Shown: positions 1 through 64,000 of the stretch, in pieces
Numbering within the stretch: position 1 is the stretch's first letter
Layout of the letters: the number at the start of each line of letters is the position of its first letter
Source of the DNA: Escherichia coli
Lineage (GTDB): Bacteria > Pseudomonadota > Gammaproteobacteria > Enterobacterales > Enterobacteriaceae
Reading direction: 5' to 3' (one strand)
Length of the DNA: 64,000 bases
NCBI RefSeq assembly: GCF_003334335.1
Contig: NZ_QOWQ01000004.1
Notes under the pieces: model-generated
Database searches by the model: none
Told to the model about the DNA's origin: nothing
What the model saw: the letters and a program-made list of their open reading frames with translations, nothing else
Made by a program: the position numbers and the translations under genes

Positions 1-17
1 CATTTGACAGGCACATT

Positions 18-782
18 ATGCAAGCATTGCTGGAACACTTTATTACCCAATCCACCGTGTATTCATTGATGGCGGTGGTGTTGGTGGCCTTTCTGGAGTC
101 GCTGGCGCTGGTCGGTTTGATTCTACCCGGTACGGTGCTGATGGCGGGGCTGGGAGCGCTGATTGGCAGCGGCGAGTTAAGTTTCTGGCACGCCTGGCTG
201 GCAGGGATTATTGGCTGCTTGATGGGCGACTGGATTTCTTTCTGGTTGGGTTGGCGTTTTAAAAAGCCGTTGCATCGCTGGTCATTTCTGAAGAAAAACA
301 AAGCACTACTTGATAAAACTGAACATGCGTTGCATCAACACAGCATGTTCACCATTCTGGTCGGTCGTTTTGTTGGCCCGACGCGTCCGCTGGTGCCAAT
401 GGTGGCGGGAATGCTGGATCTGCCGGTGGCTAAATTTATTACGCCGAATATTATCGGCTGCCTGCTGTGGCCGCCGTTTTACTTCCTGCCAGGGATTCTG
501 GCGGGCGCGGCGATCGATATTCCTGCCGGAATGCAGAGCGGTGAGTTTAAATGGTTGCTGCTGGCAACAGCGGTGTTTTTGTGGGTTGGTGGCTGGCTGT
601 GCTGGCGGTTATGGCGCAGCGGTAAAGCGACTGACCGTTTGAGTCATTATTTGTCCCGCGGTCGTTTGTTGTGGCTGACGCCGTTGATTTCTGCCATCGG
701 CGTGGTGGCGCTGGTGGTGTTAATTCGCCACCCGTTGATGCCGGTGTATATCGATATTTTGCGTAAAGTGGTTGGGGTTTAG
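18..782 (+). CDS. yabI: DedA-family inner membrane protein
   Basis: 254-aa ORF, multiple hydrophobic helices, glycine-rich DedA-like core; recognised as YabI. Confidence 0.85.
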   Translation: MQALLEHFITQSTVYSLMAVVLVAFLESLALVGLILPGTVLMAGLGALIGSGELSFWHAWLAGIIGCLMGDWISFWLGWRFKKPLHRWSFLKKNKALLDKTEHALHQHSMFTILVGRFVGPTRPLVPMVAGMLDLPVAKFITPNIIGCLLWPPFYFLPGILAGAAIDIPAGMQSGEFKWLLLATAVFLWVGGWLCWRLWRSGKATDRLSHYLSRGRLLWLTPLISAIGVVALVVLIRHPLMPVYIDILRKVVGV

Positions 783-802
783 GAGATAGTCTTGTGCGGG
801 TT

Positions 803-890
<88 letters not shown>

Positions 891-895
891 GCATA

Positions 896-1594
896 CTAAC
901 CCGTAATCCCCAATAGTGCCGAAGCACTCGCCTTACCGCTCAACAACTCATTGGTCATACCCTGCCAGGCGATGCGCCCGTCGGCGACTACTACCGAGCG
1001 CGTGGCGATCCGCGCCGCATCTTCCACGCTGTGCGACACCATCAATAGCGTCATTTTTTGCTGCTGGCAGCTCGTGCTCACCAGCGTCAACATCTCCTGA
1101 CGTAACGCCGGATCGAGCGCAGAGAACGGTTCATCGAGCAATAAAATCGGCTGTTCGCGTACCAGACAACGCGCTAACGCCACTCGCTGTCGCTGACCGC
1201 CGGAAAGCTCGCCCGGTAACCGCGCCATTAAATTATCAATCCCCATCTGGCGGGCGATAGCGTGCATTTTCCCCTGCTGTACCGCGTTCAGTTTCAATCC
1301 CGGATTTAGCCCCAGCCCGATGTTCTGTGCGACCGTCAGGTGGCTGAACAGGTTGTTCTCCTGAAACAGCATCGACACCGGACGGCGTGACGGCGGCATA
1401 GTTGTGTGATCTACGCCATCGATAGTCAGCGAACCGCTGGCTGGCGTCAGAAAACCGGCGATCAAATTCAGCAGGGTACTTTTACCCGCGCCGCTTGGCC
1501 CGAGGATCGCCACCTGCTCGCCGCGTTCCACCGTTAAGCTAAAACGCATCGGCAAATGGTGGTAAAGCCAGGTGATATCAGTCAGTTTTAACAT
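896..1594 (-). CDS. thiQ: thiamine ABC transporter ATP-binding protein
   Basis: ORF 896..1615 trimmed to internal Met ([13 protein letters not shown]); Walker [13 protein letters not shown] signature [13 protein letters not shown], Walker B LLLDEP; overlaps thiP 3' end. Confidence 0.9.
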
Positions 1595-3188
1595 TTCGCC
1601 CCGGTAGTTTTTCAATCACGGTAAACAGCAGAAAACAGAGCAGCAGCAGAATTAACGCGGTGACCGCACCGTCCTGGCTGCGATAGGAGCCAATTTGCTG
1701 GTAGAGATAAAACGGCAGGGTGCGGAAATCATCGTTACCGAACAACGCCACCACGCCAAAATCACCAATCGACAGCACGCATGCAAAGGCCAGCGCCTGC
1801 GCCAGTGGACGTTTCAGGGCGCGCAGCTCCACCACTTTTAAGCGTGACCAGCCTTCAATCCCCAGCGACTGACATAACATGCTGTAGCGGGCGGTGATAT
1901 CGCGCATCGGGTTTTCCAGCACTTTCAGCGCATAAGGGATCGCCATTAACGCATTGGTGAAAATCACAATGCCGTCAGCAGATTGTGGCAGGCCGATAGT
2001 GTTGTTGAGCAGTAAAAAGAAGCCGGTAGCCAGCACAATCCCCGGCATGGCGAGGATCAACATGCCGCTCATCTCCAGCACCTGACCCGCCAGCATTTTC
2101 TGCCGCGCCCGCAGTTCGCGACTGCTCCATAGCAGCATCATGGTCAGCACTACGCACAATACACCTGCCGCCAGCGCAATACGCAACGAGGTCCACAGCG
2201 CCTGCCACAGCACCGGTTGTGCCAGCACTTCCGGCAACTGGCGATTTACCCCATCGACGATCACCGCCAGTAACGGTGGCAGCAACAGCAGCAGCGCCAG
2301 CACAATTAACACCGTGTCGCAAATGCGGCTATGCAGACGATCGTCCGGGTCGCGCCAGCCTTGCAGCAGCGTGGTGCCGGGCGCAATGGCCTTACTCAAT
2401 CGCTGACTCAACAGCACCAGCCCGAGGCAGCACACCATCTGGAGCAGCGCCAGCATTGCCGCGCGGGCAGGATCGTAGTCGTAACTCAGCGCCTGATAGA
2501 TTGCCAGCTCGATAGTGGTCGCCTGCGGACCGCCCCCCAGCGATAGCACGGTGGCGAAGCTGGCGAAACAGAGCATAAAGATAAGCGCAGCAACCGGCGG
2601 GATTTGTCGCCGTAACCACGGCCATTCGACGAAGCGGAAAAAATGCCAGCTACGCATCCCAAGCTGGGCGGCAAGTTGACGCTGTTCGCCGGGGATGTTT
2701 TCCAGTGCCTGGAGTAATAAGCGGCTCGCCATCGGCAGATTAAAAAACACATGGGCCAGCAAAATACCTTGCAGGCCGTAGGGCGAAAAGGTCCACTCCA
2801 GACCGAGCGATTGGCAGAGTGTTGCCAGCCAGCCCTGGCGACCATAGACGCTAAGAATGCCGAAAACAGCGACCAACACCGGGAGGATCAAGGTCATTGC
2901 ACACAGACGCAACAGCGCCAGCCGACCCGGAAAGCGCCTGCGATAGAGCGCGCGGGCGAGGAATATCGCGGGTATGACAGAGAGCAGTGCCGAGAGAAAC
3001 GCCTGCCAGAAGGAGAAGCGCACCACATGCCACAGATAGCTGTCCTGCCAGACTGCCACCCAGTCATCCTGCGGCGCGTTCCACCACAGGGCGAGAAACG
3101 CCGCCAGCGCAACCGCTACCACCAGCGTGGTGGCGCTTACACCTGGAATTAACCAGCCGGGAATTAACGGCTGACGGCGCGTTGCCAT
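1578..3188 (-). CDS. thiP: thiamine ABC transporter permease (duplicated TM domain)
   Basis: 536-aa highly hydrophobic ORF between thiB and thiQ with overlapping stop/start junctions. Confidence 0.9.
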
Positions 3189-4147
3189 TCGCTAATCCAT
3201 GCCTGACGTTGTGCCGCCACTTCGGCTGGCGTGAACTCCAACGTGGTTGCGGGTTTGGTCAATTTTTCAAAACCGGCAGGCAGCGTGACGTTTGCCACCG
3301 GATACATCCAGTTGCCGGTTGGGATCGCATTCTGGAAAGCCGGAGAAACCATAAACTGGAGGAATTTTTGCGCCAGCTCCGGCTGCTTGCTGGCAGCGGT
3401 GCGGGCGGCGACTTCCACTTGCAGATAGTGACCTTCGCTGAAGTTCGCGGCGGCGTAGTTATCTTTCTTCTCTTCGAGAATGTGATAAGCCGGAGAGGTG
3501 GTGTAACTCAGTACCAGATCGCTTTCACCTTTTAAAAACAGGCCGTAGGCTTCGCTCCAGCCTTTGGTGACCGTGACCGTTTTCTTCGCCAGTTTCTGCC
3601 AGGCTTGTGGGGCGTCATCGCCATAGACTTTTTGCATCCATAGCAACAGACCCAGCCCCGGTGTACTGGTGCGCGGATCCTGATAAATCACCCGCCAGTT
3701 TTGATCGCTCTCAACCAGTTCTTTCAGGCTTTGTGGCGGGTTTTTCAGTTTGTTCTTGTCATAAACGAAGGCGAAGTAGCCATAATCAAACGGTACGAAA
3801 GTGTCATTATTCCAGCCGCCGGGAACGTTAACGGCATCCGCTGCCACACCGCTTTTGGCAAACAGTCCGGTTTTACTGGCGGCGTCTAACAGGTTGTTAT
3901 CCAGCCCCAGCACCACATCGGCTTTACTGTTTTTGCCTTCCATCCGTAGACGGTTGAGAAGCGAAACGCCATCTTCCAGCGCCACCAGTTTCAGTTCGCA
4001 ATTACAGTCGGCTTCAAAGGCTTTTTTAACCACCGGACCAGGCCCCCAGTCGGCGGCGAAGGAATCGTAGGTATAAACAGTCAGAACGGGTTTAGCGAAA
4101 ACGGGCGCTGTGCACAGCAACAGCAGGGGCAGACATTTTTTTAACAC
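3164..4147 (-). CDS. thiB: periplasmic thiamine-binding protein
   Basis: ORF trimmed to MLKKCLPLLLLCTAPVFA signal peptide; periplasmic binding protein fold; first gene of thiBPQ. Confidence 0.9.
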   Translation of the reverse strand: MLKKCLPLLLLCTAPVFAKPVLTVYTYDSFAADWGPGPVVKKAFEADCNCELKLVALEDGVSLLNRLRMEGKNSKADVVLGLDNNLLDAASKTGLFAKSGVAADAVNVPGGWNNDTFVPFDYGYFAFVYDKNKLKNPPQSLKELVESDQNWRVIYQDPRTSTPGLGLLLWMQKVYGDDAPQAWQKLAKKTVTVTKGWSEAYGLFLKGESDLVLSYTTSPAYHILEEKKDNYAAANFSEGHYLQVEVAARTAASKQPELAQKFLQFMVSPAFQNAIPTGNWMYPVANVTLPAGFEKLTKPATTLEFTPAEVAAQRQAWISEWQRAVSR

Positions 4148-4182
4148 TTTGCACCTCAAAAAAGAGTGGCAAAGGACTTGAG

Positions 4183-4275
4183 AAGGAGCCTCAAATCCCT
4201 TCGCCGGCGTTATCCGGATCAGGTTCGACGGGTATTTTCTCAGCGCACGCGTACGCGTGGCACCCCGTTGAGAAC
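4183..4275 (-). promoter_or_regulatory. TPP (THI-box) riboswitch in thiBPQ leader
   Basis: On minus strand: GGGGTGCCACGCG...CTGAGAAAATACCCGTCGAACCTGATCCGGATAACGCCGGCGAAGGGA, matching conserved TPP aptamer elements (CUGAGA, ACCUGAUC, GGAUAAUGCC-like, GAAGGGA); boundaries approximate. Confidence 0.75.
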
Positions 4276-4310
4276 GGCGTTAGTGTAGTGATTTTGTTAT
4301 CAACCAGCAA

Positions 4311-5966
4311 TCATGGATCCGGTGGCGCAAACCACGCTGATTTAAAATCGAACCAGCCGAGGGTATTCATGCGCAGGCCGCGCATACTGCGTTGCCCCTG
4401 AATGATCAGCCAGTGGTGCAATAATGGCACCATCGCTTTGCTGGCGACCAGTTGCTGGCACCAGTTCGCCAGATTCATCTCGCCATTGCGCCAGCGAGCA
4501 GCGTCGGCTTGCCAGTCAATGGGAATGCAATGTTGTAGCAGTGGCACTTCGCATAAATGTGCGAAAACAGAGAAGTCCAGCGGCAGGGTAAAGTTGGCGC
4601 TGTTTAGCCAGATATCACTTTCGATCTCTCCTGTATGCCACTGATCGTAGTCGATCTCTTTGATTTTCAGCGTGACCTGGTGACTTGCCAGAATCTGCTG
4701 CATGATCCCGGCAATCACCCGATGCTCACTGTGATCCTGATAAAAGGTTAGGGTGAGGCTTTCCAGGCCAGCCGGTTTTTCGCTCTTTATGGTGCGGGCA
4801 TGGTGCCAACGGGGGAGCAGTCCATAAGCCGGGAACCACAGTTGCTGGTACTGTTCCTCAGCGAAATAGACCAGATTAGTTGGAGAAAGCACATAGCTTA
4901 CCCAGTCCCTGACTTGCTGATTCGCCCCGCGATGGGTGCGGCTGTCGAACAGTAAATAGTAGCAACCTTCCTCCAGGCGGCTTTCAATCTCTTTTTCCTC
5001 GCCCTGTGGACCTTTTAGCATCAGCCCTCCGGCTGGCTCGTCGGCAATTTCCGGCAGAACCCAGACGTTAACTTCGTCGATTAATGCCCGGTAACCGAAG
5101 AAGTCATCGAATGCCTGAATTTTCAGTTGATTGGTGCTGTTGCGAATCACCGCATACGGACCGGTGCCGATGGGATGGCTGGCAAAGTTACTGAGGGTTT
5201 CCCATTCGCGCGGCAGGATCATCGCCGGAACTTGCCCCAGCAGTAACGGTAACCAGCGGTCCGGTTGCGTGAGATGGATATCCAGCGTCCAGGGCGTCGG
5301 CGACACAATGTCAGCAATATGCGAATAGAGCGGCAGCGTATTGATTCGTTTTAAAGAGGCGATCACATCGTCCATTTCCAGTTCACGACCATGGTGAAAA
5401 TGGACTCCTGGACGCAAAAAGAAACGCCAGTGAAGCGGTGAAATTTGCTGCCAGTGGTGGGCGATGTCTGCTTCCAGTTCCCCATTTTCCTCATTTATGC
5501 GCGTTAGCGAACTGAAGATTTGCCGGGCGATATGGGTTTCGGAACGGCGCAATGCGCTGCCAGGTAGCAGATTACGCAACGGACGATAGTAGAGCACGCG
5601 CAGGATGTGCCGCCCCTGGCGGAAGCTGCGGCCCAGATGAGAAACCAGCATTTGCCGCACAGTCGCTTTGTCGCCAACCAACTGCACCAGTTGATCGATA
5701 CGATCCTGCTCCAGCAGGTCTTCCGCCCGCTGTTGCTGAAGCGCCAGCCCGGTATAGAGGAATGTCAGACGCGAGCGTTTACCGCGCCCGACTTCCGCTT
5801 CCCACGTCAGCCAGCCGCGATCCTGCATGGTGTTGAGCAGGGTGCGCATATGACGACGCGAGCAGCTCAATAACGCTGCCAGTTCGTTGAGCGTTGTGTC
5901 CTGCGATTTACCCTCGCAGCATTGCCACAGGCGGATGAACTGTTGTTGCAGACGAGCAGATGGCAT
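4311..5966 (-). CDS. sgrR: transcriptional regulator SgrR (HTH plus solute-binding domain)
   Basis: ORF 4311..5987 trimmed to [10 protein letters not shown]; N-terminal HTH, C-terminal solute-binding-protein-like domain; divergent from sgrS. Confidence 0.9.
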
Positions 5967-6033
5967 AAAAGGGGAACTCCTGTGCAAAAGACAGCAATTT
6001 TATTTTCCCTATATTAAGTCAATAATTCCTAAC

Positions 6034-6260
6034 GATGAAGCAAGGGGGTGCCCCATGCGTCAGTTTTATCAGCACTATTTTACCGCGACAGCGAAGTTGT
6101 GCTGGTTGCGTTGGTTAAGCGTCCCACAACGATTAACCATGCTTGAAGGACTGATGCAGTGGGATGACCGCAATTCTGAAAGTTGACTTGCCTGCATCAT
6201 GTGTGACTGAGTATTGGTGTAAAATCACCCGCCAGCAGATTATACCTGCTGGTTTTTTTT
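6034..6260 (+). ncRNA. sgrS: SgrS small RNA (dual-function: base-pairing RNA that also encodes SgrT)
   Basis: Divergent from sgrR; contains the sgrT ORF; 3' stem-loop CCAGCAGATTATACCTGCTGG followed by T8 ending at 6260; 5' end approximate. Confidence 0.75.
6055..6186 (+). CDS. sgrT: small protein SgrT (43 aa)
   Basis: Internal Met of ORF 5887..6186: MRQFYQHYFTATAKLCWLRWLSVPQRLTMLEGLMQWDDRNSES. Confidence 0.7.
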   Translation: MRQFYQHYFTATAKLCWLRWLSVPQRLTMLEGLMQWDDRNSES

Positions 6261-6287
6261 ATTCTCGCCGCGCTAAAAAGGGAACGT

Positions 6288-7466
6288 ATGATCTGGATAA
6301 TGACGATGGCTCGCCGTATGAACGGTGTTTACGCGGCATTTATGCTGGTCGCTTTTATGATGGGGGTGGCCGGGGCGCTACAGGCTCCTACATTGAGCTT
6401 ATTTCTGAGTCGTGAGGTTGGCGCGCAACCTTTCTGGATCGGCCTCTTTTATACGGTGAATGCTATTGCTGGGATCGGCGTAAGCCTCTGGTTGGCAAAA
6501 CGTTCTGACAGTCAGGGCGATCGGCGAAAACTGATTATATTTTGCTGTTTGATGGCTATCGGCAATGCGCTATTGTTTGCATTTAATCGTCATTATCTGA
6601 CGCTTATCACCTGTGGTGTGCTTCTGGCATCTCTGGCCAATACGGCAATGCCACAGTTATTTGCTCTGGCGCGGGAATATGCGGATAACTCGGCGCGAGA
6701 AGTGGTGATGTTTAGCTCGGTGATGCGTGCGCAGCTTTCTCTGGCATGGGTTATCGGTCCACCGTTGGCCTTTATGCTGGCGTTGAATTACGGCTTTACG
6801 GTGATGTTTTCGATTGCCGCCGGGATATTCACACTCAGTCTGGTATTGATTGCATTTATGCTTCCGTCTGTGGCGCGGGTAGAACTGCCGTCGGAAAATG
6901 CTTTATCAATGCAAGGTGGCTGGCAGGATAGTAACGTACGGATGTTATTTGTCGCCTCGACGTTAATGTGGACCTGCAACACCATGTACATTATTGATAT
7001 GCCGTTGTGGATCAGTAGCGAGTTAGGATTGCCAGACAAACTGGCGGGTTTCCTGATGGGGACGGCAGCTGGACTGGAAATACCAGCAATGATTCTGGCT
7101 GGCTACTATGTCAAACGTTATGGTAAGCGGCGAATGATGGTCATAGCAGTGGCGGCAGGAGTACTGTTTTACACCGGATTGATTTTCTTTAATAGCCGTA
7201 TGGCGTTGATGACGCTGCAACTTTTTAACGCTGTATTTATCGGCATTGTTGCGGGTATTGGGATGCTATGGTTTCAGGATTTAATGCCTGGAAGAGCGGG
7301 GGCAGCTACCACCTTATTTACTAACAGTATTTCTACCGGGGTAATTCTGGCTGGCGTTATTCAGGGAGCAATTGCACAAAGTTGGGGGCACTTTGCTGTC
7401 TACTGGGTAATTGCGGTTATTTCTGTTGTCGCATTATTTTTAACCGCAAAGGTTAAAGACGTTTGA
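6288..7466 (+). CDS. setA: sugar efflux transporter (MFS)
   Basis: 392-aa ORF with about 12 predicted TM helices; position downstream of sgrS. Confidence 0.85.
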   Translation: MIWIMTMARRMNGVYAAFMLVAFMMGVAGALQAPTLSLFLSREVGAQPFWIGLFYTVNAIAGIGVSLWLAKRSDSQGDRRKLIIFCCLMAIGNALLFAFNRHYLTLITCGVLLASLANTAMPQLFALAREYADNSAREVVMFSSVMRAQLSLAWVIGPPLAFMLALNYGFTVMFSIAAGIFTLSLVLIAFMLPSVARVELPSENALSMQGGWQDSNVRMLFVASTLMWTCNTMYIIDMPLWISSELGLPDKLAGFLMGTAAGLEIPAMILAGYYVKRYGKRRMMVIAVAAGVLFYTGLIFFNSRMALMTLQLFNAVFIGIVAGIGMLWFQDLMPGRAGAATTLFTNSISTGVILAGVIQGAIAQSWGHFAVYWVIAVISVVALFLTAKVKDV

Positions 7467-7514
7467 TGACGTGGACGATAGCGGAAAGCCCGGTCATTTG
7501 ACCGGGCAAGGGGA

Positions 7515-9531
<2,017 letters not shown>

Positions 9532-9533
9532 GA

Positions 9534-12196
<2,663 letters not shown>

Positions 12197-12244
12197 GGTT
12201 TGGGTCCTTGTCTCTTTTAGAGCGCCTCGCTTCGGGCATAAAAA

Positions 12245-12275
12245 AACCCGCGCAATGGCGCGGGTTTTTTGTTTG
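12245..12275 (-). terminator. leu operon attenuator (intrinsic terminator)
   Basis: Minus strand AAACCCGCGCCATTGCGCGGGTTTTTTT: GC stem-loop plus T-run immediately downstream of leuL. Confidence 0.7.
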
Positions 12276-12288
12276 ACTGCGTGCTGGC

Positions 12289-12375
12289 TTAATGCTGGAT
12301 GCCGCTCACTCGTCTACCGCGCAAAGAAGATGCGTTTAGTAGTAGTAGACCGATAAAGCGAACGATGTGAGTCAT
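12289..12375 (-). CDS. leuL: leu operon leader peptide (28 aa, four consecutive Leu codons)
   Basis: Minus-strand [31 protein letters not shown] with CTA CTA CTA CTA run, followed by attenuator hairpin. Confidence 0.8.
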
Positions 12376-13034
12376 TAAATCAGCTCCAGATGAATGCGAT
12401 ATGCTTTTAGAGTTACTGGATACAAAAACGGATGTCAACCCTGACGCAATAAAAACGTCCCGCCAGCGTGAGTTCTGCATCCGTAAAATTAGCTAATTGT
12501 GCTGCGGTGGTTAAAGTAAGCGATATTAATTTCTGCTTAACTACCGACGCTTTTCATCGGTTGACATATTTCAGCATAAATTTTTGCATCTAATCAACGA
12601 GGAAAAAGGGGACAAAATGCACGCGTTGCAAAACCTATCCTGATGATTTGTATTGAATTATATGTTTTGCGATTTTTTTTGATATTGATTTGGTGAATAT
12701 TATTGATCAATTAATGTTAAGAATTAATGCATTAAATATATAAATTAATTATTAAATAAGCACATTTAATCCATTTTGTAGATGATTGAGTATTCGCGGT
12801 AGTTATGATTAGATTGTTTTCGCAACAAAAACATTATGGATTATTATGCTGTGGTAAATGACTCATTCCACGGCAATGGATTCTGTTTTTATCAGAACCC
12901 GTATCTTTATGTTTTCCGAATTTTACTCATTTTGCTTTTTCTTATTTTATATGCATGATAAATCATATTCTTCAGGATTATTTCTCTGCATTCCAATAAG
13001 GGAAAGGGAGTTAAGTGTGACAGTGGAGTTAAGT

Positions 13035-13979
13035 ATGCCAGAGGTACAAACAGATCATCCAGAGACGGCGGAGTTAAGCAAACCACAGCTACGCATGGTC
13101 GATCTCAACTTATTAACCGTTTTCGATGCCGTGATGCAGGAGCAAAACATTACTCGTGCCGCTCATGTTCTGGGAATGTCGCAACCTGCGGTCAGTAACG
13201 CTGTTGCACGCCTGAAGGTGATGTTTAATGACGAGCTTTTTGTTCGTTATGGCCGTGGTATTCAACCGACTGCTCGCGCATTTCAACTTTTTGGTTCAGT
13301 TCGTCAGGCATTGCAACTAGTACAAAATGAATTGCCTGGTTCAGGTTTTGAACCCGCGAGCAGTGAACGTGTATTTCATCTTTGTGTTTGCAGCCCGTTA
13401 GACAGCATTCTGACCTCGCAGATTTATAATCACATTGAGCAGATTGCGCCAAATATACATGTTATGTTCAAGTCTTCATTAAATCAGAACACTGAACATC
13501 AGCTGCGTTATCAGGAAACGGAGTTTGTGATTAGTTATGAAGACTTCCATCGTCCTGAATTTACCAGCGTACCATTATTTAAAGATGAAATGGTGCTGGT
13601 AGCCAGCAAAAATCATCCAACAATTAAGGGCCCGTTACTGAAACATGATGTTTATAACGAACAACATGCGGCGGTTTCGCTCGATCGTTTCGCGTCATTT
13701 AGTCAACCTTGGTATGACACGGTAGATAAGCAAGCCAGTATCGCGTATCAGGGCATGGCAATGATGAGCGTACTTAGCGTGGTGTCGCAAACGCATTTGG
13801 TCGCTATTGCGCCGCGTTGGCTGGCTGAAGAGTTCGCTGAATCCTTAGAATTACAGGTATTACCGCTGCCGTTAAAACAAAACAGCAGAACCTGTTATCT
13901 CTCCTGGCATGAAGCTGCCGGGCGCGATAAAGGCCATCAGTGGATGGAAGAGCAATTAGTCTCAATTTGCAAACGCTAA
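13035..13979 (+). CDS. leuO: LysR-family transcriptional regulator LeuO
   Basis: ORF 12858..13979 trimmed to [10 protein letters not shown]; LysR HTH ([38 protein letters not shown]). Confidence 0.9.
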
Positions 13980-14296
13980 CTGATTGCAGAATAGGTCAGA
14001 CATGAATGTCTGGTTTATTCTGCATTTTTTATTGAATGTAGAATTTTATTCTGAATGTGTGGGCTCTCTATTTTAGGATTAATTAAAAAAATAGAGAAAT
14101 TGCTGTAAGTTGTGGGATTCAGCCGATTTATTATCAATTTAATCCTCTGTAATGGAGGATTTTATCGTTTCTTTTCACCTTTCCTCCTGTTTATTCTTAT
14201 TACCCCGTGTTTATGTCTCTGGCTGCCAATTGCTTAAGCAAGATCGGACGGTTAATGTGTTTTACACATTTTTTCCGTCAAACAGTGAGGCAGGCC

Positions 14297-16021
14297 ATGG
14301 AGATGTTGTCTGGAGCCGAGATGGTCGTCCGATCGCTTATCGATCAGGGCGTTAAACAAGTATTCGGTTATCCCGGAGGCGCAGTCCTTGATATTTATGA
14401 TGCATTGCATACCGTGGGTGGTATTGATCATGTATTAGTTCGTCATGAGCAGGCGGCGGTGCATATGGCCGATGGCCTGGCGCGCGCGACCGGGGAAGTC
14501 GGCGTCGTGCTGGTAACGTCGGGTCCAGGGGCGACCAATGCGATTACTGGCATCGCCACCGCTTATATGGATTCCATTCCATTAGTTGTCCTTTCCGGGC
14601 AGGTAGCGACCTCGTTGATAGGTTACGATGCCTTTCAGGAGTGCGACATGGTGGGGATTTCGCGACCGGTGGTTAAACACAGTTTTCTGGTTAAGCAAAC
14701 GGAAGACATTCCGCAGGTGCTGAAAAAGGCTTTCTGGCTGGCGGCAAGTGGTCGCCCAGGACCAGTAGTCGTTGATTTACCGAAAGATATTCTTAATCCG
14801 GCGAACAAATTACCCTATGTCTGGCCGGAGTCGGTCAGTATGCGTTCTTACAATCCCACTACTACCGGACATAAAGGGCAAATTAAGCGTGCTCTGCAAA
14901 CGCTGGTAGCGGCAAAAAAACCGGTTGTCTACGTAGGCGGTGGGGCAATCACGGCGGGCTGCCATCAGCAGTTGAAAGAAACGGTGGAGGCGTTGAATCT
15001 GCCCGTTGTTTGCTCATTGATGGGGCTGGGGGCGTTTCCGGCAACGCATCGTCAGGCACTGGGCATGCTGGGAATGCACGGTACCTACGAAGCCAATATG
15101 ACGATGCATAACGCGGATGTGATTTTCGCCGTCGGGGTACGATTTGATGACCGAACGACGAACAATCTGGCAAAGTACTGCCCAAATGCCACTGTTCTGC
15201 ATATCGATATTGATCCTACTTCCATTTCTAAAACCGTGACTGCGGATATCCCGATTGTGGGGGATGCTCGCCAGGTCCTCGAACAAATGCTTGAACTCTT
15301 GTCGCAAGAATCCGCCCATCAACCACTGGATGAGATCCGCGACTGGTGGCAGCAAATTGAACAGTGGCGCGCTCGTCAGTGCCTGAAATATGACACTCAC
15401 AGTGAAAAGATTAAACCGCAGGCGGTGATCGAGACTCTTTGGCGGTTGACGAAGGGAGACGCTTACGTGACGTCCGATGTCGGGCAGCACCAGATGTTTG
15501 CTGCACTTTATTATCCATTCGACAAACCGCGTCGCTGGATCAATTCCGGTGGCCTCGGCACGATGGGTTTTGGTTTACCTGCGGCACTGGGCGTCAAAAT
15601 GGCGTTGCCAGAAGAAACCGTGGTTTGCGTCACTGGCGACGGCAGTATTCAGATGAACATCCAGGAACTGTCTACCGCGTTGCAATACGAGTTGCCCGTA
15701 CTGGTGGTGAATCTCAATAACCGCTATCTGGGGATGGTGAAGCAGTGGCAGGACATGATCTATTCCGGCCGTCATTCACAATCTTATATGCAATCGCTAC
15801 CCGATTTCGTCCGTCTGGCGGAAGCCTATGGGCATGTCGGGATCCAGATTTCTCATCCGCATGAGCTGGAAAGCAAACTTAGCGAGGCGCTGGAACAGGT
15901 GCGCAATAATCGCCTGGTGTTTGTTGATGTTACCGTCGATGGCAGCGAGCACGTCTACCCGATGCAGATTCGCGGGGGCGGAATGGATGAAATGTGGTTA
16001 AGCAAAACGGAGAGAACCTGA
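14297..16021 (+). CDS. ilvI: acetolactate synthase III large subunit
   Basis: ORF trimmed to [11 protein letters not shown]; TPP-binding motif GDGSIQMN; followed by ilvH. Confidence 0.95.
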
Positions 16022-16023
16022 TT

Positions 16024-16515
16024 ATGCGCCGGATATTATCAGTCTTACTCGAAAATGAATCAGGCGCGTTATCCCGCGTGATTGGCCTTTTTTCCCAGCG
16101 TGGCTACAACATTGAAAGCCTGACCGTTGCGCCAACCGACGATCCGACATTATCGCGTATGACCATCCAGACCGTGGGCGATGAAAAAGTACTTGAGCAG
16201 ATCGAAAAGCAATTACACAAACTGGTCGATGTCTTGCGCGTGAGTGAGTTGGGGCAGGGCGCGCATGTTGAGCGGGAAATCATGCTGGTGAAAATTCAGG
16301 CCAGCGGTTACGGGCGTGACGAAGTGAAACGTAATACGGAAATATTCCGTGGGCAAATTATCGATGTCACACCCTCGCTTTATACCGTTCAATTAGCAGG
16401 CACCAGCGGTAAGCTTGATGCATTTTTAGCATCGATTCGCGATGTGGCGAAAATTGTGGAGGTTGCTCGCTCTGGTGTGGTCGGACTTTCGCGCGGCGAT
16501 AAAATAATGCGTTGA
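16024..16515 (+). CDS. ilvH: acetolactate synthase III small (regulatory) subunit
   Basis: ORF trimmed to [19 protein letters not shown] (ACT domain). Confidence 0.95.
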
Positions 16516-16543
16516 GAATGATCTCAATGCGCAATTTACAGCC

Positions 16544-16568
16544 CAACATGTCACGTTGGGCTTTTTTT
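16544..16568 (+). terminator. intrinsic terminator after ilvIH
   Basis: CCCAACATGTCACGTTGGGC hairpin followed by TTTTTTT. Confidence 0.55.
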
Positions 16569-16694
16569 GCGAAATCAGTGGGAACCTGGAATAAAAGCAG
16601 TTGCCGCAGTTAATTTTCTGCGCTTAGATGTTAATGAATTTAACCCATACCAGTACAATGGCTATGGTTTTTACATTTTACGCAAGGGGCAATT

Positions 16695-17699
16695 GTGAAA
16701 CTGGATGAAATCGCTCGGCTGGCGGGAGTGTCGCGGACCACTGCAAGCTATGTTATTAACGGCAAAGCGAAGCAATACCGTGTGAGCGACAAAACCGTTG
16801 AAAAAGTCATGGCTGTGGTGCGTGAGCACAATTACCACCCGAACGCCGTGGCAGCTGGGCTTCGTGCTGGACGCACACGTTCTATTGGTCTTGTGATCCC
16901 CGATCTGGAGAACACCAGCTATACCCGCATCGCTAACTATCTTGAACGCCAGGCGCGGCAACGGGGTTATCAACTGCTGATTGCCTGCTCAGAAGATCAG
17001 CCAGACAACGAAATGCGGTGCATTGAGCACCTTTTACAGCGTCAGGTTGATGCCATTATTGTTTCGACGTCGTTGCCTCCTGAGCATCCTTTTTATCAAC
17101 GCTGGGCTAACGACCCGTTCCCGATTGTCGCGCTGGACCGCGCCCTCGATCGTGAACACTTCACCAGCGTGGTTGGTGCCGATCAGGATGATGCCGAAAT
17201 GCTGGCGGAAGAGTTACGTAAGTTTCCCGCCGAGACGGTGCTTTATCTTGGTGCGCTACCGGAGCTTTCTGTCAGCTTCCTGCGTGAACAAGGTTTCCGT
17301 ACTGCCTGGAAAGATGATCCGCGCGAAGTGCATTTCCTGTATGCCAACAGCTATGAGCGGGAGGCGGCTGCCCAGTTATTCGAAAAATGGCTGGAAACGC
17401 ATCCGATGCCGCAGGCGCTGTTCACAACGTCGTTTGCGTTGTTGCAAGGAGTGATGGATGTCACGCTGCGTCGCGACGGCAAACTGCCTTCTGACCTGGC
17501 AATTGCCACCTTTGGCGATAACGAACTGCTCGACTTCTTACAGTGTCCGGTGCTGGCAGTGGCTCAACGTCACCGCGATGTCGCAGAGCGTGTGCTGGAG
17601 ATTGTCCTGGCAAGCCTGGACGAACCGCGTAAGCCAAAACCTGGTTTAACGCGCATTAAACGTAATCTCTATCGCCGCGGCGTGCTCAGCCGTAGCTAA
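16695..17699 (+). CDS. cra: catabolite repressor/activator (LacI family)
   Basis: 334-aa ORF; [25 protein letters not shown]; starts at GTG in the sequence (ORF track shows it as M). Confidence 0.9.
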
Positions 17700-18219
17700 G
17701 CCGCGAACAAAAATACGCGCCAGGTGAATTTCCCTCTGGCGCGTAGAGTACGGGACTGGACATCAATATGCTTAAAGTAAATAAGACTATTCCTGACTAT
17801 TATTGATAAATGCTTTTAAACCCGCCCGTTAATTAACTCACCAGCTGAAATTCACAATAATTAAGTGATATCGACAGCGCGTTTTTGCATTATTTTGTTA
17901 CATGCGGCGATGAATTGCCGATTTAACAAACACTTTTCTTTGCTTTTGCGCAAACCCGCTGGCATCAAGCGCCACACAGACGTAACAAGGACTGTTAACC
18001 GGGGAAGATATGTCCTAAAATGCCGCTCGCGTCGCAAACTGACACTTTATATTTGCTGTGGAAAATAGTGAGTCATTTTAAAACGGTGATGACGATGAGG
18101 GATTTTTTCTTACAGCTATTCATAACGTTAATTTGCTTCGCACGTTGGACGTAAAATAAACAACGCTGATATTAGCCGTAAACATCGGGTTTTTTACCTC
18201 GGTATGCCTTGTGACTGGC

Positions 18220-18249
18220 TTGACAAGCTTTTCCTCAGCTCCGTAAACT
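18220..18249 (+). promoter_or_regulatory. candidate Pmra promoter (-35 TTGACA, -10 TAAACT)
   Basis: TTGACA at 18220..18225 and TAAACT at 18244..18249, 18-bp spacer, just upstream of mraZ. Confidence 0.5.
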
Positions 18250-18256
18250 CCTTTCA

Positions 18257-18281
18257 GTGGGAAATTGTGGGGCAAAGTGGG
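18257..18281 (+). promoter_or_regulatory. three direct GTGGG repeats at 10-bp phasing (MraZ operator-like)
   Basis: GTGGGAAATTGTGGGGCAAAGTGGG immediately downstream of candidate Pmra; consistent with MraZ autoregulation site. Confidence 0.5.
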
Positions 18282-18300
18282 AATAAGGGGTGAGGCTGGC

Positions 18301-18759
18301 ATGTTCCGGGGAGCAACGTTAGTCAATCTCGACAGCAAAGGGCGCTTATCAGTGCCTACCCGTTATCGGGAACAGCTGCTTGAGAACGCTGCCGGTCAAA
18401 TGGTTTGCACCATTGACATTTATCACCCGTGCCTGCTGCTTTACCCCCTGCCTGAATGGGAAATTATCGAGCAAAAATTATCGCGTCTGTCGAGCATGAA
18501 CCCGGTTGAGCGCCGTGTGCAGCGCCTACTGTTAGGTCATGCCAGCGAATGTCAGATGGATGGCGCAGGTCGATTGTTAATCGCGCCAGTACTGCGGCAA
18601 CATGCCGGGCTGACAAAAGAAGTGATGCTGGTTGGACAGTTCAACAAGTTTGAGCTGTGGGATGAAACAACCTGGCATCAACAGGTCAAGGAAGATATCG
18701 ACGCAGAGCAGTTGGCTACCGGAGACTTATCGGAGCGACTGCAGGACTTGTCTCTATAA
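18301..18759 (+). CDS. mraZ: transcriptional regulator MraZ
   Basis: ORF trimmed to [19 protein letters not shown] (tandem MraZ/SpoVT-AbrB domain); first gene of dcw cluster. Confidence 0.9.
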
Positions 18760-18760
18760 A

Positions 18761-19702
18761 ATGATGGAAAACTATAAACATACTACGGTGCTGCTGGATG
18801 AAGCCGTTAATGGCCTCAATATCCGTCCTGATGGCATCTACATTGATGGGACTTTTGGTCGCGGTGGTCACTCACGTCTGATCCTCTCGCAGCTTGGCGA
18901 AGAGGGGCGTTTGCTGGCGATCGATCGCGACCCGCAGGCTATCGCCGTTGCGAAGACTATTGATGATCCGCGCTTCTCCATCATCCACGGACCTTTCTCC
19001 GCGCTGGGCGAATACGTTGCCGAGCGCGATCTTATCGGCAAGATCGACGGCATTCTCCTCGATCTTGGCGTCTCTTCACCGCAACTTGATGATGCTGAAC
19101 GTGGCTTTTCCTTTATGCGCGATGGTCCGCTGGACATGCGTATGGACCCAACCCGTGGGCAGTCAGCCGCTGAATGGCTACAAACCGCAGAAGAAGCCGA
19201 TATCGCCTGGGTATTGAAAACCTATGGTGAAGAGCGTTTTGCCAAACGCATTGCCCGCGCCATTGTCGAGCGTAACCGCGAACAGCCGATGACCCGCACC
19301 AAAGAACTGGCGGAAGTCGTGGCTGCTGCAACGCCGGTGAAAGATAAGTTTAAACATCCCGCGACCCGTACCTTCCAGGCGGTGCGCATTTGGGTAAACA
19401 GTGAACTGGAGGAGATAGAGCAGGCGCTAAAAAGCTCGCTCAACGTGCTGGCCCCGGGTGGGCGGCTTTCGATCATCAGCTTCCACTCGCTGGAAGACCG
19501 TATTGTGAAACGTTTTATGCGTGAAAACAGCCGCGGTCCGCAAGTTCCGGCAGGGTTACCGATGACTGAAGAGCAGCTCAAAAAACTGGGTGGCCGTCAG
19601 CTGCGAGCACTAGGCAAGTTAATGCCGGGCGAAGAAGAGGTGGCTGAGAACCCTCGTGCCCGTAGTTCAGTTCTGCGTATTGCAGAGAGGACGAATGCAT
19701 GA
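18761..19702 (+). CDS. rsmH: 16S rRNA m4C1402 methyltransferase
   Basis: ORF trimmed to [16 protein letters not shown]; SAM-binding GTFGRGGHS. Confidence 0.9.
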
Positions 19703-20064
19703 TCAGCAGAGTGACAGAAGCTCTAAGCAAAGTTAAAGGATCGATGGGAAGCCACGAGCGCCATGCATTGCCTGGTGTTATCGGTGACGATCTTTTGCGA
19801 TTTGGGAAGCTGCCACTCTGCCTGTTCATTTGCATTATTTTGACGGCGGTGACTGTGGTAACCACGGCGCACCATACCCGTTTACTGACCGCTCAGCGCG
19901 AACAACTGGTGCTGGAGCGAGATGCTTTAGACATTGAATGGCGCAACCTGATCCTTGAAGAGAATGCGCTCGGCGACCATAGCCGGGTGGAAAGGATCGC
20001 CACGGAAAAGCTGCAAATGCAGCATGTTGATCCGTCACAAGAAAATATCGTAGTGCAAAAATAA
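19699..20064 (+). CDS. ftsL: cell division protein FtsL
   Basis: 121-aa ORF with single TM helix and coiled-coil; ATGA overlap with rsmH. Confidence 0.9.
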
Positions 20065-20079
20065 GGATAAACGCGACGC

Positions 20080-21846
20080 ATGAAAGCAGCGGCGAAAACG
20101 CAGAAACCAAAACGTCAGGAAGAACATGCCAACTTTATCAGTTGGCGTTTTGCGTTGTTATGCGGCTGTATTCTCCTGGCGCTGGCTTTTCTGCTCGGAC
20201 GCGTAGCGTGGTTACAAGTTATCTCCCCGGATATGCTGGTGAAAGAGGGCGACATGCGTTCTCTTCGCGTTCAGCAAGTTTCCACCTCCCGCGGCATGAT
20301 TACTGACCGTTCTGGTCGCCCGTTAGCGGTGAGCGTGCCGGTAAAAGCGATTTGGGCTGACCCGAAAGAAGTGCATGACGCTGGCGGTATCAGCGTCGGT
20401 GACCGCTGGAAGGCGCTGGCTAACGCGCTCAATATTCCGCTGGATCAGCTTTCAGCCCGCATTAACGCCAACCCGAAAGGGCGCTTTATTTATCTGGCGC
20501 GTCAGGTGAACCCTGACATGGCGGACTACATCAAAAAACTGAAACTGCCGGGGATTCATCTGCGTGAAGAGTCTCGCCGTTACTATCCGTCCGGCGAAGT
20601 GACTGCTCACCTCATCGGCTTTACTAACGTCGATAGTCAAGGGATTGAGGGCGTTGAGAAGAGTTTCGATAAATGGCTTACCGGGCAGCCGGGTGAGCGC
20701 ATTGTGCGTAAAGACCGCTATGGTCGCGTAATTGAAGATATTTCTTCTACTGACAGCCAGGCAGCGCACAACCTGGCGCTGAGTATTGATGAACGCCTGC
20801 AGGCGCTGGTTTATCGCGAACTGAACAACGCGGTGGCCTTTAACAAGGCTGAATCTGGTAGCGCCGTGCTGGTGGATGTCAACACCGGTGAAGTGCTGGC
20901 GATGGCTAACAGCCCGTCATACAACCCTAACAATCTGAGCGGCACGCCGAAAGAGGCGATGCGTAACCGTACCATCACCGACGTGTTTGAACCGGGCTCA
21001 ACGGTTAAACCGATGGTGGTAATGACCGCGTTGCAACGTGGCGTGGTGCGGGAAAACTCGGTACTCAATACCATTCCTTATCGAATTAACGGCCACGAAA
21101 TCAAAGACGTGGCACGCTACAGCGAATTAACCCTGACCGGGGTATTACAGAAGTCGAGTAACGTCGGTGTTTCCAAGCTGGCGTTAGCGATGCCGTCCTC
21201 AGCGTTAGTAGATACTTACTCACGTTTTGGACTGGGAAAAGCGACCAATTTGGGGTTGGTCGGAGAACGCAGTGGCTTATATCCTCAAAAACAACGGTGG
21301 TCTGACATAGAGAGGGCCACCTTCTCTTTCGGCTACGGGCTAATGGTAACACCATTACAGTTAGCGCGAGTCTACGCAACTATCGGCAGCTACGGCATTT
21401 ATCGCCCACTGTCGATTACCAAAGTTGACCCCCCGGTTCCCGGTGAACGTGTCTTCCCGGAATCCATTGTCCGCACTGTGGTGCATATGATGGAAAGCGT
21501 GGCGCTACCAGGCGGCGGCGGCGTGAAGGCGGCGATTAAAGGCTATCGTATCGCCATTAAAACCGGTACCGCGAAAAAGGTCGGGCCGGACGGTCGCTAC
21601 ATCAATAAATATATTGCTTATACCGCAGGCGTTGCGCCTGCGAGTCAGCCGCGCTTCGCGCTGGTTGTTGTTATCAACGATCCGCAGGCGGGTAAATACT
21701 ACGGCGGCGCCGTTTCCGCGCCGGTCTTTGGTGCCATCATGGGCGGCGTATTGCGTACCATGAACATCGAGCCGGATGCGCTGACAACGGGCGATAAAAA
21801 TGAATTTGTGATTAATCAAGGCGAGGGGACAGGTGGCAGATCGTAA
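20080..21846 (+). CDS. ftsI: peptidoglycan transpeptidase FtsI (PBP3)
   Basis: 588-aa ORF; PBP motifs STVKP, KSSN, KTGT. Confidence 0.95.
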
Positions 21847-23320
21847 TTTGCGCGACCTTCTTGCTCCGTGGGTGCCAGACGCACCTTCGCGAGCACTGCG
21901 AGAGATGACACTCGACAGCCGTGTGGCTGCGGCGGGCGATCTCTTTGTAGCTGTAGTAGGTCATCAGGCGGACGGGCGTCGATATATCCCGCAGGCGATA
22001 GCGCAAGGTGTGGCTGCCATTATTGCAGAGGCGAAAGATGAGGCGACCGATGGTGAAATCCGTGAAATGCACGGCGTACCGGTCATCTATCTCAGCCAGC
22101 TCAACGAGCGTTTATCTGCACTGGCGGGCCGCTTTTACCATGAACCCTCTGACAATTTACGTCTCGTGGGCGTAACGGGCACCAACGGCAAAACCACGAC
22201 TACCCAGCTGTTGGCGCAGTGGAGCCAACTGCTTGGCGAAACCAGCGCGGTAATGGGCACCGTTGGTAACGGCCTGCTGGGGAAAGTGATCCCGACAGAA
22301 AATACAACCGGTTCGGCAGTCGATGTTCAGCATGAGCTGGCGGGGCTGGTGGATCAGGGCGCGACGTTTTGCGCAATGGAAGTTTCCTCCCACGGGCTGG
22401 TACAGCACCGTGTGGCGGCATTGAAATTTGCGGCGTCGGTCTTTACCAACTTAAGCCGCGATCACCTTGATTATCATGGTGATATGGAACACTACGAAGC
22501 CGCGAAATGGCTGCTTTATTCTGAGCATCATTGCGGTCAGGCGATTATTAACGCCGACGATGAAGTGGGCCGCCGCTGGCTGGCAAAACTGCCGGACGCG
22601 GTTGCGGTATCAATGGAAGATCATATTAATCCGAACTGTCACGGACGCTGGTTGAAAGCGACCGAAGTGAACTATCACGACAGCGGTGCGACGATTCGCT
22701 TTAGCTCAAGTTGGGGCGATGGCGAAATTGAAAGCCATCTGATGGGCGCTTTTAACGTCAGCAACCTGCTGCTCGCGCTGGCGACACTGTTGGCACTCGG
22801 CTATCCACTGGCTGATCTGCTGAAAACCGCCGCGCGTCTGCAACCGGTTTGCGGACGTATGGAAGTGTTCACTGCGCCAGGCAAACCGACGGTGGTGGTG
22901 GATTACGCGCATACGCCGGATGCACTGGAAAAAGCCTTACAGGCGGCGCGTCTGCACTGTGCGGGCAAGCTGTGGTGTGTCTTTGGCTGTGGTGGCGATC
23001 GCGATAAAGGTAAGCGTCCACTGATGGGCGCAATTGCCGAAGAGTTTGCTGACGTGGCGGTGGTGACGGACGATAACCCGCGTACCGAAGAACCGCGTGC
23101 CATCATCAACGATATTCTGGCGGGAATGTTAGATGCCGGATATGCCAAAGTGATGGAAGGCCGTGCTGAAGCGGTGACTTGCGCCGTTATGCAGGCTAAA
23201 GAGAATGATGTGGTACTGGTCGCGGGCAAAGGCCATGAAGATTACCAGATTGTTGGCAATCAGCGTCTGGACTACTCCGATCGCGTCACGGTGGCGCGTC
23301 TGCTGGGGGTGATTGCATGA
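21833..23320 (+). CDS. murE: UDP-MurNAc-tripeptide synthetase (meso-DAP adding)
   Basis: 495-aa ORF; Mur ligase P-loop GTNGKTTT; overlaps ftsI 3' end. Confidence 0.95.
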
Positions 23321-24675
23321 TTAGCGTAACCCTTAGCCAACTTACCGACATTCTCAACGGTGAACTGCAAGGTGCAGATATCACCCTTGATGCTGTAACC
23401 ACTGATACCCGAAAACTGACGCCGGGCTGCCTGTTTGTTGCCCTGAAAGGCGAACGTTTTGATGCCCACGATTTTGCCGACCAGGCGAAAGCTGGCGGCG
23501 CAGGCGCACTACTGGTTAGCCGTCCGCTGGACATCGACCTGCCGCAGTTAATCGTCAAGGATACGCGTCTGGCGTTTGGTGAACTGGCTGCATGGGTTCG
23601 CCAGCAAGTTCCGGCGCGCGTGGTTGCTCTGACGGGGTCCTCCGGCAAAACCTCCGTTAAAGAGATGACGGCGGCGATTTTAAGCCAGTGCGGCAACACG
23701 CTTTATACGGCAGGCAATCTCAACAACGACATCGGTGTACCGATGACGCTGTTGCGCTTAACGCCGGAATACGATTACGCAGTTATTGAACTTGGCGCGA
23801 ACCATCAGGGCGAAATAGCCTGGACTGTGAGTCTGACTCGCCCGGAAGCTGCGCTGGTCAACAACCTGGCAGCGGCGCATCTGGAAGGTTTTGGCTCGCT
23901 TGCGGGTGTCGCGAAAGCGAAAGGTGAAATCTTTAGCGGCCTGCCGGAAAACGGTATCGCCATTATGAACGCCGACAACAACGACTGGCTGAACTGGCAG
24001 AGCGTAATTGGCTCACGCAAAGTGTGGCGTTTCTCACCCAATGCCGCCAACAGCGATTTCACCGCCACCAATATCCATGTGACCTCGCACGGTACGGAAT
24101 TTACCCTACAAACCCCAACCGGTAGCGTCGATGTTCTGCTGCCGTTGCCGGGGCGTCACAATATTGCGAATGCGCTGGCAGCCGCTGCGCTCTCCATGTC
24201 CGTGGGCGCAACGCTTGATGCTATCAAAGCGGGGCTGGCAAATCTGAAAGCTGTTCCAGGCCGTCTGTTCCCCATCCAACTGGCAGAAAACCAGTTGCTG
24301 CTCGACGACTCCTACAACGCCAATGTCGGTTCAATGACTGCAGCAGTCCAGGTACTGGCTGAAATGCCGGGCTACCGCGTGCTGGTGGTGGGCGATATGG
24401 CGGAACTGGGCGCTGAAAGCGAAGCCTGCCATGTACAGGTGGGCGAGGCGGCAAAAGCTGCTGGTATTGACCGCGTGTTAAGCGTGGGTAAACAAAGCCA
24501 TGCTATCAGCACCGCCAGCGGCGTTGGCGAACATTTTGCTGATAAAACTGCGTTAATTACGCGTCTTAAATTACTGATTGCTGAGCAACAGGTAATTACG
24601 ATTTTAGTTAAGGGTTCACGTAGTGCCGCCATGGAAGAGGTAGTACGCGCTTTACAGGAGAATGGGACATGTTAG
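23317..24675 (+). CDS. murF: UDP-MurNAc-pentapeptide synthetase (D-Ala-D-Ala adding)
   Basis: 452-aa ORF; P-loop GSSGKTS; ATGA overlap with murE. Confidence 0.95.
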
Positions 24676-25751
24676 TTTGGCTGGCCGAACATTTGGTCAA
24701 ATATTATTCCGGCTTTAACGTCTTTTCCTATCTGACGTTTCGCGCCATCGTCAGCCTGCTGACCGCGCTGTTCATCTCATTGTGGATGGGCCCGCGTATG
24801 ATTGCTCATTTGCAAAAACTTTCCTTTGGTCAGGTGGTGCGTAACGACGGTCCTGAATCACACTTCAGCAAGCGCGGTACGCCGACCATGGGCGGGATTA
24901 TGATCCTGACGGCGATTGTGATCTCCGTACTGCTGTGGGCTTACCCGTCCAATCCGTACGTCTGGTGCGTGTTGGTGGTGCTGGTAGGTTACGGTGTTAT
25001 TGGCTTTGTTGATGATTATCGCAAAGTGGTGCGTAAAGACACCAAAGGGTTGATCGCTCGTTGGAAGTATTTCTGGATGTCGGTCATTGCGCTGGGTGTC
25101 GCCTTCGCCCTGTACCTTGCCGGCAAAGACACGCCCGCAACGCAGCTGGTGGTCCCATTCTTTAAAGATGTGATGCCGCAGCTGGGGCTGTTCTACATTC
25201 TGCTGGCTTACTTCGTCATTGTGGGTACTGGCAACGCGGTAAACCTGACCGATGGTCTCGACGGCCTGGCAATTATGCCGACCGTATTTGTCGCCGGTGG
25301 TTTTGCGCTGGTGGCGTGGGCGACCGGCAATATGAACTTTGCCAGCTACTTGCATATACCGTATCTGCGACACGCCGGGGAACTGGTTATTGTCTGTACC
25401 GCGATAGTCGGGGCAGGACTGGGCTTCCTGTGGTTTAACACCTATCCGGCGCAGGTCTTTATGGGCGATGTAGGTTCGCTGGCGTTAGGTGGTGCGTTAG
25501 GCATTATCGCCGTACTGCTACGTCAGGAATTCCTGCTGGTGATTATGGGGGGCGTGTTCGTGGTAGAAACGCTTTCTGTCATCCTGCAGGTCGGCTCCTT
25601 TAAACTGCGCGGACAACGTATTTTCCGCATGGCACCGATTCATCACCACTATGAACTGAAAGGCTGGCCGGAACCGCGCGTCATTGTGCGTTTCTGGATT
25701 ATTTCGCTGATGCTGGTTCTGATTGGTCTGGCAACGCTGAAGGTACGTTAA
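24669..25751 (+). CDS. mraY: phospho-MurNAc-pentapeptide translocase
   Basis: 360-aa polytopic membrane ORF; overlaps murF. Confidence 0.95.
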
Positions 25752-25753
25752 TC

Positions 25754-27070
25754 ATGGCTGATTATCAGGGTAAAAATGTCGTCATTATCGGCCTGGGCCT
25801 CACCGGGCTTTCCTGCGTGGACTTTTTCCTCGCTCGCGGTGTGACGCCGCGCGTTATGGATACGCGTATGACACCGCCTGGCCTGGATAAATTACCCGAA
25901 GCCGTAGAACGCCACACGGGCAGTCTGAATGATGAATGGCTGATGGCGGCAGATCTGATTGTCGCCAGTCCCGGTATTGCACTGGCGCATCCATCCTTAA
26001 GCGCTGCCGCTGATGCCGGAATCGAAATCGTTGGCGATATCGAGCTGTTCTGTCGCGAAGCACAAGCACCGATTGTGGCGATTACCGGTTCTAACGGCAA
26101 AAGCACGGTCACCACGCTAGTGGGTGAAATGGCGAAAGCGGCGGGGGTTAACGTTGGTGTGGGTGGCAATATTGGCCTGCCTGCGTTGATGCTACTGGAT
26201 GATGAGTGTGAACTGTACGTGCTGGAACTGTCGAGCTTCCAGCTGGAAACCACCTCCAGCTTACAGGCGGTAGCAGCGACCATTCTGAACGTGACTGAAG
26301 ATCATATGGATCGCTATCCGTTTGGTTTACAACAGTATCGTGCAGCAAAACTGCGCATTTACGAAAACGCGAAAGTTTGCGTGGTTAATGCTGATGATGC
26401 CTTAACAATGCCGATTCGCGGTGCGGATGAACGCTGCGTCAGCTTTGGCGTCAACATGGGTGACTATCACCTGAATCATCAGCAGGGCGAAACCTGGCTG
26501 CGGGTTAAAGGCGAGAAAGTGCTGAATGTGAAAGAGATGAAACTTTCCGGGCAGCATAACTACACCAATGCGCTGGCGGCGCTGGCGCTGGCTGATGCTG
26601 CAGGGTTACCGCGTGCCAGCAGCCTGAAAGCGTTAACCACATTCACTGGTCTGCCGCATCGCTTTGAAGTTGTGCTGGAGCATAACGGCGTACGTTGGAT
26701 TAACGATTCGAAAGCGACCAACGTCGGCAGTACGGAAGCGGCGCTGAATGGCCTGCACGTAGACGGCACACTGCATTTGTTGCTGGGTGGCGATGGTAAA
26801 TCGGCGGACTTTAGCCCACTGGCGCGTTACCTGAATGGCGATAACGTACGTCTGTATTGTTTCGGTCGTGACGGCGCGCAGCTGGCGGCGCTACGCCCGG
26901 AAGTGGCAGAACAAACCGAAACTATGGAACAGGCGATGCGCTTGCTGGCTCCGCGTGTTCAGCCGGGCGATATGGTTCTGCTCTCCCCAGCCTGTGCCAG
27001 CCTTGATCAGTTCAAGAACTTTGAACAACGAGGCAATGAGTTTGCCCGTCTGGCGAAGGAGTTAGGTTGA
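25754..27070 (+). CDS. murD: UDP-MurNAc-L-Ala:D-Glu ligase
   Basis: 438-aa ORF; P-loop GSNGKSTVT. Confidence 0.95.
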
Positions 27071-28314
27071 TGCGTTTATCTCTCCCTCGCCTGAAAATGC
27101 CGCGCCTGCCAGGATTCAGTATCCTGGTCTGGATCTCCACGGCGCTAAAGGGCTGGGTGATGGGCTCGCGGGAAAAAGATACCGACAGCCTGATCATGTA
27201 CGATCGCACCTTACTGTGGCTGACCTTCGGCCTCGCGGCGATTGGCTTTATCATGGTGACCTCGGCGTCAATGCCCATAGGGCAACGCTTAACCAACGAT
27301 CCGTTCTTCTTCGCGAAGCGTGATGGTGTCTATCTGATTTTGGCGTTTATTCTGGCGATCATTACGCTGCGTCTGCCGATGGAGTTCTGGCAACGCTACA
27401 GTGCCACGATGCTGCTCGGATCTATCATCCTGCTGATGATCGTCCTGGTAGTGGGTAGCTCGGTTAAAGGGGCATCGCGTTGGATCGATCTCGGTTTGCT
27501 GCGTATCCAGCCTGCGGAGCTGACAAAACTGTCGCTGTTTTGCTATATCGCCAACTATCTGGTGCGTAAAGGCGACGAAGTACGTAATAACCTGCGCGGC
27601 TTCCTGAAACCGATGGGCGTGATTCTGGTGTTGGCAGTGTTACTGCTGGCACAGCCAGACCTTGGTACGGTGGTGGTGTTGTTTGTGACTACGCTGGCGA
27701 TGTTGTTCCTGGCGGGAGCGAAATTGTGGCAGTTCATTGCCATTATCGGTATGGGCATTTCAGCGGTTGTGTTGCTGATACTCGCCGAACCGTACCGTAT
27801 CCGCCGTGTTACCGCATTCTGGAACCCGTGGGAAGATCCCTTTGGCAGCGGCTATCAGTTAACGCAATCGCTGATGGCGTTTGGTCGCGGCGAACTTTGG
27901 GGGCAAGGTTTAGGTAACTCGGTACAAAAACTGGAGTATCTGCCGGAAGCGCACACTGACTTTATTTTCGCCATTATCGGCGAAGAACTGGGGTATGTCG
28001 GTGTGGTGCTGGCACTTTTAATGGTATTCTTCGTCGCTTTTCGCGCGATGTCGATTGGCCGTAAAGCATTAGAAATTGACCACCGTTTTTCCGGTTTTCT
28101 CGCCTGTTCTATTGGCATCTGGTTTAGCTTCCAGGCGCTGGTTAACGTAGGCGCGGCGGCGGGGATGTTACCGACCAAAGGTCTGACATTGCCGCTGATC
28201 AGTTACGGTGGTTCGAGCTTACTGATTATGTCGACAGCCATCATGATGCTGTTGCGTATTGATTATGAAACGCGTCTGGAGAAAGCGCAGGCGTTTGTAC
28301 GAGGTTCACGATGA
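27070..28314 (+). CDS. ftsW: peptidoglycan glycosyltransferase FtsW (SEDS family)
   Basis: ORF 27067..28314 trimmed by one codon to [10 protein letters not shown]; polytopic membrane protein. Confidence 0.9.
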
Positions 28315-29378
28315 GTGGTCAAGGAAAGCGATTAATGGTGATGGCAGGCGGAACCGGTGGACATGTATTCCCGGGACTGGCGGTTGCGCACCATCTAATG
28401 GCTCAGGGTTGGCAAGTTCGCTGGCTGGGGACTGCCGACCGTATGGAAGCGGACTTAGTGCCAAAACATGGCATCGAAATTGATTTCATTCGTATCTCTG
28501 GTCTGCGTGGAAAAGGTATAAAAGCACTGATAGCTGCCCCGCTGCGTATCTTCAACGCCTGGCGTCAGGCGCGGGCGATTATGAAAGCGTACAAACCTGA
28601 CGTGGTGCTCGGTATGGGAGGCTACGTGTCAGGTCCAGGTGGTCTGGCCGCGTGGTCGTTAGGCATTCCGGTTGTACTTCATGAACAAAACGGTATTGCG
28701 GGCTTAACCAATAAATGGCTGGCGAAGATTGCCACCAAAGTGATGCAGGCGTTTCCAGGTGCTTTCCCTAATGCGGAAGTAGTGGGTAACCCGGTGCGTA
28801 CCGATGTGTTGGCGCTGCCGTTGCCGCAGCAACGTTTGGCTGGACGTGAAGGTCCGGTTCGTGTGCTGGTAGTGGGTGGTTCTCAGGGCGCACGCATTCT
28901 TAACCAGACAATGCCGCAGGTTGCTGCGAAACTGGGTGATTCAGTCACTATCTGGCATCAGAGCGGCAAAGGTTCGCAACAATCCGTTGAACAGGCGTAT
29001 GCCGAAGCGGGGCAACCGCAGCATAAAGTGACGGAATTTATTGATGATATGGCGGCGGCGTATGCGTGGGCGGATGTCGTCGTTTGCCGCTCCGGTGCGT
29101 TAACGGTGAGTGAAATCGCCGCGGCAGGACTACCGGCGTTGTTTGTGCCGTTTCAACATAAAGACCGCCAGCAATACTGGAATGCGCTACCGCTGGAAAA
29201 AGCGGGCGCAGCCAAAATTATCGAGCAGCCACAGCTTAGCGTGGATGCTGTCGCCAACACCCTGGCCGGGTGGTCGCGAGAAACCTTATTAACCATGGCA
29301 GAACGCGCCCGCGCTGCATCCATTCCGGATGCCACCGAGCGAGTGGCAAATGAAGTGAGCCGGGTTGCCCGGGCGTAA
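28311..29378 (+). CDS. murG: UDP-GlcNAc:lipid I GlcNAc transferase
   Basis: 355-aa ORF; glycosyltransferase family 28; ATGA overlap with ftsW. Confidence 0.95.
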
Positions 29379-29431
29379 TTGTAGCGATGCCTTTTGCATC
29401 GTATGAATTTAAGAAGTTAATGGCGTAAAGA

Positions 29432-31820
<2,389 letters not shown>

Positions 31821-31821
31821 T

Positions 31822-32652
31822 ATGTCGCAGGCTGCTCTGAACACGCGAAACAGCGAAGAAGAGGTTTCTTCTCGCCGCAATAATGGAACGCGTCTGGCGG
31901 GGATCCTTTTCCTGCTGACCGTTTTAACGACAGTGTTGGTGAGCGGCTGGGTCGTGTTGGGCTGGATGGAAGATGCGCAACGCCTGCCGCTCTCAAAGCT
32001 GGTGTTGACCGGTGAACGCCATTACACACGTAATGACGATATCCGGCAGTCGATCCTGGCATTGGGTGAGCCGGGTACCTTTATGACCCAGGATGTCAAC
32101 ATCATCCAGACGCAAATAGAACAACGCCTGCCGTGGATTAAGCAGGTGAGCGTCAGAAAGCAGTGGCCTGATGAATTGAAGATTCATCTGGTTGAATATG
32201 TGCCGATTGCGCGGTGGAATGATCAACATATGGTAGACGCGGAAGGAAATACCTTCAGCGTGCCGCCAGAACGCACCAGCAAGCAGGTGCTTCCAATGCT
32301 GTATGGCCCGGAAGGCAGCGCCAATGAAGTGTTGCAGGGCTATCGCGAAATGGGGCAGATGCTGGCAAAGGACAGATTTACTCTGAAGGAAGCGGCGATG
32401 ACCGCGCGGCGTTCCTGGCAGTTGACGCTGAATAACGATATTAAGCTCAATCTTGGCCGGGGCGATACGATGAAACGTTTGGCTCGCTTTGTAGAACTTT
32501 ATCCGGTTTTACAGCAGCAGGCGCAAACCGATGGCAAACGGATTAGCTACGTTGATTTGCGTTATGACTCTGGAGCGGCAGTAGGCTGGGCGCCCTTGCC
32601 GCCAGAGGAATCTACTCAGCAACAAAATCAGGCACAGGCAGAACAACAATGA
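31822..32652 (+). CDS. ftsQ: cell division protein FtsQ
   Basis: 276-aa ORF; N-terminal TM then POTRA-like periplasmic domain. Confidence 0.9.
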
Positions 32653-33911
32653 TCAAGGCGACGGACAGAAAACTGGTAGTAGGACTGGAGATTGGTACCG
32701 CGAAGGTTGCCGCTTTAGTAGGGGAAGTTCTGCCCGACGGTATGGTCAATATCATTGGCGTGGGCAGCTGCCCGTCGCGTGGTATGGATAAAGGCGGGGT
32801 GAACGACCTCGAATCCGTGGTCAAGTGCGTACAACGCGCCATTGACCAGGCAGAATTGATGGCAGATTGTCAGATCTCTTCGGTATATCTGGCGCTTTCT
32901 GGTAAGCACATCAGCTGCCAGAATGAAATTGGTATGGTGCCTATTTCTGAAGAAGAAGTGACGCAAGAAGATGTGGAAAACGTCGTCCATACCGCGAAAT
33001 CGGTGCGTGTGCGCGATGAGCATCGTGTGCTGCATGTGATCCCGCAAGAGTATGCGATTGACTATCAGGAAGGGATCAAGAATCCGGTAGGACTTTCGGG
33101 CGTGCGGATGCAGGCAAAAGTGCACCTGATCACATGTCACAACGATATGGCGAAAAACATCGTCAAAGCGGTTGAACGTTGTGGGCTGAAAGTTGACCAA
33201 CTGATATTTGCCGGACTGGCATCAAGTTATTCGGTATTGACGGAAGATGAACGTGAACTGGGTGTCTGCGTCGTCGATATCGGTGGTGGTACAATGGATA
33301 TCGCCGTTTATACCGGTGGGGCATTGCGCCACACTAAGGTAATTCCTTATGCTGGCAATGTCGTGACCAGTGATATCGCTTACGCCTTTGGCACGCCGCC
33401 AAGCGACGCCGAAGCGATTAAAGTTCGCCACGGTTGTGCGCTGGGTTCCATCGTTGGAAAAGATGAGAGCGTGGAAGTGCCGAGCGTAGGTGGTCGTCCG
33501 CCACGGAGTCTGCAACGTCAGACACTGGCAGAGGTGATCGAGCCGCGCTATACCGAGCTGCTCAACCTGGTCAACGAAGAGATATTGCAGTTGCAGGAAA
33601 AGCTTCGCCAACAAGGGGTTAAACATCACCTGGCGGCAGGCATTGTATTAACCGGTGGCGCAGCGCAGATCGAAGGTCTTGCAGCCTGTGCTCAGCGCGT
33701 GTTTCATACGCAAGTGCGTATCGGCGCGCCGCTGAACATTACCGGTTTAACGGATTATGCTCAGGAGCCGTATTATTCGACGGCGGTGGGATTGCTTCAC
33801 TATGGGAAAGAGTCACATCTTAACGGTGAAGCTGAAGTAGAAAAACGTGTTACAGCATCAGTTGGCTCGTGGATCAAGCGACTCAATAGTTGGCTGCGAA
33901 AAGAGTTTTAA
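32649..33911 (+). CDS. ftsA: cell division protein FtsA (actin-like ATPase)
   Basis: 420-aa ORF; actin/Hsp70 fold; ATGA overlap with ftsQ. Confidence 0.95.
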
Positions 33912-33971
33912 TTTTTATGAGGCCGACGATGATTACGGCCTCAGGCGACAGGCACAAATCGGAGAGAAACT

Positions 33972-35123
33972 ATGTTTGAACCAATGGAACTTACCAATGA
34001 CGCGGTGATTAAAGTCATCGGCGTCGGCGGCGGCGGCGGTAATGCTGTTGAACACATGGTGCGCGAGCGCATTGAAGGTGTTGAATTCTTCGCGGTAAAT
34101 ACCGATGCACAAGCGCTGCGTAAAACAGCGGTTGGACAGACGATTCAAATCGGTAGCGGTATCACCAAAGGACTGGGCGCTGGCGCTAATCCAGAAGTTG
34201 GCCGCAATGCGGCTGATGAGGATCGCGATGCATTGCGTGCGGCGCTGGAAGGTGCAGACATGGTCTTTATTGCTGCGGGTATGGGTGGTGGTACCGGTAC
34301 AGGTGCAGCACCAGTCGTCGCTGAAGTGGCAAAAGATTTGGGTATCCTGACCGTTGCTGTCGTCACTAAGCCTTTCAACTTTGAAGGCAAGAAGCGTATG
34401 GCATTCGCGGAGCAGGGGATCACTGAACTGTCCAAGCATGTGGACTCTCTGATCACTATCCCGAACGACAAACTGCTGAAAGTTCTGGGCCGCGGTATCT
34501 CCCTGCTGGATGCGTTTGGCGCAGCGAACGATGTACTGAAAGGCGCTGTGCAAGGTATCGCTGAACTGATTACTCGTCCGGGTTTGATGAACGTGGACTT
34601 TGCAGACGTACGCACCGTAATGTCTGAGATGGGCTACGCAATGATGGGTTCTGGCGTGGCGAGCGGTGAAGACCGTGCGGAAGAAGCTGCTGAAATGGCT
34701 ATCTCTTCTCCGCTGCTGGAAGATATCGACCTGTCTGGCGCGCGCGGCGTGCTGGTTAACATCACGGCGGGCTTCGACCTGCGTCTGGATGAGTTCGAAA
34801 CGGTAGGTAACACCATCCGTGCATTTGCTTCCGACAACGCGACTGTGGTTATCGGTACTTCTCTTGACCCGGATATGAATGACGAGCTGCGCGTAACCGT
34901 TGTTGCGACAGGTATCGGCATGGACAAACGTCCTGAAATCACTCTGGTGACCAATAAGCAGGTTCAGCAGCCAGTGATGGATCGCTACCAGCAGCATGGG
35001 ATGGCTCCGCTGACCCAGGAGCAGAAGCCGGTTGCTAAAGTCGTGAATGACAATGCGCCGCAAACTGCGAAAGAGCCGGATTATCTGGATATCCCAGCAT
35101 TCCTGCGTAAGCAAGCTGATTAA
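33972..35123 (+). CDS. ftsZ: cell division GTPase FtsZ
   Basis: 383-aa ORF; tubulin signature [12 protein letters not shown]; C-terminal [14 protein letters not shown]. Confidence 0.97.
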
Positions 35124-35202
35124 GAATTGACTGGAATTTGGGTTTCGAGGCTCTTTGTGCTAAACTGGCCCGCCGAATGTATAGTACACTTCGGTTGGAT
35201 AG

Positions 35203-36141
<939 letters not shown>

Positions 36142-36203
36142 CGACATTTATACTGTCGTATAAAATTCGACTGGCAAATCTGGCACTCTCTCCGGCCAGG
36201 TGA

Positions 36204-36884
<681 letters not shown>

Positions 36885-36945
36885 CAACAATAAACCTTTA
36901 CTTCATTTTATTAACTCCGCAACGCGGGGCGTTTGAGATTTTATT

Positions 36946-39651
36946 ATGCTAATCAAATTGTTAACTAAAGTTTTCGGTAGTCGTAACGATCGCACCCTGC
37001 GCCGGATGCGCAAAGTGGTCAACATCATCAATGCCATGGAACCGGAGATGGAAAAACTCTCCGACGAAGAACTGAAAGGGAAAACCGCAGAGTTTCGTGC
37101 ACGTCTGGAAAAAGGCGAAGTGCTGGAAAATCTGATCCCGGAAGCTTTCGCCGTGGTACGTGAGGCAAGTAAGCGCGTCTTTGGTATGCGTCACTTCGAC
37201 GTTCAGTTACTCGGCGGTATGGTTCTTAACGAACGCTGCATCGCCGAAATGCGTACCGGTGAAGGAAAAACCCTGACCGCAACGCTGCCTGCTTACCTGA
37301 ACGCACTAACCGGTAAAGGCGTGCACGTAGTTACCGTCAACGACTACCTGGCGCAACGTGACGCCGAAAACAACCGTCCGCTGTTTGAATTCCTTGGCCT
37401 GACTGTCGGTATCAACCTGCCGGGCATGCCAGCACCGGCAAAGCGCGAAGCTTACGCAGCTGACATCACTTACGGTACGAACAACGAATACGGCTTTGAC
37501 TACCTGCGCGACAACATGGCGTTCAGCCCTGAAGAACGTGTACAGCGTAAACTGCACTATGCGCTGGTGGACGAAGTGGACTCCATCCTGATCGATGAAG
37601 CGCGTACACCGCTGATCATTTCCGGCCCGGCAGAAGACAGCTCGGAAATGTATAAACGCGTGAATAAAATTATTCCGCACCTGATCCGTCAGGAAAAAGA
37701 AGACTCCGAAACCTTCCAGGGCGAAGGCCACTTCTCGGTGGACGAAAAATCTCGCCAGGTGAACCTGACCGAACGTGGTCTGGTGCTGATTGAAGAACTG
37801 CTGGTGAAAGAGGGCATCATGGATGAAGGGGAGTCTCTGTACTCTCCGGCCAACATCATGCTGATGCACCACGTAACGGCGGCGCTGCGCGCTCATGCGC
37901 TGTTTACCCGTGACGTCGACTACATCGTTAAAGATGGTGAAGTTATCATCGTTGACGAACACACCGGTCGTACCATGCAGGGCCGTCGCTGGTCCGATGG
38001 TCTGCACCAGGCTGTGGAAGCGAAAGAAGGTGTGCAGATCCAGAACGAAAACCAAACGCTGGCTTCGATCACCTTCCAGAACTACTTCCGTCTGTATGAA
38101 AAACTGGCGGGGATGACCGGTACTGCTGATACCGAAGCTTTCGAATTTAGCTCAATCTACAAGCTGGATACCGTCGTTGTTCCGACCAACCGTCCAATGA
38201 TTCGTAAAGATCTGCCGGACCTGGTCTACATGACTGAAGCGGAAAAAATTCAGGCGATCATTGAAGATATCAAAGAACGTACTGCGAAAGGCCAGCCGGT
38301 GCTGGTGGGTACTATCTCCATCGAAAAATCGGAGCTGGTGTCAAACGAACTGACCAAAGCCGGTATTAAGCACAACGTCCTGAACGCCAAATTCCACGCC
38401 AACGAAGCGGCGATTGTTGCTCAGGCAGGTTATCCGGCTGCGGTGACTATCGCGACCAATATGGCGGGTCGTGGTACAGATATTGTGCTCGGTGGTAGCT
38501 GGCAGGCAGAAGTTGCCGCGCTGGAAAATCCGACCGCAGAGCAAATTGAAAAAATTAAAGCCGACTGGCAGGTACGTCACGATGCGGTACTGGAAGCAGG
38601 TGGCCTGCATATCATCGGTACCGAGCGTCACGAATCCCGTCGTATCGATAACCAGTTGCGCGGTCGTTCTGGTCGTCAGGGGGATGCTGGTTCTTCCCGT
38701 TTCTACCTGTCGATGGAAGATGCGCTGATGCGTATTTTTGCTTCCGACCGAGTATCCGGCATGATGCGTAAACTGGGTATGAAGCCAGGCGAAGCCATTG
38801 AACACCCGTGGGTGACTAAAGCGATTGCCAACGCCCAGCGTAAAGTTGAAAGCCGTAACTTCGACATTCGTAAGCAACTGCTGGAATATGATGACGTGGC
38901 TAACGATCAGCGTCGCGCCATTTACTCCCAGCGTAACGAACTGTTGGATGTCAGCGATGTGAGCGAAACCATTAACAGCATTCGTGAAGATGTGTTCAAA
39001 GCGACCATTGATGCCTACATTCCACCACAGTCGCTGGAAGAAATGTGGGATATTCCGGGGCTGCAGGAACGTCTGAAGAACGATTTCGACCTCGATTTGC
39101 CAATTGCCGAGTGGCTGGATAAAGAACCAGAACTGCATGAAGAGACGCTGCGTGAGCGCATTCTGGCGCAGTCCATCGAAGTGTATCAGCGTAAAGAAGA
39201 AGTGGTTGGTGCTGAGATGATGCGTCACTTCGAGAAAGGCGTCATGCTGCAAACGCTTGACTCCCTGTGGAAAGAGCACCTGGCAGCGATGGACTATCTG
39301 CGTCAGGGTATCCACCTGCGTGGCTACGCACAGAAAGATCCGAAGCAGGAATACAAACGTGAATCGTTCTCCATGTTTGCAGCGATGCTGGAGTCGTTGA
39401 AATATGAAGTTATCAGTACGCTGAGCAAAGTTCAGGTACGTATGCCTGAAGAGGTTGAGGAGCTGGAACAACAGCGTCGTATGGAAGCCGAGCGTTTAGC
39501 GCAAATGCAGCAGCTTAGCCATCAGGATGACGACTCTGCAGCCGCAGCTGCACTGGCGGCGCAAACCGGAGAGCGCAAAGTAGGACGTAACGATCCTTGC
39601 CCGTGCGGTTCTGGTAAAAAATACAAGCAGTGCCATGGCCGCCTGCAATAA
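36946..39651 (+). CDS. secA: preprotein translocase ATPase SecA
   Basis: 901-aa ORF; Walker A MRTGEGKT; C-terminal zinc motif [14 protein letters not shown]. Confidence 0.97.
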
Positions 39652-39672
39652 AAGCTAACTGTTGAAGTAAAA

Positions 39673-39696
39673 GGCGCAGGATTCTGCGCCTTTTTT
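39673..39696 (+). terminator. candidate intrinsic terminator/attenuating hairpin between secA and mutT
   Basis: GGCGCAGGATTCTGCGCC followed by TTTTTT. Confidence 0.55.
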
Positions 39697-39710
39697 ATAG
39701 GTTTAAGACA

Positions 39711-40096
39711 ATGAAAAAGCTGCAAATTGCGGTAGGTATTATTCGCAACGAGAACAATGAAATCTTTATAACGCGTCGCGCAGCAGATGCGCACATGGCG
39801 AATAAACTGGAGTTTCCCGGCGGTAAAATTGAAATGGGTGAAACGCCGGAACAGGCGGTGGTGCGTGAACTTCAGGAAGAAGTCGGGATTACCCCCCAAC
39901 ATTTTTCGCTATTTGAAAAACTGGAATATGAATTCCCGGACAGGCATATAACACTGTGGTTTTGGCTGGTCGAACGCTGGGAAGGGGAGCCGTGGGGTAA
40001 AGAAGGGCAACCCGGTGAGTGGATGTCGCTGGTCGGTCTTAATGCCGATGATTTTCCGCCAGCCAATGAACCGGTAATTGCGAAGCTTAAACGTCT

Positions 40097-40100
<4 letters not shown>
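39711..40100 (+). CDS. mutT: 8-oxo-dGTP diphosphatase (Nudix)
   Basis: 129-aa ORF; Nudix box GGKIEMGETPEQAVVRELQEEVGI. Confidence 0.9.
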
Positions 40101-40300
<200 letters not shown>

Positions 40301-40315
40301 GGCATCAGACAAATG

Positions 40316-40513
40316 TCACTGCTTTGGTTCTTCGCTCCAGTCATCGCTTTCGGAAAGATCGCCACTGCTGGGGATTCGTTTTTCTTCAGCAGCCCATTCT
40401 CCGAGGTCGATCAGCTGACAACGTTTGGAGCAAAATGGCCGAAACGGGCTGATTTCACCCCACACCACCGTTTTCCCGCAGGTTGGGCAATTCACCGTAA
40501 TAGTTTCTGACAT
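40316..40513 (-). CDS. yacG: DNA gyrase inhibitor YacG (zinc ribbon)
   Basis: 65-aa ORF; CPTCGK...CSKRCQ zinc-binding motif, acidic C-terminus. Confidence 0.85.
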
Positions 40514-40522
40514 TTTTACTCC

Positions 40523-41266
40523 TTAGCAACAGGCCAGTTCGAAATCCAGACGTTCCGGTACCTGTCCGTTTTCAGTGTCCAGCGGCATAAAACGAATGGC
40601 AAAACGGCTCTTATGTCCGGAAATTTGCGGATAAAGCTGTGAATCGAGCGACAGATTCAGGCGCAGCAAGTCGGCATCGCCACCGTTATCCTGATAAAAA
40701 CCATTCAGGCTGGTTTGTTTACGGAAGGGGGCCGACTGGCGAATTAAATCCAGCACCATGGTAAGTGCCTGGGTGAGCGGGTTCAGGCTGGCAATCCAGG
40801 TTTCTACCTGGCTGTCGCGCTGCGCCTGGGGTAGATGCAGCCAAATGTGCAATGTAGGTAAATCAAAGCTGCAACAGCCGCCTGGGATGCTCAGTCGCTG
40901 ACGCACCAGAGCAATCAAACGATCTTCACGCAGAAATTGCCCGATACGCGGCGCGGAAATTAATACGCTCCCCGCCGCTTTTAACTGCTGAATTAATGCT
41001 TCAATACGGCTCTGGTCCACGCCAGGCACGCCAATCCAGGTCTGGAGTTTACGTTGCTGCCGGTCAAGTTCTTTCAACAGCTCAGTGCGGACTTCGCCGC
41101 GCTCGAAAACATCCAGTAATTCACTGACATTACGGAAGAAATGCAGCGCGCCAGCGTGGTCAACGATGGGTAAATTAACGGTGAGTTGCTGAATCAAAAA
41201 CTCAATGCGCAGCCATGTACGCATTTTTTCATTTAGTGGATGTTCAAAAAGGACCTGGGTCTGCAT
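40523..41266 (-). CDS. zapD: FtsZ-associated cell division protein ZapD
   Basis: 247-aa ORF recognised as ZapD (YacF); shares one base with coaE stop. Confidence 0.85.
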
Positions 41267-41886
41267 TACGGTTTTTCCTGTGAGACAAACTGCGACGCAA
41301 GCTGCAAATAGTGTGCGTGCAGGCGGGCAACATCCGATGCGATAGCATCCGGTGCGCCGTTATTATCAATGACGTCATCTGCCACGGCAAGGCGGGCTTC
41401 GCGCGTTGCCTGAGCAGCAAGGATTTGTTCGACATGCTCGCGAGTTACATCATCGCGCTGCATGGTGCGCTTAAGTTGCGTTTCTGGGCTGACATCCACC
41501 ACAAGCACTCGATTCGCTTTTTTATACAGTGAGTTTTCTACCAGCAATGGCACAACCCACAGTACATAGGGGGAAGTAGCTTGCTGGATCTGGTGTTGCG
41601 TCTCTTGCTGAATCAGCGGATGCAGCAGGGCGTTAAGCCAGTTTTTCTCTTCCGGGTTGGCGAAGATCCGCTCGCGCAAGGCCCGGCGCTGCAATGTTCC
41701 ATCAGCAGCAATCATGTTAGCGCCAAAGTGATCAGCAATGGCATGTAGCGCAGGTGCACCTGGTTCAACCACCTGACGCGCAATAATATCGGCATCAATG
41801 ACGTTAATTCCGAGATCAGCAAACGCATTGGCAACGGTACTCTTGCCACTGCCAATGCCTCCCGTTAAGGCAACTATATACCTCAT
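41266..41886 (-). CDS. coaE: dephospho-CoA kinase
   Basis: 206-aa ORF; P-loop GGIGSGKST. Confidence 0.9.
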
Positions 41887-42110
41887 AATTTATATTCCCG
41901 GGAATTCATCATGATTATCAAAACGTTAAAAATGAGTGCACGAAAGCGAAATTGATGAAACGTTCGCTCACTATTTACCAGGTAAATTTATGGGATTGTA
42001 GCGTAAAAAAAGACAATTTCGCAGTCTTGCGCCGCATTGATTAGTGCGTATGATAGCGTCACTGGAGTTGCGCTCTTACCCTTATAGCCATTAACCCCAG
42101 GAATCCGCAC

Positions 42111-43154
42111 ATGCGTATTGAAGAAGATCTGAAGTTAGGTTTTAAAGACGTTCTCATCCGCCCTAAACGCTCCACTCTTAAAAGCCGTTCCGATGTTGAA
42201 CTGGAACGTCAATTCACCTTCAAACATTCAGGTCAGAGCTGGTCCGGCGTGCCGATTATCGCCGCAAATATGGACACCGTAGGCACATTTTCTATGGCCT
42301 CTGCGCTGGCTTCTTTTGATATTTTGACTGCTGTGCATAAACACTATTCTGTCGAAGAGTGGCAAGCGTTTATCAACAATTCTTCCGCTGATGTGCTGAA
42401 ACATGTGATGGTTTCTACCGGTACGTCTGATGCGGATTTCGAAAAAACTAAACAGATTCTCGACCTGAACCCGGCATTAAACTTCGTTTGTATTGACGTG
42501 GCGAATGGTTATTCCGAACACTTCGTGCAGTTCGTTGCGAAAGCGCGTGAAGCGTGGCCGACCAAAACCATTTGTGCTGGTAACGTAGTGACTGGTGAAA
42601 TGTGTGAGGAGCTTATCCTCTCAGGTGCCGATATCGTTAAAGTTGGCATTGGCCCAGGTTCTGTTTGTACAACTCGCGTCAAAACAGGCGTCGGTTATCC
42701 GCAACTTTCTGCGGTAATCGAATGTGCCGATGCTGCGCACGGTCTGGGCGGAATGATCGTCAGCGATGGTGGCTGCACCACGCCGGGCGATGTGGCGAAA
42801 GCCTTTGGCGGCGGTGCCGATTTCGTCATGCTTGGCGGCATGCTGGCGGGCCACGAAGAGAGCGGCGGTCGCATCGTTGAGGAGAACGGCGAGAAATTTA
42901 TGCTGTTCTACGGCATGAGCTCCGAGTCTGCGATGAAACGTCACGTTGGCGGCGTTGCGGAATATCGCGCAGCAGAAGGTAAAACCGTTAAGCTGCCGCT
43001 GCGAGGCCCGGTTGAAAATACCGCGCGAGATATTTTGGGCGGCCTGCGTTCAGCTTGTACATACGTTGGGGCTTCACGCCTGAAAGAGCTGACCAAGCGC
43101 ACCACGTTTATTCGTGTGCAGGAACAAGAAAACCGCATCTTCAACAACCTGTAA
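42111..43154 (+). CDS. guaC: GMP reductase
   Basis: 347-aa ORF; IMPDH/GMP reductase TIM barrel with catalytic Cys loop ([11 protein letters not shown]). Confidence 0.95.
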
Positions 43155-43160
43155 TCTCCC

Positions 43161-43190
43161 AACGCTGGCGTGGAGCAACACGCCAGCGTT
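43161..43190. terminator. perfect 12-bp-stem hairpin between convergent guaC and hofC
   Basis: AACGCTGGCGTG-GAGCAA-CACGCCAGCGTT; no T-run, so classification as terminator is tentative. Confidence 0.4.
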
Positions 43191-44391
43191 ATCCCATCCC
43201 ACTCATCGCATCGCCTAAATGGAAAATTGGCAGATACATTGCCACCACCAGCGTACCAATAATTCCTCCCGTTATGATCAGCAACGCCGGTTCCAGTAAG
43301 GCTGCGAGGTTATCCGCCAGCGCCATTGTGTTTTCCCGATGATGATGGGCGAGGTTGTCTAACATGAGATCCAGAGAGCCGGATGCCTCTCCTGTTCTCA
43401 CTAATTGCAAACAGAGCGGGCTAAACTCACCGGTATTTTTTAGCGCCAGCCAGATGGGTTGACCGTTACTGATATCGTGCTGGATTTGTGTCAGAAGTTG
43501 CACCCAGTACGGGCAGCGCATTGTTTCTCTGACGCTCTCTACGCCCTGTAAAAAAGTAATGCCTGCACTTTGTGTCAGCGCCAGAATCGTAAAGATCTGC
43601 GTGAGTTTTTGTCCCCGCATCAGTGAACCCATAATCGGGATGCGTAACAGCAATTTCTGCCGCACTATAAGCCAGGTCGGTCGGCGCATCAGCAACTTAT
43701 TGGCTATCGCCAGCAGAAAGCCGAACAACACCAGCAGCCAGCTCCATTCGCCACTAAAGTCTGCCAGCGTCATGATCCCCTGCGTTAGTGCCGGTAGTGG
43801 GGTGTTGAAGGTCTTATAGATAGCGGCAAACTCCGGCAGAACAAAATGCAGCATTGCCACAACCACCATGATTGCCATCGCTAAAATGATGATGGGATAA
43901 CGTAACGCTGATTTCACTTTGTCGGTCAACTGACGCTGGGCTTTTTGCTGACGCGCCAGTTCAAAGCAGCATTCATCCAGCTTACCGGTCAGTTCACCCG
44001 TGCGGATCATCGCCTGATAGAGCGGCGGAAATACCTCTGACCAGGGTAATAAGGCATTGGAAAAAGCAATGCCCTGTTCGAGATCGTGCGCCAGCGATTG
44101 CAGCAACGCTTGCCATTGCTTACTGGGATGCTGTTCCGCCAGCAGAGCCAGCCCTTCAGAAAGCGTTAACCCTGCTTTGAGTAGCGTCGCCAGTTGATGA
44201 ATGACTTCCGCGCTTTTATCTCCTCGCCACTGCGCAGAATTGATGGCGATTCGCTTCAGGCTTAGTGGGGTAACCATCTGTTGCTGTAGTGCCATAAGCA
44301 GTAAAGTACGGCTCTCTGCCCATAGCATCCCATCTTGCGCATTGCCGTCGCCGGTTATGCCATGCCAGCGCCAGAGTTGCTTACTCGCCAT
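43189..44391 (-). CDS. hofC: type IV pilus assembly inner-membrane platform protein (GspF/PilC family)
   Basis: 400-aa ORF, duplicated GspF domain with TM helices; downstream of hofB. Confidence 0.85.
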   Translation of the reverse strand: MASKQLWRWHGITGDGNAQDGMLWAESRTLLLMALQQQMVTPLSLKRIAINSAQWRGDKSAEVIHQLATLLKAGLTLSEGLALLAEQHPSKQWQALLQSLAHDLEQGIAFSNALLPWSEVFPPLYQAMIRTGELTGKLDECCFELARQQKAQRQLTDKVKSALRYPIIILAMAIMVVVAMLHFVLPEFAAIYKTFNTPLPALTQGIMTLADFSGEWSWLLVLFGFLLAIANKLLMRRPTWLIVRQKLLLRIPIMGSLMRGQKLTQIFTILALTQSAGITFLQGVESVRETMRCPYWVQLLTQIQHDISNGQPIWLALKNTGEFSPLCLQLVRTGEASGSLDLMLDNLAHHHRENTMALADNLAALLEPALLIITGGIIGTLVVAMYLPIFHLGDAMSGMG

Positions 44392-45766
44392 GCGGCATCC
44401 CCAGTACGCGGATTAACTCTTCAAAGGTGGTTAAGCCTTGCTCTACGGCCAGGCAGCCGTTTTCAAAAAGCGTACGCATACCCGCCTGTCGTGCGTGCGT
44501 TTCCAGCGATTCAACGTCGGTATTAGCGGAAATAAGCTGACGAATGACCGGCGTTATGGGCAGAACTTCAAATAAGGCCGTACGACCATAAAAACCGTGG
44601 TAGCAATGTACACAACCGGGTGCCTGCCAGTGGGGCAGCGGCGATGGCCATACATTGTCTGGAATGTGGATGGGCTCCCCTTGCTGCCGGCGACAATGTG
44701 GGCAAAGTTTGCGTACCAGACGCTGGGCTATTACCAGCGTAAGCGCCGATGATAGCATCCAGCGGGCGACCCCCATTTGCTGTAAACGTACCAGCGTTTC
44801 GCAGGTGGAATTAGTGTGTAGGGTAGACAACACCAGGTGACCAGTTTGCGCCGCTTTAATAGCGATCTCTGCTGTTTCGCCATCGCGGATCTCTCCGATC
44901 ATGATGACGTCAGGATCCTGGCGCAATAACGCACGCAAAACGCCCTGAAAGGTGAGTCCGGCACGCGGATGGATTTGCGTCTGGTTTAGTCCGGCTATGG
45001 GGATCTCAACTGGATCTTCGACGCTACAAATATTAATGTCAGCGGTATTCAGCTTTTGCAGGGCACTATAAAGCGTGACCGTTTTGCCGCTGCCGGTAGG
45101 GCCAGTTACCAGCACCAGTCCCTGTGGTTGTTGCAAGGCATGAGCAAAGTCCGCCAGTTGTAACGGCTGCATTCCAAGCGTGTTGACATCCAGTGCCTGA
45201 CCCACCTGCTGTAACAACCTTAATACCACCTTTTCACCACCCCGACATGGTAAGGTCGCAATACGAAATGAGACGGCGTTTCCTGCCAGTTCGACAGTGA
45301 ATTGCCCGTCCTGCGGCAGGCGATGTTCCGCAATATCCAGGTTTCCCAGCACTTTTAATCTGGCGGTTAATGCGACTCCGGCATCCGGTGAAACATCCGG
45401 TAAAGGATGCAATACGCCGTCGATACGCAAGCGGATGCGGTAGGCATTGTCCGCTGGTTCGATATGAATATCAGACGCGCGTTGTTCCAGCGCAGATTGT
45501 AACGTTCGAGTTAGCAACTCTGCTTTGGGCTGATGCTTCTCCTGAACAGCTACGGGCAATGTCTGTTGTGTGCGACTGGCGTGACCTTCCATTTGTTGGC
45601 GCGTCCAGCAGGTGATCTCAATACGTTTGGTGGTAGCGAAATGCAATGCGTCCAGTAGCTCATGCGAAGGTGCATCGACTACCGCAACATGAACCACCTC
45701 TTCGCTGGCATCCAGCAAGACTCCATGATAACGCAGACACAGGGCAGTGAGCTGTGGAATATTCAT
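44381..45766 (-). CDS. hofB: type IV pilus assembly ATPase (GspE/PilB family)
   Basis: 461-aa ORF; Walker A GPTGSGKT; tetracysteine motif (CPHC...CVHC). Confidence 0.9.
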   Translation of the reverse strand: MNIPQLTALCLRYHGVLLDASEEVVHVAVVDAPSHELLDALHFATTKRIEITCWTRQQMEGHASRTQQTLPVAVQEKHQPKAELLTRTLQSALEQRASDIHIEPADNAYRIRLRIDGVLHPLPDVSPDAGVALTARLKVLGNLDIAEHRLPQDGQFTVELAGNAVSFRIATLPCRGGEKVVLRLLQQVGQALDVNTLGMQPLQLADFAHALQQPQGLVLVTGPTGSGKTVTLYSALQKLNTADINICSVEDPVEIPIAGLNQTQIHPRAGLTFQGVLRALLRQDPDVIMIGEIRDGETAEIAIKAAQTGHLVLSTLHTNSTCETLVRLQQMGVARWMLSSALTLVIAQRLVRKLCPHCRRQQGEPIHIPDNVWPSPLPHWQAPGCVHCYHGFYGRTALFEVLPITPVIRQLISANTDVESLETHARQAGMRTLFENGCLAVEQGLTTFEELIRVLGMPHGE

Positions 45767-45775
45767 TGCCGCTCC

Positions 45776-46216
45776 TTAGTTGGCGTCATCAAAGCGGAAG
45801 ACATCTTCGCAGGCTTGCTGCAATGCGCTGTCACTTTGAATATTGCAGTTGCGCGTCCAGCCGGTGACGCCGTTTGCGTTATCCCAACCCGGTGTCATGA
45901 CGACGCTTAGCCCATTGAGACTTTCTTGCCCGGTCAGCGACACCACGCCCTTTGCCACACTCATGGCTGAAACATAGCGGGTGGTGGTAGGCGAGGGAAT
46001 GCCATTGCTGCCACCGTCGCAGGTATCTAATCCACCATGTTCCAGCGCGCACAACTCTACGGCGGTACGGTAAGGCACAAAGGTTTGTAGCATGTCGGTG
46101 AGTGCGGCTTTGCGCAGGTAGTTTTGATAAGCGGGAATACCAATGGCGCTTAAAATGGCAATGATGCCAATAACCACCATCAGTTCGATAAGTGTAAAAC
46201 CGCGTTGCTTGTCCAT
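45776..46216 (-). CDS. ppdD: type IV prepilin
   Basis: 146-aa ORF; N-terminal MDKQRGFTLIELMVVIGIIAILSAIG class III signal with Gly-Phe cleavage site and Glu+5. Confidence 0.9.
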   Translation of the reverse strand: MDKQRGFTLIELMVVIGIIAILSAIGIPAYQNYLRKAALTDMLQTFVPYRTAVELCALEHGGLDTCDGGSNGIPSPTTTRYVSAMSVAKGVVSLTGQESLNGLSVVMTPGWDNANGVTGWTRNCNIQSDSALQQACEDVFRFDDAN

Positions 46217-46418
46217 CTGTTTCGCTCCTTGATTTGGTTGGCGCTACTTTGGCAAACGCCATCAGCACAGGCGAGGGGCAAAAAACGAAACGGGAAAGCA
46301 GATTCCGAGGTTTTTTATTTCGTTGCAGCGAAAGACAAGAAATTTGCGAGGCGTTACGAAGAAAGTTGGGGAAGGGGAGATTATCCGCCCGCGATGGAGC
46401 GGATAAATCTGTCAACTA

Positions 46419-47372
<954 letters not shown>

Positions 47373-47399
47373 TTAGCACCACATATAAGGAGATCCTGC

Positions 47400-47951
47400 A
47401 TGTTGTTAGAACAGGGGTGGCTGGTTGGCGCGCGCCGCGTTCCCTCACCACATTACGATTGCCGCCCGGATGACGAAACACCCACCCTGCTGGTGGTGCA
47501 CAATATTAGCCTGCCGCCAGGCGAGTTTGGCGGTCCGTGGATCGACGCATTATTCACTGGAACTATTGATCCGCAGGCACATCCTTTCTTTGCTGAGATC
47601 GCCCATTTGCGCGTCTCCGCTCACTGTTTGATTCGCCGTGATGGTGAAATAGTCCAGTATGTTCCTTTCGATAAACGTGCATGGCATGCGGGAGTCTCTC
47701 AGTATCAGGGGCGCGAACGCTGCAATGATTTTTCTATTGGGATTGAGCTTGAAGGCACCGATACGCTGGCGTATACCGATGCGCAGTATCAACAGCTTGC
47801 GGCGGTTACGCGGGCACTGATTGATTGCTATCCGGATATCGCTAAAAACATGACGGGCCATTGTGATATTGCGCCGGATCGGAAAACCGATCCCGGTCCT
47901 GCATTTGATTGGGCACGGTTTCGTGTGCTGGTCAGCAAGGAGACAACATGA
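47400..47951 (+). CDS. ampD: 1,6-anhydro-N-acetylmuramyl-L-alanine amidase
   Basis: 183-aa ORF; amidase_2/PGRP fold. Confidence 0.9.
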
Positions 47952-48802
47952 CGCTATTTACAACCTTACTGGTGTTAATTTTCGAGCGCCTGTTTAAGTT
48001 GGGCGAGCACTGGCAGCTTGATCATCGTCTTGAAGCGTTCTTTCGGCGGGTGAAACATTTTTCTCTCGGGCGCACGTTAGGCATGACCATTATTGCGATG
48101 GGCGTGACTTTTTTACTGTTACGCGCATTGCAGGGAGTATTGTTCAACGTTCCCACGCTACTGGTGTGGCTGCTGATTGGTTTGCTGTGTATTGGCGCAG
48201 GTAAAGTTCGTCTTCATTATCATGCTTATCTGACAGCTGCTTCACGTAATGATAGCCATGCCCGTGCCACGATGGCTGGCGAACTCACCATGATTCACGG
48301 CGTCCCGGCAGGCTGCGACGAACGTGAGTATTTGCGTGAGCTGCAAAATGCATTGCTGTGGATTAACTTTCGTTTTTATCTTGCACCGCTGTTCTGGCTG
48401 ATTGTGGGGGGAACCTGGGGACCCGTTACGCTGATGGGGTATGCGTTTTTGCGTGCATGGCAATACTGGCTGGCGCGATATCAGACGCCGCATCATCGTT
48501 TACAGTCCGGCATTGATGCCGTGCTTCATGTACTGGATTGGGTGCCGGTTCGTCTTGCGGGTGTGGTATATGCCTTGATCGGTCATGGTGAGAAAGCGTT
48601 ACCGGCCTGGTTTGCTTCGCTGGGTGATTTCCATACTTCGCAGTATCAGGTGTTAACGCGTCTGGCGCAGTTCTCTCTGGCGCGTGAACCGCATGTCGAT
48701 AAGGTGGAGACGCCGAAGGCAGCGGTTTCAATGGCGAAGAAAACCTCGTTCGTAGTCGTGGTGGTGATTGCACTACTGACGATTTACGGGGCGTTGGTGT
48801 AA
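47948..48802 (+). CDS. ampE: inner membrane protein AmpE
   Basis: ORF 47909..48802 trimmed to [15 protein letters not shown]; ATGA overlap with ampD. Confidence 0.85.
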
Positions 48803-48809
48803 AGATTAT

Positions 48810-48835
48810 TGCCCTCACCCTGTACGGGTGAGGGC
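48810..48835. terminator. bidirectional hairpin between convergent ampE and aroP
   Basis: GCCCTCACCC-TGTACG-GGTGAGGGC. Confidence 0.5.
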
Positions 48836-48844
48836 GTAGAGAGA

Positions 48845-50218
48845 TTAATGCGCTTTTACGGCTTTGGCGGTTTTCTCTTTAAACAGATAGCCGATACCTA
48901 ACACGATCAGCCATACCGGGATCAGGTATACCGAAATCGCCATTCCTGGGGTCATCAGCATAATCACCAGTACCGCCGCCATAAACAGCAGGCAGATCCA
49001 GTTACCCAGCGGATAAAGCAGAGCAGGGAAGCGAGTTACCACGCCTTGTTCCTGCTTGGCGCGACGGAATTTCATATGCGCCAGGCTAATCATCGCCCAG
49101 TTGATTACCAGTGCAGATACCACCAGCGCCATTAACAGTCCGAAAGCGGACTCTGGGGCAAGGTAGTTAATCAGTACGCACAACGCCGTTACCAGTGCAG
49201 ACACCAGAATGGTATTTACTGGTACACCACGTTTATCGACAGACGCCAGCGCTTTTGGCGCATTACCCTGTTGTGCCAGACCAAACAGCATACGGCTGTT
49301 GCAATATACGCAGCTGTTGTACACGGAGAGCGCCGCAGTCAGTACCACGATGTTCAGCGCATTCGCCACAAAGGTATCGCCTAACTCGTGGAAGATCAGC
49401 ACAAACGGACTGGTATCGGCGGTAACGCGGGTCCACGGCATCAGTGAGAGCAGAACGGCTAACGAACCAATATAGAAAATCAGGATGCGGTAGATAACCT
49501 GGTTAGTTGCTTTCGGTATACTTTGCTCCGGGTTATCAGCTTCTGCTGCGGTGATCCCCACCAGTTCCAGACCACCGAACGAGAACATGATAATCGCCAT
49601 CATCATCACCAGCCCGGTGAAGCCGTGCGGCAGGAAACCACCCTGATCCCACAGGTTGCTAACGGTCGCCTGCGGGCCGCCGTTGCCACTGAATAGCAGC
49701 CAGCCGCCGAAGATGATCATCGCTACCACCGCGATAACTTTGATAATGGCAAACCAGAACTCCATCTCGCCAAACACTTTAACGTTGGTCAGGTTGATGG
49801 CGTTAATCACCACAAAGAATACGGCGGCAGAAACCCAGGTGGGGATTTCCGGATACCAGAACTGAATGTATTTACCCACGGCAGTCAGCTCAGCCATGGC
49901 AACTAAAACGTACAGTACCCAGTAGTTCCAGCCAGAGGCGAAACCGGCAAAACTGCCCCAGTATTTATAAGCAAAGTGGCTAAAGGAGCCTGCGACAGGT
50001 TCTTCGACCACCATTTCACCCAGCTGACGCATGATCAGAAAGGCGATAAAACCAGCAATGGCGTAACCCAGGATAATCCCTGGCCCTGCGGACTGTATTA
50101 CGGAGGCGCTACCCAGGAATAACCCGGTCCCTATCGCGCCACCCAGCGCGATAAGCTGAATATGGCGGTTTTTAAGGCCGCGCTTTAGCTGCTCGCCGTG
50201 CTGTTGACCTTCCATCAT
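48845..50218 (-). CDS. aroP: aromatic amino acid permease (APC family)
   Basis: 457-aa ORF with 12 TM helices. Confidence 0.9.
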   Translation of the reverse strand: MMEGQQHGEQLKRGLKNRHIQLIALGGAIGTGLFLGSASVIQSAGPGIILGYAIAGFIAFLIMRQLGEMVVEEPVAGSFSHFAYKYWGSFAGFASGWNYWVLYVLVAMAELTAVGKYIQFWYPEIPTWVSAAVFFVVINAINLTNVKVFGEMEFWFAIIKVIAVVAMIIFGGWLLFSGNGGPQATVSNLWDQGGFLPHGFTGLVMMMAIIMFSFGGLELVGITAAEADNPEQSIPKATNQVIYRILIFYIGSLAVLLSLMPWTRVTADTSPFVLIFHELGDTFVANALNIVVLTAALSVYNSCVYCNSRMLFGLAQQGNAPKALASVDKRGVPVNTILVSALVTALCVLINYLAPESAFGLLMALVVSALVINWAMISLAHMKFRRAKQEQGVVTRFPALLYPLGNWICLLFMAAVLVIMLMTPGMAISVYLIPVWLIVLGIGYLFKEKTAKAVKAH

Positions 50219-50710
50219 GAAACCTCGTGCGGTGGTTGTTTTTTTGATCTACGCAGTGATGCGTGTGTAAGTTTGCAATTCCGTTTGTTGTATTAATTTG
50301 TTTACATCAAAGAAGTTTGAATTGTTACAAAAAGACTTCCGTCAGATCAAGAATAATGGTATGCGGCAGCGAATGCACCCGCTTTATGCATGGTTGAAGA
50401 TGAGTTGCTTAAAAAGAAACCGTTTGTAAAGCTCAGCCTCAACCCCTCTCAATATGTAGAATGAATTTAAATTCGTTTTAATTGAATTAAAAATCACAAA
50501 ATTGGTAAGTGAATCGGTTCAATTCGGATTTTTATAGTTTAATAATCGTTAAAAAACTCCTTTCCTACGTAAAGTCTACATTTGTGCATAGTTACAACTT
50601 TGAAACGTTATATATGTCAAGTTGTTAAAATGTGCACAGTTTCATGATTTCAATCAAAACCTGTATGGACATAAGGTGAATACTTTGTTACTTTAGCGTC
50701 ACAGACATGA

Positions 50711-50727
50711 AATTGGTAAGACCAATT
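50711..50727 (+). promoter_or_regulatory. PdhR operator-like palindrome
   Basis: AATTGGTAAGACCAATT about 30 bp upstream of the pdhR start; GntR-type inverted repeat. Confidence 0.55.
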
Positions 50728-50758
50728 GACTTCGGCAAGTGGCTTAAGACAGGAACTC

Positions 50759-51523
50759 ATGGCCTACAGCAAAATCCGCCAACCAAAACTCTCCGATGTG
50801 ATTGAGCAGCAACTGGAGTTTTTGATCCTCGAAGGCACTCTCCGCCCGGGCGAAAAACTCCCACCGGAACGCGAACTGGCAAAACAGTTTGACGTCTCCC
50901 GTCCCTCCTTGCGTGAGGCGATTCAACGTCTCGAAGCGAAGGGCTTGTTGCTTCGTCGCCAGGGTGGCGGCACTTTTGTCCAGAGCAGCCTATGGCAAAG
51001 CTTCAGCGATCCGCTGGTGGAGCTGCTCTCCGACCATCCTGAGTCACAGTATGACTTGCTCGAAACACGACACGCCCTGGAAGGTATCGCCGCTTATTAC
51101 GCCGCGCTGCGTAGTACCGATGAAGACAAGGAACGCATCCGTGAACTCCACCACGCCATAGAGCTGGCGCAGCAGTCTGGCGATCTGGACGCGGAATCAA
51201 ACGCCGTACTCCAGTATCAGATTGCCGTCACCGAAGCGGCCCACAATGTGGTTCTGCTTCATCTGCTAAGGTGTATGGAGCCGATGTTGGCCCAGAATGT
51301 CCGCCAGAACTTCGAATTGCTCTATTCGCGTCGCGAGATGCTGCCGCTGGTGAGTAGTCACCGCACCCGCATATTTGAAGCGATTATGGCCGGTAAGCCG
51401 GAAGAAGCGCGCGAAGCATCGCATCGCCATCTGGCCTTTATCGAAGAAATTTTGCTCGACAGAAGTCGTGAAGAGAGCCGCCGTGAGCGTTCTCTGCGTC
51501 GTCTGGAGCAACGAAAGAATTAG
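50759..51523 (+). CDS. pdhR: pyruvate dehydrogenase complex repressor (GntR family)
   Basis: ORF 50726..51523 trimmed to [18 protein letters not shown]; GntR HTH. Confidence 0.9.
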
Positions 51524-51683
51524 TGATTTTTCTGGTAAAAATTATCCAGAAGATGTTGTAAATCAAGCGCATATAAAAGCGCGGCAACTAAACGTAGAAC
51601 CTGTCTTATTGAGCTTTCCGGCGAGAGTTCAATGGGACAGGTTCCAGAAAACTCAACGTTATTAGATAGATAAGGAATAACCC

Positions 51684-54347
51684 ATGTCAGAACGTTTCCC
51701 AAATGACGTGGATCCGATCGAAACTCGCGACTGGCTCCAGGCGATCGAATCGGTCATCCGTGAAGAAGGTGTTGAGCGTGCTCAGTATCTGATCGACCAA
51801 CTGCTTGCTGAAGCCCGCAAAGGCGGTGTAAACGTAGCCGCAGGCACAGGTATCAGCAACTACATCAACACCATCCCCGTTGAAGAACAACCGGAGTATC
51901 CGGGTAATCTGGAACTGGAACGCCGTATTCGTTCAGCTATCCGCTGGAACGCCATCATGACGGTGCTGCGTGCGTCGAAAAAAGACCTCGAACTGGGCGG
52001 CCATATGGCGTCCTTCCAGTCTTCCGCAACCATTTATGATGTGTGCTTTAACCACTTCTTCCGTGCACGCAACGAGCAGGATGGCGGCGACCTGGTTTAC
52101 TTCCAGGGCCACATCTCCCCGGGCGTGTACGCTCGTGCTTTCCTGGAAGGTCGTCTGACTCAGGAGCAGCTGGATAACTTCCGTCAGGAAGTTCACGGCA
52201 ATGGCCTCTCTTCCTATCCGCACCCGAAACTGATGCCGGAATTCTGGCAGTTCCCGACCGTATCTATGGGTCTGGGTCCGATTGGTGCTATTTACCAGGC
52301 TAAATTCCTGAAATATCTGGAACACCGTGGCCTGAAAGATACCTCTAAACAAACCGTTTACGCGTTCCTCGGTGACGGTGAAATGGACGAACCGGAATCC
52401 AAAGGTGCGATCACCATCGCTACCCGTGAAAAACTGGATAACCTGGTCTTCGTTATCAACTGTAACCTGCAGCGTCTTGACGGCCCGGTCACCGGTAACG
52501 GCAAGATCATCAACGAACTGGAAGGCATCTTCGAAGGTGCTGGCTGGAACGTGATCAAAGTGATGTGGGGTAGCCGTTGGGATGAACTGCTGCGTAAGGA
52601 TACCAGCGGTAAACTGATCCAGCTGATGAACGAAACCGTTGACGGCGACTACCAGACCTTCAAATCGAAAGATGGTGCGTACGTTCGTGAACACTTCTTC
52701 GGTAAATATCCTGAAACCGCAGCACTGGTTGCAGACTGGACTGACGAGCAGATCTGGGCACTGAACCGTGGTGGTCACGATCCGAAGAAAATCTACGCTG
52801 CATTCAAGAAAGCGCAGGAAACCAAAGGCAAAGCGACAGTAATCCTTGCTCATACCATTAAAGGTTACGGCATGGGCGACGCGGCTGAAGGTAAAAACAT
52901 CGCGCACCAGGTTAAGAAAATGAACATGGACGGTGTGCGTCATATCCGCGACCGTTTCAATGTGCCGGTGTCTGATGCAGATATCGAAAAACTGCCGTAC
53001 ATCACCTTCCCGGAAGGTTCTGAAGAGCATACCTATCTGCACGCTCAGCGTCAGAAACTGCACGGTTATCTGCCAAGCCGTCAGCCGAACTTCACCGAGA
53101 AGCTTGAGCTGCCGAGCCTGCAAGACTTCGGCGCGCTGTTGGAAGAGCAGAGCAAAGAGATCTCTACCACTATCGCTTTCGTTCGTGCTCTGAACGTGAT
53201 GCTGAAGAACAAGTCGATCAAAGATCGTCTGGTACCGATCATCGCCGACGAAGCGCGTACTTTCGGTATGGAAGGTCTGTTCCGTCAGATTGGTATTTAC
53301 AGCCCGAACGGTCAGCAGTACACCCCGCAGGACCGCGAGCAGGTTGCTTACTATAAAGAAGACGAGAAAGGTCAGATTCTGCAGGAAGGGATCAACGAGC
53401 TGGGCGCAGGTTGTTCCTGGCTGGCAGCGGCGACCTCTTACAGCACCAACAATCTGCCGATGATCCCGTTCTACATCTATTACTCGATGTTCGGCTTCCA
53501 GCGTATTGGCGATCTGTGCTGGGCGGCTGGCGACCAGCAAGCGCGTGGCTTCCTGATCGGCGGTACTTCCGGTCGTACCACCCTGAACGGCGAAGGTCTG
53601 CAGCACGAAGATGGTCACAGCCACATTCAGTCGCTGACTATCCCGAACTGTATCTCTTACGACCCGGCTTACGCTTACGAAGTTGCTGTCATCATGCATG
53701 ACGGTCTGGAGCGTATGTACGGTGAAAAACAAGAGAACGTTTACTACTACATCACTACGCTGAACGAAAACTACCACATGCCGGCAATGCCGGAAGGTGC
53801 TGAGGAAGGTATCCGTAAAGGTATCTACAAACTCGAAACTATTGAAGGTAGCAAAGGTAAAGTTCAGCTGCTCGGCTCCGGTTCTATCCTGCGTCACGTC
53901 CGTGAAGCAGCTGAGATCCTGGCGAAAGATTACGGCGTAGGTTCTGACGTTTATAGCGTGACCTCCTTCACCGAGCTGGCGCGTGATGGTCAGGATTGTG
54001 AACGCTGGAACATGCTGCACCCGCTGGAAACTCCGCGCGTTCCGTATATCGCTCAGGTGATGAACGACGCTCCGGCAGTGGCATCTACCGACTATATGAA
54101 ACTGTTCGCTGAGCAGGTCCGTACTTACGTACCGGCTGACGACTACCGCGTACTGGGTACTGATGGCTTCGGTCGTTCCGACAGCCGTGAGAACCTGCGT
54201 CACCACTTCGAAGTTGATGCTTCTTATGTCGTGGTTGCGGCGCTGGGCGAACTGGCTAAACGTGGCGAAATCGATAAGAAAGTGGTTGCTGACGCAATCG
54301 CCAAATTCAACATCGATGCAGATAAAGTTAACCCGCGTCTGGCGTAA
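51684..54347 (+). CDS. aceE: pyruvate dehydrogenase E1 component
   Basis: 887-aa ORF recognised as AceE. Confidence 0.97.
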
Positions 54348-54361
54348 GAGGTAAAAGAATA

Positions 54362-55310
54362 ATGGCTATCGAAATCAAAGTACCGGACATCGGGGCTGAT
54401 GAAGTTGAAATCACCGAGATCCTGGTCAAAGTGGGCGACAAAGTTGAAGCCGAACAGTCGCTGATCACCGTAGAAGGCGACAAAGCCTCTATGGAAGTTC
54501 CGTCTCCGCAGGCGGGTATCGTTAAAGAGATCAAAGTCTCTGTTGGCGATAAAACCCAGACCGGCGCACTGATTATGATTTTCGATTCCGCCGACGGTGC
54601 AGCAGACGCTGCACCTGCTCAGGCAGAAGAGAAGAAAGAAGCAGCTCCGGCAGCAGCACCAGCGGCTGCGGCGGCAAAAGACGTTAACGTTCCGGATATC
54701 GGCAGCGACGAAGTTGAAGTGACCGAAATCCTGGTGAAAGTTGGCGATAAAGTTGAAGCTGAACAGTCGCTGATCACCGTAGAAGGCGACAAGGCTTCTA
54801 TGGAAGTTCCGGCTCCGTTTGCTGGCACCGTGAAAGAGATCAAAGTGAACGTGGGTGATAAAGTGTCTACCGGCTCGCTGATTATGGTCTTCGAAGTCGC
54901 GGGTGAAGCAGGCGCGGCAGCTCCGGCCGCTAAACAGGAAGCAGCTCCGGCAGCGGCCCCTGCACCAGCGGCTGGCGTGAAAGAAGTTAACGTTCCGGAT
55001 ATCGGCGGTGACGAAGTTGAAGTGACTGAAGTGATGGTGAAAGTGGGCGACAAAGTTGCCGCTGAACAGTCACTGATCACCGTAGAAGGCGACAAAGCTT
55101 CTATGGAAGTTCCGGCGCCGTTTGCAGGCGTCGTGAAGGAACTGAAAGTCAACGTTGGCGATAAAGTGAAAACTGGCTCGCTGATTATGATCTTCGAAGT
55201 TGAAGGCGCAGCGCCTGCGGCAGCTCCTGCGAAACAGGAAGCGGCAGCGCCGGCACCGGCAGCAAAAGCTGAAGCCCCGGCAGCAGCACCAGCTGCGAAA
55301 GCGGAAGGCA
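54362..55310 (+). repeat. threefold tandem coding repeat (lipoyl domains) inside aceF
   Basis: Three copies of about 300 bp each, near-identical at protein level (e.g. [18 protein letters not shown]). Confidence 0.8.
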
Positions 55311-56254
55311 AATCTGAATTTGCTGAAAACGACGCTTATGTTCACGCGACTCCGCTGATCCGCCGTCTGGCACGCGAGTTTGGTGTTAACCTTGCGAAAG
55401 TGAAGGGCACTGGCCGTAAAGGTCGTATCCTGCGCGAAGACGTTCAGGCTTACGTGAAAGAAGCTATCAAACGTGCAGAAGCAGCTCCGGCAGCGACTGG
55501 CGGTGGTATCCCTGGCATGCTGCCGTGGCCGAAGGTGGACTTCAGCAAGTTTGGTGAAATCGAAGAAGTGGAACTGGGCCGCATCCAGAAAATCTCTGGT
55601 GCGAACCTGAGCCGTAACTGGGTAATGATCCCGCATGTTACTCACTTCGACAAAACCGATATCACCGAGTTGGAAGCGTTCCGTAAACAGCAGAACGAAG
55701 AAGCGGCGAAACGTAAGCTGGATGTGAAGATCACCCCGGTTGTCTTCATCATGAAAGCCGTTGCTGCAGCTCTTGAGCAGATGCCTCGCTTCAATAGTTC
55801 GCTGTCGGAAGACGGTCAGCGTCTGACCCTGAAGAAATACATCAACATCGGTGTGGCGGTGGATACCCCGAACGGTCTGGTTGTTCCGGTATTCAAAGAC
55901 GTCAACAAGAAAGGCATCATCGAGCTGTCTCGCGAGCTGATGACTATTTCTAAGAAAGCGCGTGACGGTAAGCTGACTGCGGGCGAAATGCAGGGCGGTT
56001 GCTTCACCATCTCCAGCATCGGCGGCCTGGGTACTACCCACTTCGCGCCGATTGTGAACGCGCCGGAAGTGGCTATCCTCGGCGTTTCCAAGTCCGCGAT
56101 GGAGCCGGTGTGGAATGGTAAAGAGTTCGTGCCGCGTCTGATGCTGCCGATTTCTCTCTCCTTCGACCACCGCGTGATCGACGGTGCTGATGGTGCCCGT
56201 TTCATTACCATCATTAACAACACGCTGTCTGACATTCGCCGTCTGGTGATGTAA
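54362..56254 (+). CDS. aceF: pyruvate dehydrogenase E2 dihydrolipoyllysine acetyltransferase
   Basis: 630-aa ORF; three lipoyl domains ([11 protein letters not shown] x3) with Ala/Pro-rich linkers, E3-binding and catalytic domains. Confidence 0.97.
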
Positions 56255-56261
56255 GTAAAAG

Positions 56262-56287
56262 AGCCGGCCCAACGGCCGGCTTTTTTC
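56262..56287 (+). terminator. intrinsic terminator after aceF
   Basis: GCCGGCCCAACGGCCGGC hairpin followed by TTTTTT. Confidence 0.6.
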
Positions 56288-56578
56288 TGGTAATCTCATG
56301 AATGTATTGAGGTTATTAGCGAATAGACAAATCGGTTGCCGTTTGTTGTTTAAAAATTGTTAACAATTTTGTAAAATACCGACGGATAGAACGACCCGGT
56401 GGTGGTTAGGGTATTACTTCACATACCCTATGGATTTCTGGGTGCAGCAAGGTAGCAAGCGCCAGAATCCCCAGGAGCTTACATAAGTAAGTGACTGGGG
56501 TGAGGGCGTGAAGCTAACGCCGCTGCGGCCTGAAAGACGACGGGTATGACCGCCGGAGATAAATATATAGAGGTCATG

Positions 56579-64000: not shown

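Follow-up and report, generated by a model that had tools for sequence, protein, structure and literature searches.

The window, a stretch of 64,000 nucleotides of Escherichia coli DNA, carries the thiBPQ operon on its minus strand. Family models identified the genes as follows.

3164..4147, minus strand: thiB (tbpA), the periplasmic thiamine/TPP-binding protein and first riboswitch-controlled gene (TIGR01276 equivalog, 647 bits, cutoff 317)
896..3188, minus strand: thiP and thiQ, the rest of the thiBPQ operon
1578-3188, minus strand: thiP (NF006953, 1189 bits)
896-1615, minus strand: thiQ open reading frame (NF008039, 445 bits; the family model aligns from residue 8)

The neighbouring gene is sgrR, whose product is matched by the NF010149 equivalog with 1127 bits and whose stop codon occupies 4313-4311. 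The first-pass annotation, made from the sequence alone, had proposed that a TPP riboswitch lies in the leader between sgrR and thiB, upstream of the thiB start, and that it accounts for a spacer of 160 bp; RefSeq annotation and the equivalog models confirm this location, and the spacer measures 163 nt from the sgrR stop TGA (4313-4311) to the thiB GUG (4147-4145). A program-made list of open reading frames places the beginning of thiB at 4159, on a TTG codon; both RefSeq and the published experiments use the GUG at 4147 instead.

Several other RNA elements were recognized in the window. Divergent from sgrR lies the small RNA SgrS (6034-6260, plus strand; RF00534, 228.8 bits), with the small sgrT ORF annotated by RefSeq in the SgrS region and followed by setA (ORF 6288-7466), which is the standard E. 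coli arrangement. Further along we found the leucine operon leader (12240-12389, minus strand; RF00512, 145.8 bits), two tandem copies of naRNA4/CssrE (40100-40176 and 40216-40293, plus strand; 77.8 and 78.4 bits), and Rfam gathering-score matches to PssrA (33891-33980, plus strand; 105.5 bits), STnc40 (39627-39696, plus strand; 84 bits) and tp2 (51568-51681, minus strand; 103.4 bits).

To identify the element in the thiB leader, we used the covariance check that had been proposed with the initial claim, and the result was positive. The TPP model RF00059 matched the minus strand at 4277..4178 with 65.9 bits, where the gathering score is 54.3 (E = 1.9e-11, the search space being 12 kb on both strands and 4227 Rfam families), and the alignment spans model positions 1-105 of 105, so that the match is full-length and not truncated. 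The RefSeq 'TPP riboswitch' feature (L001 2624-2723) translates to window 4277-4178, exactly the bases of the Rfam match. The five TPP-aptamer elements named by the first-pass annotation were all recovered on the minus strand in the claimed order, each quoted motif occurring once in the leader.

4178..4277, minus strand: Rfam TPP match (RF00059), comprising the aptamer and a few flanking bases; the RefSeq 'TPP riboswitch' feature is identical
4266-4259, minus strand: motif GGGGUGCC
4243-4238, minus strand: motif CUGAGA
4224-4217, minus strand: motif ACCUGAUC
4215-4206, minus strand: motif GGAUAACGCC
4202-4196, minus strand: motif GAAGGGA

The interval originally assigned to the riboswitch (4183-4275) falls inside the Rfam match and covers the whole aptamer together with a few linker bases; the expression platform (4183-4145) lies outside that interval, an omission rather than an error.

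The base pairs of the Rfam alignment define the aptamer, on the minus strand throughout.

4190..4272, minus strand: aptamer core, a three-way junction (pairs of the Rfam alignment)
4272-4268 with 4194-4190, minus strand: P1
4267-4262 with 4235-4229, minus strand: P2
4261-4255 with 4250-4243, minus strand: P3
4243-4238, minus strand: J3-2, CUGAGA
4223-4221 with 4200-4198, minus strand: P4
4217-4214 with 4207-4204, minus strand: P5

Standard pairs are present at 22 of the 23 paired positions of the alignment, the exception being a G-A at a P4 position (4220/4201), and P1 closes both arms of the junction, P2-P3 (the pyrimidine sensor) and P4-P5 (the pyrophosphate sensor). The ligand pocket is likewise complete, with CUGAGA in J3-2 and ACCUGAUC...GGAUAAxGCC...GCG.AGGGA in P4/P5, in order; that these pocket sequences contact the ligand is established from the crystal structure of thiM (Serganov 2006, cited in PMC10578472). 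The sole departure from the RF00059 consensus is the absence of the optional P3a stem (10 model positions deleted), which explains why the score is only moderately higher than the gathering score. The element is located on the same strand as thiB-thiP-thiQ (minus) and directly upstream of these genes.

We compared the leader across the Enterobacteriaceae. A scan with ThiB gave 80 orthologous loci in this family, with ThiB proteins 81-98% identical, and we built an alignment of 59 sequences from the window copy and the 58 leaders of other species that have no interruption. The ligand-pocket columns were invariant in all 59 aligned leaders. When the pairs of the OFF model (aptamer plus Shine-Dalgarno [SD] hairpin) were scored in the 53 distinct orthologous leaders, 97.3% of cells were paired. 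P3 showed compensatory changes at 5 of its 7 pairs, amounting to 48 cells, a level reached by none of 500 shuffles. P1, P2, P4 and P5 were nearly unvarying in Enterobacteriaceae, with one G-U change and two mismatches in P1, and because there is essentially no variation, the helices other than P3 are uninformative at this depth. A strict regular expression for the aptamer missed 20 of the 80 ortholog loci; these misses arise from inserts in P3 and from truncation of the aptamer in L067 and of the locus itself in L033, and not from absence of the riboswitch.

These comparisons also bear on whether the RF00059 match could be a chance resemblance, or a decayed aptamer that no longer functions. 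Nothing speaks for such a reading except the moderate margin between 65.9 bits and the gathering score of 54.3, and set against it are the E value of 1.9e-11, the invariance of the aptamer core in the uninterrupted leaders of 58 other species, the compensatory changes in P3, and the published response to the ligand (PMC10578472, PMC11487190, PMC8609307). We regard it as vanishingly improbable.

Downstream of the aptamer, the leader contains two short sequences in duplicate. UCUCAA occurs at 4273-4268 (the 5′ strand of P1) and again at 4183-4178 in the linker, and UUGAGG occurs at 4194-4189 (the 3′ strand of P1) and again at 4159-4154, where it contains the SD. The following features make up the expression platform.

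4168..4183, minus strand: 3′ strand of the anti-P1/antisequestering helix, UCUCAAGUCCUUUGCC (complementarity, folding, orthologs)
4147..4174, minus strand: SD/start-codon sequestering hairpin (every fold predicts 4174-4164 with 4157-4147)
4154..4157, minus strand: thiB Shine-Dalgarno sequence GAGG, 6 nt upstream of the GUG
4145..4147, minus strand: thiB start codon GUG (RefSeq CDS start; U130A mutant, PMC11487190)

The first five bases of UCUCAAGUCCUUUGCC, UCUCA (4183-4179), repeat the 5′ strand of P1 (4273-4269), and UCUCAAGUCCUUUGCC as a whole (4183-4168) is complementary to the 3′ half of the aptamer, GGCGAAGGGAUUUGAGG (4205-4189). The resulting anti-P1 helix has 16 bp and one bulged G, with a predicted energy of -21.3 kcal/mol on its own, and it excludes P1, P4 and P5 as well as the 5′ arm of the SD hairpin (4174-4169). 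Two sets of pairs close the sequestering hairpin, CUUUGC (4174-4169) against GCAAAG (4152-4147) and CUC (4166-4164) against GAG (4157-4155), so that the SD and the initial G of the GUG lie within it. In the orthologs, 96% of the cells of the SD hairpin were paired and 7 of its 9 pairs were invariant; for the ON helix 95.6% of cells were paired and no pair had changed on both sides. As the strands of the ON helix are almost invariant, its comparative support consists of conservation and not covariation. Outside the aptamer, the blocks CUCAA, CCUUUGCC and AGGUGCAAAGUG were invariant in the 59 leaders, and the two hairpin loops between them vary freely. This combination of invariant blocks and variable loops would be the expected pattern if both alternative pairings were under selection.

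Folding predictions were obtained for the full leader, for constrained structures and for nascent transcripts of limited length. With the aptamer enforced, the SD was paired (probability of being unpaired 0.00-0.01) and the linker was unpaired (P = 0.77-1.0). In length-limited folding, the anti-P1 helix was the minimum free energy (MFE) structure at nascent lengths of 115-125 nt. At equilibrium, the full leader closed the SD hairpin with or without the aptamer, and the extended ON structure was 2.5 kcal/mol less stable than the MFE. Enforcing the ON helix still left the SD mostly paired, through the small CUC/GAG helix (probability of being unpaired 0.13-0.15). Nearest-neighbour thermodynamics thus fails to give release of the SD, which implies that kinetic trapping or the ribosome is needed for the ON state. 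We rejected equilibrium MFE folding as proof of the ON state, the antisequestering helix being the MFE only in length-limited folds. The ON state is best viewed as kinetically set or ribosome-assisted, in line with the literature.

A scan for intrinsic terminators found none in 4050-4600, and the leader does not have the platform of an intrinsic terminator, namely a GC-rich hairpin with a U-tract before the start codon. This absence fits translational control. By its structures, their energies and the orthologs, the leader has instead the two parts of a translational OFF switch of the thiM/thiB type, an SD hairpin and an antisequestering helix that is exclusive of P1.

The leader has already been dissected experimentally, and residue numbers in the published work can be placed on the window by comparison with the sequence. 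In the numbering of Berman 2023 (PMC10578472), +1 corresponds to 4277, G17 to 4261, nts 5-9 of the P1 5′ strand to 4273-4269, nts 85-89 of the P1 3′ strand to 4193-4189, and the essential linker nts 95-99 to 4183-4179. In that of Grondin 2024 (PMC11487190), +1 corresponds to 4275, G35 to 4241, G121 to 4155 and U130 to 4146.

4275..4277, minus strand: transcription start region (back-calculated from published residue numbers against the sequence)

In a reporter, TPP represses expression from the thiB leader, and mutants in the binding site (aptamer) are constitutively ON (PMC10578472). A mutation that weakens the sequestering stem abolishes the response to TPP, deletion of nts 95-99 (window 4183-4179) results in a constitutive OFF state, and SHAPE-informed models show the antisequestering stem extending without TPP (PMC10578472). 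Transcripts made in vitro were all full-length whatever the TPP concentration, which shows that there was no intrinsic termination (PMC10578472). Translational and transcriptional lacZ fusions of the leader are also repressed by TPP, and the G35C, G121C and U130A mutants act as the model predicts: G121C, in the SD, results in low and unregulated expression, and U130A, in the start codon, abolishes translation (PMC11487190). Toeprinting showed that 30S binding is blocked by TPP, and sensing of TPP by the thiB leader is more efficient co-transcriptionally (PMC11487190). The TPP-dependent control of the transporter that the first-pass annotation predicted has therefore been published as TPP repression through this exact leader (PMC10578472, PMC11487190, PMC8609307).

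The timing of the decision has been studied as well. Pausing of RNA polymerase has been mapped to nt 104 (window 4172), 117 (window 4159) and 136 (window 4140) (Chauvier 2021, PMC8609307), and the TPP-sensing window was placed between nt 104 and 117 (PMC8609307). [quoted passage not shown] RNase H probing gave a Kswitch of about 362 nM at EC-117, and there is smFRET evidence too (PMC10578472, PMC11487190, PMC8609307 for the experimental evidence as a whole). Our length-limited folds agree with formation of anti-P1 in the published 117-nt transcript.

The duplicated hexamers permit, on paper, a simpler arrangement, in which the second UCUCAA (4183-4178) would pair directly with the SD-containing UUGAGG (4159-4154) in the OFF state and with the UUGAGG of the P1 3′ strand (4194-4189) in the ON state; both hexamers are exactly duplicated. 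Such an arrangement predicts that loss of the linker copy leads to constitutive ON expression, but deletion of 4183-4179 gives constitutive OFF (PMC10578472). Moreover, our aptamer-enforced folds leave the linker unpaired (P = 0.77-1.0) and pair the SD with the local CUC (4166-4164), and the linker sequence of most orthologs is GCUCAA, with an SD side that varies (UGAGG, AGAGG, AAAGG) without matching changes in the linker. We rejected direct pairing of linker and SD on the basis of the unpaired linker in constrained folding and the published deletion phenotype, and consider it very improbable.

Together, these results indicate, with a probability of about 0.96, that the element is the known E. 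coli thiB (tbpA) TPP riboswitch, which switches expression off chiefly at the step of translation initiation. Its mechanism is the one established by experiment on the same sequence (Berman 2023, Grondin 2024, Chauvier 2021). Transcription starts at about 4277-4275 and the first ~88 nt fold into the TPP aptamer (P1 to P5). If TPP binds before the polymerase has reached the start codon, P1 stays closed, leaving the linker 4188-4175 single-stranded and allowing the hairpin 4174-4164 with 4157-4147 to enclose GAGG and the G of GUG. With the SD and this G enclosed, 30S binding consequently fails and thiBPQ is not translated (OFF). Without TPP, UCUCAAGUCCUUUGCC (4183-4168), led by its copy of the P1 5′ strand, invades the 3′ half of the aptamer (4205-4189), and the 16-bp anti-P1 helix destroys P1, P4 and P5 and removes the 5′ arm of the SD hairpin, exposing the ribosome-binding site (ON). 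The decision is made co-transcriptionally, within a window whose limit is set by formation of the anti-P1 helix. In this scheme the identity of the aptamer, the complementarities, the ortholog conservation and the predicted order of folding come from the present analysis, and the TPP dependence, the 30S block, the need for the linker and the sequestering stem, and the kinetic window come from published experiments.

Control of translation initiation may be accompanied by a second layer, in which TPP also lowers the level of thiBPQ mRNA through Rho termination or RNase E cleavage in the early thiB coding sequence. Transcriptional lacZ fusions with 11-12 codons of thiB are repressed 1.6- to 3.9-fold by TPP, and a 2.4-fold repression persists in the start-codon mutant U130A (PMC11487190); a role of Rho was proposed by Bastet et al. 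2017, as cited in PMC11487190. However, bicyclomycin was without effect on repression in a construct with 4 codons and only full-length transcripts were obtained in vitro (PMC10578472), and we found no intrinsic terminator in 4050-4600. The mRNA-level effect is thus disputed, a TPP-dependent drop (PMC11487190) standing against the lack of a bicyclomycin effect (PMC10578472), and we put the existence of both layers at a little below even odds. A second layer would extend the translational explanation and not replace it.

The leader also gives rise to SroA, a stable 5′ fragment of ~90 nt, which has been detected as an RNA species derived from the thiB riboswitch and which might act in trans as a small regulatory RNA. 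According to the review that describes it, a Salmonella sroA deletion strain is attenuated in mice, but the same review calls the function of SroA 'unclear', and the deletion also removes the cis control of thiBPQ, which could alone explain the phenotype. Moreover, the leader sequence has no target-pairing region beyond the aptamer, and no intrinsic terminator was found that would give SroA a defined 3′ end. A trans role for SroA is accordingly doubtful. More broadly, it is unlikely that the leader does something beyond the cis gating of thiB, whether through SroA in trans or through a Rho-independent drop in mRNA (for example by RNase E, within the first ~12 codons of thiB), both of which have been raised in the literature. 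The preferred reading remains that of a cis-acting OFF switch on translation initiation.

Upstream of the transcription start region we infer a promoter from the position of the published +1.

4282..4310, minus strand: putative weak sigma-70 promoter (by eye from the sequence, relative to the published +1)

The putative hexamers are a -35 element TTGCTG (4310-4305) and a -10 element TACACT (4287-4282) separated by a 17-nt spacer, and they agree with the consensus at 7 of 12 positions. A sigma-70 scan of 4050-4600 returned no site at a threshold of 9 of 12, and its silence on the putative promoter follows from the 7 matches being fewer than the 9 required. Low native expression of thiB has been reported (PMC11487190). 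An insertion of ~1 kb is found directly after the sgrR stop (window 4311-4313) in ~1,050 of 5,400 E. coli genomes, among them O157:H7 and O55:H7. In one O157:H7 record (L002 497-1535) the insertion contains espY2, which encodes a T3SS effector and lies on the opposite strand. Since the match resumes at 4312 after the insertion, the putative thiB promoter and the riboswitch are left intact.

Within the species, a 301-nt stretch that contains the leader is 100% identical to many RefSeq E. coli chromosomes and was matched in 5400 of 5426 complete E. coli genomes. The 301-nt query had no match in 26 of the 5426, and in strain UTME-10 (NZ_CP157104.1) only its sgrR part (query positions 1-97) was matched. 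A few E. coli therefore are without the thiB leader, or have a disrupted one.

In some relatives, the orthologous aptamer is interrupted. In ~18 of the 80 species, including Citrobacter, Pseudocitrobacter, the Klebsiella oxytoca group and Raoultella, an insert of 60-216 nt is present in the P3 loop.

About locus positions 900-1100: P3-loop inserts, in L005, L010, L013, L026, L030, L041, L042, L049, L053, L058, L062, L066, L069, L074, L076 and L081

The inserts fold as coaxial extensions of P3, and the aptamer core is intact on both sides of them. Those of at least ~130 nt contain GTGACTGGGGTGAGCG, which we take to be the ERIC2 primer motif, and the one insert tested, from L026, is a dispersed repeat that matches each E. 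coli genome at 12 places (median). When 20 loci were rescanned with Rfam at the gathering score, 13 had no match, comprising 12 with larger inserts and the truncated aptamer of L067; an ERIC-type insert in P3 thus hides the riboswitch from Rfam-based annotation. In the literature that covers both ERIC repeats and riboswitches, represented mostly by titles and the opening of abstracts, we found no account of the P3 case.

Two further variants were observed among the ortholog loci. Citrobacter sp. wls619 (L010, about 1075-1190) has a second ERIC-like insert, with CGCTCACCCC and GCTCCTGGGGAT, located between the 5′ arm of the SD hairpin and the SD, which makes the hairpin loop ~125 nt longer. In a Pluralibacter metagenome-assembled genome (MAG; L067, 900-1210), nothing is left of the switch upstream of thiB but the final ~17 nt of its aptamer (GGCGAAGGGAUUUGAGG) and the platform, the 5′ three-quarters of the aptamer having been replaced by unrelated sequence. 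This locus may be either a decapitated switch, predicted to be constitutively ON, or an artefact of the MAG assembly. The loci with P3 inserts are natural variants for asking how much extra RNA in P3 the co-transcriptional sensing window tolerates.

The sole new material of this study lies outside the window, namely the ERIC-type repeat that interrupts the P3 loop and, in one case, the loop of the SD hairpin. In the thiB leader itself nothing is new: it is an already known, RefSeq-annotated and experimentally dissected vitamin-B1-sensing switch ahead of thiBPQ. A TPP riboswitch upstream of thiB/tbpA was reportedly predicted by Rodionov et al. in 2002. For the window, the identification is a matter of routine annotation, which accounts for the spacer between sgrR and thiB and puts thiBPQ under feedback by TPP. 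As one of the three TPP riboswitches of E. coli, the thiB leader is a model of kinetically controlled co-transcriptional sensing that has already been published.

Compared to known systems, the element is the same as the published E. coli thiB/tbpA riboswitch, whose RNA is SroA; the residue numbers map exactly and we found no difference. E. coli thiM shares the aptamer class and is a translational OFF switch as well. thiM is the crystallised model TPP aptamer, and presumably has the same compact form without the optional P3a stem (CUGAGAAAUACCC). Both leaders set an anti-P1/anti-sequestor stem against an SD-sequestering stem, and they have been called similar (PMC10578472, PMC8609307). Unlike thiB, thiM controls the thiMD operon of salvage kinases and its platform sequences differ, and Rho-dependent termination within the coding region is documented for thiM (PMC11487190), whereas for thiB it is disputed. 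The thiC riboswitch of E. coli is larger and has a Rho-binding site inside the riboswitch (PMC11487190), in contrast to the thiB leader of ~130 nt with no demonstrated internal Rho site; thiC nevertheless resembles thiB in its ligand, its aptamer class, its co-transcriptional sensing and its regulatory pauses near the start codon (PMC11487190).

Follow-up and report, generated by a model that had tools for sequence, protein, structure and literature searches.

The segment at positions 6034-6260 (+) of the window, by which we mean the whole 64-kb stretch of Escherichia coli DNA analysed, is almost certainly sgrS on the chromosome of a K-12-like E. coli (phylogroup A type), the gene of a 227-nt, dual-function, Hfq-dependent small RNA whose mechanism is already published (PMC4021124, PMC2760817, PMC2760806, PMC4509938, PMC9765468). 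The sgrS/sgrT locus found here is the canonical, previously characterised gene and holds no new biology. Its interest is that of a positive control, in that a textbook dual-function small RNA was recognised from raw sequence with its end coordinates exact, and that SgrS serves as a model of Hfq-dependent riboregulation, of small RNAs that encode proteins, and of a terminator that decides between small RNA and downstream mRNA. Sequence identity, family membership, anatomy and pairing potential were established in the present analysis, and induction, Hfq dependence, SgrT activity and read-through are taken from the literature.

Identity and genomic setting of the locus

A preliminary description of this DNA had placed sgrS at 6034-6260, and named an Rfam search, a fold of the 3' end and an alignment to the ptsG 5' UTR as checks. 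An Rfam scan of the whole window returned a match to RF00534 (SgrS) at 6034-6260 (+) that spans all model positions (1-232 of 232) and scores 228.8 bits (gathering score 37; E 2.7e-64), a full-length hit far over threshold. The same 227 nt are identical at every base to the annotated MG1655 sgrS (b4577, 77367-77593), so the proposed coordinates are right at both ends. The surrounding 3001 bases (4667-7667, compared with MG1655 76000-79000) align without a single mismatch, and sgrT (b4662) is annotated in MG1655 at the equivalent of 6055-6186. Together, the perfect 3-kb match and the identity of the 227 nt to an annotated sgrS exclude chance. The view that the region is only a chance ORF beside an unrelated terminator, with no gene present, draws on the fact that short ORFs and terminator-like hairpins are common (shuffled sequences average 0.6 terminator-like sites per 551-base stretch scanned), but it has a vanishingly small probability given the covariance match, a Pfam match for the ORF, curated annotation, and the presence of the locus as a single copy in 5400 of 5426 complete genomes. 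That last figure comes from a megablast search of 5900-6300 against complete E. coli genomes, with copies counted at 80% query coverage or more and hits annotated as sgrR, sgrT and setA; in the 26 other genomes of the 5426 this search gave no sgrS match.

The whole 64-kb window is collinear with MG1655 71334-135333, with eight single-base differences (at 246, 22242, 23141, 26593, 48754, 54859, 60629 and 62864) that all lie outside 4667-7667. Of these, two in murE are non-synonymous (I137T and H437Y), and the yabI, murD and ampE changes are synonymous. Over 22000-27000, a stretch that holds three of the differences, the window is 100% identical to other natural isolates, which indicates that the eight are natural variants of a K-12-like lineage; the window therefore derives from a K-12-like E. 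coli and not from MG1655 itself. The neighbours of sgrS-sgrT (thiB, the sroA/TPP riboswitch, sgrR, setA and leuDCBA) are common to the window and MG1655, and the spacings are equal, with 67 bp to sgrR, 27 nt to setA and no difference within the locus. Three plasmid-labelled records also carry the chromosomal region (sgrS in one search and murE-murD in another), and might be F-prime-type plasmids or replicons labelled in error.

The Rfam scan also located other RNA features in the window. A TPP riboswitch at 4178-4277 (-; 65.9 bits) lies in the thiBPQ leader between sgrR and thiB, and overlaps the SroA small RNA annotated in MG1655 at 4183-4275. A Leu_leader match at 12240-12389 (-; 145.8 bits), the leucine leader/attenuator upstream of leuABCD, contains the leuL leader peptide ORF (12289-12375). 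A full-length match to PssrA ("Plasmid-encoded Shigella sRNA A") at 33891-33980 (+; 105.5 bits) covers the 3' end of chromosomal ftsA (which ends at 33911), the ftsA-ftsZ spacer and the first bases of ftsZ (which starts at 33972), a location to which the family name is ill-suited; the antisense RNA StfZ is annotated in MG1655 opposite this match, at 33615-34166. Two tandem naRNA4 matches lie in the mutT-yacG spacer (40100-40176 and 40216-40293, +; 77.8 and 78.4 bits), an STnc40 match covers the secA 3' end and the secA-mutT spacer (39627-39696, +), and a tp2 match lies in the pdhR-aceE spacer (51568-51681, -). The naRNA4, STnc40 and tp2 matches exceed their Rfam gathering scores, and the MG1655 record annotates none of them at these positions.

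The divergent regulator, the promoter region and sgrT

The gene divergent from sgrS, described beforehand as sgrR, is indeed sgrR. It occupies 4311-5966 (-) and encodes the 551-residue transcription activator of sgrS (MG1655 b0069, same coordinates), and its product scores 1126.8 bits on the NCBIfam profile NF010149, "HTH-type transcriptional regulator SgrR" (cut-off 476), with residues 1-550 aligned to profile positions 1-551 of 552. The mechanical ORF list extends the frame to a TTG at 5987, and the profile match and annotation favour the ATG at 5966. Between this ATG and the sgrS 5' end lies a 67-bp spacer (5967-6033) that holds the SgrR-dependent sgrS promoter. This region is reported to be highly conserved and required for activation (PMC2760817, PMC4021124). 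Between the K-12-type allele and that of O157:H7, only 1 of its 67 bases differs while the 3' half of sgrS has diverged, which is consistent with the reported conservation of activation sequences (PMC2760817).

Inspection by eye located a -10-like AATAAT at 6021-6026, 7 nt before the sgrS 5' end, with no acceptable -35 element 16-18 bp upstream of it, and judged from sequence this arrangement would read as a typical activator-dependent promoter. A consensus promoter scan likewise gave no sigma-70 promoter at a suitable distance from position 6034, as expected where transcription depends on an activator. The sole plus-strand hit of that scan (AAGACA-16-TATATT, 5988-6015) was rejected as the sgrS promoter because it ends 18 nt upstream of 6034, at too great a distance to account for that 5' end. 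A promoter-like site on the minus strand (6223-6196) was also set aside as chance level (2 sites found against 0.7 +/- 0.7 expected). No direct or inverted repeats that might mark an SgrR operator were found in 5950-6060.

The 43-codon ORF that the preliminary description had read as MRQFYQHYF...DDRNSES was recovered at 6055-6186 (+), with its ATG at 6055 and the TGA stop at 6184-6186 included; its translation is MRQFYQHYFTATAKLCWLRWLSVPQRLTMLEGLMQWDDRNSES. This ORF is sgrT, as proposed, which encodes the small protein that inhibits PtsG. The product matches the Pfam SgrT family (PF15894; E 3.5e-13, residues 3-37), PGAP names the ORF "glucose uptake inhibitor SgrT", and MG1655 annotates b4662 at identical coordinates; an NCBIfam search gave no model matching SgrT. 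The ORF also has the form that characterises SgrT, a small frame (~40-54 aa) in the 5' part of sgrS with a start codon and a Shine-Dalgarno sequence. SgrT is known to inhibit the transport activity of PtsG (EIICB-Glc) (PMC4021124, PMC3901232). Four other mechanical ORFs overlap sgrS, at 6048-6146 (+), 6164-6415 (+), 6075-6200 (-) and 6133-6228 (-), and were discarded as unsupported.

Folding of sgrS nt 1-45 (-12.4 kcal/mol) predicts a local 5' hairpin at 6036-6062 (+) that covers both the sgrT Shine-Dalgarno sequence AAGGGGG (6042-6048) and the AUG, with G11-G14 paired to C18-C21 and U23 and G24 of the start codon also paired. A stem-loop directly upstream of K-12 sgrT is thought to occlude the ribosome-binding site, explaining an SgrT output below that of Salmonella (PMC2760817), and the predicted hairpin, which lies over the Shine-Dalgarno G residues and part of the AUG, matches this reported structure.

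Target pairing, termination and read-through into setA

The full-length SgrS fold (-79.2 kcal/mol, z -3.43) is more stable than those of shuffled sequences, and its seed is the most accessible of the internal segments, with a mean unpaired probability of 0.67 in the full-length ensemble. The ptsG-pairing region occupies 6200-6221 (+; SgrS nt 167-188) and holds the 13-mer CUGAGUAUUGGUG at 6207-6219 (nt 174-186), which includes G176 and G178. The seed reported for the family, 5'-CUGAGUAuUGGUG-3' (PMC2760817), is matched exactly at 6207-6219, near the 3' end. This 13-mer is nearly invariant among SgrS homologs and enteric genera (PMC2760817), and mutation of G176 and G178 abolishes ptsG regulation (PMC4021124).

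Because ptsG and manX lie outside the window, pairing was computed against the MG1655 copies. In a sliding scan of 30-nt windows, SgrS nt 167-188 paired with ptsG -29 to -8, over the Shine-Dalgarno sequence, through blocks of 4, 8 and 5 base pairs at -27.8 kcal/mol, compared with a window mean of -11.5 kcal/mol (sd 6.1). The seed is thus complementary to the ptsG 5' UTR, as the preliminary description anticipated, and the 4-8-5 arrangement is the published "5-8-4" pattern (PMC2760817). In a test restricted to SgrS nt 157-200, dinucleotide shuffling of the small RNA gave as low an energy once in 2000 trials, and shuffling of the ptsG segment twice in 2000. Less constrained measures did not separate the true pair from shuffles: an unconstrained RNAduplex of the full 227 nt with 61 nt of ptsG gave -32.8 kcal/mol, a value that 90 of 500 and 101 of 500 shuffles also reached, and is uninformative since long sequences permit loop-rich duplexes, and the longest run with G-U pairs allowed joins the U tail to an A run of the ptsG leader. 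The pairing signal resides in the interrupted 4-8-5 duplex.

These results bear on the possibility that the region is only an sgrT mRNA with a long 3' UTR, its complementarity to ptsG being fortuitous. The 43-codon ORF, its Shine-Dalgarno sequence and the Pfam SgrT match would all agree with such an mRNA, and SgrS can form no more than 8 Watson-Crick pairs in a row with the ptsG initiation region, a run that 222 of 2000 shuffles also reach. However, the interrupted duplex, rare among shuffles as noted, covers the ptsG Shine-Dalgarno sequence and lies where the RNA is most accessible. The 13-mer is moreover nearly invariant, whereas sgrT is the most variable part of the RNA and is missing in Yersinia (PMC2760817), and in O157:H7 the seed is intact although ATT stands where K-12 sgrT has its ATG. 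The mutations of G176 and G178 that abolish ptsG regulation were, in addition, made in an identical sequence (PMC4021124). We consider an sgrT-only function exceedingly improbable, and retain the reading of 6034-6260 as a regulatory RNA that also encodes SgrT.

A second target is predicted to use an overlapping part of SgrS. In a scan against manX -30 to +45, the best 30-nt window was SgrS nt 157-186 (6190-6219, +), with predicted pairing to manX +3 to +39 at -29.6 kcal/mol compared with a window mean of -16.4 kcal/mol (sd 3.8). Pairing with manX is reported to use SgrS bases upstream of the conserved region, and the predicted duplex agrees with that report (PMC4021124).

Downstream of the seed, the 3' end carries two hairpins. 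A fold of the 3' 60 nt (-17.8 kcal/mol, z -3.29) yields a small stem-loop and a terminator hairpin, and leaves the seed single-stranded. The stem-loop (6216-6229, +; GGUG-UAAAAU-CACC, 4 bp) lies just upstream of the terminator, appears in the minimum free energy and centroid structures of the 3' 60 nt and in the full-length centroid, and is part of the published Hfq-binding module; an extra stem-loop of this kind is found in most SgrS homologs and matters, with the terminator, for Hfq binding (PMC4021124). The Rho-independent terminator extends over 6231-6260 (+), with a G+C-rich hairpin made of an 8-bp stem (6231-6238/6246-6253), and a 7-nt loop, and with a T8 tract (6253-6260); the outermost pair of the stem is G-U, and the first T of the T8 is its last base (6253). 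A terminator scan, the fold and the Rfam structure line all support this element. The preliminary description correctly reported a stem-loop followed by T8, but set its start at 6240 rather than at 6231, where the stem begins, so that its range of 6240-6260 takes in only the loop end, the 3' arm and the T tract. The stem-loop, terminator and U tail together constitute the Hfq-binding module (PMC4021124, PMC4509938), and for the identical K-12 sequence both Hfq binding and SgrR-dependent induction under glucose-phosphate stress have been published (PMC4021124, PMC4509938).

The sgrS terminator is leaky, and the read-through transcript is the setA mRNA (PMC4509938, PMC9765468); stress and factors such as CspD modulate the efficiency of termination (PMC4509938, PMC9765468). 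In the window setA lies at 6288-7466 (+; MG1655 b0070), its ATG 27 nt past the sgrS 3' end, exactly as described (PMC9765468). It encodes an MFS sugar efflux transporter that scores 602.6 bits on TIGR00899, "sugar efflux transporter" (NCBIfam; cut-off 522.3), with residues 17-391 aligned to profile positions 1-375 of 375, and its score of 446.7 on the SetB equivalog falls under the cut-off of 693, which fits SetA. Taken as a statement on shared regulation, the earlier comment that setA "fits the same stress response" is correct, since read-through carries transcription from the SgrR-activated promoter on into setA (PMC9765468, PMC4509938, PMC4021124). SgrR-dependent induction of setA and a contribution of setA to stress recovery have also been published; export of alpha-methylglucoside by SetA was tested and found no support (PMC4021124).

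The short distance to setA and the documented, modulated read-through (PMC4509938, PMC9765468) could be taken to mean that the region is only the 5' leader of the setA mRNA, a regulated attenuator without any trans-acting RNA function. We regard this as highly improbable. The complementarity of the seed to ptsG is well beyond that of shuffles, the SgrS covariance model is matched over its full length, Hfq binds the terminated form, which is the functional one (PMC4509938), and trans-regulation of ptsG is published. Furthermore, about 2158 of the 5400 E. coli genomes keep sgrS without setA downstream, with the seed intact in the O157:H7 example, and thus the RNA is retained without a gene to lead into. 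A leader role for setA is real, but it is additional to the function of SgrS as a trans-acting RNA and not exclusive of it.

Published mechanism and comparison with related systems

The mechanism is known from published work on this same sequence. On a build-up of sugar phosphates, SgrR, whose gene is divergent, activates the sgrS promoter, and the seed of the Hfq-dependent RNA (nt 167-188, core CUGAGUAUUGGUG) then pairs over the ptsG Shine-Dalgarno sequence while bases beside the seed pair with manX. Such pairing stops translation and sets off decay of the mRNA, so that the cell makes fewer sugar transporters. Acting as an mRNA, SgrS also gives rise to the 43-residue SgrT, an inhibitor of PtsG protein that is already present, with the 5' hairpin over the ribosome-binding site probably keeping SgrT output low in K-12. 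At the 3' end, the terminator hairpin, U tail and preceding stem-loop serve as the Hfq-binding module; transcripts that run past the leaky terminator no longer bind Hfq and become the mRNA of setA, 27 nt downstream.

Within E. coli, the K-12-type locus (at least 99% identical) occurs in about 3239 complete genomes, with setA present in all seven of the records listed. A diverged allele (90-95% identical) occurs in about 2158 genomes (~40%), and its match stops at the sgrS terminator; among the five records listed there is no setA under the match, and in the one inspected, O157:H7 86-24 (its region L002 3001-3400 compared with window 6034-7466), leuD lies directly downstream. That genome also carries the type III secretion system effector gene espY2 between thiB and sgrR. 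Like the locus described here, the O157:H7/CFT073-type sgrS lies beside sgrR, has a near-identical promoter and first ~120 nt and an identical 13-mer, and ends in a terminator hairpin and U tract; unlike it, it has diverged in the SgrT C-terminus, the spacer, the terminator loop and the U tract, and lacks setA. In O157:H7, sgrT (L002 3156-3287, corresponding to window 6055-6186) begins with ATT and has the C-terminus …EELMQWEGSHSDY; the ATT has been described as a point mutation that removes SgrT (PMC2760817). RefSeq/PGAP still calls this ORF an intact "glucose uptake inhibitor SgrT". Two such sharply distinct haplotypes might carry out the stress response in functionally different ways, for example through unequal termination efficiency, a stronger or weaker Hfq module or altered SgrT activity, although we think this quite unlikely. 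The basic differences among K-12, CFT073 and O157:H7 sgrS were already described in 2009 (PMC2760817), and little of such a reading would therefore be new.

SgrS of Salmonella enterica also combines two functions, and contains sgrT, the conserved seed and a terminator (PMC2760817, PMC4021124). It differs in encoding an SgrT of 40 aa, in lacking the 5' stem-loop that occludes the ribosome-binding site in K-12 and consequently producing more SgrT, and in placing its terminator 22 nt after the pairing region, compared with about 10 nt in K-12 (PMC2760817). A more distant comparison is AzuCR of E. coli, which is unrelated in sequence and in which the coding and pairing sequences overlap (PMC8915982). 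In SgrS of the window, unlike in AzuCR, the ORF (6055-6186) and the seed (6200-6221) are physically separate. RNAIII of Staphylococcus aureus and SR1 of Bacillus subtilis are other dual-function small RNAs, with sequences unrelated to that of SgrS.

Follow-up and report, generated by a model that had tools for sequence, protein, structure and literature searches.

The leu leader of Escherichia coli: leuL as the ribosome-mediated transcription attenuator of the leuABCD operon

The DNA analysed here is a stretch of 64,000 nucleotides from Escherichia coli, referred to in its entirety as the window. On its minus strand lies the leucine biosynthesis operon, and directly upstream of this operon, in the same orientation as expected of an attenuator, is a leader element at 12389..12240. 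The first gene of the operon, leuA (2-isopropylmalate synthase), is an open reading frame (ORF) of 523 codons (10625..12196, minus strand), the product of which matches the NCBIfam model NF002084 with 1047 bits against a cut-off of 748. In the annotation of one identical E. coli genome, the gene order around the leader is cra, ilvIH, leuO (divergent) and leuL-leuA-leuB-leuC-leuD-setA. An Rfam search of the whole window (cmscan) gave a full-length, untruncated match of the element to the Leu_leader family (RF00512; 145.8 bits, E = 4.5 × 10−32, model positions 1–148 of 148), which was the sole amino-acid leader model to exceed the gathering score here (50 bits). In a permissive Rfam scan, models of the Thr, Phe and Trp leaders produced weak, sub-threshold matches at the same place through the common terminator architecture. 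The short peptide encoded within the element matches the equivalog model NF007397, ‘leu operon leader peptide’, with 80.9 bits (curated cut-off, 59 bits; residues 1–28 against profile positions 1–28). Together, the matches to RF00512, NF007397 and NF002084 bear out the original prediction, made from the letters alone, that the architecture of leu attenuation lies upstream of leuA. The span that it gave, 12245–12375, was right to within a few bases, except that 12245 falls inside the U-run and that the Rfam element is larger.

A 291-nt stretch of the leader region, which extends from upstream of the promoter into leuA, is 100% identical to positions 83,523–83,813 of the reference strain MG1655, in which leuL is b0075 (83,622–83,708). 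This region was matched in 5,400 of 5,426 complete E. coli genomes, in one copy each and with 95–100% identity, and all 5,400 genomes carry annotations of both leuL and leuA. There was no match in 26 of the 5,426 genomes; our guess is that these may be laboratory strains with a deletion of the ara–leu region. Other Rfam models that matched the window above threshold were those for the SgrS sRNA (228.8 bits), the TPP riboswitch, tp2, STnc40 and two tandem naRNA4 copies, listed at 6034–6260 (+), 4178–4277 (−), 51568–51681 (−), 39627–39696 (+) and 40100–40293 (+); these are consistent with a K-12-like region of E. coli between approximately 71 and 135 kb. The window also contains a match to RF02797, ‘Plasmid-encoded Shigella sRNA A’ (PssrA), at 33891–33980 on the plus strand (105.5 bits). 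The matched stretch, at the ftsA–ftsZ junction, is chromosomal and occurs in 5,425 of the 5,426 E. coli genomes, and the name of the family is thus misleading for this locus.

Upstream of the element on the minus strand, the hexamer TTGACA (12438..12433) is likely to be the −35 box of the leu promoter, and it is followed after 17 nt by a weak −10 hexamer, TAACTC (12415..12410). From the position annotated in MG1655 (83,735), we take transcription to start at about 12402, which would be approximately 27 nt upstream of the leuL start codon. A promoter and terminator consensus scanner applied to 12100–12900 called neither the leu promoter nor the terminator of the leu attenuator, the former because TAACTC is a poor match to the −10 consensus and the latter because the A–U extension of the stem absorbs the U-run. 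ORF calling also yielded a 63-amino-acid frame that begins at an upstream ATG and is in frame with leuL (12480..12289, minus strand). We do not consider it a genuine product, since translation would begin upstream of the TTGACA hexamer, at a start that no genome annotation uses; the upstream ATG also precedes the start of the Rfam model, and the frame is likely to be an artefact of ORF calling.

The leuL ORF itself comprises 28 codons and a TAA stop codon (12375..12289, minus strand; ATG at 12375..12373, TAA at 12291..12289), as is also annotated in RefSeq, and translation of 12375..12286 reproduces exactly the peptide that had been quoted for a 28-codon minus-strand leader frame. A Shine–Dalgarno motif, GGAG (12387..12384), stands 8 nt upstream of the start codon; GGAG or GGGG occupies this place in most of 47 full-length Enterobacterales leaders (alignment A3, drawn from among the matches listed in the scan described below). 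Codons 10–13 (12348..12337) are the four tandem CTA leucine codons that had been pointed out, and the sequence CTACTACTACTA at this run is unique in the window on both strands. CTA was also said to be rare, and it is the rarest of the six leucine codons in the genes of the window (72 of 1,824 leucine codons, or 3.9%, in 38 long ORFs that total 17,359 codons). Given this codon usage, the probability that four of four leucine codons are CTA is about 2.4 × 10−6, and none of the four leucine runs inside the long ORFs of the window contains CTA. The locus therefore has the translated part of an attenuator, namely a Shine–Dalgarno motif, a start codon and a short ORF with tandem codons for the end product, leucine.

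An intrinsic terminator, the attenuator proper, begins 18 nt past the leuL stop codon (12270..12240, minus strand). Its two arms, AAAAAACCCGCGC and GCGCGGGUUUUUU, form a 13-bp stem closed by the loop CAUU; the hairpin AAAAAACCCGCGC-CAUU-GCGCGGGUUUUUU occupies 12270..12241 and one further U follows at 12240, so that with its full seven-U run (12246..12240) the terminator reads AAAAAACCCGCGC-CAUU-GCGCGGGUUUUUUU. With a calculated free energy of −20.2 kcal/mol, this is the GC-rich hairpin and T-run that the original prediction had placed after the ORF. The leuA start codon is 44 nt downstream of the U-run on the same strand, and the terminator accordingly sits between leader ORF and leuA, where an attenuator has it. 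The hairpin (12240–12271) is flanked by an A-run as well as a T-run and can also be read as a hairpin with a U-run on the plus strand, where it gives a sub-threshold Leu_leader match of 33.9 bits. It is formally a bidirectional terminator, and no plus-strand gene runs into it.

A hairpin of this kind might be a constitutive or insulating terminator next to a leucine-rich ORF that is there by chance, with leucine control exerted at initiation through Lrp, LeuO/H-NS or ppGpp. Its great stability, its formation in every case at equilibrium and its A-run and T-run flanks, readable as a terminator on the plus strand too, would suit that reading. It leaves unexplained, however, why the four consecutive codons are the rarest for leucine (P ≈ 2.4 × 10−6), why leuA is preceded in more than 100 species by short ORFs that share a leucine run and otherwise encode unrelated peptides, and why the three-state logic of the competing helices is conserved. 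It is refuted, moreover, by published codon replacements from CUA to UUA (PMC8384417) and from CUA to CUG (as given by PMC1183508), and we regard it as extremely unlikely. We return to the hairpin as the terminator of an attenuator, for which the question is what it competes with.

A long protector and the terminator make up the fold of the free leader, which has −56 kcal/mol (z = −4.8 relative to 200 shuffles). The core of the protector hairpin, which is part of the fold of the untranslated leader and shows conserved pairing, spans 12350..12312 (minus strand) and contains a helix between GUCUACU (12350..12344), which overlaps leucine codons 1 and 2 of the run, and GGUAGAC (12318..12312), as well as a second helix between CGCA (12334..12331) and UGCG (12323..12320). 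The two helices together hold five of the six bases of GCGCGG (12322..12317, minus strand), the 5′ strand of the antiterminator (or preemptor), which lies within codons Leu18-Arg19-Gly20. The 3′ strand of the antiterminator, CCGCGC (12263..12258, minus strand), is the G+C core of the 5′ arm of the terminator and is common to both competing helices.

At equilibrium the terminator always wins (−31.7 kcal/mol, versus −19.9 kcal/mol for a forced antiterminator), and the switch therefore has to be kinetic, beyond what folding programs show. A plain RNAfold run on 12200..12400 had been proposed as a way to display mutually exclusive pairings; it does not do so, as the equilibrium fold consists of protector and terminator only. 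The terminator hairpin is present in every full-length fold, whether or not a ribosome footprint is masked, as is to be expected, since the outcome of attenuation is settled ahead of the synthesis of its 3′ arm. Full-leader minimum-free-energy folds, masked or not, consequently cannot test the switch, and we replaced them with folds of the nascent transcript. The antiterminator of a ribosome-mediated attenuator is not revealed by an equilibrium fold.

In the nascent-transcript folds, the transcript ended at the terminator loop and pairing was restricted to the part that the ribosome had yet to reach, with an assumed ribosome footprint from −15 to +12..16 relative to the A site. Earlier folds with the ribosome on leucine codons 3 and 4 contained long-range helices from behind to ahead of the ribosome; such pairing across the ribosome is physically doubtful, and these cases were refolded with the RNA ahead only. 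Whichever of the four leucine codons occupied the A site, the GCGCGG:CCGCGC helix formed with a probability of 0.93–1.0, and it was absent both from the untranslated nascent leader and when the ribosome was at the stop codon. In the three states (stalled, untranslated and at stop), 6, 0 and 0 of 7 core bases were sequestered, a pattern that was matched by only 7 of 1,000 dinucleotide shuffles. A ribosome on the leucine codons covers the 5′ strands of both protector helices, and GCGCGG is thereby freed. The antiterminator taken alone was not significant when, in this single sequence, the bases lying between the edge of the ribosome and the terminator arm were shuffled, with at least 6 of 7 core bases paired upstream as the criterion: 285 of 1,000 mononucleotide and 155 of 1,000 dinucleotide shuffles matched it. 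A partner in one sequence is thus weak evidence, because the G+C-rich arm readily finds one. For one sequence, the mere existence of an alternative pairing has little discriminating power, and it is the conditioning on ribosome position and the comparison across species that make the case. According to these models, the antiterminator would be exclusive with the terminator and available only on stalling at the control codons, as in an attenuator.

In Firmicutes, T-box control of leucine biosynthesis genes is common, and the leader is highly structured (z = −4.8). Both observations would fit a leader in which read-through is set by a factor other than the ribosome, such as a metabolite riboswitch, a T-box-like response to uncharged tRNA, an RNA-binding protein or Rho. 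Across 12100..12600, a permissive Rfam scan (E up to 1) returned no riboswitch or T-box match, with only the amino-acid leader families that share the terminator appearing; a T-box leader was rejected as a candidate, as no T-box covariance model matched in this interval. The leader has a Shine–Dalgarno motif and an ORF, its leucine codons lie exactly in the protector strand and its terminator is a canonical intrinsic one, all of which speak against such a factor. Ribosome profiling places ribosomes on the CUA codons (PMC8384417), and the codon-replacement experiments (PMC8384417; Carter 1986, in the account of PMC1183508) contradict non-ribosomal control. We give this explanation next to no weight and continue with the ribosome-mediated attenuator.

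To place the helices in a comparative context, we scanned one genome per species with the pattern CTACTNCTNCTN followed by a LeuA motif 145–175 nt downstream, leaving terminator and antiterminator unconstrained. The scan found at least 120 loci and, among the matches listed, nearly all had a short ORF holding the leucine run. The 49 distinct Enterobacterales-type leaders among them were examined by the stalled-ribosome nascent fold, and in 49 of 49 (among the matches listed) a (G)CGCGG(U) segment 23–27 nt after the first leucine codon pairs with the terminator arm.

We then made an unfitted MAFFT alignment of 67 gamma-proteobacterial leaders from among the matches listed (alignment A1). Each of the six core antiterminator pairs is formed in between 57 of 58 and 67 of 67 of these sequences, and sliding the register by 1–3 columns lowers the pairing from 80% to 19–60%. 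The changes in the antiterminator pairs of this alignment comprise GC-to-AU in 5 leaders, G–U in 9 and CG-to-UA in 1. Within the Enterobacterales the antiterminator core is invariant among the matches listed, and the covariation is contributed by a small number of outgroup lineages (Alteromonadales, Oceanimonas/Zobellella and Aeromonas), and therefore from few independent events. The terminator is 93.8% paired over the 67 leaders, with CG-to-UA changes in 13 of these listed matches. The original prediction had named the lack of any alternative pairing able to sequester the terminator stem as the finding that would overturn it; such a pairing exists in GCGCGG:CCGCGC, which is conditional on ribosome position in the nascent folds and conserved with compensatory changes.

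In alignment A3, the two inner helices of the protector are 96.4% and 96.8% paired, with compensatory UA-to-CG changes in 10 of the 47 listed leaders, and those farther out in the E. coli fold are only 65–70% paired in the relatives among the matches listed. RNAalifold applied to the same 47 Enterobacterales leaders (among the matches listed) did not recover the outer protector helices and returned only the terminator and one inner helix. The aligned sequences support the inner protector helices and, only weakly, the outer ones.

Outside the Enterobacterales, the leuA leaders of Aeromonas, Alteromonadales, Vibrionaceae and Burkholderiales resemble that of E. coli in having a short ORF with at least four tandem CTN leucine codons and a G+C-rich intrinsic terminator ahead of leuA; in the gamma-proteobacterial ones, an upstream segment is complementary to the 5′ arm of the terminator and covaries with it. 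They differ from E. coli in that their peptides are unrelated outside the leucine run and have 15–21 codons. Leader peptides with leucine runs are clade-specific across the more than 120 species matched (for example, loci L078:5584–5780, L095, L012, L042, L057 and L009), with the forms MxIAAPLLLLSLIATSRAGSL in Aeromonas, ..LLLLAARLHG in Alteromonadales, ..LALLLLSPNGRSW in Comamonadaceae and ..SRGLLLLIRL in Rhodobacterales. For the distant beta- and alpha-proteobacterial leaders, the number of arm bases paired does not discriminate, given a high shuffle background (mean of 5–7 bases paired).

In Rhodobacterales and other alpha-proteobacterial leaders (L002, L029, L031, L080, L110 and L119), the leucine run is at the C terminus of an ORF of 20–35 codons, and a crude search that needed at least four U residues found, for most alpha-proteobacterial loci, no hairpin with a U-run between the ORF and leuA. 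The terminator of these leaders may be atypical, their control may be different or the four-U detection limit may be the cause. Single matches, among those listed, came from Planctomycetota, Verrucomicrobiales, Cytophagales, Nitrospirales and Atopobium. These may be due to chance, with approximately 12 chance matches expected over 100,000 genomes; at the planctomycete locus (L078), an ORF is accompanied by a terminator and by a complementary segment upstream.

The LeuL peptide is fairly conserved outside the leucine run across the Enterobacterales (among the matches listed). Such conservation could reflect a function in trans, either of the 28-amino-acid peptide or of the terminated leader RNA (about 160 nt), in addition to the attenuator in cis. 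The terminated RNA is abundant, with an RNA-seq density that is 29-fold higher over leuL than over leuA (PMC8384417), and there is a precedent in the trp attenuator of Sinorhizobium, for the products of which, rnTrpL and peTrpL, a trans function has been reported (PMC6614838 and PMC7298713). The invariant Arg-Gly of the Enterobacterales peptides (among the matches listed), however, corresponds to codons in the antiterminator strand CGCGG(U), and Asn-Ala to codons in a protector strand. As these residues coincide with the RNA strands, their conservation suggests constraints on the RNA rather than a function of the peptide, and most of the conserved peptide positions are accounted for in this way. 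Outside the Enterobacterales the peptides are unrelated apart from the leucine run (among the matches listed), and the leuL literature cited here contains no trans phenotype. We consider an additional trans role very unlikely, and the attenuator in cis remains the reading that we follow.

Experiments on MG1655, in which the leader has the same sequence as in the window, have been published. Ribosomes pause at the four CUA codons of leuL (PMC8384417). In the same study, the RNA-seq density from leuL to leuA dropped 29-fold in the control and 4-fold with induced stalling, and a leuL-leuA′-nLuc reporter rose 11.5-fold with CUA compared with 2.7-fold with UUA codons. Termination in vivo and an increase in read-through that depends on the control codons when charged tRNA-Leu is limiting are hence published for the identical sequence (PMC8384417), a paper that credits the mechanism to Wessler and Calvo 1981. 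Within leuL, RNA polymerase pauses once it has passed the protector hairpin, and NusA raises the half-life of this pause (about 28 s) 1.7-fold; the study that describes this names the protector as such and as a putative pause hairpin, and compensatory hairpin mutants failed to restore the pausing (PMC9291695).

Comparison with MG1655 leuL (b0075) detected no difference: peptide, control codons, protector, antiterminator, terminator and gene context are alike. The leu leader of Salmonella typhimurium is also similar, with 28 codons, four tandem leucine codons and the logic of protector, preemptor and terminator, and its peptide probably differs from that of E. coli at several positions outside the leucine run. 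In work of the Calvo laboratory (Carter 1986 and Bartkus 1991, as cited in PMC1183508 and PMC9291695), the polymerase likewise pauses once past the protector, and the control codons include the rare CUA. By the description in PMC1183508, CUA makes up three of the control codons in Salmonella, compared with four here. Replacement of CUA with CUG in the Salmonella leader lowered the sensitivity to leucine limitation (Carter 1986, as relayed by PMC1183508). The latter paper presents leu as the paradigmatic case of rare control codons, and thr as using major codons. The trpL, hisL, thrL, pheL and ilvL leaders belong to the same mechanism class as leuL, with a leader ORF enriched in codons for the end product, exclusive antiterminator and terminator helices, and transcription coupled to translation through a pause, but they are other sequence families and their control codons differ in number and identity.

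We conclude, with near certainty, that the element at 12389..12240 is leuL and that it attenuates transcription of the E. coli leuABCD operon by a ribosome-mediated mechanism; nothing that we found contradicts this model. It is already known in every respect and is the same as the copy in the reference strain MG1655. The leu attenuator was described around 1980. The element is curated in Rfam, NCBIfam and RefSeq, and the MG1655 copy is the one used in the published experiments. Its value here is that of a positive control, in which a textbook regulatory element was recognized from raw sequence with the right coordinates, peptide and mechanism.

The proposed mechanism would run as follows. A ribosome would load onto the leader and translate the 28-codon ORF before RNA polymerase had left it. 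With charged tRNA-Leu in good supply, the ribosome would clear the four rare CUA codons and arrive at the stop codon. The protector would then form in its wake, as it would in a leader that is not translated, and hold GCGCGG, so that the 13-bp terminator with its U-run could form and transcription would end some 44 nt short of leuA. If charged tRNA-Leu runs short, the ribosome would stall with a CUA codon in the A site, its footprint would cover the 5′ half of the protector and GCGCGG (12322..12317) would be left free to pair with CCGCGC (12263..12258) as the latter emerges, ahead of the synthesis of the 3′ arm of the terminator. With the antiterminator in place, no terminator would form, and the polymerase would read through into leuABCD. 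As the control codons are the rarest of the leucine codons, the switch would be expected to respond early to a falling supply of leucine.

Follow-up and report, generated by a model that had tools for sequence, protein, structure and literature searches.

The region that silences leuO has been under dissection for 25 years; its primary mapping is said to be that of Stratmann et al. (2012), and an AT-rich silencer upstream of Salmonella leuO, together with a promoter relay, was reportedly described by Fang and Wu (1998) and Chen et al. (2001, 2005). The bgl operon is also H-NS-silenced and is activated by insertion of IS elements, by BglJ-RcsB, or by LeuO. In Escherichia coli, leuO is silent under laboratory conditions and repressed by H-NS and StpA (PMC5025477), and both of its promoters, the distal P1 and the proximal P2, are subject to this repression (PMC3950696), P1 showing full activity when hns and stpA are both mutated (PMC5025477, PMC3950696). 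The BglJ-RcsB box has the core wwTTCykA, and its centre lies 57 bp upstream of the P2 start (PMC3950696). LeuO site I at leuO contains a 19-bp palindrome almost identical to the core site of the cas promoter (PMC6698644), and the SELEX targets of LrhA include the leuO promoter (PMC12968389). A ChIP-seq study in Salmonella treats leuO as a locus that is known to bind H-NS and to be strongly repressed (PMC10981669). We take H-NS/StpA repression, P1 and P2, BglJ-RcsB activation, and LeuO autoregulation from this literature; our own analysis concerns composition, predicted physical properties, the pattern of conservation, and the place of conserved blocks.

The locus studied here matches the E. 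coli K-12 leuO regulatory region (Breddermann & Schnetz 2016, PMC5025477; Salscheider et al. 2014, PMC3950696) in its DNA, its neighbours, and its published features. In the window (i.e., the whole 64-kb stretch of DNA that was analyzed), where a coordinate equals the genome coordinate in NC_000913.3 minus 71,333, we found eight single-base substitutions relative to E. coli K-12 MG1655 (NC_000913.3 71334-135333). These lie at window positions 246, 22242, 23141, 26593, 48754, 54859, 60629, and 62864, none of them near leuL-leuO. The 3 kb around the leuL-leuO spacer are identical to MG1655 NC_000913.3 83000-86000, leuL-leuO itself being 100% identical. The interval 12481-13034 is the regulatory DNA that separates the divergent leuLABCD promoter and leuO in E. 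coli K-12, and the preliminary description had placed its boundaries correctly: leuO begins at ATG 13035, leuL occupies 12289-12375 (minus strand), and the leu promoter is at about 12398-12441. The MG1655 annotation has no features within the leuL-leuO spacer. The features of the region are as follows.

10625-12196, minus strand: leuA (annotation)
12240-12389, minus strand: leader/attenuator RNA of the leu operon (Rfam RF00512 Leu_leader, 145.8 bits; gathering score 50)
12289-12375, minus strand: leuL, leader peptide of 28 aa, inside the Leu_leader match (RefSeq b0075)
12398-12441 (about), minus strand: leuLABCD promoter block, read from the sequence (mean identity 0.95 in 80 species)
12481-13034: AT-rich spacer as flagged, which regulates leuO from upstream and is the target of silencing by H-NS/StpA (composition and literature)
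12490-12504: conserved footprint TAGCTAATTGTGCTG, resembling an Lrp site (conservation in 80 species)
12640-12800: AT core, GC 0.217, where the duplex is less stable than anywhere else in the window and the predicted curvature is high
12682-12700: probable core of LeuO binding site I, a 19-bp palindrome ATATTGATTTGGTGAATAT of the form ATATTGA-N5-TGAATAT
12721-12729: IS1 target site with a 9-bp duplication in strain 23CRST017 (locus L002), whose flanking sequence stops at 12729 and picks up again at 12721; the insertion is absent from this window
12858-13016, plus strand: upstream extension of the leuO ORF, non-coding (59 codons from ATG 12858)
12910-12924, plus strand: probable BglJ-RcsB activator box, the core TTTTCCGA at 12912-12919 fitting wwTTCykA
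12937-12971, plus strand: probable core of the proximal leuO promoter P2, TATGCATGATAAATCATATT (conservation and the box-to-start distance of PMC3950696)
13006-13019, plus strand: upstream Shine-Dalgarno GGGAG (13006-13010) and in-frame GTG (13017-13019), a possible start of a 320-aa LeuO
13035-13979, plus strand: leuO, LysR-type regulator, 314 aa as annotated (RefSeq b0076; ORF and translation)
14134-14178, minus strand: yabR, 14 aa (annotation)
from 14297: ilvI (annotation)

On the leu side, the -35 element of leuLABCD would be TTGACA (the complement of 12433-12438), and the -10 element is likely TAACTC (the complement of 12410-12415). The annotated leuO start has a Shine-Dalgarno sequence, GGAG, at 13025-13028, 6 nt ahead of ATG 13035. 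In a search of the spacer region against Rfam at a permissive E-value, the leu leader was the sole RNA family; matches to MIR2629 at 12490-12561 reached 18–19 bits, where the gathering score is 60, and were dismissed as chance. Small ORFs within the spacer (41, 38, 40, and 22 aa) were likewise rejected as genes, their sequence being poorly conserved and none being annotated. Beyond leuO, the leuO-ilvI spacer (13980-14296) is also AT-rich, with a GC of 0.31 at 13980-14133, and at the position of yabR two other E. coli strains carry what RefSeq calls a pseudogene, "too short".

Both of the systems named above that lie outside the K-12 leuO region resemble it in part. Salmonella leuO (loci L007 and L008) has an orthologous spacer of the same length with the same AT trough, and it shares with K-12 the P2 core, an activator-box-like block, and the start region. 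Its AT core, however, has largely diverged, the LeuO palindrome of 12682-12700 is undetectable there, and it was in E. coli that BglJ-RcsB control was shown. The silencer of the E. coli bgl operon is a different locus from the leuO spacer but is like it in having AT-rich, easily melted DNA, repression by H-NS/StpA, and activation by BglJ-RcsB (PMC3950696).

The preliminary description, made from the sequence alone, had called the interval markedly AT-rich and had quoted two AT runs from it, which are found at 12744 and 12679. A sliding-window check agreed: the 554 bp of 12481-13034 have a GC content of 0.309 (AT 69.1%) as compared to 0.526 for the window. Only 0.025% of 554-bp windows in the 64 kb are as GC-poor, and the absolute minimum among them, 12483-13036 (z = -5.7), is essentially the flagged region, so the AT-richness of 12481-13034 is far beyond chance. 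The lowest-GC 100 bp of the whole window (12659-12758, GC 0.15) also lie here. Duplex stability in 12481-13034 is the lowest of the window at scales of 50, 100, and 200 bp (z = 5.4–5.8), the TpA step has a frequency of 0.096 in the spacer vs. a window average of 0.041, and the spacer holds 16 near-consensus -10 hexamers where 2.1 would be expected from the window average. The DNA-curvature prediction that the preliminary description had proposed as a check places the spacer among the most curved DNA of the window (mean of 29.9 vs. 18.4 degrees), and two of the top six 150-bp windows by curvature fall in it (top 0.3%); these values come from our own implementation of the Bolshoy-Trifonov wedge model and are indicative only. 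By the same wedge-model calculation, the most curved 150 bp of the window are at 41946-42096, in the yacM-guaC spacer. The only comparable long spacer is that between aroP and pdhR (50219-50758, 540 bp, GC 0.35), which ranks second within the window both in AT-richness and in low duplex stability.

A scan with LeuO yielded a comparative set of 80 Enterobacteriaceae species, ranging from Escherichia to Atlantibacter. In 79 of them, as in the query window, leuA lies upstream of leuO and divergent from it, the remaining contig being too short to reach leuA, and the distance from the leuA ATG to the leuO ATG varies between 747 and 941 bp (median 813). Median GC across the species is 0.38 in the spacer, 0.48 in leuO, and 0.54 in leuA, and when the 79 loci are aligned on the leuO start there is a GC trough of 0.24–0.38 from -500 to -50. 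Sequence identity across species in the AT core is nevertheless only 0.4–0.7. The composition and length of the spacer have thus been kept while most of its sequence has not, which indicates that composition rather than sequence is constrained, and the pattern fits that expected of a physical constraint that reads composition, such as H-NS filament formation or duplex instability. Set within this diverged DNA are sharp conserved footprints: the leu promoter (12398-12441), a 15-bp block at 12490-12504, TTATGTTTTCC(G/T)AATTTT at 12908-12925, TATGCATGATAAATCATA at 12950-12967, and the Shine-Dalgarno and start region at 13003-13037.

Several of these footprints coincide with places where published elements of leuO control would be expected. 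The block that fits the BglJ-RcsB box is conserved in comparisons of both 14 and 80 species, and the P2 core is more strongly conserved than any other part of the spacer (identity of 0.92 in 80 species). By adding 57 bp to the box, we infer a P2 transcription start at ∼12970-12978, just downstream of the conserved TGATAAATCATATT, within which TAAATC and CATATT are candidates for the -10 element. A strict sigma-70 scan located neither P1 nor P2 and returned a single promoter-like site (TTCGCA-17-TATTAT, 12819-12847) as compared to 3.0 in shuffled sequences, and a terminator scan of the spacer returned none. RNA folding gave no significant structure for either the inferred P2 leader (12972-13070, z = +0.40) or a P1-type leader (12855-13070, z = -0.46). 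Within the AT core, the palindrome ATATTGATTTGGTGAATAT that probably forms the core of LeuO site I matches the cas-promoter palindrome ATATTCATACTGTGAATAT of the cas3-casA spacer at 15 of 19 positions; in four Escherichia loci its half-sites are kept and its central spacer is free to vary, and outside Escherichia the scores for a LeuO palindrome equal those of shuffled controls.

The preliminary description had read this composition as typical of H-NS-silenced promoters and as fitting a leuO that is normally repressed, and the published work supports it on both points (PMC5025477, PMC3950696, PMC10981669). We conclude, with a probability of about 0.92, that the spacer is the AT-rich silencing region of leuO, covered by an H-NS/StpA filament and with sequence-specific elements embedded in it. 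The AT core at 12640-12800 is the probable zone of H-NS nucleation and filament formation; the high-affinity H-NS 10-mer TCGATAAATT has two matches with two mismatches in the spacer (at 12703 and 12737), which chance alone could give. In the mechanism we propose, 550–660 bp of AT-rich, easily melted, and predicted-curved DNA would serve as the platform for a repressive nucleoprotein filament of H-NS and StpA, its paralogue, and this filament, lying over P1 and P2, would keep leuO off in ordinary growth. The embedded elements would be the BglJ-RcsB box ∼57 bp upstream of the P2 start, the LeuO autoregulatory sites, and perhaps a site for Lrp, and it is through such elements that activators, or supercoiling driven by transcription, would overcome silencing. 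The in-frame ORF extension upstream of leuO is an untranslated by-product of the stop-poor, AT-rich sequence of the K-12 lineage.

Other explanations of the AT tract have to be considered alongside silencing. It may act mainly as a supercoiling-sensitive, easily melted element that couples transcription of ilvIH, leuO, and leuLABCD, in the manner of Fang and Wu's promoter relay, H-NS being secondary. The spacer duplex is the least stable in the 64 kb at all three scales, the tract lies between divergent promoters (leuL on the minus and leuO on the plus strand), an ilvIH-leuO-leuABCD promoter relay and supercoiling coupling have been described at the locus (PMC4264507), and transcription from a cassette 427 bp upstream de-represses Salmonella leuO more than 10-fold (PMC10981669). 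In these same papers, however, supercoiling acts through or against the H-NS filament and not in its stead; the relay therefore complements the silencing explanation and does not replace it, and we consider a primarily melting role possible, though rather unlikely. It is very improbable, in turn, that the AT-richness reflects only ordinary intergenic or promoter composition with no special silencing role. Intergenic DNA is indeed AT-richer than genes in this window (pooled GC of 0.416 over the 24 intergenic regions that are 50 bp or longer, as compared to 0.535), and two short spacers are as AT-rich as that of leuL-leuO. The latter, however, is by far the longest of these three lowest-GC regions, and at 659 bp (12376-13034) and a GC of 0.329 it is well under the pooled intergenic value and contains the extreme of the window; moreover, its trough has been kept in 79 species though its sequence has not, and repression by H-NS/StpA is directly documented in print. 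Low GC and targeting by H-NS are also typical of acquired islands, and the tract could on those grounds be taken for what is left of a horizontal acquisition, kept silent as foreign DNA. We give this practically no credence: an AT trough and a spacer length conserved without conservation of sequence rule out a recent horizontal origin, the order leuA-leuL-spacer-leuO and its near-constant distance hold across the 80 species, and the K-12 spacer is without mobile-element genes or repeats.

The remaining alternative concerns the reading frame. The preliminary description had pointed out that the ORF track offers an in-frame upstream extension of leuO and had judged it non-coding; the extension does exist (12858-13979, 373 aa), and our results agree that it is non-coding, with the proviso that its last 18 nt, from GTG 13017, may be translated. 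Were it genuine, LeuO would carry a long N-terminal extension from ATG 12858 or ATG 12951, giving proteins of 373 or 342 aa. In K-12 the frame stays open for 177 nt upstream of ATG 13035, forms of 314, 320, 342, and 373 aa are all present in public databases, and an in-frame ATG at -72 to -84 (ATG 12951 in this window) recurs in many genera. Yet the length of the open frame ranges from 18 to 243 nt in the 80 species, only 9 of which keep at least 177 nt open, and the alignment of the extension contains one- and two-base indels, which are not multiples of three. In E. coli MS20658 and MA11, a T for G at 12918 creates an in-frame TAA (12918-12920) that cuts the open frame to 114 nt; this allele, identified in its exact 67-bp context, occurs in at least 1,040 of 5,376 complete E. 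coli genomes, and the exact 70-bp allele of K-12 in 2,665 of them. The extension overlaps conserved promoter and activator-box DNA, and the recurrent ATG falls inside the conserved P2 block TATATGCATGGTAAAT, upstream of the inferred P2 start. No Shine-Dalgarno sequence (GGAG, AGGA, or GAGG) was found within 15 nt upstream of either ATG 12858 or ATG 12951, and the predicted peptide is Phe-rich, as expected from translated AT-rich DNA. In the databases, more than 1000 contigs carry the 314-aa form, which RefSeq uses; the 373-aa form occurs on only a few tens of contigs, for the most part in older records of Shigella and E. coli, and it and the 342-aa form are sporadic older or automatic annotations only. 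A genuine extension is thus scarcely credible, and we conclude that the long extension is an artefact of annotation, arising from AT-rich DNA that is poor in stops. The G/T polymorphism at 12918 is also the "k" position of the probable BglJ-RcsB box, K-12 having G, and T being the majority state in other genera; the base at this one position decides whether the spurious extension stays open.

The final 18 nt of the frame are a separate matter. The leuO start region (13006-13042) consists of an 18-nt tandem repeat, GGAGTTAAGTGTGACAGT / GGAGTTAAGTATGCCAGA, of a Shine-Dalgarno sequence plus a start codon: GGGAG stands 6 nt before GTG 13017, and the two modules are in frame and 18 nt apart. Of the 80 species, 73 have a start codon at -18, and among these 65 have both starts and 8 (Kluyvera, Pseudocitrobacter, and others) the upstream one only, which in these eight is always ATG; the other 7 species have only the downstream start. 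The residues MT(V/M/L)E that follow from the upstream start are better conserved than the next 15, a comparison confounded by their partial overlap with the second Shine-Dalgarno sequence. The 320-aa LeuO is annotated on 101 contigs. No relevant study of leuO by ribosome profiling, or of its start codon, came up in a literature search. Judging from the sequence, GTG 13017 may add six residues to LeuO.

The 15-bp block at 12490-12504 also lacks a counterpart among the elements discussed so far. Its sequence TAGCTAATTGTGCTG contains the palindrome TTAGCTAA, and ATTGTGCT is ∼100% conserved in the 80 species, where both flanks have fully diverged. As compared to the Lrp consensus YAGHAWATTWTDCTR, reportedly that of Cui et al. 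(1995), TAGCTAATTGTGCTG agrees at 13 of 15 positions, though this consensus is degenerate and AT-rich. The aligned footprint has at most two mismatches to it in 56 of 80 species and at most three in 78, and the spacer contains four matches with at most two mismatches vs. 0.48 in its own dinucleotide shuffles (P ∼0.012). A preprint combining ChIP-seq and RNA-seq lists LeuO among the direct targets of Lrp (10.1101/276808). Because the consensus is degenerate, an Lrp site at 12490-12504 is put forward as a lead and not as an assignment. The best match to the Lrp consensus in the window has one mismatch and lies at 14039-14053, in the leuO-ilvI spacer, which is consistent with the known control of ilvIH by Lrp. 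Two small proposals, one in which LeuO is translated wholly or partly from GTG 13017 and one in which the ATTGTGCT footprint binds a regulator new to the spacer (Lrp being the candidate) and so affects both the leu and the leuO promoters, are tentative, and we would sooner expect them to fail than to hold.

Within E. coli, the spacer was present in 5,400 of 5,426 complete genomes. In two divergent strains, it was the most diverged of the segments compared, with an identity of 95.0–96.5% vs. 98.0–98.9% for leuO. IS1 was found inside the spacer in three natural E. coli genomes, 23CRST017, GD33, and H16. In 23CRST017 (L002, 1331-2097), the sole insertion that was mapped, the element sits in the AT core, and in this it resembles the IS insertions that activate the H-NS-silenced bgl operon. 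A literature search for IS insertions upstream of leuO found nothing specific.

The leuO control region is a textbook H-NS/StpA-silenced region that was already known, and the present analysis adds nothing to the silencing story. The region is useful, rather, as a positive control, as a reading made from the sequence alone correctly picked out both a silenced promoter of the H-NS type and a spurious extension of the ORF. Any new value may be limited to the conserved upstream GTG start and the 15-bp footprint at 12490-12504. If GTG 13017 is used, LeuO would be a protein of 320 aa beginning MTVELS-, and the annotated 314-aa form would have an incomplete N-terminus or would be one of two isoforms. 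LeuO is a master antagonist of H-NS that controls CRISPR-Cas, bgl, multidrug efflux, and virulence genes, and the region by which it is itself silenced is therefore biologically important.

Follow-up and report, generated by a model that had tools for sequence, protein, structure and literature searches.

The window analyzed here, a 64,000-nucleotide stretch of Escherichia coli contig NZ_QOWQ01000004.1, carries leuA, leuL, leuO (+), yabR (-), ilvI (+), ilvH and cra in the order given by RefSeq. The ilvIH operon encodes acetohydroxyacid synthase III and is the locus at which Lrp was first characterized. leuO ends at 13979 and the ilvI ATG begins at 14297, so that positions 13980 to 14296 make up the whole leuO-ilvI spacer (317 bp), identical at 317 of 317 positions to E. 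coli K-12 MG1655 (NC_000913.3, 85313-85629). The flanking 7.5 kb (window 10667-18167) are likewise 100% identical to NC_000913.3 82000-89500; a window coordinate thus equals the K-12 coordinate minus 71333. Of 5426 complete E. coli genomes, 5400 were matched by a 501-nt query spanning the spacer. The earlier note had placed an AT-rich leuO-ilvI spacer at exactly these coordinates, and the composition agrees, with a GC content of 35.6% against 52.6% for the whole window, a minimum of 0.30 at 14000-14199, and an AT-richness that just 1.1% of all 317-nt windows of the 64 kb attain. The remaining equally AT-rich windows belong to the leuL-leuO spacer and to 50217-50808, which we take from its K-12 coordinates (about 121550-122141) to be the aroP-pdhR spacer.

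The leuL-leuO spacer (12400-13116) is the AT-richest part of the window (GC 0.265-0.295) and adjoins the Leu leader RF00512 (12240-12389, minus strand, 145.8 bits). For leuO itself, the open reading frame list uses an upstream ATG at 12858 (373 aa) and the annotation a start at 13035 (314 aa). Between ilvH and cra, some E. coli RefSeq records hold a 28-aa "fruR/shl operon leader peptide" (16527-16613, plus strand; 5128-5214 in locus L001), which is not annotated in the K-12 record and corresponds to part of a 33-aa ORF at 16512..16613. The features of the leuO-ilvI spacer are collected in Table 1.

Table 1 Features of the leuO-ilvI spacer in window coordinates; negative positions count from the probable ilvIH transcription start.
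Feature	Coordinates	Strand	Sequence or position	Description
leuO intrinsic terminator (predicted)	13985..14030	+		hairpin 13985-14024, then T6 14025-14030
Lrp-like element 1	14009..14023		TCTGGTTTATTCTGC, centre ~14015-14018, ~-247 to -250	5 mismatches to both the 13-mer and the 15-mer
Strong Lrp site	14039..14053		palindrome centre 14046, ~-219	exact consensus, cross-species conservation
Block C	14087..14105		AAAAATnGAnnAnTnnCTG, ~-178 to -160	A-tract (14087-14092) and Lrp-like half-site (minus strand CAGCAATTT; CAGCAAWT)
Lrp-like element 3, weak candidate	14127..14146		TTTATTATCAATTTAATCCT, centre ~-125 to -134	TTTAT at 14127; 13-mer 14134-14146 with 4 mismatches
yabR (b4726)	14134..14178	-		14 aa, GTG start, AGGAGG Shine-Dalgarno 4 nt upstream; in RefSeq for K-12 and other strains
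Local hairpin	14141..14161	+	AATCCTCTGTAATGGAGGATT	terminator-like hit; poorly conserved outside Escherichia
67-aa ORF	14152..14355	+		passes through the promoter and enters ilvI out of frame; not annotated
Lrp-like element 4	14156..14168		AGGATTTTATCGT, centre ~-103	3 mismatches to AGAATTTTATTCT
Lrp-like element 5	14185..14197		TCCTGTTTATTCT, centre ~-74	holds third TTTATTCT copy; 10-mer conservation 0.79
Lrp-like element 6, weak candidate	14209..14218		GTTTATGTCT, ~-51	GTTTAT at 14209, TTTAT at 14210; tentative assignment
ilvIH core promoter	14230..14258	+		-35 TTGCTT 14230-14235, 17-nt spacer, -10 TAATGT 14253-14258
ilvI Shine-Dalgarno and start	14287..14299	+		GAGG 14287-14290, ATG 14297-14299; invariant GGAGGCAA..CATG in the alignment
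Conserved 10-mers, ranks 1-3				-35 region 14228-14237 (0.96); -10 region 14245-14254 (0.92); Shine-Dalgarno
Conserved 10-mers, ranks 4-6				palindrome right half 14044-14053; A-tract 14087-14096; GTTTATTCTG 14013-22
Conserved 10-mers, ranks 7-9				14189-98; 14159-68; 14097-14106
Best Lrp-like centres				mean mismatches 2.56 at 14046; 4.73 at 14160; 5.68 at 14098; 5.73 at 14018; 5.77 at 14191

Beginning 6 nt after the leuO stop, the spacer encodes a hairpin with a stem of 18 pairs (6 G-C), whose RNA has a minimum free energy of -22.4 kcal/mol (z=-5.4; none of 200 shuffles reached this stability). Among 75 Enterobacteriaceae sequences, compensatory double changes were seen in 9 of 12 consensus pairs. 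Together with the T-run behind it, this hairpin is the predicted intrinsic terminator of leuO. The local hairpin further downstream is probably incidental, and an Rfam search of the spacer returned nothing beyond a chance-level ncr952 hit (E=0.83).

Two forms of the E. coli Lrp consensus are given in PMC5554404, yAGhAwATTwTdCTr and AGAATwwwATTCT. The perfect palindrome AGAATTTTATTCT at 14040-14052 is an exact AGAATwwwATTCT and the sole exact AGAATWWWATTCT match in the 64 kb, and positions 14039-14053, compared with the 15-mer (YAGHAWATTWTDCTR), show a single mismatch. An exact consensus match is improbable by chance in composition-matched shuffles (P=0.0005). At a looser threshold, 15-mers with at most four mismatches were not enriched in the spacer over shuffles (5 observed, 5.26 expected). 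With the weak matches at chance level, multiple Lrp sites are thus not proven by the single sequence, in which one site can be called. Where the earlier note had interpreted the region as the Lrp-binding DNA upstream of ilvIH, and had looked to a lack of Lrp motif matches as the evidence against this, an exact match was found, in a sequence identical to that of K-12.

The repeated AATTTTATTCTGAATGT-like elements mentioned there are present as well. Measured against 2000 composition-matched, dinucleotide-preserving shuffles of the spacer itself, both TTTATTCT, found three times (14014, 14045 and 14190; shuffle mean 0.05, three copies in 0 of 2000 shuffles), and TTTAT, found seven times and always on the plus strand (shuffle mean 1.8, P=0.0005), are overrepresented, and the AATTTTATTCTGAATGT-like element forms a 16-nt direct repeat (14024-14039 and 14043-14058, 81% identity). 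The copies of TTTATTCTG at 14014 and 14045 are two of the four in the 64 kb (0.36 expected in 64 kb), and GAATGT occurs three times in the spacer. The TTTAT positions showed no significant 10.5-bp or 31-bp phasing; on reading the sequence, a G precedes six of the seven copies within 1-4 nt.

These repeats could also be seen as parts of RNA hairpins, that is of terminators, instead of protein sites. This holds for the first of them, the TTTATTCTG copy at 14014-14022, which serves as 3' arm in the hairpin of the leuO terminator, with its compensatory changes in 9 of 12 pairs and z of -5.4, and whose conservation is thus due at least partly to terminator RNA pairing and not necessarily to Lrp; the terminator-like hairpin at 14141-14161 would be a second case. 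However, of the three TTTATTCT copies, a conserved hairpin accounts for just one. At 14045, the copy makes up one half of a DNA palindrome whose 3-nt centre is too small for an RNA hairpin to be stable, and it is an exact fit to the Lrp consensus. For the copy at 14190 there is no partner arm, and the hairpin at 14141-14161 is not conserved. As an account of the repeats in general, RNA structure is thus quite improbable; it is true for the first copy only, and even there a dual role would be compatible with it. The strongly conserved 3' arm of this terminator may double as Lrp site 1.

To compare the spacer across species, one genome per species was scanned, giving 80 enterobacterial leuO loci; leuO and ilvI were both found in 79, the remaining one being without downstream sequence, and ilvI follows leuO in all 79. 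The alignment comprised 77 Enterobacteriaceae spacers of 307-403 nt and excluded three longer ones (470-647 nt). In the latter, L021:3949-4444 (496 nt) and L043:3952-4598 (647 nt) have extra DNA between the leuO stop and the terminator, ERIC/REP-like by eye, with the terminator-to-promoter block intact, and in L068:3910-4379 (470 nt) the terminator-to-palindrome interval itself is about 65 nt longer. One locus, L075 (CACSKA010000010.1), labelled "Chryseobacterium sp. 18061", is a typical enterobacterial leuO-ilvI locus near-identical to L076 ("Citrobacter sp. 18056") and L067, and probably stems from a mislabelled or contaminated assembly.

Conservation in the spacer is block-wise, with peaks at the palindrome, at block C and at the promoter, and does not run along any ORF. 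When the mean number of mismatches to the 15-mer consensus was calculated position by position over 73 non-Escherichia species (background 8.39), the best-scoring Lrp-like centres coincided with the most conserved 10-mers. The strong site has at most four mismatches in 99% of these species. Element 4 is the second-best conserved Lrp-like position, with 52% of the species at four mismatches or fewer and the cross-species consensus gA..A.TtcaCCaT. Element 5 is likewise below background (5.77 against 8.39), and 59-60 nt separate its TTT[AG]T.. anchor from the -10 anchor. Element 1, which overlaps the terminator 3' arm, has a conservation of 0.85 in its GTTTATTCTG core and, in most loci, a distance of 235±1 nt to the -10 anchor. 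Conservation of element 3 is low to moderate and element 6 is poorly conserved. The individual weak Lrp-like sites are those that we infer from such comparisons of sequence; as a set, the cross-species averages give independent support to several Lrp-like elements at fixed positions.

The spacing of the region is rigid. Distances from the anchor motifs to the -10 anchor are near-invariant (235±1, 205±1, 162-163, 59-60 and 20-21 nt), and the block of about 240 bp from the terminator to the promoter is free of indels (±1 nt) over some 80 Enterobacteriaceae species, with the longer interval of L068 apart; in contrast, the 5' leader can measure anything between 27 and 107 nt. A cooperative Lrp assembly that bends the DNA would be expected to need such fixed positions, and wrapping may be the reason for them.

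The AT-richness and the repeats might instead mainly reflect binding of H-NS or another nucleoid protein, or intrinsic curvature, in an H-NS-silenced leuO neighbourhood in which Lrp sites would be secondary. The neighbouring leuL-leuO spacer is still more AT-rich (GC 0.27), PMC5025477 describes leuO as H-NS-silenced, the weak Lrp-consensus matches are not above chance, and the conserved A-tract at 14087-14092 could be a static bend. Set against this, the exact 13-bp palindrome is very improbable from composition alone (P=0.0005) and 99% of the examined species keep it as a specific sequence, conservation falls in blocks at fixed positions instead of following a general AT bias, and Lrp binding and activation are documented experimentally (PMC10127797 and PMC6640053). 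We thus regard nucleoid-protein binding or curvature as unlikely to be the main explanation. The two readings are not mutually exclusive, and H-NS or curvature may contribute. Levinthal and colleagues are said to have found, in 1994, that H-NS modulates the activation of ilvIH by Lrp.

Block C separates the upstream group of Lrp-like positions from the downstream group. Its two 10-mers rank fifth (0.87) and ninth (0.75), so that it is as conserved as the Lrp elements, and in 54 of 56 scored matches it lies 162-163 nt from the -10 anchor. It also holds the third-best position-averaged score against the Lrp consensus (5.68 mismatches, centre 14098, about -167). Lrp sites 1-6 presumably protect -260 to -190 and -150 to -40, and we take block C to lie in the gap between these two published protected regions; by the numbering that we assume for the footprints, element 1 is probably "site 1" and the strong palindrome probably "site 2". 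As a promoter, block C was rejected, with no acceptable -10/-35 pair in either orientation when read by eye. It is conceivable, and we put it forward as a rather doubtful suggestion, that block C is an undescribed and required part of the ilvIH activation complex, be it as a seventh contact for Lrp, as a fixed bend or as the site of another protein.

The putative ilvIH promoter is marked by a cross-species consensus, aATTGCC-TGCc....gAGCGGTTA.ggT, with its -35 and -10 anchors 20 nt apart in 67 of 96 tallied distances and 21 nt apart in 11. Each hexamer matches the consensus at 3 of 6 positions, which is why a simple promoter scan missed it and which fits an activator-dependent promoter. The single hit of that scan in the spacer, a minus-strand TAGAGA-16-TAAAAT over the palindrome, is at chance level (1 against 1.4 expected). 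Transcription would start at about 14264-14266, some 32 nt before the ATG, a position that we derive from the promoter sequence.

In E. coli, the -35 region at 14230-14241 is a perfect 12-bp palindrome, TTGCTTAAGCAA, and thus offers a TTGCTT hexamer on either strand. The palindrome is not kept in other genera, which carry ATTGCCTGCC, and no good minus-strand -10 was seen.

Downstream of the promoter, Escherichia, Salmonella and Citrobacter have an ilvI 5' leader of 27-43 nt, but in 51 of 79 loci it measures 74-107 nt. Among the genera with long leaders are Enterobacter, Klebsiella, Kosakonia, Kluyvera, Leclercia, Lelliottia, Phytobacter, Siccibacter and Atlantibacter (in L022-L081, for example L026:4232-4334 and L073:4246-4276); the window, with its E. 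coli leader at 14265-14296, lacks the additional sequence. The extra sequence of about 65 nt forms two stem-loops, the first variable in sequence yet self-complementary where read, the second with a core that hardly varies, CGGAAAT-GA-ATTCCG, and with covariation in its outer stem (GACGG/CCGTC, GACCG/CGGTC, GGCCG/CGGCC). Folding of the long leaders gave a mean z of -2.3, with 98% of the sequences below 0. Searches of the long leaders found no T-run after the stem-loops, no conserved leader ORF and no Rfam match. RNAalifold on a MAFFT alignment of them returned no consensus structure because of register shifts, and a rigid 31-nt structure template fits just 8 genuine hairpin-2 sequences from one clade. 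The stem-loops may constitute an undescribed 5'UTR element of ilvIH.

On the opposite strand, window positions 14134..14178 translate to the YabR peptide and correspond to K-12 85467-85511. The YabR product has been detected by chromosomal SPA tagging and immunoblotting (VanOrsdel 2018, PMC6001520). In two of three other Escherichia-clade genomes (L004 and L005) the GTG start is changed to GAG, and in other genera the frame is not kept, having stops or no start. Judging from these comparisons, yabR appears to be a young ORF limited to E. coli and the closest relative sampled; the loss of the start weakens the case for a conserved function, not that for expression in E. coli. The ORF sits inside the downstream group of Lrp-like elements, so that mutations testing the Lrp elements at about 14140-14168 would also alter YabR, and vice versa.

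On the plus strand, the frame of the 67-aa ORF gives an ORF starting at least 100 nt upstream of ilvI in just 2 of 79 loci, and its ATG lies upstream of the probable ilvIH transcription start. The 67-, 41- and 40-aa ORFs had no NCBIfam match, and their coding potential was rejected on this ground and, for the 67-aa ORF, for want of conservation. That ORF, which the earlier note had judged probably not coding and which is unannotated, is very probably non-coding. The wider idea that the spacer is mainly protein-coding, through yabR, these three ORFs or both, with peptide function behind its conservation, can draw on an annotated gene with a strong AGGAGG Shine-Dalgarno sequence and a tagged product that was detected. 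It is nevertheless highly improbable, given the GAG codon at the yabR start in two Escherichia-clade genomes and a frame broken or startless in other genera, the loss of the 67-aa frame in 77 of 79 loci, the three longer ORFs without NCBIfam match, conservation peaks at the palindrome, block C and the promoter, and a promoter scan that found no consensus-like minus-strand promoter upstream of yabR.

The reading that we favor, at a probability of roughly nine in ten, is that the spacer is the E. coli K-12 ilvIH upstream activating region with an Lrp site array, together with the leuO terminator and the ilvIH promoter. The present analysis shows that the DNA is identical to that of K-12, that the motif match is significant, how the terminator is built, and that the promoter is conserved and the spacing rigid. 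Lrp binding and activation, like the effect of leucine, are taken from the literature, and the parts that we infer are the assignment of single weak sites, the place where transcription starts and the explanation of the spacing by wrapping. Transcription of leuO would end at the intrinsic terminator at 13985-14030. Lrp would bind degenerate, AT-rich sites that are set in phase along some 210 bp, with binding probably nucleated by the perfect palindrome at 14040-14052 and extended to weaker TTTAT-containing sites, one flanking it at about 14015 and others downstream at about 14140, 14160, 14190 and 14215. Cooperative binding would bend or wrap the DNA and so activate the weak sigma-70 promoter TTGCTT-17-TAATGT, and leucine would lower Lrp occupancy and with it ilvIH expression.

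Published work on the locus is in line with this scheme. The region upstream of ilvIH was assigned six Lrp sites, and the Kd given is 8 nM (Wang & Calvo 1993, as quoted in PMC6640053). By ChIP-seq, Lrp occupies the DNA upstream of ilvIH, and this occupancy tracks ilvIH expression and is lowered by leucine, in a study that included RNAP ChIP too (PMC10127797). Leucine-free Lrp induces ilvIH, and a supercoiling "promoter relay" has been described from ilvIH to leuO to leuABCD (PMC4770239). The window holds the same DNA as the K-12 ilvIH region of the classical studies (Wang & Calvo 1993; Ricca 1989; Platko 1990; Marasco 1994), with no sequence difference; its palindrome equals the consensus derived from the K-12 sites, and Lrp activates there, with leucine relieving activation. 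The region is thus already known, textbook DNA, and the interpretation given in the earlier note is correct. A literature text search for the Lrp site sequence gave no match, and in the accessible literature, to which the primary footprint papers do not belong, we found no discussion of the overlap between the terminator and element 1, of yabR or of block C in this context.

The leuO-ilvI arrangement is common to the window and to Salmonella, for which ilvIH Lrp sites have been described (Wang, Sacco, Ricca, Lago, De Felice, Calvo 1993, Mol Microbiol; cited in PMC8707732). The Salmonella enterica subsp. diarizonae and arizonae spacers (L006 and L007; 320-321 bp) hold the palindrome core, block C, the -35 and the -10 at the E. 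coli distances; they differ from the window in sequence that has diverged between the conserved blocks and in an ilvI start that is GTG instead of ATG. At pap, gltBDF, artP and lrp, Lrp likewise binds several degenerate AT-rich sites cooperatively, with a motif of the G-N2-3-TTT type (PMC6640053); unlike these, ilvIH has an array that reaches to about -250, a perfect consensus palindrome and activation that leucine reverses. YabR is one of the epitope-tagged small proteins of VanOrsdel et al. 2018, with identical coordinates and peptide; its ORF is not conserved beyond E. coli and the closest relative sampled and overlaps regulatory DNA.

Beyond what the earlier note contained, the analysis adds yabR, block C, the overlap of the first element with the terminator, a conserved promoter and an architecture free of indels; to the K-12 studies it adds the conservation across genera. 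The spacer also serves as a calibration case, in which the consensus finds one known Lrp site and the rest are seen through cross-species conservation and rigid spacing. It also illustrates how dense the use of a bacterial spacer can be, since 317 bp accommodate one arm of a terminator, sites for a regulator, a small ORF that looks young and a promoter, and if the terminator arm does double as Lrp site 1, leuO read-through would be linked to the activation of ilvIH.

Follow-up and report, generated by a model that had tools for sequence, protein, structure and literature searches.

The first nine genes of the division and cell-wall cluster (dcw, or mra) are transcribed from the promoter Pmra, which textbooks describe as having a 38-nt leader and a few sites at the core promoter. 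A more elaborate arrangement is reportedly known from the E. coli ilvGMEDA operon, for which the Hatfield laboratory is said to have described tandem promoters, ilvPG1 and ilvPG2, with starts ~72 bp apart and an IHF site. In that system, a weak upstream promoter precedes a strong downstream one, an A/T-rich architectural site lies between or over them, and the position of this site relative to the downstream promoter matters. The region upstream of mraZ has a similar layout, but its starts are 230 bp apart and the putative architectural site lies midway, ~135 bp upstream of the Pmra start.

A second point of comparison is Rhodobacter sphaeroides, where a family-conserved 268-nt mraZ leader and the small RNA UpsM, at the head of the dcw cluster, start ~270 nt before mraZ (PMC5089854). 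The secondary start described here lies at a matching distance, 274 nt upstream of mraZ. In contrast to the R. sphaeroides leader, the E. coli main promoter lies inside the stretch, the conserved blocks behave as DNA elements, a terminator and a detected stable RNA are both lacking, and the two sequences show no similarity.

Here we describe the spacer between cra and mraZ in a 64,000-nucleotide stretch of E. coli K-12 DNA (the window), whose positions are converted to MG1655 coordinates by adding 71333. The spacer holds conserved blocks at near-invariant spacing and published transcription starts, and no conserved open reading frame (ORF). We consider it on balance probable that the spacer is extended, conserved and phased cis-regulatory DNA of the dcw operon, neither spare DNA nor a hidden gene. 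Complex upstream control regions that combine a secondary promoter with an architectural site are a familiar kind of arrangement. The start sites were already present in public datasets and two promoters had been noted by a reporter study; for the blocks and their spacing, our searches of the accessible literature, which covered several names for the spacer and labels of the RIL-seq type, turned up no published description.

Results and discussion

The cra–mraZ spacer is long, AT-rich and unannotated

On the plus strand, cra (16695–17699) and mraZ (18301–18759) are separated by 601 bp (17700–18300; MG1655 89033–89633). A previous sequence-only reading had called this spacer AT-rich and long for its known content. 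Both observations were correct: Pmra and three GTGGG boxes are confined to the last ~81 bp, RefSeq annotates no feature in MG1655 89033–89633, and the GC content is 42.9%, compared with 54.9% in cra and 52.1% in mraZ, with troughs of 33–36% at 17750–17950 and 18050–18200. Among 5,426 complete E. coli genomes, 5,424 carry the spacer, which is 100% identical in K-12-type strains, and no annotated feature lies under the match among the 30 genomes listed of the 5,424 matching. An Rfam scan of the spacer (E ≤ 10) returned a single chance match, sR084, which scored 15 bits where the gathering score is 95, and a terminator scan of the same interval predicted none.

The spacer opens with the end of the cra transcription unit.

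17714–17745, plus strand: cra terminator hairpin, TACGCGCCAG / CTGGCGCGTA, an inverted repeat with a 10-bp stem, 100% complementary

SMRT-Cappable-seq places the cra transcript at 87968–89082, with a 3′ end at window position 17749, just past this hairpin, and records partial read-through from cra into mraZ-rsmH-ftsL (PMC6131387). In a MAFFT alignment, the first ~80–150 bp 3′ of cra consist of species-specific hairpins that act as terminators; those of other genera are unrelated to the E. coli hairpin and are ordinary cra terminators. The E. coli hairpin is preceded by an A-run (AAAAAT, 17709–17714, plus strand) that is specific to Escherichia, and is followed by no plus-strand T-run.

Conserved blocks lie at near-fixed distances

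We took 80 loci, one genome per species, with MraZ as the query. Of these, 78 Enterobacteriaceae loci include cra, and in all 78 it lies directly upstream of mraZ, across a spacer of 553–733 bp. Conservation was then scored as entropy over 79 sequences from ~25 genera aligned with MAFFT, which resolved the following elements.

17780–17810 (motif 17780–17798), plus strand: block 0, semi-conserved and palindrome-like, consensus AGGATnnATCCT / AAGAATATTCTT, from the alignment
17798–17803 (−10, TATTAT) with a start at 17810, plus strand: weak promoter overlapping block 0, the −10 read from the sequence
17884–17904: block A, TTG(C/T)ATTATTTTGTTACAT, TTGYATTATTTTGTTACAT, with a near-invariant core at 17889–17902 (entropy near 0)
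17916–17935: block A2, TGCCGAATTAACAAACACTT, moderately conserved, from alignment and entropy
17992–18055, plus strand: block B, CTGTTAAC ... ATGTCCTAAAATGCCG-N5-GTCGCAAACTGACACTTTATATTT, from the alignment
18031–18055, plus strand: downstream part of block B, GTCGCAAACTGACACTTTATATTT, entropy about 0, corresponding to +5 to +29 of the transcript from the second promoter, P2
18103–18141: block C, TTTTTTCTTACAnnTATTCATAACGTTAATTTGC, near-invariant, comprising a T6 tract (18103–18108), CTTACAnn and TATTCATAACGTTAATTTGC (18117–18136)
18118–18130: IHF-like 13-mer ATTCATAACGTTA inside block C, by sequence match

The entropy of blocks A, B and C is near 0 across the 79 sequences, while the stretches between them are close to saturated and this alignment also shows heavy substitution at synonymous sites in the neighbouring cra codons. 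Each of blocks A, B and C occurs only once in the 64-kb window, which gives no sign of a regulon marked by repeated copies.

The spacing of the blocks is held far more strictly than the sequence. It was measured as the standard deviation (SD) of interval length over 77 species, with the ilvH–cra spacer as a control.

Block B (−10 region) to block C: median 103 bp, SD 0.69 bp
Block C to Pmra −35: median 103 bp, SD 0.71 bp
Block A to block B: median 141 bp, SD 4.4 bp
Pmra −35 to the mraZ ATG: median 81 bp, SD 4.1 bp
cra stop to block A: median 175 bp, SD 32 bp
ilvH–cra spacer (control): median 179 bp, SD 38.5 bp

Changes in interval length occur as steps of ±1 bp, not as multiples of three. Block C falls halfway from the P2 −10 region to the Pmra −35. 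With the centre of its core (18124) as origin, P2 has its −10 at −105 bp and its −35 at −129 bp, and Pmra has its −35 at +99 bp and its −10 at +123 bp. Near-fixed distances of this kind across enteric bacteria indicate that the blocks are probably unannotated control DNA, not a hidden gene.

Block C keeps its distance from Pmra in other families

Loci from other Enterobacterales were located with an approximate Yersinia-like MraZ query, anchored at the Pmra −35 and compared without gaps. A minus-strand gene, alaE, lies between cra and mraZ in Yersinia, Serratia, Pectobacterium and Dickeya, and is absent from Erwinia, Pantoea and Photorhabdus. Block C is nevertheless in register with Pmra in all seven genera (for example, TTATCATGACGTTAATTT in Yersinia and AATCACAGCGTTAATC in Dickeya), and over 90 unique upstream regions, these genera included, its 13-mer starts 100–104 bp upstream of the Pmra −35.

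The other elements are retained to differing extents. A block A-like sequence occurs at about the equivalent position in Yersinia and Pantoea; the downstream part of block B is represented by GTCGCA in Erwinia and Pantoea and by TTGCAGA in Yersinia and Serratia. The P2 −10 hexamer TAAAAT is invariant in Enterobacteriaceae and Erwiniaceae and in register in Erwinia and Pantoea, and Yersinia and Serratia carry a TAAAAAT variant shifted by 1–2 bp in the ungapped comparison. The host-restricted lineage L086 has lost blocks B and C and kept Pmra, which shows that the region is able to change.

The distance from block C to Pmra is kept even where block B is missing, and where alaE intervenes, which ties block C to Pmra at the level of DNA. 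On this distribution block C is also older than block B, and together these two points favour a DNA-level function over an RNA one.

Published starts support a weak second promoter in block B

The plus-strand part of the Cappable-seq dataset (PMC4782308, Additional file 1) gives three starts upstream of Pmra: MG1655 89143 (window 17810, score 6.2), 89237 (17904, the 3′ edge of block A, score 2.1) and 89360 (18027, or 18026 if the file is one base high, score 9.4). The Pmra start in the same data is at 89590 (18257, score 27.2). All three upstream starts in this part of the data fall at the 3′ edge of a conserved block, and the strongest of them belongs to block B.

17992–18027, plus strand: P2, with CTGTTAAC at 17992–17999 (−35 region), TAAAAT at 18016–18021 (−10), a G+C-rich discriminator (GCCG) and a start at 18026/18027
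18220–18257, plus strand: Pmra, with −35 TTGACA at 18220–18225, −10 TAAACT at 18244–18249 and a start at 18256/18257, from the promoter scan and from starts at 89589 and 89590 in three datasets
18257–18281, plus strand: three GTGGG repeats in direct orientation at 10-bp intervals, seen in the sequence and conserved in all families

The P2 start lies 5–6 nt past the invariant TAAAAT, which matches TATAAT at five of six positions and retains the A at position 2 and the T at position 6. The best −35 candidate, CTGTTA (17992–17997), is conserved and stands at an 18-bp spacer, and it matches TTGACA at three of six positions. A consensus promoter scan, which does call Pmra with 10 of 12 matches, makes no call at P2 because this −35 falls below its threshold.

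Published data on P2 are mixed. Its 5′ end comes from a single transcript dataset, plus-strand Cappable-seq. A massively parallel reporter tiling study reports "two distinct promoters" in the mraZ promoter region, without stating coordinates, so the second may be elsewhere. In SMRT-Cappable-seq, mraZ operon transcripts begin only at 89588/89589 and none begins at P2 (PMC6131387), and a less sensitive start-site survey of E. coli and K. pneumoniae found Pmra alone, with a 45-nt leader. The evidence supports a second sigma-70-type promoter in block B; since P2 shows no operon transcript, no listed Term-seq 3′ end and no trace in the start-site survey, it is taken to be weak, and its RNA either short and unstable or rare.

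The sequence-only reading had left three options side by side for the spacer: additional promoters, a small RNA or a small protein. The promoters are borne out by the starts at 89143, 89237 and 89360 in the plus-strand Cappable-seq data, by the invariant TAAAAT and by the two promoters of the reporter study, and both transcription starts and conserved blocks are found beyond the Pmra region. The small protein is not supported, and the small RNA, likewise unsupported, is unlikely, as set out below.

The region from +5 to +29 of the P2 transcript is conserved beyond what a plain promoter explains, and may be an operator or an RNA 5′ element.

Block C is a candidate architectural site

Block C was compared with the IHF consensus WATCARnnnnTTR, with an optional A-tract of 4–6 nt in the other half-site. 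Its core reads WATCAY-N4-TTA, with an A/T tract of 4–6 nt located 8–9 bp to its 5′ side. The core differs from the consensus by two mismatches in 81 of the 90 upstream regions and by one in eight, and thirteen 13-mers in the 601-bp E. coli spacer match with two mismatches or fewer; the sequence match by itself is at chance level for AT-rich DNA and is not evidence for IHF. Enterobacteriaceae have the two mismatches, and Yersinia, Serratia, Pectobacterium, Dickeya and Photorhabdus have one. In 89/90 regions, four or more consecutive A or T residues lie 4–18 bp upstream of the 13-mer (T6 in E. coli, A5 in Yersinia). At core position 6 a pyrimidine is present in 86/90, where the IHF consensus has a purine.

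Block C shares the C-A and T-T-A positions and the layout of the 5′ A/T tract with IHF sites of the lambda H′ type, but differs from them in that the AATTT following TTR, which IHF does not need, is also conserved. The blocks were also compared with other motifs. Those of PurR, Cra, CRP, FNR, LexA, TyrR, ArcA, OmpR/RstA and CpxR, of PhoP/PmrA, DnaA, Fis, Lrp, TrpR, GntR, DeoR, PdhR and MarA, and of sigma-24, -28, -32 and -54 gave half-site fits at best, and blocks A and B could be assigned to none of these factors. The literature searched reports no protein, IHF included, as binding block A, B or C, and holds nothing linking IHF to mraZ. We infer that block C serves as an architectural site for a bound protein, with IHF the leading candidate at appreciably less than an even chance.

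Alternative explanations for the blocks

The P2 transcript could instead be a structured RNA, either a leader of ~115 nt or a small RNA, closed by a long-range helix between blocks B and C (GCG-UC-GCAAA-C-UGAC of block B with GUUA-A-UUUGC-UU-CGC at the end of block C), which would make it the enterobacterial counterpart of the Rhodobacter 268-nt mraZ leader and UpsM. That precedent (PMC5089854) lends the idea some weight, and so do single-sequence folds of the first ~117 nt of P2 RNA, in which a 12-bp interrupted B:C helix closes in nearly all of 31 species. The helix is 94.8% paired, one of its pairs varies among G-C (12), G-U (10) and A-U (5), and the mean fold z-score of P2 +1 to +117 is −1.74 on the plus strand, where the reverse complement gives −0.94 and the segment that follows gives about −0.4. 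The lack of a SMRT-Cappable-seq operon transcript from P2 would also agree with a short RNA. However, RNAalifold found no consensus structure for the whole leader or for +1 to +117, and since neither of its strands varies, the helix scores no higher than shuffled controls. Most telling, the 3′ part of block C has diverged in Pluralibacter gergoviae, strain 4M9, Apirhabdus, Erwinia and Pantoea with no compensating change in block B, and block C is retained in families that lack block B. The variable region is only weakly complementary to block C, equally so on both strands, and variable RNA loops rarely hold their length to within 1 bp. Nor does a small RNA find backing in Rfam, in the terminator scan, among SMRT-Cappable-seq operon transcripts from P2 or in the table of Term-seq 3′ ends examined (PMC7815308), where both strands are blank between 83641 and 89783. 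Taken together, we regard a structured P2 RNA as unlikely, though not negligible. The same Term-seq interval bears on a minus-strand gene, whether small RNA or antisense transcript, that would account for blocks A to C and use the cra hairpin as its terminator. The hairpin (17714–17745) does carry a U-run on the minus-strand side and no plus-strand T-run, but the A-run responsible is found in Escherichia only, the cra terminators of other genera being of the ordinary type, the promoter scan finds no promoter-like site on the minus strand, and the reverse complement folds no better than expected. We consider such a gene very improbable.

A conserved small protein was rejected on ORF conservation, frame tracing and codon periodicity. 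Seven ORFs lie in the spacer, and by tblastn none is intact in more than 23 of the 79 sequences. The two that the sequence-only reading had named do exist (17865–18068, plus strand, 67 aa with a GTG start; 18120–18338, minus strand, 72 aa with a TTG start) and are intact in only 8 and 23 of the 79, respectively; the minus-strand frame MNxCKK is broken by an in-frame TGA in Buttiauxella, Cedecea and Dryocola. The strongest case is a small hydrophobic protein read through block C on the plus strand (MTMRDFFLQLFITLICFARWT in E. coli, from 18090/18096 to 18154), since this frame is open in all species, with the core FFLQ(I/L)F(I/M)(T/A)LIC, and several of its substitutions are conservative or synonymous. 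Against it, about a third of the distinct sequences (Enterobacter, Buttiauxella and Escherichia sp. among them) have no in-frame ATG, GTG or TTG upstream, the C-termini differ, and variability by codon position (0.42 / 0.25 / 0.49) follows a non-coding pattern. Block C also survives in Yersinia-type sequences in which the residues of the frame change. That this or another short ORF of the spacer encodes a protein is therefore barely credible. An equally remote reading is that the spacer is mostly non-functional AT-rich DNA, its blocks reflecting low mutation or recent common ancestry, which would fit the missing annotation and an upstream 500 bp with no known binding or expression phenotype. 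The heavy substitution between blocks and at cra synonymous sites speaks against it, as do the persistence of blocks and spacing across families and the loss in L086, where change has evidently been possible.

A small RNA extending from 17810 to block A was also considered and rejected; hairpins precede the T-rich block in some genera only.

A model for phased control of dcw transcription

Under the preferred reading of the spacer as phased cis-regulatory DNA, the cra terminator is followed by two weak starts beside blocks 0 and A, then by P2 and then by block C, a T-tract and ATTCATnnnnTTAAT that stands 103 bp away from both the P2 −10 region and the Pmra −35. Block C would be bound by IHF or another DNA-bending protein, which would bend the DNA sharply. 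The bend would fix the geometry of Pmra relative to an upstream partner, either RNA polymerase at P2 or a factor on +5 to +29, together with block A. Constant distances between blocks, despite the changing sequence that separates them, would be accounted for in this way. In this scheme P2 would serve as a regulatory input, by competition with or delivery to Pmra or by a long untranslated leader, rather than as a second main promoter.

The near-equal arms around block C allow a more specific, and rather doubtful, form of this model. Read from the coordinates, block C may be the apex of a protein-induced DNA U-turn: with 103 bp on each side, the turn would set the core promoters of P2 and Pmra side by side and antiparallel, and a polymerase or factor held at P2, with its G+C-rich discriminator, would directly set dcw output. 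If true, this would be a conserved "promoter hairpin" coupling growth state to dcw transcription.

If the upstream 300–400 bp are indeed a conserved control region with rigid spacing and a promoter of its own, reporter fusions and engineered strains limited to the proximal ~100 bp miss some of the regulation, and blocks A, B and C would provide three short, defined DNA baits for the missing regulators. More generally, the best-annotated bacterial genome still holds unlisted conserved non-coding elements.

Known inputs cluster at the Pmra core

The repeats at 18257–18281, which we take to be the MraZ operator, are reportedly bound by MraZ, in 2014 work by Eraso et al. A gel-shift probe with weak PdhR binding corresponds to 18200–18243 (PMC3265435), at the Pmra −35 rather than at block C, and mraZ is among the CRP targets from genomic SELEX (PMC3105977). 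These inputs act on the same operon and promoter region as the blocks, but all lie within ~60 bp of the Pmra core (18200–18281), and none explains blocks A, B or C. A CRP-like sequence read from the DNA, TGTGACTGGCTTGACA (18211–18226), overlaps the Pmra −35 and occurs in Escherichia and Citrobacter only.

Comparison of the cra-mraZ spacer across genera

In Enterobacteriaceae bacterium ESL0689 (locus L086, 880-1500), the main mraZ promoter, Pmra, and the three GTGGG repeats of the MraZ boxes are kept, and blocks B and C, two of the conserved blocks within the cra-mraZ spacer, are lost. Judged by its sequence, this locus is a natural deletion variant for both blocks, usable as a comparison for dcw expression. 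Other genera carry an additional gene in the interval:

~440-930 (locus coordinates of L088-L091), minus strand: alaE (PF06610, L-alanine exporter), between cra and mraZ

This gene occurs in Yersinia, Serratia, Pectobacterium and Dickeya (L088-L091), and the cra-mraZ interval is without alaE in Enterobacteriaceae, Erwinia, Pantoea and Photorhabdus. The spacing between block C and Pmra is unchanged whether alaE is present or not.

Two of the public records among the compared loci are likely mislabelled, L022 and L082. L022 is titled Chryseobacterium sp. 18061, and its coordinates and its Cra and MraZ identities equal those of Citrobacter sp. 18056 (L020). The MraZ of L082 (AP025685.1, 4.26 Mb) is named Salmonella enterica Choleraesuis, and its 744-bp spacer is diverged, unlike those of close relatives of E. 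coli.

Promoters and associated elements

A CRP-like site, TGTGACTGGCTTGACA (window 18211-18226), matches 9 of the 10 positions of the CRP core TGTGA-N6-TCACA, overlaps the Pmra -35 and is restricted to Escherichia and Citrobacter. This site may be the reason that mraZ is a CRP genomic-SELEX target. Within window 18256-18263, the Pmra start falls at 89589/89590 in three datasets based on sequencing, for a leader of 44-45 nt. The leader quoted in the literature is 38 nt, from older mapping.

At P2, the second promoter, which lies in block B, we noted a short reading frame:

18001-18018: two-codon mini-ORF, ATG TCC TAA, after a GGGGAAG Shine-Dalgarno-like run

The stop codon of this frame and the P2 -10 (TAAAAT) overlap. 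In Serratia, AAGGAAGTAATGAGTTAA likewise reads M-S-stop but lies downstream of the Serratia P2-like -10, and is therefore out of register with the E. coli mini-ORF.

Further upstream, many genera have a short palindrome as block 0 (window 17780-17798; aligned positions in L002-L081), as in AAGAATATTCTT (Citrobacter youngae) and GGATTAATCC (Escherichia sp. ESNIH1). The block lies in the interval that separates the -35 from the -10 position of the weak promoter at 17810, a placement that is operator-like on sequence grounds.

Transcript ends

In window 17709-17745, the cra terminator hairpin is preceded by an A-run (AAAAAT) and is followed by no T-run on the plus strand; judged by sequence, it would therefore suit the minus strand better than cra as an intrinsic terminator. 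Despite this preference in its sequence, the cra mRNA 3′ end lies directly past the hairpin, at 17749.

Within mraZ, window position 18450 (MG1655 89783) is a Cappable-seq plus-strand start with a score of 1.7. The same position is also a Term-seq plus-strand 3′ end, classed as 'internal' to mraZ, and a further start lies nearby at 89806.

Follow-up and report, generated by a model that had tools for sequence, protein, structure and literature searches.

The 64,000-nt stretch of Escherichia coli DNA analysed here (the window) carries, at positions 18220–18281 of its plus strand, the sigma-70 promoter of the dcw cluster, Pmra (mraZ1p), together with the operator of the repressor MraZ, an assignment to which we give a probability of about 0.95. 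The preliminary description of this DNA had read the segment as a candidate Pmra, with repeats consistent with MraZ autorepression of the dcw cluster. This reading is supported by genome-wide maps of transcription start sites (TSSs), by the conservation of the element in related species and by published accounts of repression by MraZ (PMC7761207, PMC8475190). The element and its surroundings comprise the following features, all on the plus strand.

18220–18225, plus strand: −35 hexamer of Pmra, TTGACA, the consensus (direct reading and promoter scan; invariant in 81/81 Enterobacteriaceae)
18226–18243, plus strand: Pmra spacer of 18 nt, AGCTTTTCCTCAGCTCCG (length 18 in 81/81; 13/18 columns invariant)
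18244–18249, plus strand: −10 hexamer of Pmra, TAAACT (4/6 matches to TATAAT, with A2 and T6 present; invariant in 81/81)
18255–18257, plus strand: start of the mraZ/dcw transcript, at C18255, A18256 or G18257 depending on the dataset (three TSS datasets; leader of 44–46 nt)
18257–18261, plus strand: MraZ box 1, GTGGG (starts at about +1; GTGGG in 80/81, GTGG core invariant)
18267–18271, plus strand: MraZ box 2, GTGGG (GTGGG in 80/81; 5′ triplet ATT in E. coli, TTT in relatives)
18277–18281, plus strand: MraZ box 3, GTGGG in E. coli and GTGG[T/C/A] elsewhere (invariant AAA on its 5′ side; GTGG invariant)
18287–18290, plus strand: GGGG run in 10-bp register with the boxes, of putative role (columns at offsets +30 to +33 are 93–95% G)
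18292–18295, plus strand: Shine-Dalgarno (SD) sequence of mraZ, GAGG (assigned by position, 5 nt before the ATG)
18301–18759, plus strand: mraZ, 152 aa (open reading frame; TIGR00242 MraZ equivalog; RefSeq annotation)

The mraZ promoter and its transcription start

The locus is 100% identical to that of E. coli K-12 MG1655 over window positions 17700–18320 and is present in 5424 of the 5426 complete E. coli genomes. MG1655 coordinates are obtained by adding 71333 to those of the window, which places the ATG of mraZ (b0081), window position 18301, at MG1655 89634. The cra–mraZ intergenic region is flanked upstream by ilvI–ilvN(ilvH)–cra and downstream by mraZ–rsmH–ftsL–ftsI. A terminator scan detected no terminator in this intergenic region, and an Rfam scan of the whole window returned no RNA family either there or in the mraZ leader.

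The hexamers of Pmra conform to the general architecture of sigma-70 promoters, with a −35 and a −10 element separated by a spacer that falls within the range of 16–18 nt, here one nucleotide above the 17-nt optimum. The consensus −35 element named in the preliminary description is exact, whereas its qualification of TAAACT as near-consensus is slightly generous for a hexamer with four of six matches, even though the critical A2 and T6 are in place. Pmra scores 10/12 in a promoter scan and is the sole site reaching at least 10/12 in the 64-kb window. However, mononucleotide shuffles of the window contain about 7.4 sites at 10/12, so that the score alone is not beyond chance. Because a match of this quality is not improbable, the case for a real promoter rests on the TSS data and on conservation.

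Three independent genome-wide maps converge on the same start. Cappable-seq (PMC4782308, supplementary file 1) reports a plus-strand TSS at MG1655 89590, with the top score in its neighbourhood. SMRT-Cappable-seq (PMC6131387, supplementary file 4) gives starts at 89588 and 89589, whose transcripts cover b0081–b0083 and are related to the b0081–b0096 unit. TSS-seq (PMC3415461, supplementary file 2) places the E. coli mraZ start at 89589 (29 reads, 45-nt leader), and the same study maps the orthologous start of Klebsiella pneumoniae, whose leader is likewise 45 nt long, to the base just 5′ of box 1. Translated into window coordinates, the E. coli starts occupy 18255–18257, that is, 6–8 nt past the last base of TAAACT, which is a normal −10-to-start spacing and agrees with the −10 hexamer originally proposed. 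Since transcription starts at 18255–18257, the first base of MraZ box 1 is at about +1, and the operator reaches roughly from +1 to +25.

A different start, 38 bp upstream of mraZ, is quoted in PMC7761207, which cites Hara 1997 for it. This position corresponds to window 18263 (MG1655 89596), lies 14 nt past TAAACT and inside the operator, and would not fit TAAACT as the −10 hexamer. It is also 6–7 nt downstream of the starts in the three genome-wide maps (89588–89590) and is contradicted by all three of them. Processing of the RNA, an offset in mapping or another counting convention may account for the older value.

Other transcription starts are recorded in the vicinity. Two weaker plus-strand Cappable-seq TSSs are found upstream of Pmra at window positions 17904 and 18027 (MG1655 89237 and 89360), inside the 601-bp cra–mraZ intergenic region, where there is no annotation. 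The same dataset also lists internal plus-strand TSSs within mraZ, at MG1655 89701, 89783 and 89806.

The Rfam scan also returned matches elsewhere in the window, among which SgrS (6034–6260), the Leu leader (12240–12389, minus strand), a TPP riboswitch (4178–4277, minus strand) and tp2 (51568–51681, minus strand) were expected. A match to PssrA, the ‘plasmid-encoded Shigella sRNA A’, is located here on the chromosome at 33891–33980 (plus strand; 105 bits against a gathering score of 69), presumably about 80–170 nt upstream of the ftsZ start, judging by the coordinate offset. STnc40 and two tandem copies of naRNA4 (CssrE), at 39627–39696 and 40100–40293 (plus strand), resemble REP/BIME-type elements.

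MraZ boxes and their conservation

Direct reading of the DNA confirms the three GTGGG repeats that had been noted just before mraZ, with starts at 18257, 18267 and 18277, exactly 10 bp apart; the mraZ ATG follows box 3 at a distance of 20 nt. The pattern GTGGG-N5-GTGGG-N5-GTGGG, with at most one mismatch allowed, occurs once in the 64-kb window when both strands are considered, and in none of 100 dinucleotide shuffles. The looser pattern GTGG-N6-GTGG-N6-GTGG also occurs once, against an expected 0.01, and even the two-box pattern is restricted, within the window, to this locus. Eraso et al. reportedly described, in 2014, three direct repeats between Pmra and mraZ, written as TGGGN with 5-nt spacers, a notation that corresponds to the same register as GTGGG shifted by one base. 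The array agrees with the definition of an MraZ operator as at least three GTG(G/T) boxes with a 10-bp period (PMC12957436). It is located just downstream of the −10 hexamer and overlaps the transcription start, which is adjacent to or inside box 1.

The conservation of the element was evaluated over 81 sequences, comprising the window and 80 loci from different Enterobacteriaceae species that were collected by a genome scan with MraZ (MraZ 88–95% identical). The layout TTGACA-N18-TAAACT-N6-8-GTGGN-N5-GTGGN-N5-GTGGN is found in all 81, with the 18-nt length of the spacer, the GTGG cores and the 10-bp register of the boxes being strictly invariant. Box 1 lies 7 nt from the −10 hexamer in most sequences (73), the others having 6 nt (6 sequences) or 8 nt (2 sequences). 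The AAA triplet on the 5′ side of box 3 is invariant; box 2 directly follows an invariant TT, which is itself preceded by T in 79/81. The remaining inter-box positions vary among the 81 sequences. As a neutral yardstick, 33 fourfold-degenerate mraZ sites at which the first two codon bases are fixed were taken from the same genomes. Only 3% of these sites are invariant, and their commonest base averages 0.70. Measured against this baseline, the retention of the boxes in 81/81 sequences bears out the conservation across Enterobacteriaceae by which the repeats were to be judged.

In contrast to the GTGG cores, the fifth base of box 3 is variable: T in 54 sequences, C in 15, A in 11 and G in only one, which is the window. 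Because G occurs at this position only in E. coli, what is conserved for recognition is GTGG, repeated at a strict 10-bp period, rather than GTGGG.

Columns upstream of 18215 behave like the neutral baseline, whereas those from 18215 to 18253 are almost all invariant. For the spacer, the observed proportion of invariant columns (13/18) has a probability of about 1e-16 under the neutral rate. Conservation beyond the hexamers includes four of the five bases upstream of the −35 element (most of CTGGC), the CCTT on the 3′ side of the −10 element and most of the discriminator. A tandem CTCCG-CTCCG is present in the spacer of most species.

Between box 3 and the mraZ ATG there are about 19 nt in 61 species and about 29 nt in the other 20, two classes one box period apart; loci named with this observation are L069 (Cedecea) and L054, L056 and L058 (Buttiauxella). 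Members of both classes have a GGGG run at the in-phase offset of +30, with 93–95% conservation. This run, located at 18287–18290 in the window, was considered as a fourth MraZ box and rejected since, though conserved, it has no T at the position that is contacted in GTG(G/T); it may be what is left of a former fourth box, or belong to an SD block that was duplicated. One locus of the comparison (L023, CACSKA010000010.1) is labelled ‘Chryseobacterium sp. 18061’, but its mraZ locus is 92% identical to E. coli MraZ and its upstream region is identical to that of ‘Citrobacter sp. 18056’ (L021). The L023 assembly is probably mislabelled or contaminated.

In 4839 of 5424 E. coli genomes the 106-bp element shows an identity of at least 99%. 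Among seven sampled strains, variation is limited to positions 18237 and 18255 (C or T), plus a 5-bp deletion in one strain. Position 18237 is A in K-12-type strains and C in the other sampled E. coli, and in the other 80 species it is C in 70 and T in 10. Judging from this distribution, A18237 of K-12 is a derived polymorphism within a spacer that is otherwise highly conserved, and it breaks the CTCCG-CTCCG tandem. G18281, the fifth base of box 3, is present in 7/7 sampled E. coli, and E. albertii has T. This base makes box 3 a perfect GTGGG and at the same time creates a canonical four-run G-quadruplex (G4) motif, in E. coli only among the 81 species. The deletion, found in strain WS3294A (NZ_CP035819.1, 3576754–3576894), removes CAGTG, aligned to window 18255–18259, and thereby deletes both the mapped start and bases 1–3 of box 1; either the operator of this strain is a natural variant or the assembly is in error.

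The same arrangement can be recognized at much larger evolutionary distances. Metagenome contigs were scanned for GTGGG-N5-GTGGG-N5-GTGG, which yielded at least 80 loci, a sample rather than a census. Among the 80 matches listed, 21 are followed at 30–240 nt, on the same strand, by an MraZ-like open reading frame with 24–46% identity to E. coli MraZ. For a 14-base pattern, adjoining one particular gene at 21 of the 80 listed matches is a very large enrichment. The GC content of these 21 listed loci ranges from 33 to 73%, and a homologue of rsmH comes after mraZ in 20 of them, the remaining one being a 1-kb fragment. Box number varies among the 21 listed relatives: three in 11, four in 9 and five in 1. 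Eleven of the listed relatives have a recognizable promoter, defined as a sigma-70-type match of at least 9/12, and in 10 of these the −10 hexamer is followed by box 1 at a distance of −2 to +11 nt. Because this −10-to-box 1 geometry is shared by 10/11, the layout in which the operator sits on the start site is general. Several metagenome contigs (loci L111, L097, L103 and L118) have the pattern in clusters of 2–5 matches with no mraZ nearby, and presumably represent unrelated G-rich tandem repeats.

Repression by MraZ and alternative explanations

The product of the first gene downstream of the boxes is an MraZ equivalog. It matches TIGR00242 with 227 bits (cutoff 98), and RefSeq names it ‘division/cell wall cluster transcriptional repressor MraZ’. 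Relatives of MraZ in the PDB are 9qlr, 9qlg and 1n0e. Both DXXXR motifs are present, as DSKGR at residues 11–15 and DGAGR at residues 87–91, and they include K13, R15 and R91, so that the protein has the two motifs, the lysine and the two arginines expected of an MraZ cognate to such boxes.

Repression of Pmra by E. coli MraZ was demonstrated experimentally by Eraso et al. 2014, according to PMC7761207, which ascribes it to binding of a repeated sequence downstream of the −10 element. PMC8475190 likewise states that E. coli MraZ represses Pmra and terms the repeats ‘MraZ boxes’. MraZ binding repeats (MBRs) have been described in E. coli, B. subtilis and Mycoplasma, and the effect is lost when Arg15 of the first DXXXR motif is replaced by alanine (R15A; bioRxiv 10.1101/2022.02.09.479790). 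The structural basis of recognition is provided by the cryo-EM analysis of the M. genitalium MraZ–DNA complex (PMC12957436), in which GTG(G/T) boxes separated by 6-nt spacers each accommodate one MraZ subunit in successive major grooves, the ring oligomer being opened and lying along the DNA. Lys13, Arg15 and Arg86 contact the bases of TG(T/G), and the TSS is inside box 1. E. coli MraZ is reported to be a dodecamer, not an octamer (PMC12957436). The bases contacted in the M. genitalium structure agree with the pattern seen here, in which T-G-G is invariant in every box and the fifth base of box 3 varies. The proposal that helical phasing puts the repeats on one face of the DNA is likewise upheld by the 10-bp register, invariant in 81/81, and by the occupancy of one subunit per box in the homologous complex (PMC12957436).

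These data suggest the following mode of action. RNA polymerase recognizes TTGACA, the 18-nt spacer and TAAACT, and initiates at 18255–18257, the start being established by the three datasets. Each GTGG(G) box would be contacted by the SpoVT/AbrB ‘cradle’ of one subunit of the MraZ oligomer, with K13, R15 and the arginine of the second DXXXR motif. The cradles would enter consecutive major grooves on the same side of the helix, as demonstrated structurally for the M. genitalium homologue; for E. coli MraZ we infer this mode of binding from the conserved residues and the geometry of the boxes. The operator extends over the start site and the region transcribed first, so that MraZ bound there should obstruct RNA polymerase; this geometry would be compatible with interference at polymerase binding, open-complex formation or promoter escape. 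Repression by MraZ places mraZ and the dcw genes downstream of it under negative autoregulation.

The invariance of the Pmra core might in addition reflect a further sequence-specific constraint, such as a second regulator binding the CTCCGCTCCG tandem (two copies of CGGAG on the other strand) or special promoter kinetics and, separately, the T-to-G change in box 3 of E. coli may tune the affinity for MraZ or add an E. coli-only G4 layer. These suggestions are speculative, and we hold them to be rather unlikely.

The G-rich character of the repeats raises the question of whether they act mainly as a G-quadruplex, in the non-template DNA or in the mRNA leader, controlling transcription or translation of the dcw cluster. 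The window does contain GGG-N7-GGGG-N6-GGG-N5-GGGG at 18259–18290, a match to the canonical G3+N1-7 motif, of which the 64 kb hold only three. Moreover, an intramolecular parallel G4 is reported for the S. aureus mraZ promoter, together with the claim that G4-forming motifs are conserved in Gram-negative mraZ promoters (PMC11796246). However, four runs of at least three G are found in only one of the 81 Enterobacteriaceae sequences, that of E. coli, even when loops of up to 12 nt are allowed; the motif is confined to the window because box 3 is GTGG[T/C/A] elsewhere. Conversely, the T of each GTGG, the 10-bp register and the A/T triplets on the 5′ side of boxes 2 and 3 are conserved, features that a G4 does not need and that fit recognition by a protein. 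Since these are kept and the four-run motif is present in 1/81, selection acts on the MraZ boxes and not on a G4. The leader RNA (18257–18330) folds no better than shuffled sequences (z = −0.07), which speaks against control by a G4 or another RNA element; a role for RNA structure in the leader was accordingly rejected. The Rfam scan matched no family there. A G-quadruplex as a conserved function was rejected on the basis of its occurrence in a single sequence, and we regard it as very improbable that the repeats serve mainly in this way.

A second possibility is that PdhR (Goehler 2011), or another regulator, is the main controller and acts around the −35 element and the spacer, the GTGGG boxes being secondary. 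The ‘MraZop’ probe of the PdhR study spans window 18200–18243 and the site shows a 1.7-fold ChIP enrichment (PMC3265435), and columns from 5 nt upstream of the −35 element through the spacer are far more conserved than neutral sites. Yet binding in vitro is qualified as ‘very weak’ by the authors themselves (PMC3265435), the left part of the PdhR palindrome, upstream of 18215, is poorly conserved (commonest-base frequencies of 0.37–0.74), and PdhR leaves the phased boxes unexplained. That PdhR or another such factor predominates is scarcely credible, and PdhR control could coexist with MraZ control rather than replace it. The weak PdhR site overlaps only the −35 side of the conserved Pmra core.

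Finally, although a 10/12 hexamer match is expected about 7 times per 64 kb of shuffled sequence and the repeats are part of the transcript and near the SD sequence, the idea that chance, or the composition of a purine-rich ribosome-binding leader, produced the repeats without any operator function, and that the hexamers are fortuitous, has a negligible probability and is effectively refuted by conservation and TSS data: the triple repeat is absent from 100/100 shuffles, its cores are invariant in 81 sequences against 3% of neutral sites, the pattern recurs upstream of mraZ genes whose products are only 24–46% identical at GC contents of 33–73%, and three TSS datasets confirm the promoter.

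Comparison with known systems

Most of the essential genes for division and the cell wall in E. coli are transcribed from Pmra, which makes the promoter a biologically important element. To our knowledge, MraZ autorepression is the only dedicated control known at this promoter, and Pmra itself was reportedly described by Hara et al. in 1997. The value of the present analysis is confirmatory: a call made from the sequence alone proved accurate, and box 1 is pinned to the transcription start by three datasets. The promoter and its MraZ operator are already known (Hara et al. 1997, J Bacteriol 179:5802; Eraso et al. 2014, J Bacteriol 196:2053; homologue structure 2026), and the refinements added here are minor, namely the GTGG core, the E. 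coli-specific fifth G of box 3, the start at 18255–18257 and an unusually conserved spacer.

The element is the very locus known from E. coli, Pmra (mraZ1p) with its three-repeat MraZ operator, being 100% identical to K-12 MG1655. It shows no substantive difference from Pmra as described; only the quoted 38-bp start departs from the genome-wide maps. MraZ boxes of other bacteria have been given as AAAGTG[T/G] in Mollicutes (Fisunov 2016) and as three copies of GTGG[A/T]G in B. subtilis (White et al. 2022), while B. cenocepacia has four repeats (PMC7761207) and the M. genitalium cryo-EM complex contains four boxes (PMC12957436). The E. coli operator has in common with these a GTG(G/T) core, a 10-bp period and a location at or just after the −10 element that overlaps the TSS. 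It also shares with other bacteria that possess MraZ boxes its place at the head of mraZ–rsmH and an MraZ endowed with K13, R15 and the second DXXXR arginine. Taken with the AAA that precedes it, box 3 of E. coli (AAAGTGG) matches the Mollicutes consensus. The number of boxes is three in E. coli and the other Enterobacteriaceae, as against four in M. genitalium and in 9 of the 21 listed metagenome relatives, and boxes 1 and 2 of the Enterobacteriaceae have G as their fifth base. The likeness to the G4 of the S. aureus mraZ promoter (PMC11796246) lies in a G-rich repeated tract in the mraZ promoter and leader, E. coli having a canonical four-run motif at 18259–18290; the difference is that the E. 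coli motif is not conserved within the Enterobacteriaceae (1/81).

Follow-up and report, generated by a model that had tools for sequence, protein, structure and literature searches.

The window analyzed here, a 64,000-nucleotide stretch of Escherichia coli DNA, corresponds to positions 71334 to 135333 of MG1655 in an alignment with eight SNPs, all of them outside the region between 43189 and 46418, which is identical in the two sequences. This region harbors the ppdD-hofB-hofC locus of E. coli K-12 (Table 1). The initial annotation had described three codirectional minus-strand genes between nadC and guaC, with an overlap between hofB and hofC. Its coordinates were exact, in agreement with the list of open reading frames (ORFs), and the three ORFs precisely match RefSeq CDS b0106 to b0108. 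None of them contains a frameshift or an internal stop, either of which would have refuted the initial annotation. The flanking genes are nadC (minus strand, from 46419 onward) and the convergent guaC (plus strand, 42111 to 43154). All three proteins exceed the cut-offs of NCBIfam equivalog models, namely, PRK10574 for PpdD (269 bits versus 138), PRK10436 for HofB (823 bits versus 617), and PRK10573 for HofC (661 bits versus 401), and thus the locus is a real gene cluster rather than a chance pattern of ORFs.

The start of hofB lies 9 nt from the end of ppdD, with a Shine-Dalgarno sequence, AAGGAG, that overlaps the ppdD stop codon. The overlap of hofB and hofC was confirmed, and four further E. 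coli strains are annotated with an identical arrangement; it implies that translation of the two genes is coupled. RNA folding predicted a hairpin at each end of the locus. The one between the convergent hofC and guaC genes is probably a bidirectional terminator common to both, and the one just past the nadC stop codon likely represents the 3′ end or terminator of nadC and delimits the control region of ppdD on its upstream side. In other genera a hairpin is found directly upstream of the CRP-S site, in some cases with a T-run. An Rfam scan of positions 42000 to 48000 returned no match at an E value of 1 or lower. The GC content of 0.51 to 0.55 across the locus is indistinguishable from that of the flanks and thus does not point to an island acquired by horizontal transfer and silenced by H-NS. 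The locus is the ordinary, already described ppdD-hofB-hofC operon: its genes, their products, the structure of the pilus, and the control by CRP and Sxy are all published, and nothing in them is new as a finding.

Table 1. Features of the ppdD-hofB-hofC locus (positions in the window)
Feature	Position	Strand	Description
Hairpin between convergent hofC and guaC	43160..43191	unspecified	12-13 bp, GC-rich, about -23 kcal/mol on either strand (predicted fold)
hofC (b0106)	43189..44391	-	400 aa, PilC/GspF-type inner-membrane platform protein
hofB stop/hofC start overlap	44381..44391	-	11 nt, ATGGCGAGTAA
hofB (b0107)	44381..45766	-	461 aa, PilB/GspE-superfamily assembly ATPase
ppdD (b0108)	45776..46216	-	146 aa, type IVa major prepilin
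Shine-Dalgarno AAGGAG of ppdD	46225..46230	-	conserved block
TGcCAAAGT	46246..46254	-	conserved block; resembles extended -10 (TGn + xAxxxT)
TTTTTG..CTCGCC blocks	46270..46284	-	conserved, 54 to 68 nt upstream of ATG
CTGCAA box	46323..46328	-	16 nt downstream of CRP-S site; kept in at least 70% of 24 taxa
CRP-S site (candidate placement)	46345..46360	-	TTCGT-aacgcc-TCGCA, C at position 6, G at 17
Hairpin just past nadC stop	46378..46410	-	-16 kcal/mol, without T-run (predicted fold)

The sequence motifs quoted in the initial annotation, i.e., the PpdD N terminus and the GPTGSGKT and tetracysteine motifs of HofB, are all present. PpdD starts with a 6-residue leader, MDKQRG, followed by FTLIELMVVIGIIAIL, and its mature chain of 140 aa begins with FTLIELMVV. 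A short basic leader ending in Gly, with Phe at +1 and Glu at +5, together with matches to TIGR02532 and Pfam N_methyl, identifies a class III signal peptide. The label "class III prepilin" given earlier is appropriate for this signal peptide but not for the protein, which is a type IVa prepilin according to its match to Pfam Pilin, the length of its mature chain, and its C-terminal Cys pair; its Cys residues are at mature positions 50, 60, 118, and 130, which group as 50/60 and 118/130. The PDB entries 6gv9, a pilus structure, and 6gms, a monomer, are PpdD itself, and the chain of the cryo-EM pilus structure, 6gv9, was matched with an E value of 3e-91. A processed, 15-kDa form of PpdD has been detected by western blotting (PMC3330819). 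The identity of PpdD to its Citrobacter and Pseudocitrobacter orthologs is 88 to 92%, compared with 57 to 77% for HofB and HofC, showing that the pilin evolves more slowly than its motor and its platform.

HofB has the motifs of an assembly ATPase, with the Walker A box GPTGSGKT at residue 222, the Asp box VEDPVE at 249, the Walker B box DPDVIMIGEIRD at 284, the His box TGHLVLSTLHTN at 308, and a tetracysteine zinc-binding motif composed of CPHC at 355 and CVHC at 385. Its Pfam matches are T2SSE (residues 75 to 453, E = 1e-146) and a partial MshEN domain (residues 8 to 69, E = 3e-5). PRK10436, its own enterobacterial model, is the only equivalog whose cut-off it passes: HofB scored 485.8 bits against the PilB model TIGR02538 (cut-off, 675.65) and 457.6 bits against the GspE model TIGR02533 (cut-off, 630.25). 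Its N terminus is shortened, since its alignment with the PilB profile begins only at position 160, and it lacks the greater part of PilB's N-terminal region. HofB is thus a separate clade of the superfamily that works like PilB, and its best solved relatives are the PilB structures 5zfr and 5tsg. HofC contains the T2SSF domain twice (residues 64 to 186 and 269 to 388) and three hydrophobic segments, consistent with three transmembrane segments, whose 19-mers start at about residues 167, 217, and 369. It falls below the equivalog cut-offs of both GspF and PilC, and its best solved relative is PilC (3jc8).

The designation of the two proteins as GspE and GspF types thus holds at the level of the superfamily, but by score they are marginally closer to PilB and PilC. 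PGAP likewise calls HofB "type II secretion system protein GspE," and the Klebsiella Pul secreton can assemble PpdD (Sauvonnet et al. 2000, as cited in later work). We therefore considered whether HofB and HofC are components of type II secretion, with PpdD as a pseudopilin. The T2SSE and T2SSF superfamilies and a prepilin-type N terminus are indeed shared with GspE, GspF, and GspG. However, the higher score of HofB with PilB than with GspE, the failure to pass either equivalog cut-off, and the identity of the top solved relatives, PilB and PilC, speak against this assignment, as does the genuine type IV pilus that PpdD makes (6gv9). Furthermore, K-12 carries a separate, complete gspC-O operon elsewhere, with its own GspE, GspF, and GspG. 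A role in type II secretion is accordingly most improbable.

The presence of a pilin, a motor, and a platform does not amount to a type IVa system. Within the window the secretin, the PilMNOP alignment complex, the minor pilins, and the prepilin peptidase are absent; the lack of a secretin and a prepilin peptidase had been noted initially and is borne out by the MG1655 annotation of the whole window, which lists neither. The K-12 genome as a whole contains the complete set, with hofMNOPQ, ppdAB-ygdB-ppdC, and gspO at other loci, and the same 13 genes have served to produce PpdD pili in E. coli (bioRxiv 10.1101/856302). What the window contains is therefore a submodule of the pilus system rather than the whole. 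This module is complete as an operon, yet it represents about a quarter of the machine.

The operon had been described as silent under laboratory conditions, in agreement with the literature: earlier efforts to detect a ppdD transcript failed (PMC1635313), and PpdD was not produced by any of 72 cultured ECOR strains (PMC3330819). A consensus scan for sigma-70 promoters between 43000 and 46600 found no site versus 2.9 expected, which fits an activator-dependent promoter. Sxy induces ppdD 90-fold in a manner that requires crp and cAMP, since induction is abolished in crp and cyaA backgrounds, and CRP shifts a DNA fragment corresponding to positions 46300 to 46430 (PMC1635313). Upstream of ppdD, this fragment contains the only site with at least 8 of 10 matches to the CRP motif. 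It has the signature of the CRP-S regulon, i.e., C6 and G17, an asymmetric sequence, and a location upstream of the first gene, with its center 136.5 nt from the ppdD ATG and the strong half-site, TGCGA, on the promoter-proximal side. In 19 of 24 taxa, a site with at least 8 matches occupies this position, compared with 0.2 expected from shuffled sequences (maximum, 2), and the site is unchanged in five divergent E. coli strains. Taken by itself, the 16-mer motif shows no enrichment across the window (36 matches with up to two mismatches, versus 46 expected), and the candidate placement of the CRP-S site is based on the best motif match inside the gel shift fragment and on its conservation. 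CRP-S sites are activated in a class I-like manner, and a surface of CRP that interacts with Sxy was found with an sxy promoter reporter (PMC6728893).

Silence in culture could mark the operon as a relic of evolution that is no longer used and has by chance stayed intact in K-12 while its genes drift toward pseudogenes. The lack of expression under standard conditions in K-12 and in the ECOR strains is compatible with this explanation, as are inactivating lesions in sporadic strains, namely, the nonsense mutation W380* in hofB or an insertion of IS903B into ppdD. However, 5425 of the 5426 complete E. coli genomes have retained the locus. The gene order ampD/nadC-ppdD-hofB-hofC/guaC/coaE was found in 23 other Enterobacterales with full-length ORFs, including seven other genera. 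Relative to E. albertii, dN/dS amounts to 0.042 for ppdD, 0.076 for hofB, and 0.060 for hofC; these values of 0.04 to 0.08 equal those of nadC, ampD, and coaE, and the range for the neighboring housekeeping genes is 0.011 to 0.075. Within E. coli, dN/dS is 0.04 to 0.30. Purifying selection on the operon is thus as strong as on its housekeeping neighbors, and the operon is silent but not decaying. The conservation of the regulatory site across Enterobacterales and the observation that Sxy leads to processed PpdD and to hofQ-dependent DNA uptake (PMC3330819) also contradict disuse. The notion of a relic has thus been largely refuted already, and we consider it exceedingly unlikely. The function of the pilus in K-12 is contested, and overexpression of Sxy causes DNA uptake but yields natural transformation only with the help of recombineering (PMC3330819).

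From the CRP-S site to the start codon of ppdD, a distance of approximately 130 bp, there are four further blocks, CTGCAA, TTTTTG, CTCGCC, and TGnCAnAGT, that are conserved at the DNA level across Enterobacterales and are partly common to the promoters of ppdA and hofM. According to the literature, conserved sequence beyond the CRP site itself has not been described for E. coli CRP-S promoters. RNAalifold detected no consensus structure in 15 orthologous ppdD leaders, with zero pairs, and the blocks are therefore no RNA element. In K-12, the promoters of ppdA, hofM, and smf have a yTGCAA box at the same offset from their CRP-S-like site, and the CTGCAA box may be a -35-like element or the binding site of a factor. 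A sequence similar to the TTTTTG..CTCGCC blocks, TTTTTTTCTCCTCGCT, occurs upstream of ppdA. An inverted repeat, TTTCG-N6-CGAAA, surrounds CTGCAA in K-12; it is not kept in other genera and is a coincidence of this lineage.

There are two candidates for the core promoter. The distal one combines TTGTCT (46333 to 46338) with TAAAAA (46312 to 46317), has counterparts at an equal offset in sxy, ppdA, and ycaI, and would put CRP at about -47.5. The TGcCAAAGT block is a candidate for a proximal core promoter, and 17 of the 24 taxa have the pattern TGn[CT]AnnnT at a distance of 33 to 47 nt upstream of the ATG; the best conserved of the -10-like elements, it would place CRP at about -114, unusually far for class I activation. 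We also considered a second, proximal CRP-like site at the conserved repeat CTGrAA-N7-TTCCC (46291 to 46306). Only two or three of the 24 taxa reach 7 of 10 positions of a relaxed pattern there, and the total of 38 matches is not above that in shuffled sequences (31 ± 5.5), and thus this candidate was rejected. Promoters for sigma-54, sigma-32, and sigma-E were dismissed from a reading by eye, as their spacing or invariant dinucleotides appeared not to fit. The conserved blocks might contain the binding site of a second factor or a second promoter and so provide a route for the natural signal to the pilus genes, which we regard as improbable but conceivable.

Altogether, the K-12 operon very probably encodes the pilin, motor, and platform core of the enterobacterial type IVa pilus, known as the competence or EHEC hemorrhagic coli pilus, gated by CRP-S and Sxy. 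Following the established model of type IV pili, the PpdD prepilin would enter the inner membrane, where the prepilin peptidase GspO, encoded elsewhere, would cut off the 6-residue leader after Gly-1. HofB, an ATPase of the PilB type that would form a hexamer docked on the polytopic platform HofC, would then drive the pilins from the membrane into a helical fiber, primed by the minor pilins PpdA, PpdB, YgdB, and PpdC; the fiber would pass through the alignment complex HofMNOP and the secretin HofQ, whose genes lie at other loci. The operon is off in ordinary culture because its promoter depends on CRP-cAMP at a weak, asymmetric CRP-S site that is productive only with the coactivator Sxy/TfoX, itself kept very low. 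The identities and intactness of the genes, the purifying selection, and the conserved CRP-S site are documented here or in the cited papers, as are the dependence on Sxy and CRP, the production of processed PpdD, and the assembly of pili from the 13 genes; we infer the exact transcription start and core promoter, the translational coupling, and the natural signal. The inducing signal had initially been called unclear. This no longer applies to the proximate regulators, but it does to the natural trigger that raises Sxy: as CRP-cAMP and Sxy act at the CRP-S site within the upstream region that had been singled out initially (46217 to 46418), the question shifts from what turns on ppdD to what turns on Sxy.

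The main natural role of the pilus might instead be adhesion and host colonization rather than DNA uptake, with induction in vivo perhaps not occurring via Sxy. EHEC O157:H7 assembles PpdD (HcpA) pili, called HCP, on minimal casein medium, and these mediate adherence, invasion, and cytokine induction (PMC2920817; cited in PMC2649431). Mutants of UPEC in hofQ show poor persistence in the kidney. Against this reading, UPEC displayed no defect of adherence in vitro. The high identity of the pilin to its Citrobacter and Pseudocitrobacter orthologs is unlike the pattern expected of an immune-exposed adhesin, and the promoter has a CRP-S site of the competence regulon that is kept in nonpathogens and plant-associated genera. 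We thus view a primary role in colonization as possible but rather doubtful.

The order of pilin, ATPase, and platform genes is the same as in pilABCD of Haemophilus influenzae and Vibrio cholerae and in pilA/pilBCD of Pseudomonas. The pilA-pilB-pilC operons of type IVa and competence pili share with ppdD-hofB-hofC a class III signal peptide with a short leader (G-1, F+1, E+5) and a tetracysteine ATPase, and Haemophilus shares the control via CRP-S and Sxy (PMC1635313). In contrast to the pilABCD operons, no peptidase gene follows hofC in E. coli, and GspO is borrowed from the gsp operon. Moreover, among the three E. coli proteins conservation is highest for the pilin rather than lowest. In EHEC the locus carries the name hcpA-hcpB-hcpC.

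The mapped promoter blocks may offer an approach to the natural condition that raises Sxy, of which the window alone gives no direct test. The locus is part of the dormant DNA uptake and pilus machinery of the best-studied bacterium, a colonization factor in EHEC and UPEC, and a chassis for engineered protein nanowires.

Upstream of the three genes of the ppdD-hofB-hofC module, and on their strand, lies nadC; downstream lies the convergent guaC. Both the list of ORFs and the sequence itself, read directly, gave exactly the coordinates of the initial annotation, with the three genes co-directional and free of internal stops and frameshifts, as described there. The reported overlap of hofB with hofC amounts to 11 nt (ATGGCGAGTAA), and a 9-nt gap lies between ppdD and hofB, with an AAGGAG ribosome-binding site overlapping the ppdD stop codon. 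The mechanical ORF of nadC (46419..47354) begins 14 codons ahead of the start given in the annotation, at 47312 (311 versus 297 aa), and the ppdD-nadC intergenic region measures 202 nt with either start. The convergent genes hofC and guaC have a strong hairpin of 12-13 bp between them (43160..43191, about -23 kcal/mol on both strands); this contains the hofC stop codon and has no T-run on either side.

Genes of the pilus module, conserved blocks upstream of ppdD, and other pilus loci of the K-12 chromosome
Feature	Position	Strand	Remarks
hofC	43189..44391	minus	400 aa; ORF listing and direct sequence reading
hofB	44381..45766	minus	461 aa; ORF listing and direct sequence reading
ppdD	45776..46216	minus	146 aa; ORF listing and direct sequence reading
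Shine-Dalgarno sequence of ppdD		minus	at least 70% of 24 taxa
TGcCAcAgT	46246-54	minus	at least 70% of 24 taxa; resembles an extended -10
CTCGCC	46270-75	minus	at least 70% of 24 taxa
TTTTTG	46279-84	minus	at least 70% of 24 taxa
CTGCAA	46323-28	minus	at least 70% of 24 taxa
ppdA-ppdB-ygdB-ppdC	2.96 Mb		K-12 chromosome
gspO	3.47 Mb		K-12 chromosome; end of gsp operon
hofMNOPQ	3.52 Mb		K-12 chromosome

The window is colinear with 71334..135333 of MG1655 (NC_000913.3), with 8 mismatches, none of which falls within 43189-46418, and is E. coli K-12. Because it shows eight single-base differences over 64 kb (at 246, 22242, 23141, 26593, 48754, 54859, 60629 and 62864), its source is a very close relative or sub-strain and not the reference sequence. 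The RefSeq coding sequences b0106 (hofC), b0107 (hofB) and b0108 (ppdD) coincide with the ORFs. The motifs quoted in the initial annotation were all found: PpdD has the prepilin N-terminus MDKQRG|FTLIELMVV, and HofB has, besides an Asp box, Walker B and a His box, the Walker A motif GPTGSGKT (residue 222) and two CxxC pairs (355 and 385). Each protein exceeds the cut-off of its own NCBIfam equivalog model by a wide margin, and Pfam assigns N_methyl and Pilin to PpdD, T2SSE and a partial MshEN to HofB, and two T2SSF repeats to HofC. PpdD itself is in the PDB (6gv9, cryo-EM pilus; 6gms, NMR monomer), and among solved structures PilB comes closest to HofB and PilC to HofC, with GspE and GspF marginally behind. 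HofB and HofC did not reach the PilB, GspE, PilC and GspF equivalog cut-offs; they form an enterobacterial clade of their own inside the superfamily. Compared with PilB and GspE, HofB is about 100 residues shorter at its N-terminus (region of residues 1-75): the PilB profile aligns to it from position 160 only, and its MshEN match spans model positions 24-86 alone, so that the opening portion normal for this domain is missing.

Annotation of MG1655 across all 64 kb, from yabI to speD, bears out the earlier statement that neither a secretin nor a prepilin peptidase is encoded in the window. Together with hofMNOPQ, with ppdA-ppdB-ygdB-ppdC and with gspO, which supply the rest of the machine from other places on the K-12 chromosome, ppdD-hofBC makes up a 13-gene set that a preprint citing earlier reconstitution reports to be enough for E. 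coli to assemble PpdD pili (bioRxiv 10.1101/856302). A recognizable Shine-Dalgarno sequence is absent just upstream of the ppdA ATG (K-12 ppdA promoter region, L089:3679-3700; CTGCCGGCATG), in keeping with the report that heterologous pilus production called for better ribosome-binding sites on hofB, hofM and ppdA.

Of 5426 complete E. coli genomes, 5425 carry the 3.4-kb segment, single-copy and chromosomal in nearly every case; among the 5438 places matched, 3 are on records designated plasmids, and a few E. coli genomes carry two copies. Another 23 Enterobacterales loci came from a scan of species-representative genomes. They belong to Escherichia, Citrobacter, Enterobacter, Leclercia, Kluyvera, Cedecea, Klebsiella, Serratia, Dickeya, Brenneria, Erwinia, Pantoea and Edwardsiella, and all have the neighborhood ampD/nadC-ppdD-hofB-hofC/guaC/coaE, except for a few flanking genes that are missing or displaced. 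The three genes are full length in all seven genomes examined codon by codon. Their dN/dS values versus E. albertii (ppdD, 0.042; hofB, 0.076; hofC, 0.060) lie in the same range as those of the adjoining ampD, nadC, guaC and coaE (0.011-0.075); within E. coli, dN/dS is 0.04-0.30. The GC content of the locus is indistinguishable from that of its flanks. Natural inactivation is sporadic: hofB carries W380* (TGG to TGA) in strain 22872 (L005:1582-2967), and in strain 74-2 (L007:3371-4450) an IS903B insertion in the 5' part of ppdD, close to 46180 of the window, separates the gene from its promoter and signal peptide. The locus is a core-genome operon under ordinary purifying selection, silent but not dead.

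PpdD is the slowest-evolving of the three proteins. When 45776..46216 was compared with 43189..45766 across loci L008-L028, identity to Citrobacter and Pseudocitrobacter was 88-92% for PpdD, 67-77% for HofB and 57-70% for HofC (92%, 67% and 57%, respectively, for Pseudocitrobacter), and the dN of ppdD is close to that of nadC. This reverses what is usual for the surface-exposed pilins of type IV pili. It suits a conserved and rarely exposed fibre more than an adhesin under antigenic selection.

The silence in culture noted initially agrees with published data, as no ECOR strain made PpdD (PMC3330819). The inducing signal had also been called unclear; this holds for the natural signal, there being no known natural inducer of sxy (PMC3330819), but the proximate regulators, CRP-cAMP and Sxy acting at a CRP-S site, are already known, and with this addition the initial observation is confirmed and its interpretation supported. 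The region 46217..46418, proposed there for probing, has been studied by Cameron and Redfield, who predicted a single CRP-S site for the ppdD promoter, saw a weak but specific CRP band-shift, and obtained 90-fold ppdD induction by plasmid-borne Sxy, with a full requirement for crp and cAMP (PMC1635313); their EMSA primers map to 46300..46430. Sxy induction yielded processed PpdD and hofQ-dependent DNA uptake (Sinha and Redfield, PMC3330819). Using the sxy promoter as reporter, Sondberg et al. described E. coli CRP-S sites as asymmetric (TGCGA-N6-TTCCA) and their activation as class I-like and AR1-dependent, CRP residues Q194 and L196 contacting Sxy (PMC6728893).

Upstream of ppdD, only TTCGT-aacgcc-TCGCA (46345..46360) agrees with TGCGA-N6-TCGCA at 8/10 or better. 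This candidate CRP-S site has the diagnostic C6 and G17, and its strong half-site is promoter-proximal, as in the sxy promoter. By itself the match is not significant in a motif scan of the 64-kb window. The position of the candidate site is strikingly conserved: 19 of 24 taxa have a site of at least 8/10 about 139-157 nt ahead of the ppdD start, whereas composition-matched shuffles average 0.2 such taxa and never exceed 2. None occurs anywhere downstream of that position, and the site is invariant in five divergent E. coli strains. The published sxy CRP-S site (TTCCG distal, TGCGA proximal) is also picked up by the scan. In the 3.6 kb, a simple search for the sigma-70 consensus found no promoter, which accords with strict dependence on an activator.

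Between the CRP-S site and the ppdD start, four blocks within 46246..46328 and the Shine-Dalgarno sequence are conserved in the alignment of 24 Enterobacterales upstream regions. Because RNAalifold found no structure in these regions and Rfam gave no match, the blocks are DNA-level elements. The ppdD layout is partly common to other K-12 Sxy-regulon promoters, among the regions compared for ppdA (L089:3679-3870), hofM (L088:4253-4450), smf (L094) and sxy (L091). In ppdA and hofM, a CRP-S-like site is followed by 6-7 nt, TGCAAC, 3 nt, CTGCAA and, after these tandem boxes, an A-rich one; in smf, TTGCAA stands at an equal offset. A yTGCAA box lies 15-16 nt past the CRP-S-like site in all three. 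A TAAAnn hexamer lies 28-34 nt past the site in ppdD, ppdA, sxy and ycaI. With the two candidate promoters, the CRP-S site would lie at about -47.5 or at about -114, neither of which is canonical. The blocks are thus far candidates for core promoter elements or for sites of another factor; as of a 2019 paper, no conservation outside the CRP site had been described at E. coli CRP-S promoters (PMC6728893). The ppdD-hofB-hofC locus is already known, and the conserved promoter blocks are its only potentially new lead.

Follow-up and report, generated by a model that had tools for sequence, protein, structure and literature searches.

How does the guaC transcript of Escherichia coli end when only 34 nt (43155-43188) separate the gene from the convergent hofC, which we take to be the last gene of the ppdD-hofB-hofC operon, and what part in that ending falls to the perfect inverted repeat that occupies the spacer? 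Positions here and below are those of the window, meaning the whole 64-kb stretch of DNA that was analysed. The two coding sequences were placed from the list of open reading frames together with the RefSeq annotation of identical E. coli DNA: guaC closes with TAA at 43152-43154, and the hofC stop codon lies at 43189-43191 (TTA on the plus strand). The layout between them is as follows.

42111-43154, plus strand: guaC coding sequence (GMP reductase)
43161-43172: left arm of the hairpin, AACGCTGGCGTG, the 5' arm in guaC-sense RNA
43173-43178: loop of the hairpin, GAGCAA
43179-43190: right arm of the hairpin, CACGCCAGCGTT
43189-44391, minus strand: hofC coding sequence

The 12-bp stem and 6-nt loop described in the earlier note are present as claimed: AACGCTGGCGTG-GAGCAA-CACGCCAGCGTT, at 43161-43190, is an inverted repeat of 12 bp with 100% complementarity. 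The overlap with the hofC stop codon also holds, since the final 2 nt of the right arm are the first two bases of that codon. To say that the repeat exactly fills the spacer was slightly generous, as it starts 6 nt past the guaC stop, although it does occupy 28 of the 34 nt. In our view, this palindrome is probably transcribed into an RNA stem-loop that sets the 3' end of the guaC mRNA and protects it.

The repeat folds strongly as RNA. A free-energy estimate, which the earlier note had proposed as a check, gives a stable fold in both senses, at -23.1 kcal/mol for the guaC-sense RNA (z = -5.9) and -21.6 kcal/mol for the hofC-sense RNA; at a z of about -6, none of 200 shuffles folded equally well. 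The window contains two perfect stems of at least 12 bp, whereas 60 dinucleotide-preserving shuffles averaged 0.07, which rules out a chance palindrome; the second such stem is a canonical A6/T6 terminator.

The stem-loop at guaC is not followed by what a canonical intrinsic terminator would need. Past the stem, the tail is ATCCCATC on the plus strand and GGGAGATT on the minus strand, neither of them a T-run, and the guaC-sense RNA, with its tail AUCCCAUC and upstream flank UCUCCC, thus has neither a U-rich tail nor an upstream A-tract. A T-run terminator scan, for which an intrinsic terminator was a GC-rich hairpin followed within 0-2 nt by a U-tract with at least 5 U in 8 nt, did not call the hairpin, and a promoter and terminator scan near it returned nothing exceeding shuffle expectation. 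Of the properties that define canonical intrinsic terminators, the hairpin is present, and the U-tract and Rho independence are both absent. The earlier judgement that the lack of a T-run on either strand speaks against a canonical intrinsic terminator is therefore borne out by both the tails and the scan.

Published 3'-end maps, in contrast to a refuting outcome in which the ends lay elsewhere, place the guaC terminus at this hairpin. The Term-seq data of Adams et al. 2021 (eLife, PMC7815308, Supplementary file 1) contain a 3' end at MG1655 114526(+), labelled there as the primary end of guaC, antisense to hofC, and listed in only one of three conditions. The flanking 61-nt string in the same file, AACAACCTGTAATCTCCCAACGCTGGCGTGGAGCAACACGCCAGCGTTATCCCATCCCACT, fixes the offset (window = MG1655 - 71333), and the end falls at 43193, 3 nt beyond the stem. 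Independent evidence comes from the TRS study (Nat Commun 2023, PMC10687069, Supplementary Data 2-4), which gives primary guaC termini at 114528 and 114529 and draws exactly this fold, at -23.9 kcal/mol. Measured from the stop at 43154 to the mapped ends at 43193-43196, the guaC 3' UTR is 39-42 nt long. For hofC, no 3' end is listed in either the Adams or the TRS tables; the gene may simply be unexpressed. In the literature searched, we found nothing of an older description of the guaC terminator (Andrews & Guest 1988), and PMC10100675 carries guaC in gene lists only.

Transcription beyond these ends is limited by Rho. Adams et al. (PMC7815308, Supplementary file 2) report a Rho termination region with its best coordinate at 114530(+), window position 43197, with a Rho score of 4.78 (p = 5.6e-12); coverage upstream/downstream is 82/28 without bicyclomycin and 176/287 with it, and the score, calculated over 800-nt windows, is compatible with some intrinsic release at the UUAU tail. 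Furthermore, Ojha & Jain 2020 (RNA, PMC7430678) worked with a validated Rho target, the region lying 538-638 nt beyond guaC, with reference to Dar & Sorek 2018, among whose Rho targets they count guaC, and their qRT-PCR showed a dramatic increase of RNA from this region in a rho-ts strain. The suggestion in the earlier note of a transcript-stabilising or Rho-dependent end is thus supported on the guaC side by ends at +3 to +6 from the stem, by the Rho score and by the rise in the rho-ts strain. The note's extension of this end to both convergent transcripts stays conjectural for hofC; sequence variation favours the guaC-sense fold. The features on the downstream side are these.

43193-43196, plus strand: published steady-state 3' ends of guaC mRNA (Term-seq and TRS), 3-6 nt past the stem
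43191-43270, plus strand: candidate rut, a C-rich, G-poor stretch of guaC read-through RNA antisense to the last hofC codons, with a putative function in Rho loading
43692-43792, plus strand: read-through RNA antisense to hofC, the qRT-PCR amplicon given by the primers of Ojha & Jain 2020 as located in the window

The base composition directly past the stem is unusual. The first 78 nt (43191-43268) contain 35% C and 13% G, a C/G ratio of 2.7; among all 78-nt segments of the 64-kb stretch, both strands counted, this ranks at the 99.5th-99.8th percentile.

This combination of features closely resembles a class described by Dar & Sorek 2018 (NAR, PMC6061677), who found that Rho-dependent E. coli transcripts end precisely past stable stem-loops without U-tracts, that such steady-state 3' ends are made by PNPase and RNase II trimming, and that the sequence just downstream of the stem-loops is richer in C than in G. 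The guaC hairpin is stable, lacks both a U-tract and an upstream A-tract, has its 3' end a few nucleotides downstream and C in excess of G directly beyond, and gives read-through that depends on bicyclomycin or the rho-ts allele, this last point being taken from published data. It therefore has each testable defining feature of the Dar & Sorek protective 3' stem-loops. We see no essential difference from the class, except that the guaC hairpin is unusually perfect (12/12 bp) and is squeezed into a 34-nt convergent spacer, where it touches both stop codons.

On this model, RNA polymerase transcribing guaC would not be stopped efficiently at the hairpin, because no U-tract follows, and would run on into the antisense strand of hofC. 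The antisense RNA would be untranslated and would open with the C-rich, G-poor stretch at 43191-43270, a putative rut on the basis of its sequence, where Rho would load, to terminate transcription some hundred or more nucleotides downstream. The 3'-to-5' exonucleases, which in the published model are PNPase and RNase II, would then trim the tail back until they stalled at the 12-bp stem, leaving the precise end 3-6 nt past it, and the stem of the trimmed transcript would cap and stabilise the guaC mRNA. That exonucleases trim the tail here, and that the stem stabilises the guaC mRNA, we infer by analogy with the Dar & Sorek class. The same DNA could provide an equivalent cap for the hofC-sense RNA, though as a secondary role at best.

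Comparison across 80 guaC loci from GTDB species genomes indicates that a hairpin is widely retained: one occupies the short guaC/hofC spacer in most of 35 Enterobacterales loci, with compensatory changes. Where a convergent hofC is combined with a short spacer (25-45 nt), each spacer holds one GC-rich hairpin abutting both stop codons, a pattern found in about 30 Enterobacteriaceae genera and in some Erwiniaceae and Hafniaceae, with fold energies of roughly -16 to -24 kcal/mol. Twenty-seven Enterobacteriaceae sequences were aligned with MAFFT. Across their 10-bp core helix, 94.8% of cells are paired, and 5 of the 10 pairs show two-sided changes; the covariation score is 0.198 as opposed to 0.125 in shuffled alignments, none of 500 shuffles reaches 0.198, and slid registers score far lower. 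Furthermore, the spacers of Shimwellia, Mangrovibacter, Erwinia, Pantoea and Edwardsiella contain hairpins of unrelated sequence in the same place. The alignments thus indicate that compensatory evolution maintains the hairpin across Enterobacteriaceae. The core TGGCGC/GCGCCA is itself conserved in sequence across the family, so part of the apparent conservation of the hairpin may be slow divergence.

In Aeromonas and Vibrio, which have no hofC downstream, guaC has a canonical terminator behind it, a hairpin with a T7 run. From this comparison, the constant feature is the 3'-end hairpin, and the U-tract is what the tight convergent spacer lacks, missing where the tail must encode the C-terminus of HofC.

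Other arrangements of the spacer were also seen. The guaC-hofC spacer of Citrobacter youngae CCUG 30791 (L009, about 3545-3650) has grown to 107 nt and contains REP-like palindromes, GCCTGATGGCGC...GTAGGCCTGATAAGGCG, in place of the GCTGGCGC-type hairpin of other Citrobacter. In Enterobacter sp. Ag1 (L028), the long convergent open reading frame ends 194 nt from guaC with a C-terminus that is not HofC-like, and the hairpin and the HofC-tail codons still adjoin guaC; this arrangement suggests a frameshifted or truncated hofC.

Alternatively, the hairpin could be a weak, factor-assisted intrinsic terminator, with the stem and the short UUAU tail releasing some polymerases, alone or with NusA/NusG, and Rho only mopping up those that remain. 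We consider this unlikely. The stem is GC-rich and very stable, it ends in two U, and UUAU spans its base, but there is no T-run, the relevant 8 nt hold at most 3 T, and the T-run scan was negative. The guaC hairpin is part of a canonical terminator in taxa without a convergent hofC; in E. coli treated with bicyclomycin, however, coverage downstream (287) exceeds that upstream (176), and therefore little termination remains without Rho. Intrinsic terminators usually release the transcript 7-9 nt past the stem. The mapped 3' ends at +3 to +6 nt are near such a release window, yet the end at +3 nt is closer to the stem than the usual release point.

Variation within E. coli bears on which transcript the hairpin serves. 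The 190-nt stretch around it is present in a single copy in 5425 of 5426 complete genomes. The exact 30-mer of the hairpin occurs at one place per genome in 3847 genomes (71%), a C43169T variant is carried by 1446 of the 5426 (27%), including O157:H7 (EC4115, L001 position 389), and about 130 genomes have neither form. In the guaC-sense RNA, C43169T produces a G·U pair and the stem is kept (-21.2 kcal/mol), whereas in the hofC-sense RNA it produces an A·C mismatch (-16.2 kcal/mol). Separately, in E. coli A24 (L004, NZ_CP028751.1) the 3' end of hofC is short of ~140 bp and the gene is annotated as a pseudogene without its C-terminus; the junction, TTATCCC/GATGATG at about position 716 of that locus, lies directly past the intact hairpin and joins window position ~43196 to ~43339.

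A similar asymmetry between strands appears among genera. When the best uninterrupted hairpin was picked independently for each strand at the 35 loci, the guaC-sense fold was stronger by more than 1 kcal/mol in 17 and the hofC-sense fold in 2, and G·U pairs accounted for 23/342 of the guaC-sense pairs and 10/305 of the hofC-sense pairs. A Wilcoxon test gave p = 0.001, a figure that ignores phylogenetic non-independence and includes several loci that share one hairpin. Ribosomes would also treat the two sides differently: judging by the known dimensions of the ribosomal mRNA channel, termination on hofC would put the whole 5' arm of the hofC-sense hairpin under the ribosome, and termination on guaC no more than the first few stem pairs. 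Together, the G·U bias, the asymmetry of the folds, the effect of C43169T and this expected coverage by ribosomes suggest that selection seems to act mainly on the guaC-sense RNA.

A second alternative is a collision-type bidirectional terminator, as modelled by Ju et al. 2019 and Wang et al. 2022, in which the hairpin pauses polymerases arriving from either direction, and both 3' ends result from head-on and trailing collisions of the polymerases on guaC with those on hofC. The geometry fits, with one hairpin common to a convergent pair across a 34-nt spacer, and the model requires exactly such a stem-loop. However, K-12 in laboratory culture expresses the ppdD-hofBC operon poorly, which would make converging polymerases rare, and the guaC end is nonetheless sharp and Rho-dependent. 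Moreover, the hofC-sense fold is weakened by the G·U bias and by C43169T, a common allele. The sister hairpin at 48811-48835 (ampE/aroP) does have mapped 3' ends on both strands, but for hofC the Adams and TRS tables list none, and we regard collision at guaC/hofC as improbable.

The ampE/aroP hairpin, GCCCTCACCC-TGTAC-GGGTGAGGGC at 48811-48835, is likewise perfect and without a T-run. It lies in a 42-nt spacer (48803-48844) between open reading frames at 47909-48802(+) and 48845-50218(-), which published tables assign to ampE and aroP. The aroP 3' ends at 120140/120137(-) correspond to window positions 48807/48804 and the ampE 3' end at 120174(+) to 48841 (PMC7815308, PMC10687069), and a Rho region at 120597(+), antisense to aroP, has a score of 4.0 (PMC7815308). 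With its perfect, GC-rich 10-bp stem, its convergent spacer and its Rho-dependent antisense read-through, this hairpin is of the same class as that of guaC/hofC, but its use on both strands is documented, whereas for guaC/hofC only the guaC side is.

Canonical bidirectional terminators, such as the one at 12241-12270 (AAAAAACCCGCGC...GCGCGGGTTTTTT), share with the guaC/hofC element a GC-rich hairpin that a convergent gene pair has in common and that can be read from either strand. They differ in their flanks, since the guaC/hofC hairpin has no A-run and T-run but only AA...TT, and the guaC end is Rho-dependent while that of hofC is undocumented. Elsewhere in the window, perfect hairpins at 12241-12270, 39669-39694 and 58033-58061 are flanked by A-runs and T-runs and, unlike guaC/hofC, look like canonical two-sided intrinsic terminators; a perfect 11-bp hairpin at 63423-63450 has no such flanks.

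A more elaborate possibility, which we rate as a long shot, is that the hairpin is a translation-gated, asymmetric 3' module of two genes, touching both stop codons. If such a module existed, a ribosome that terminates on hofC would melt the whole 5' arm of the hofC-sense hairpin and one that terminates on guaC would open the first few stem pairs only, so that guaC mRNA would be capped stably and hofC mRNA only while untranslated. The stability of the pilus-operon mRNA, or polymerase collisions, would then be coupled to translation, and C43169T would tune the hofC side and leave guaC untouched.

Least probable of all, and very improbable in itself, is an element acting as DNA, such as the site of a dimeric protein or a cruciform, or else a repeated extragenic copy of REP/BIME type: the dyad symmetry is perfect about a 6-bp centre and the TGGCGC/GCGCCA core is conserved in sequence among Enterobacteriaceae, but the hairpin is kept in distant genera with unrelated sequence, G·U-type changes are tolerated more on one strand than on the other, a mark of RNA rather than of DNA or protein binding, and a mapped RNA end lies at the hairpin base. 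A sequence-specific protein operator is ruled out by the covariation and by the unrelated hairpins of distant genera. REP and BIME elements do resemble the guaC/hofC hairpin, being extragenic palindromes that halt 3' exonucleases past genes, in many cases with Rho termination further on, but the latter is unique in the genome, off the REP consensus and not mobile. The arm sequence has no other occurrence within the 64-kb window, and a search of 42800-43600 against Rfam, with E values up to 10 accepted, returned only sub-threshold chance matches (for example symR, 17 bits against a gathering score of 61). Because it is single-copy in E. coli genomes, at one locus in the window and without an Rfam family, the hairpin is a unique, locus-specific element, and a REP/BIME-type repeat is ruled out.

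The RNA stem-loop at the guaC 3' end, our preferred reading, is an element already known, since its 3' end and Rho dependence are tabulated in the literature: it is of an ordinary kind, and this instance stands in published tables as data. The comparative conservation and the bias towards the guaC strand are small additions, and the importance of the element is slight beyond good annotation. It is useful as a natural control for a Rho-dependent 3' end, a purpose for which the region downstream of guaC already serves. For the biology of E. coli, the guaC/hofC hairpin is a clean, well-documented case of a gene that ends without room for a U-tract.
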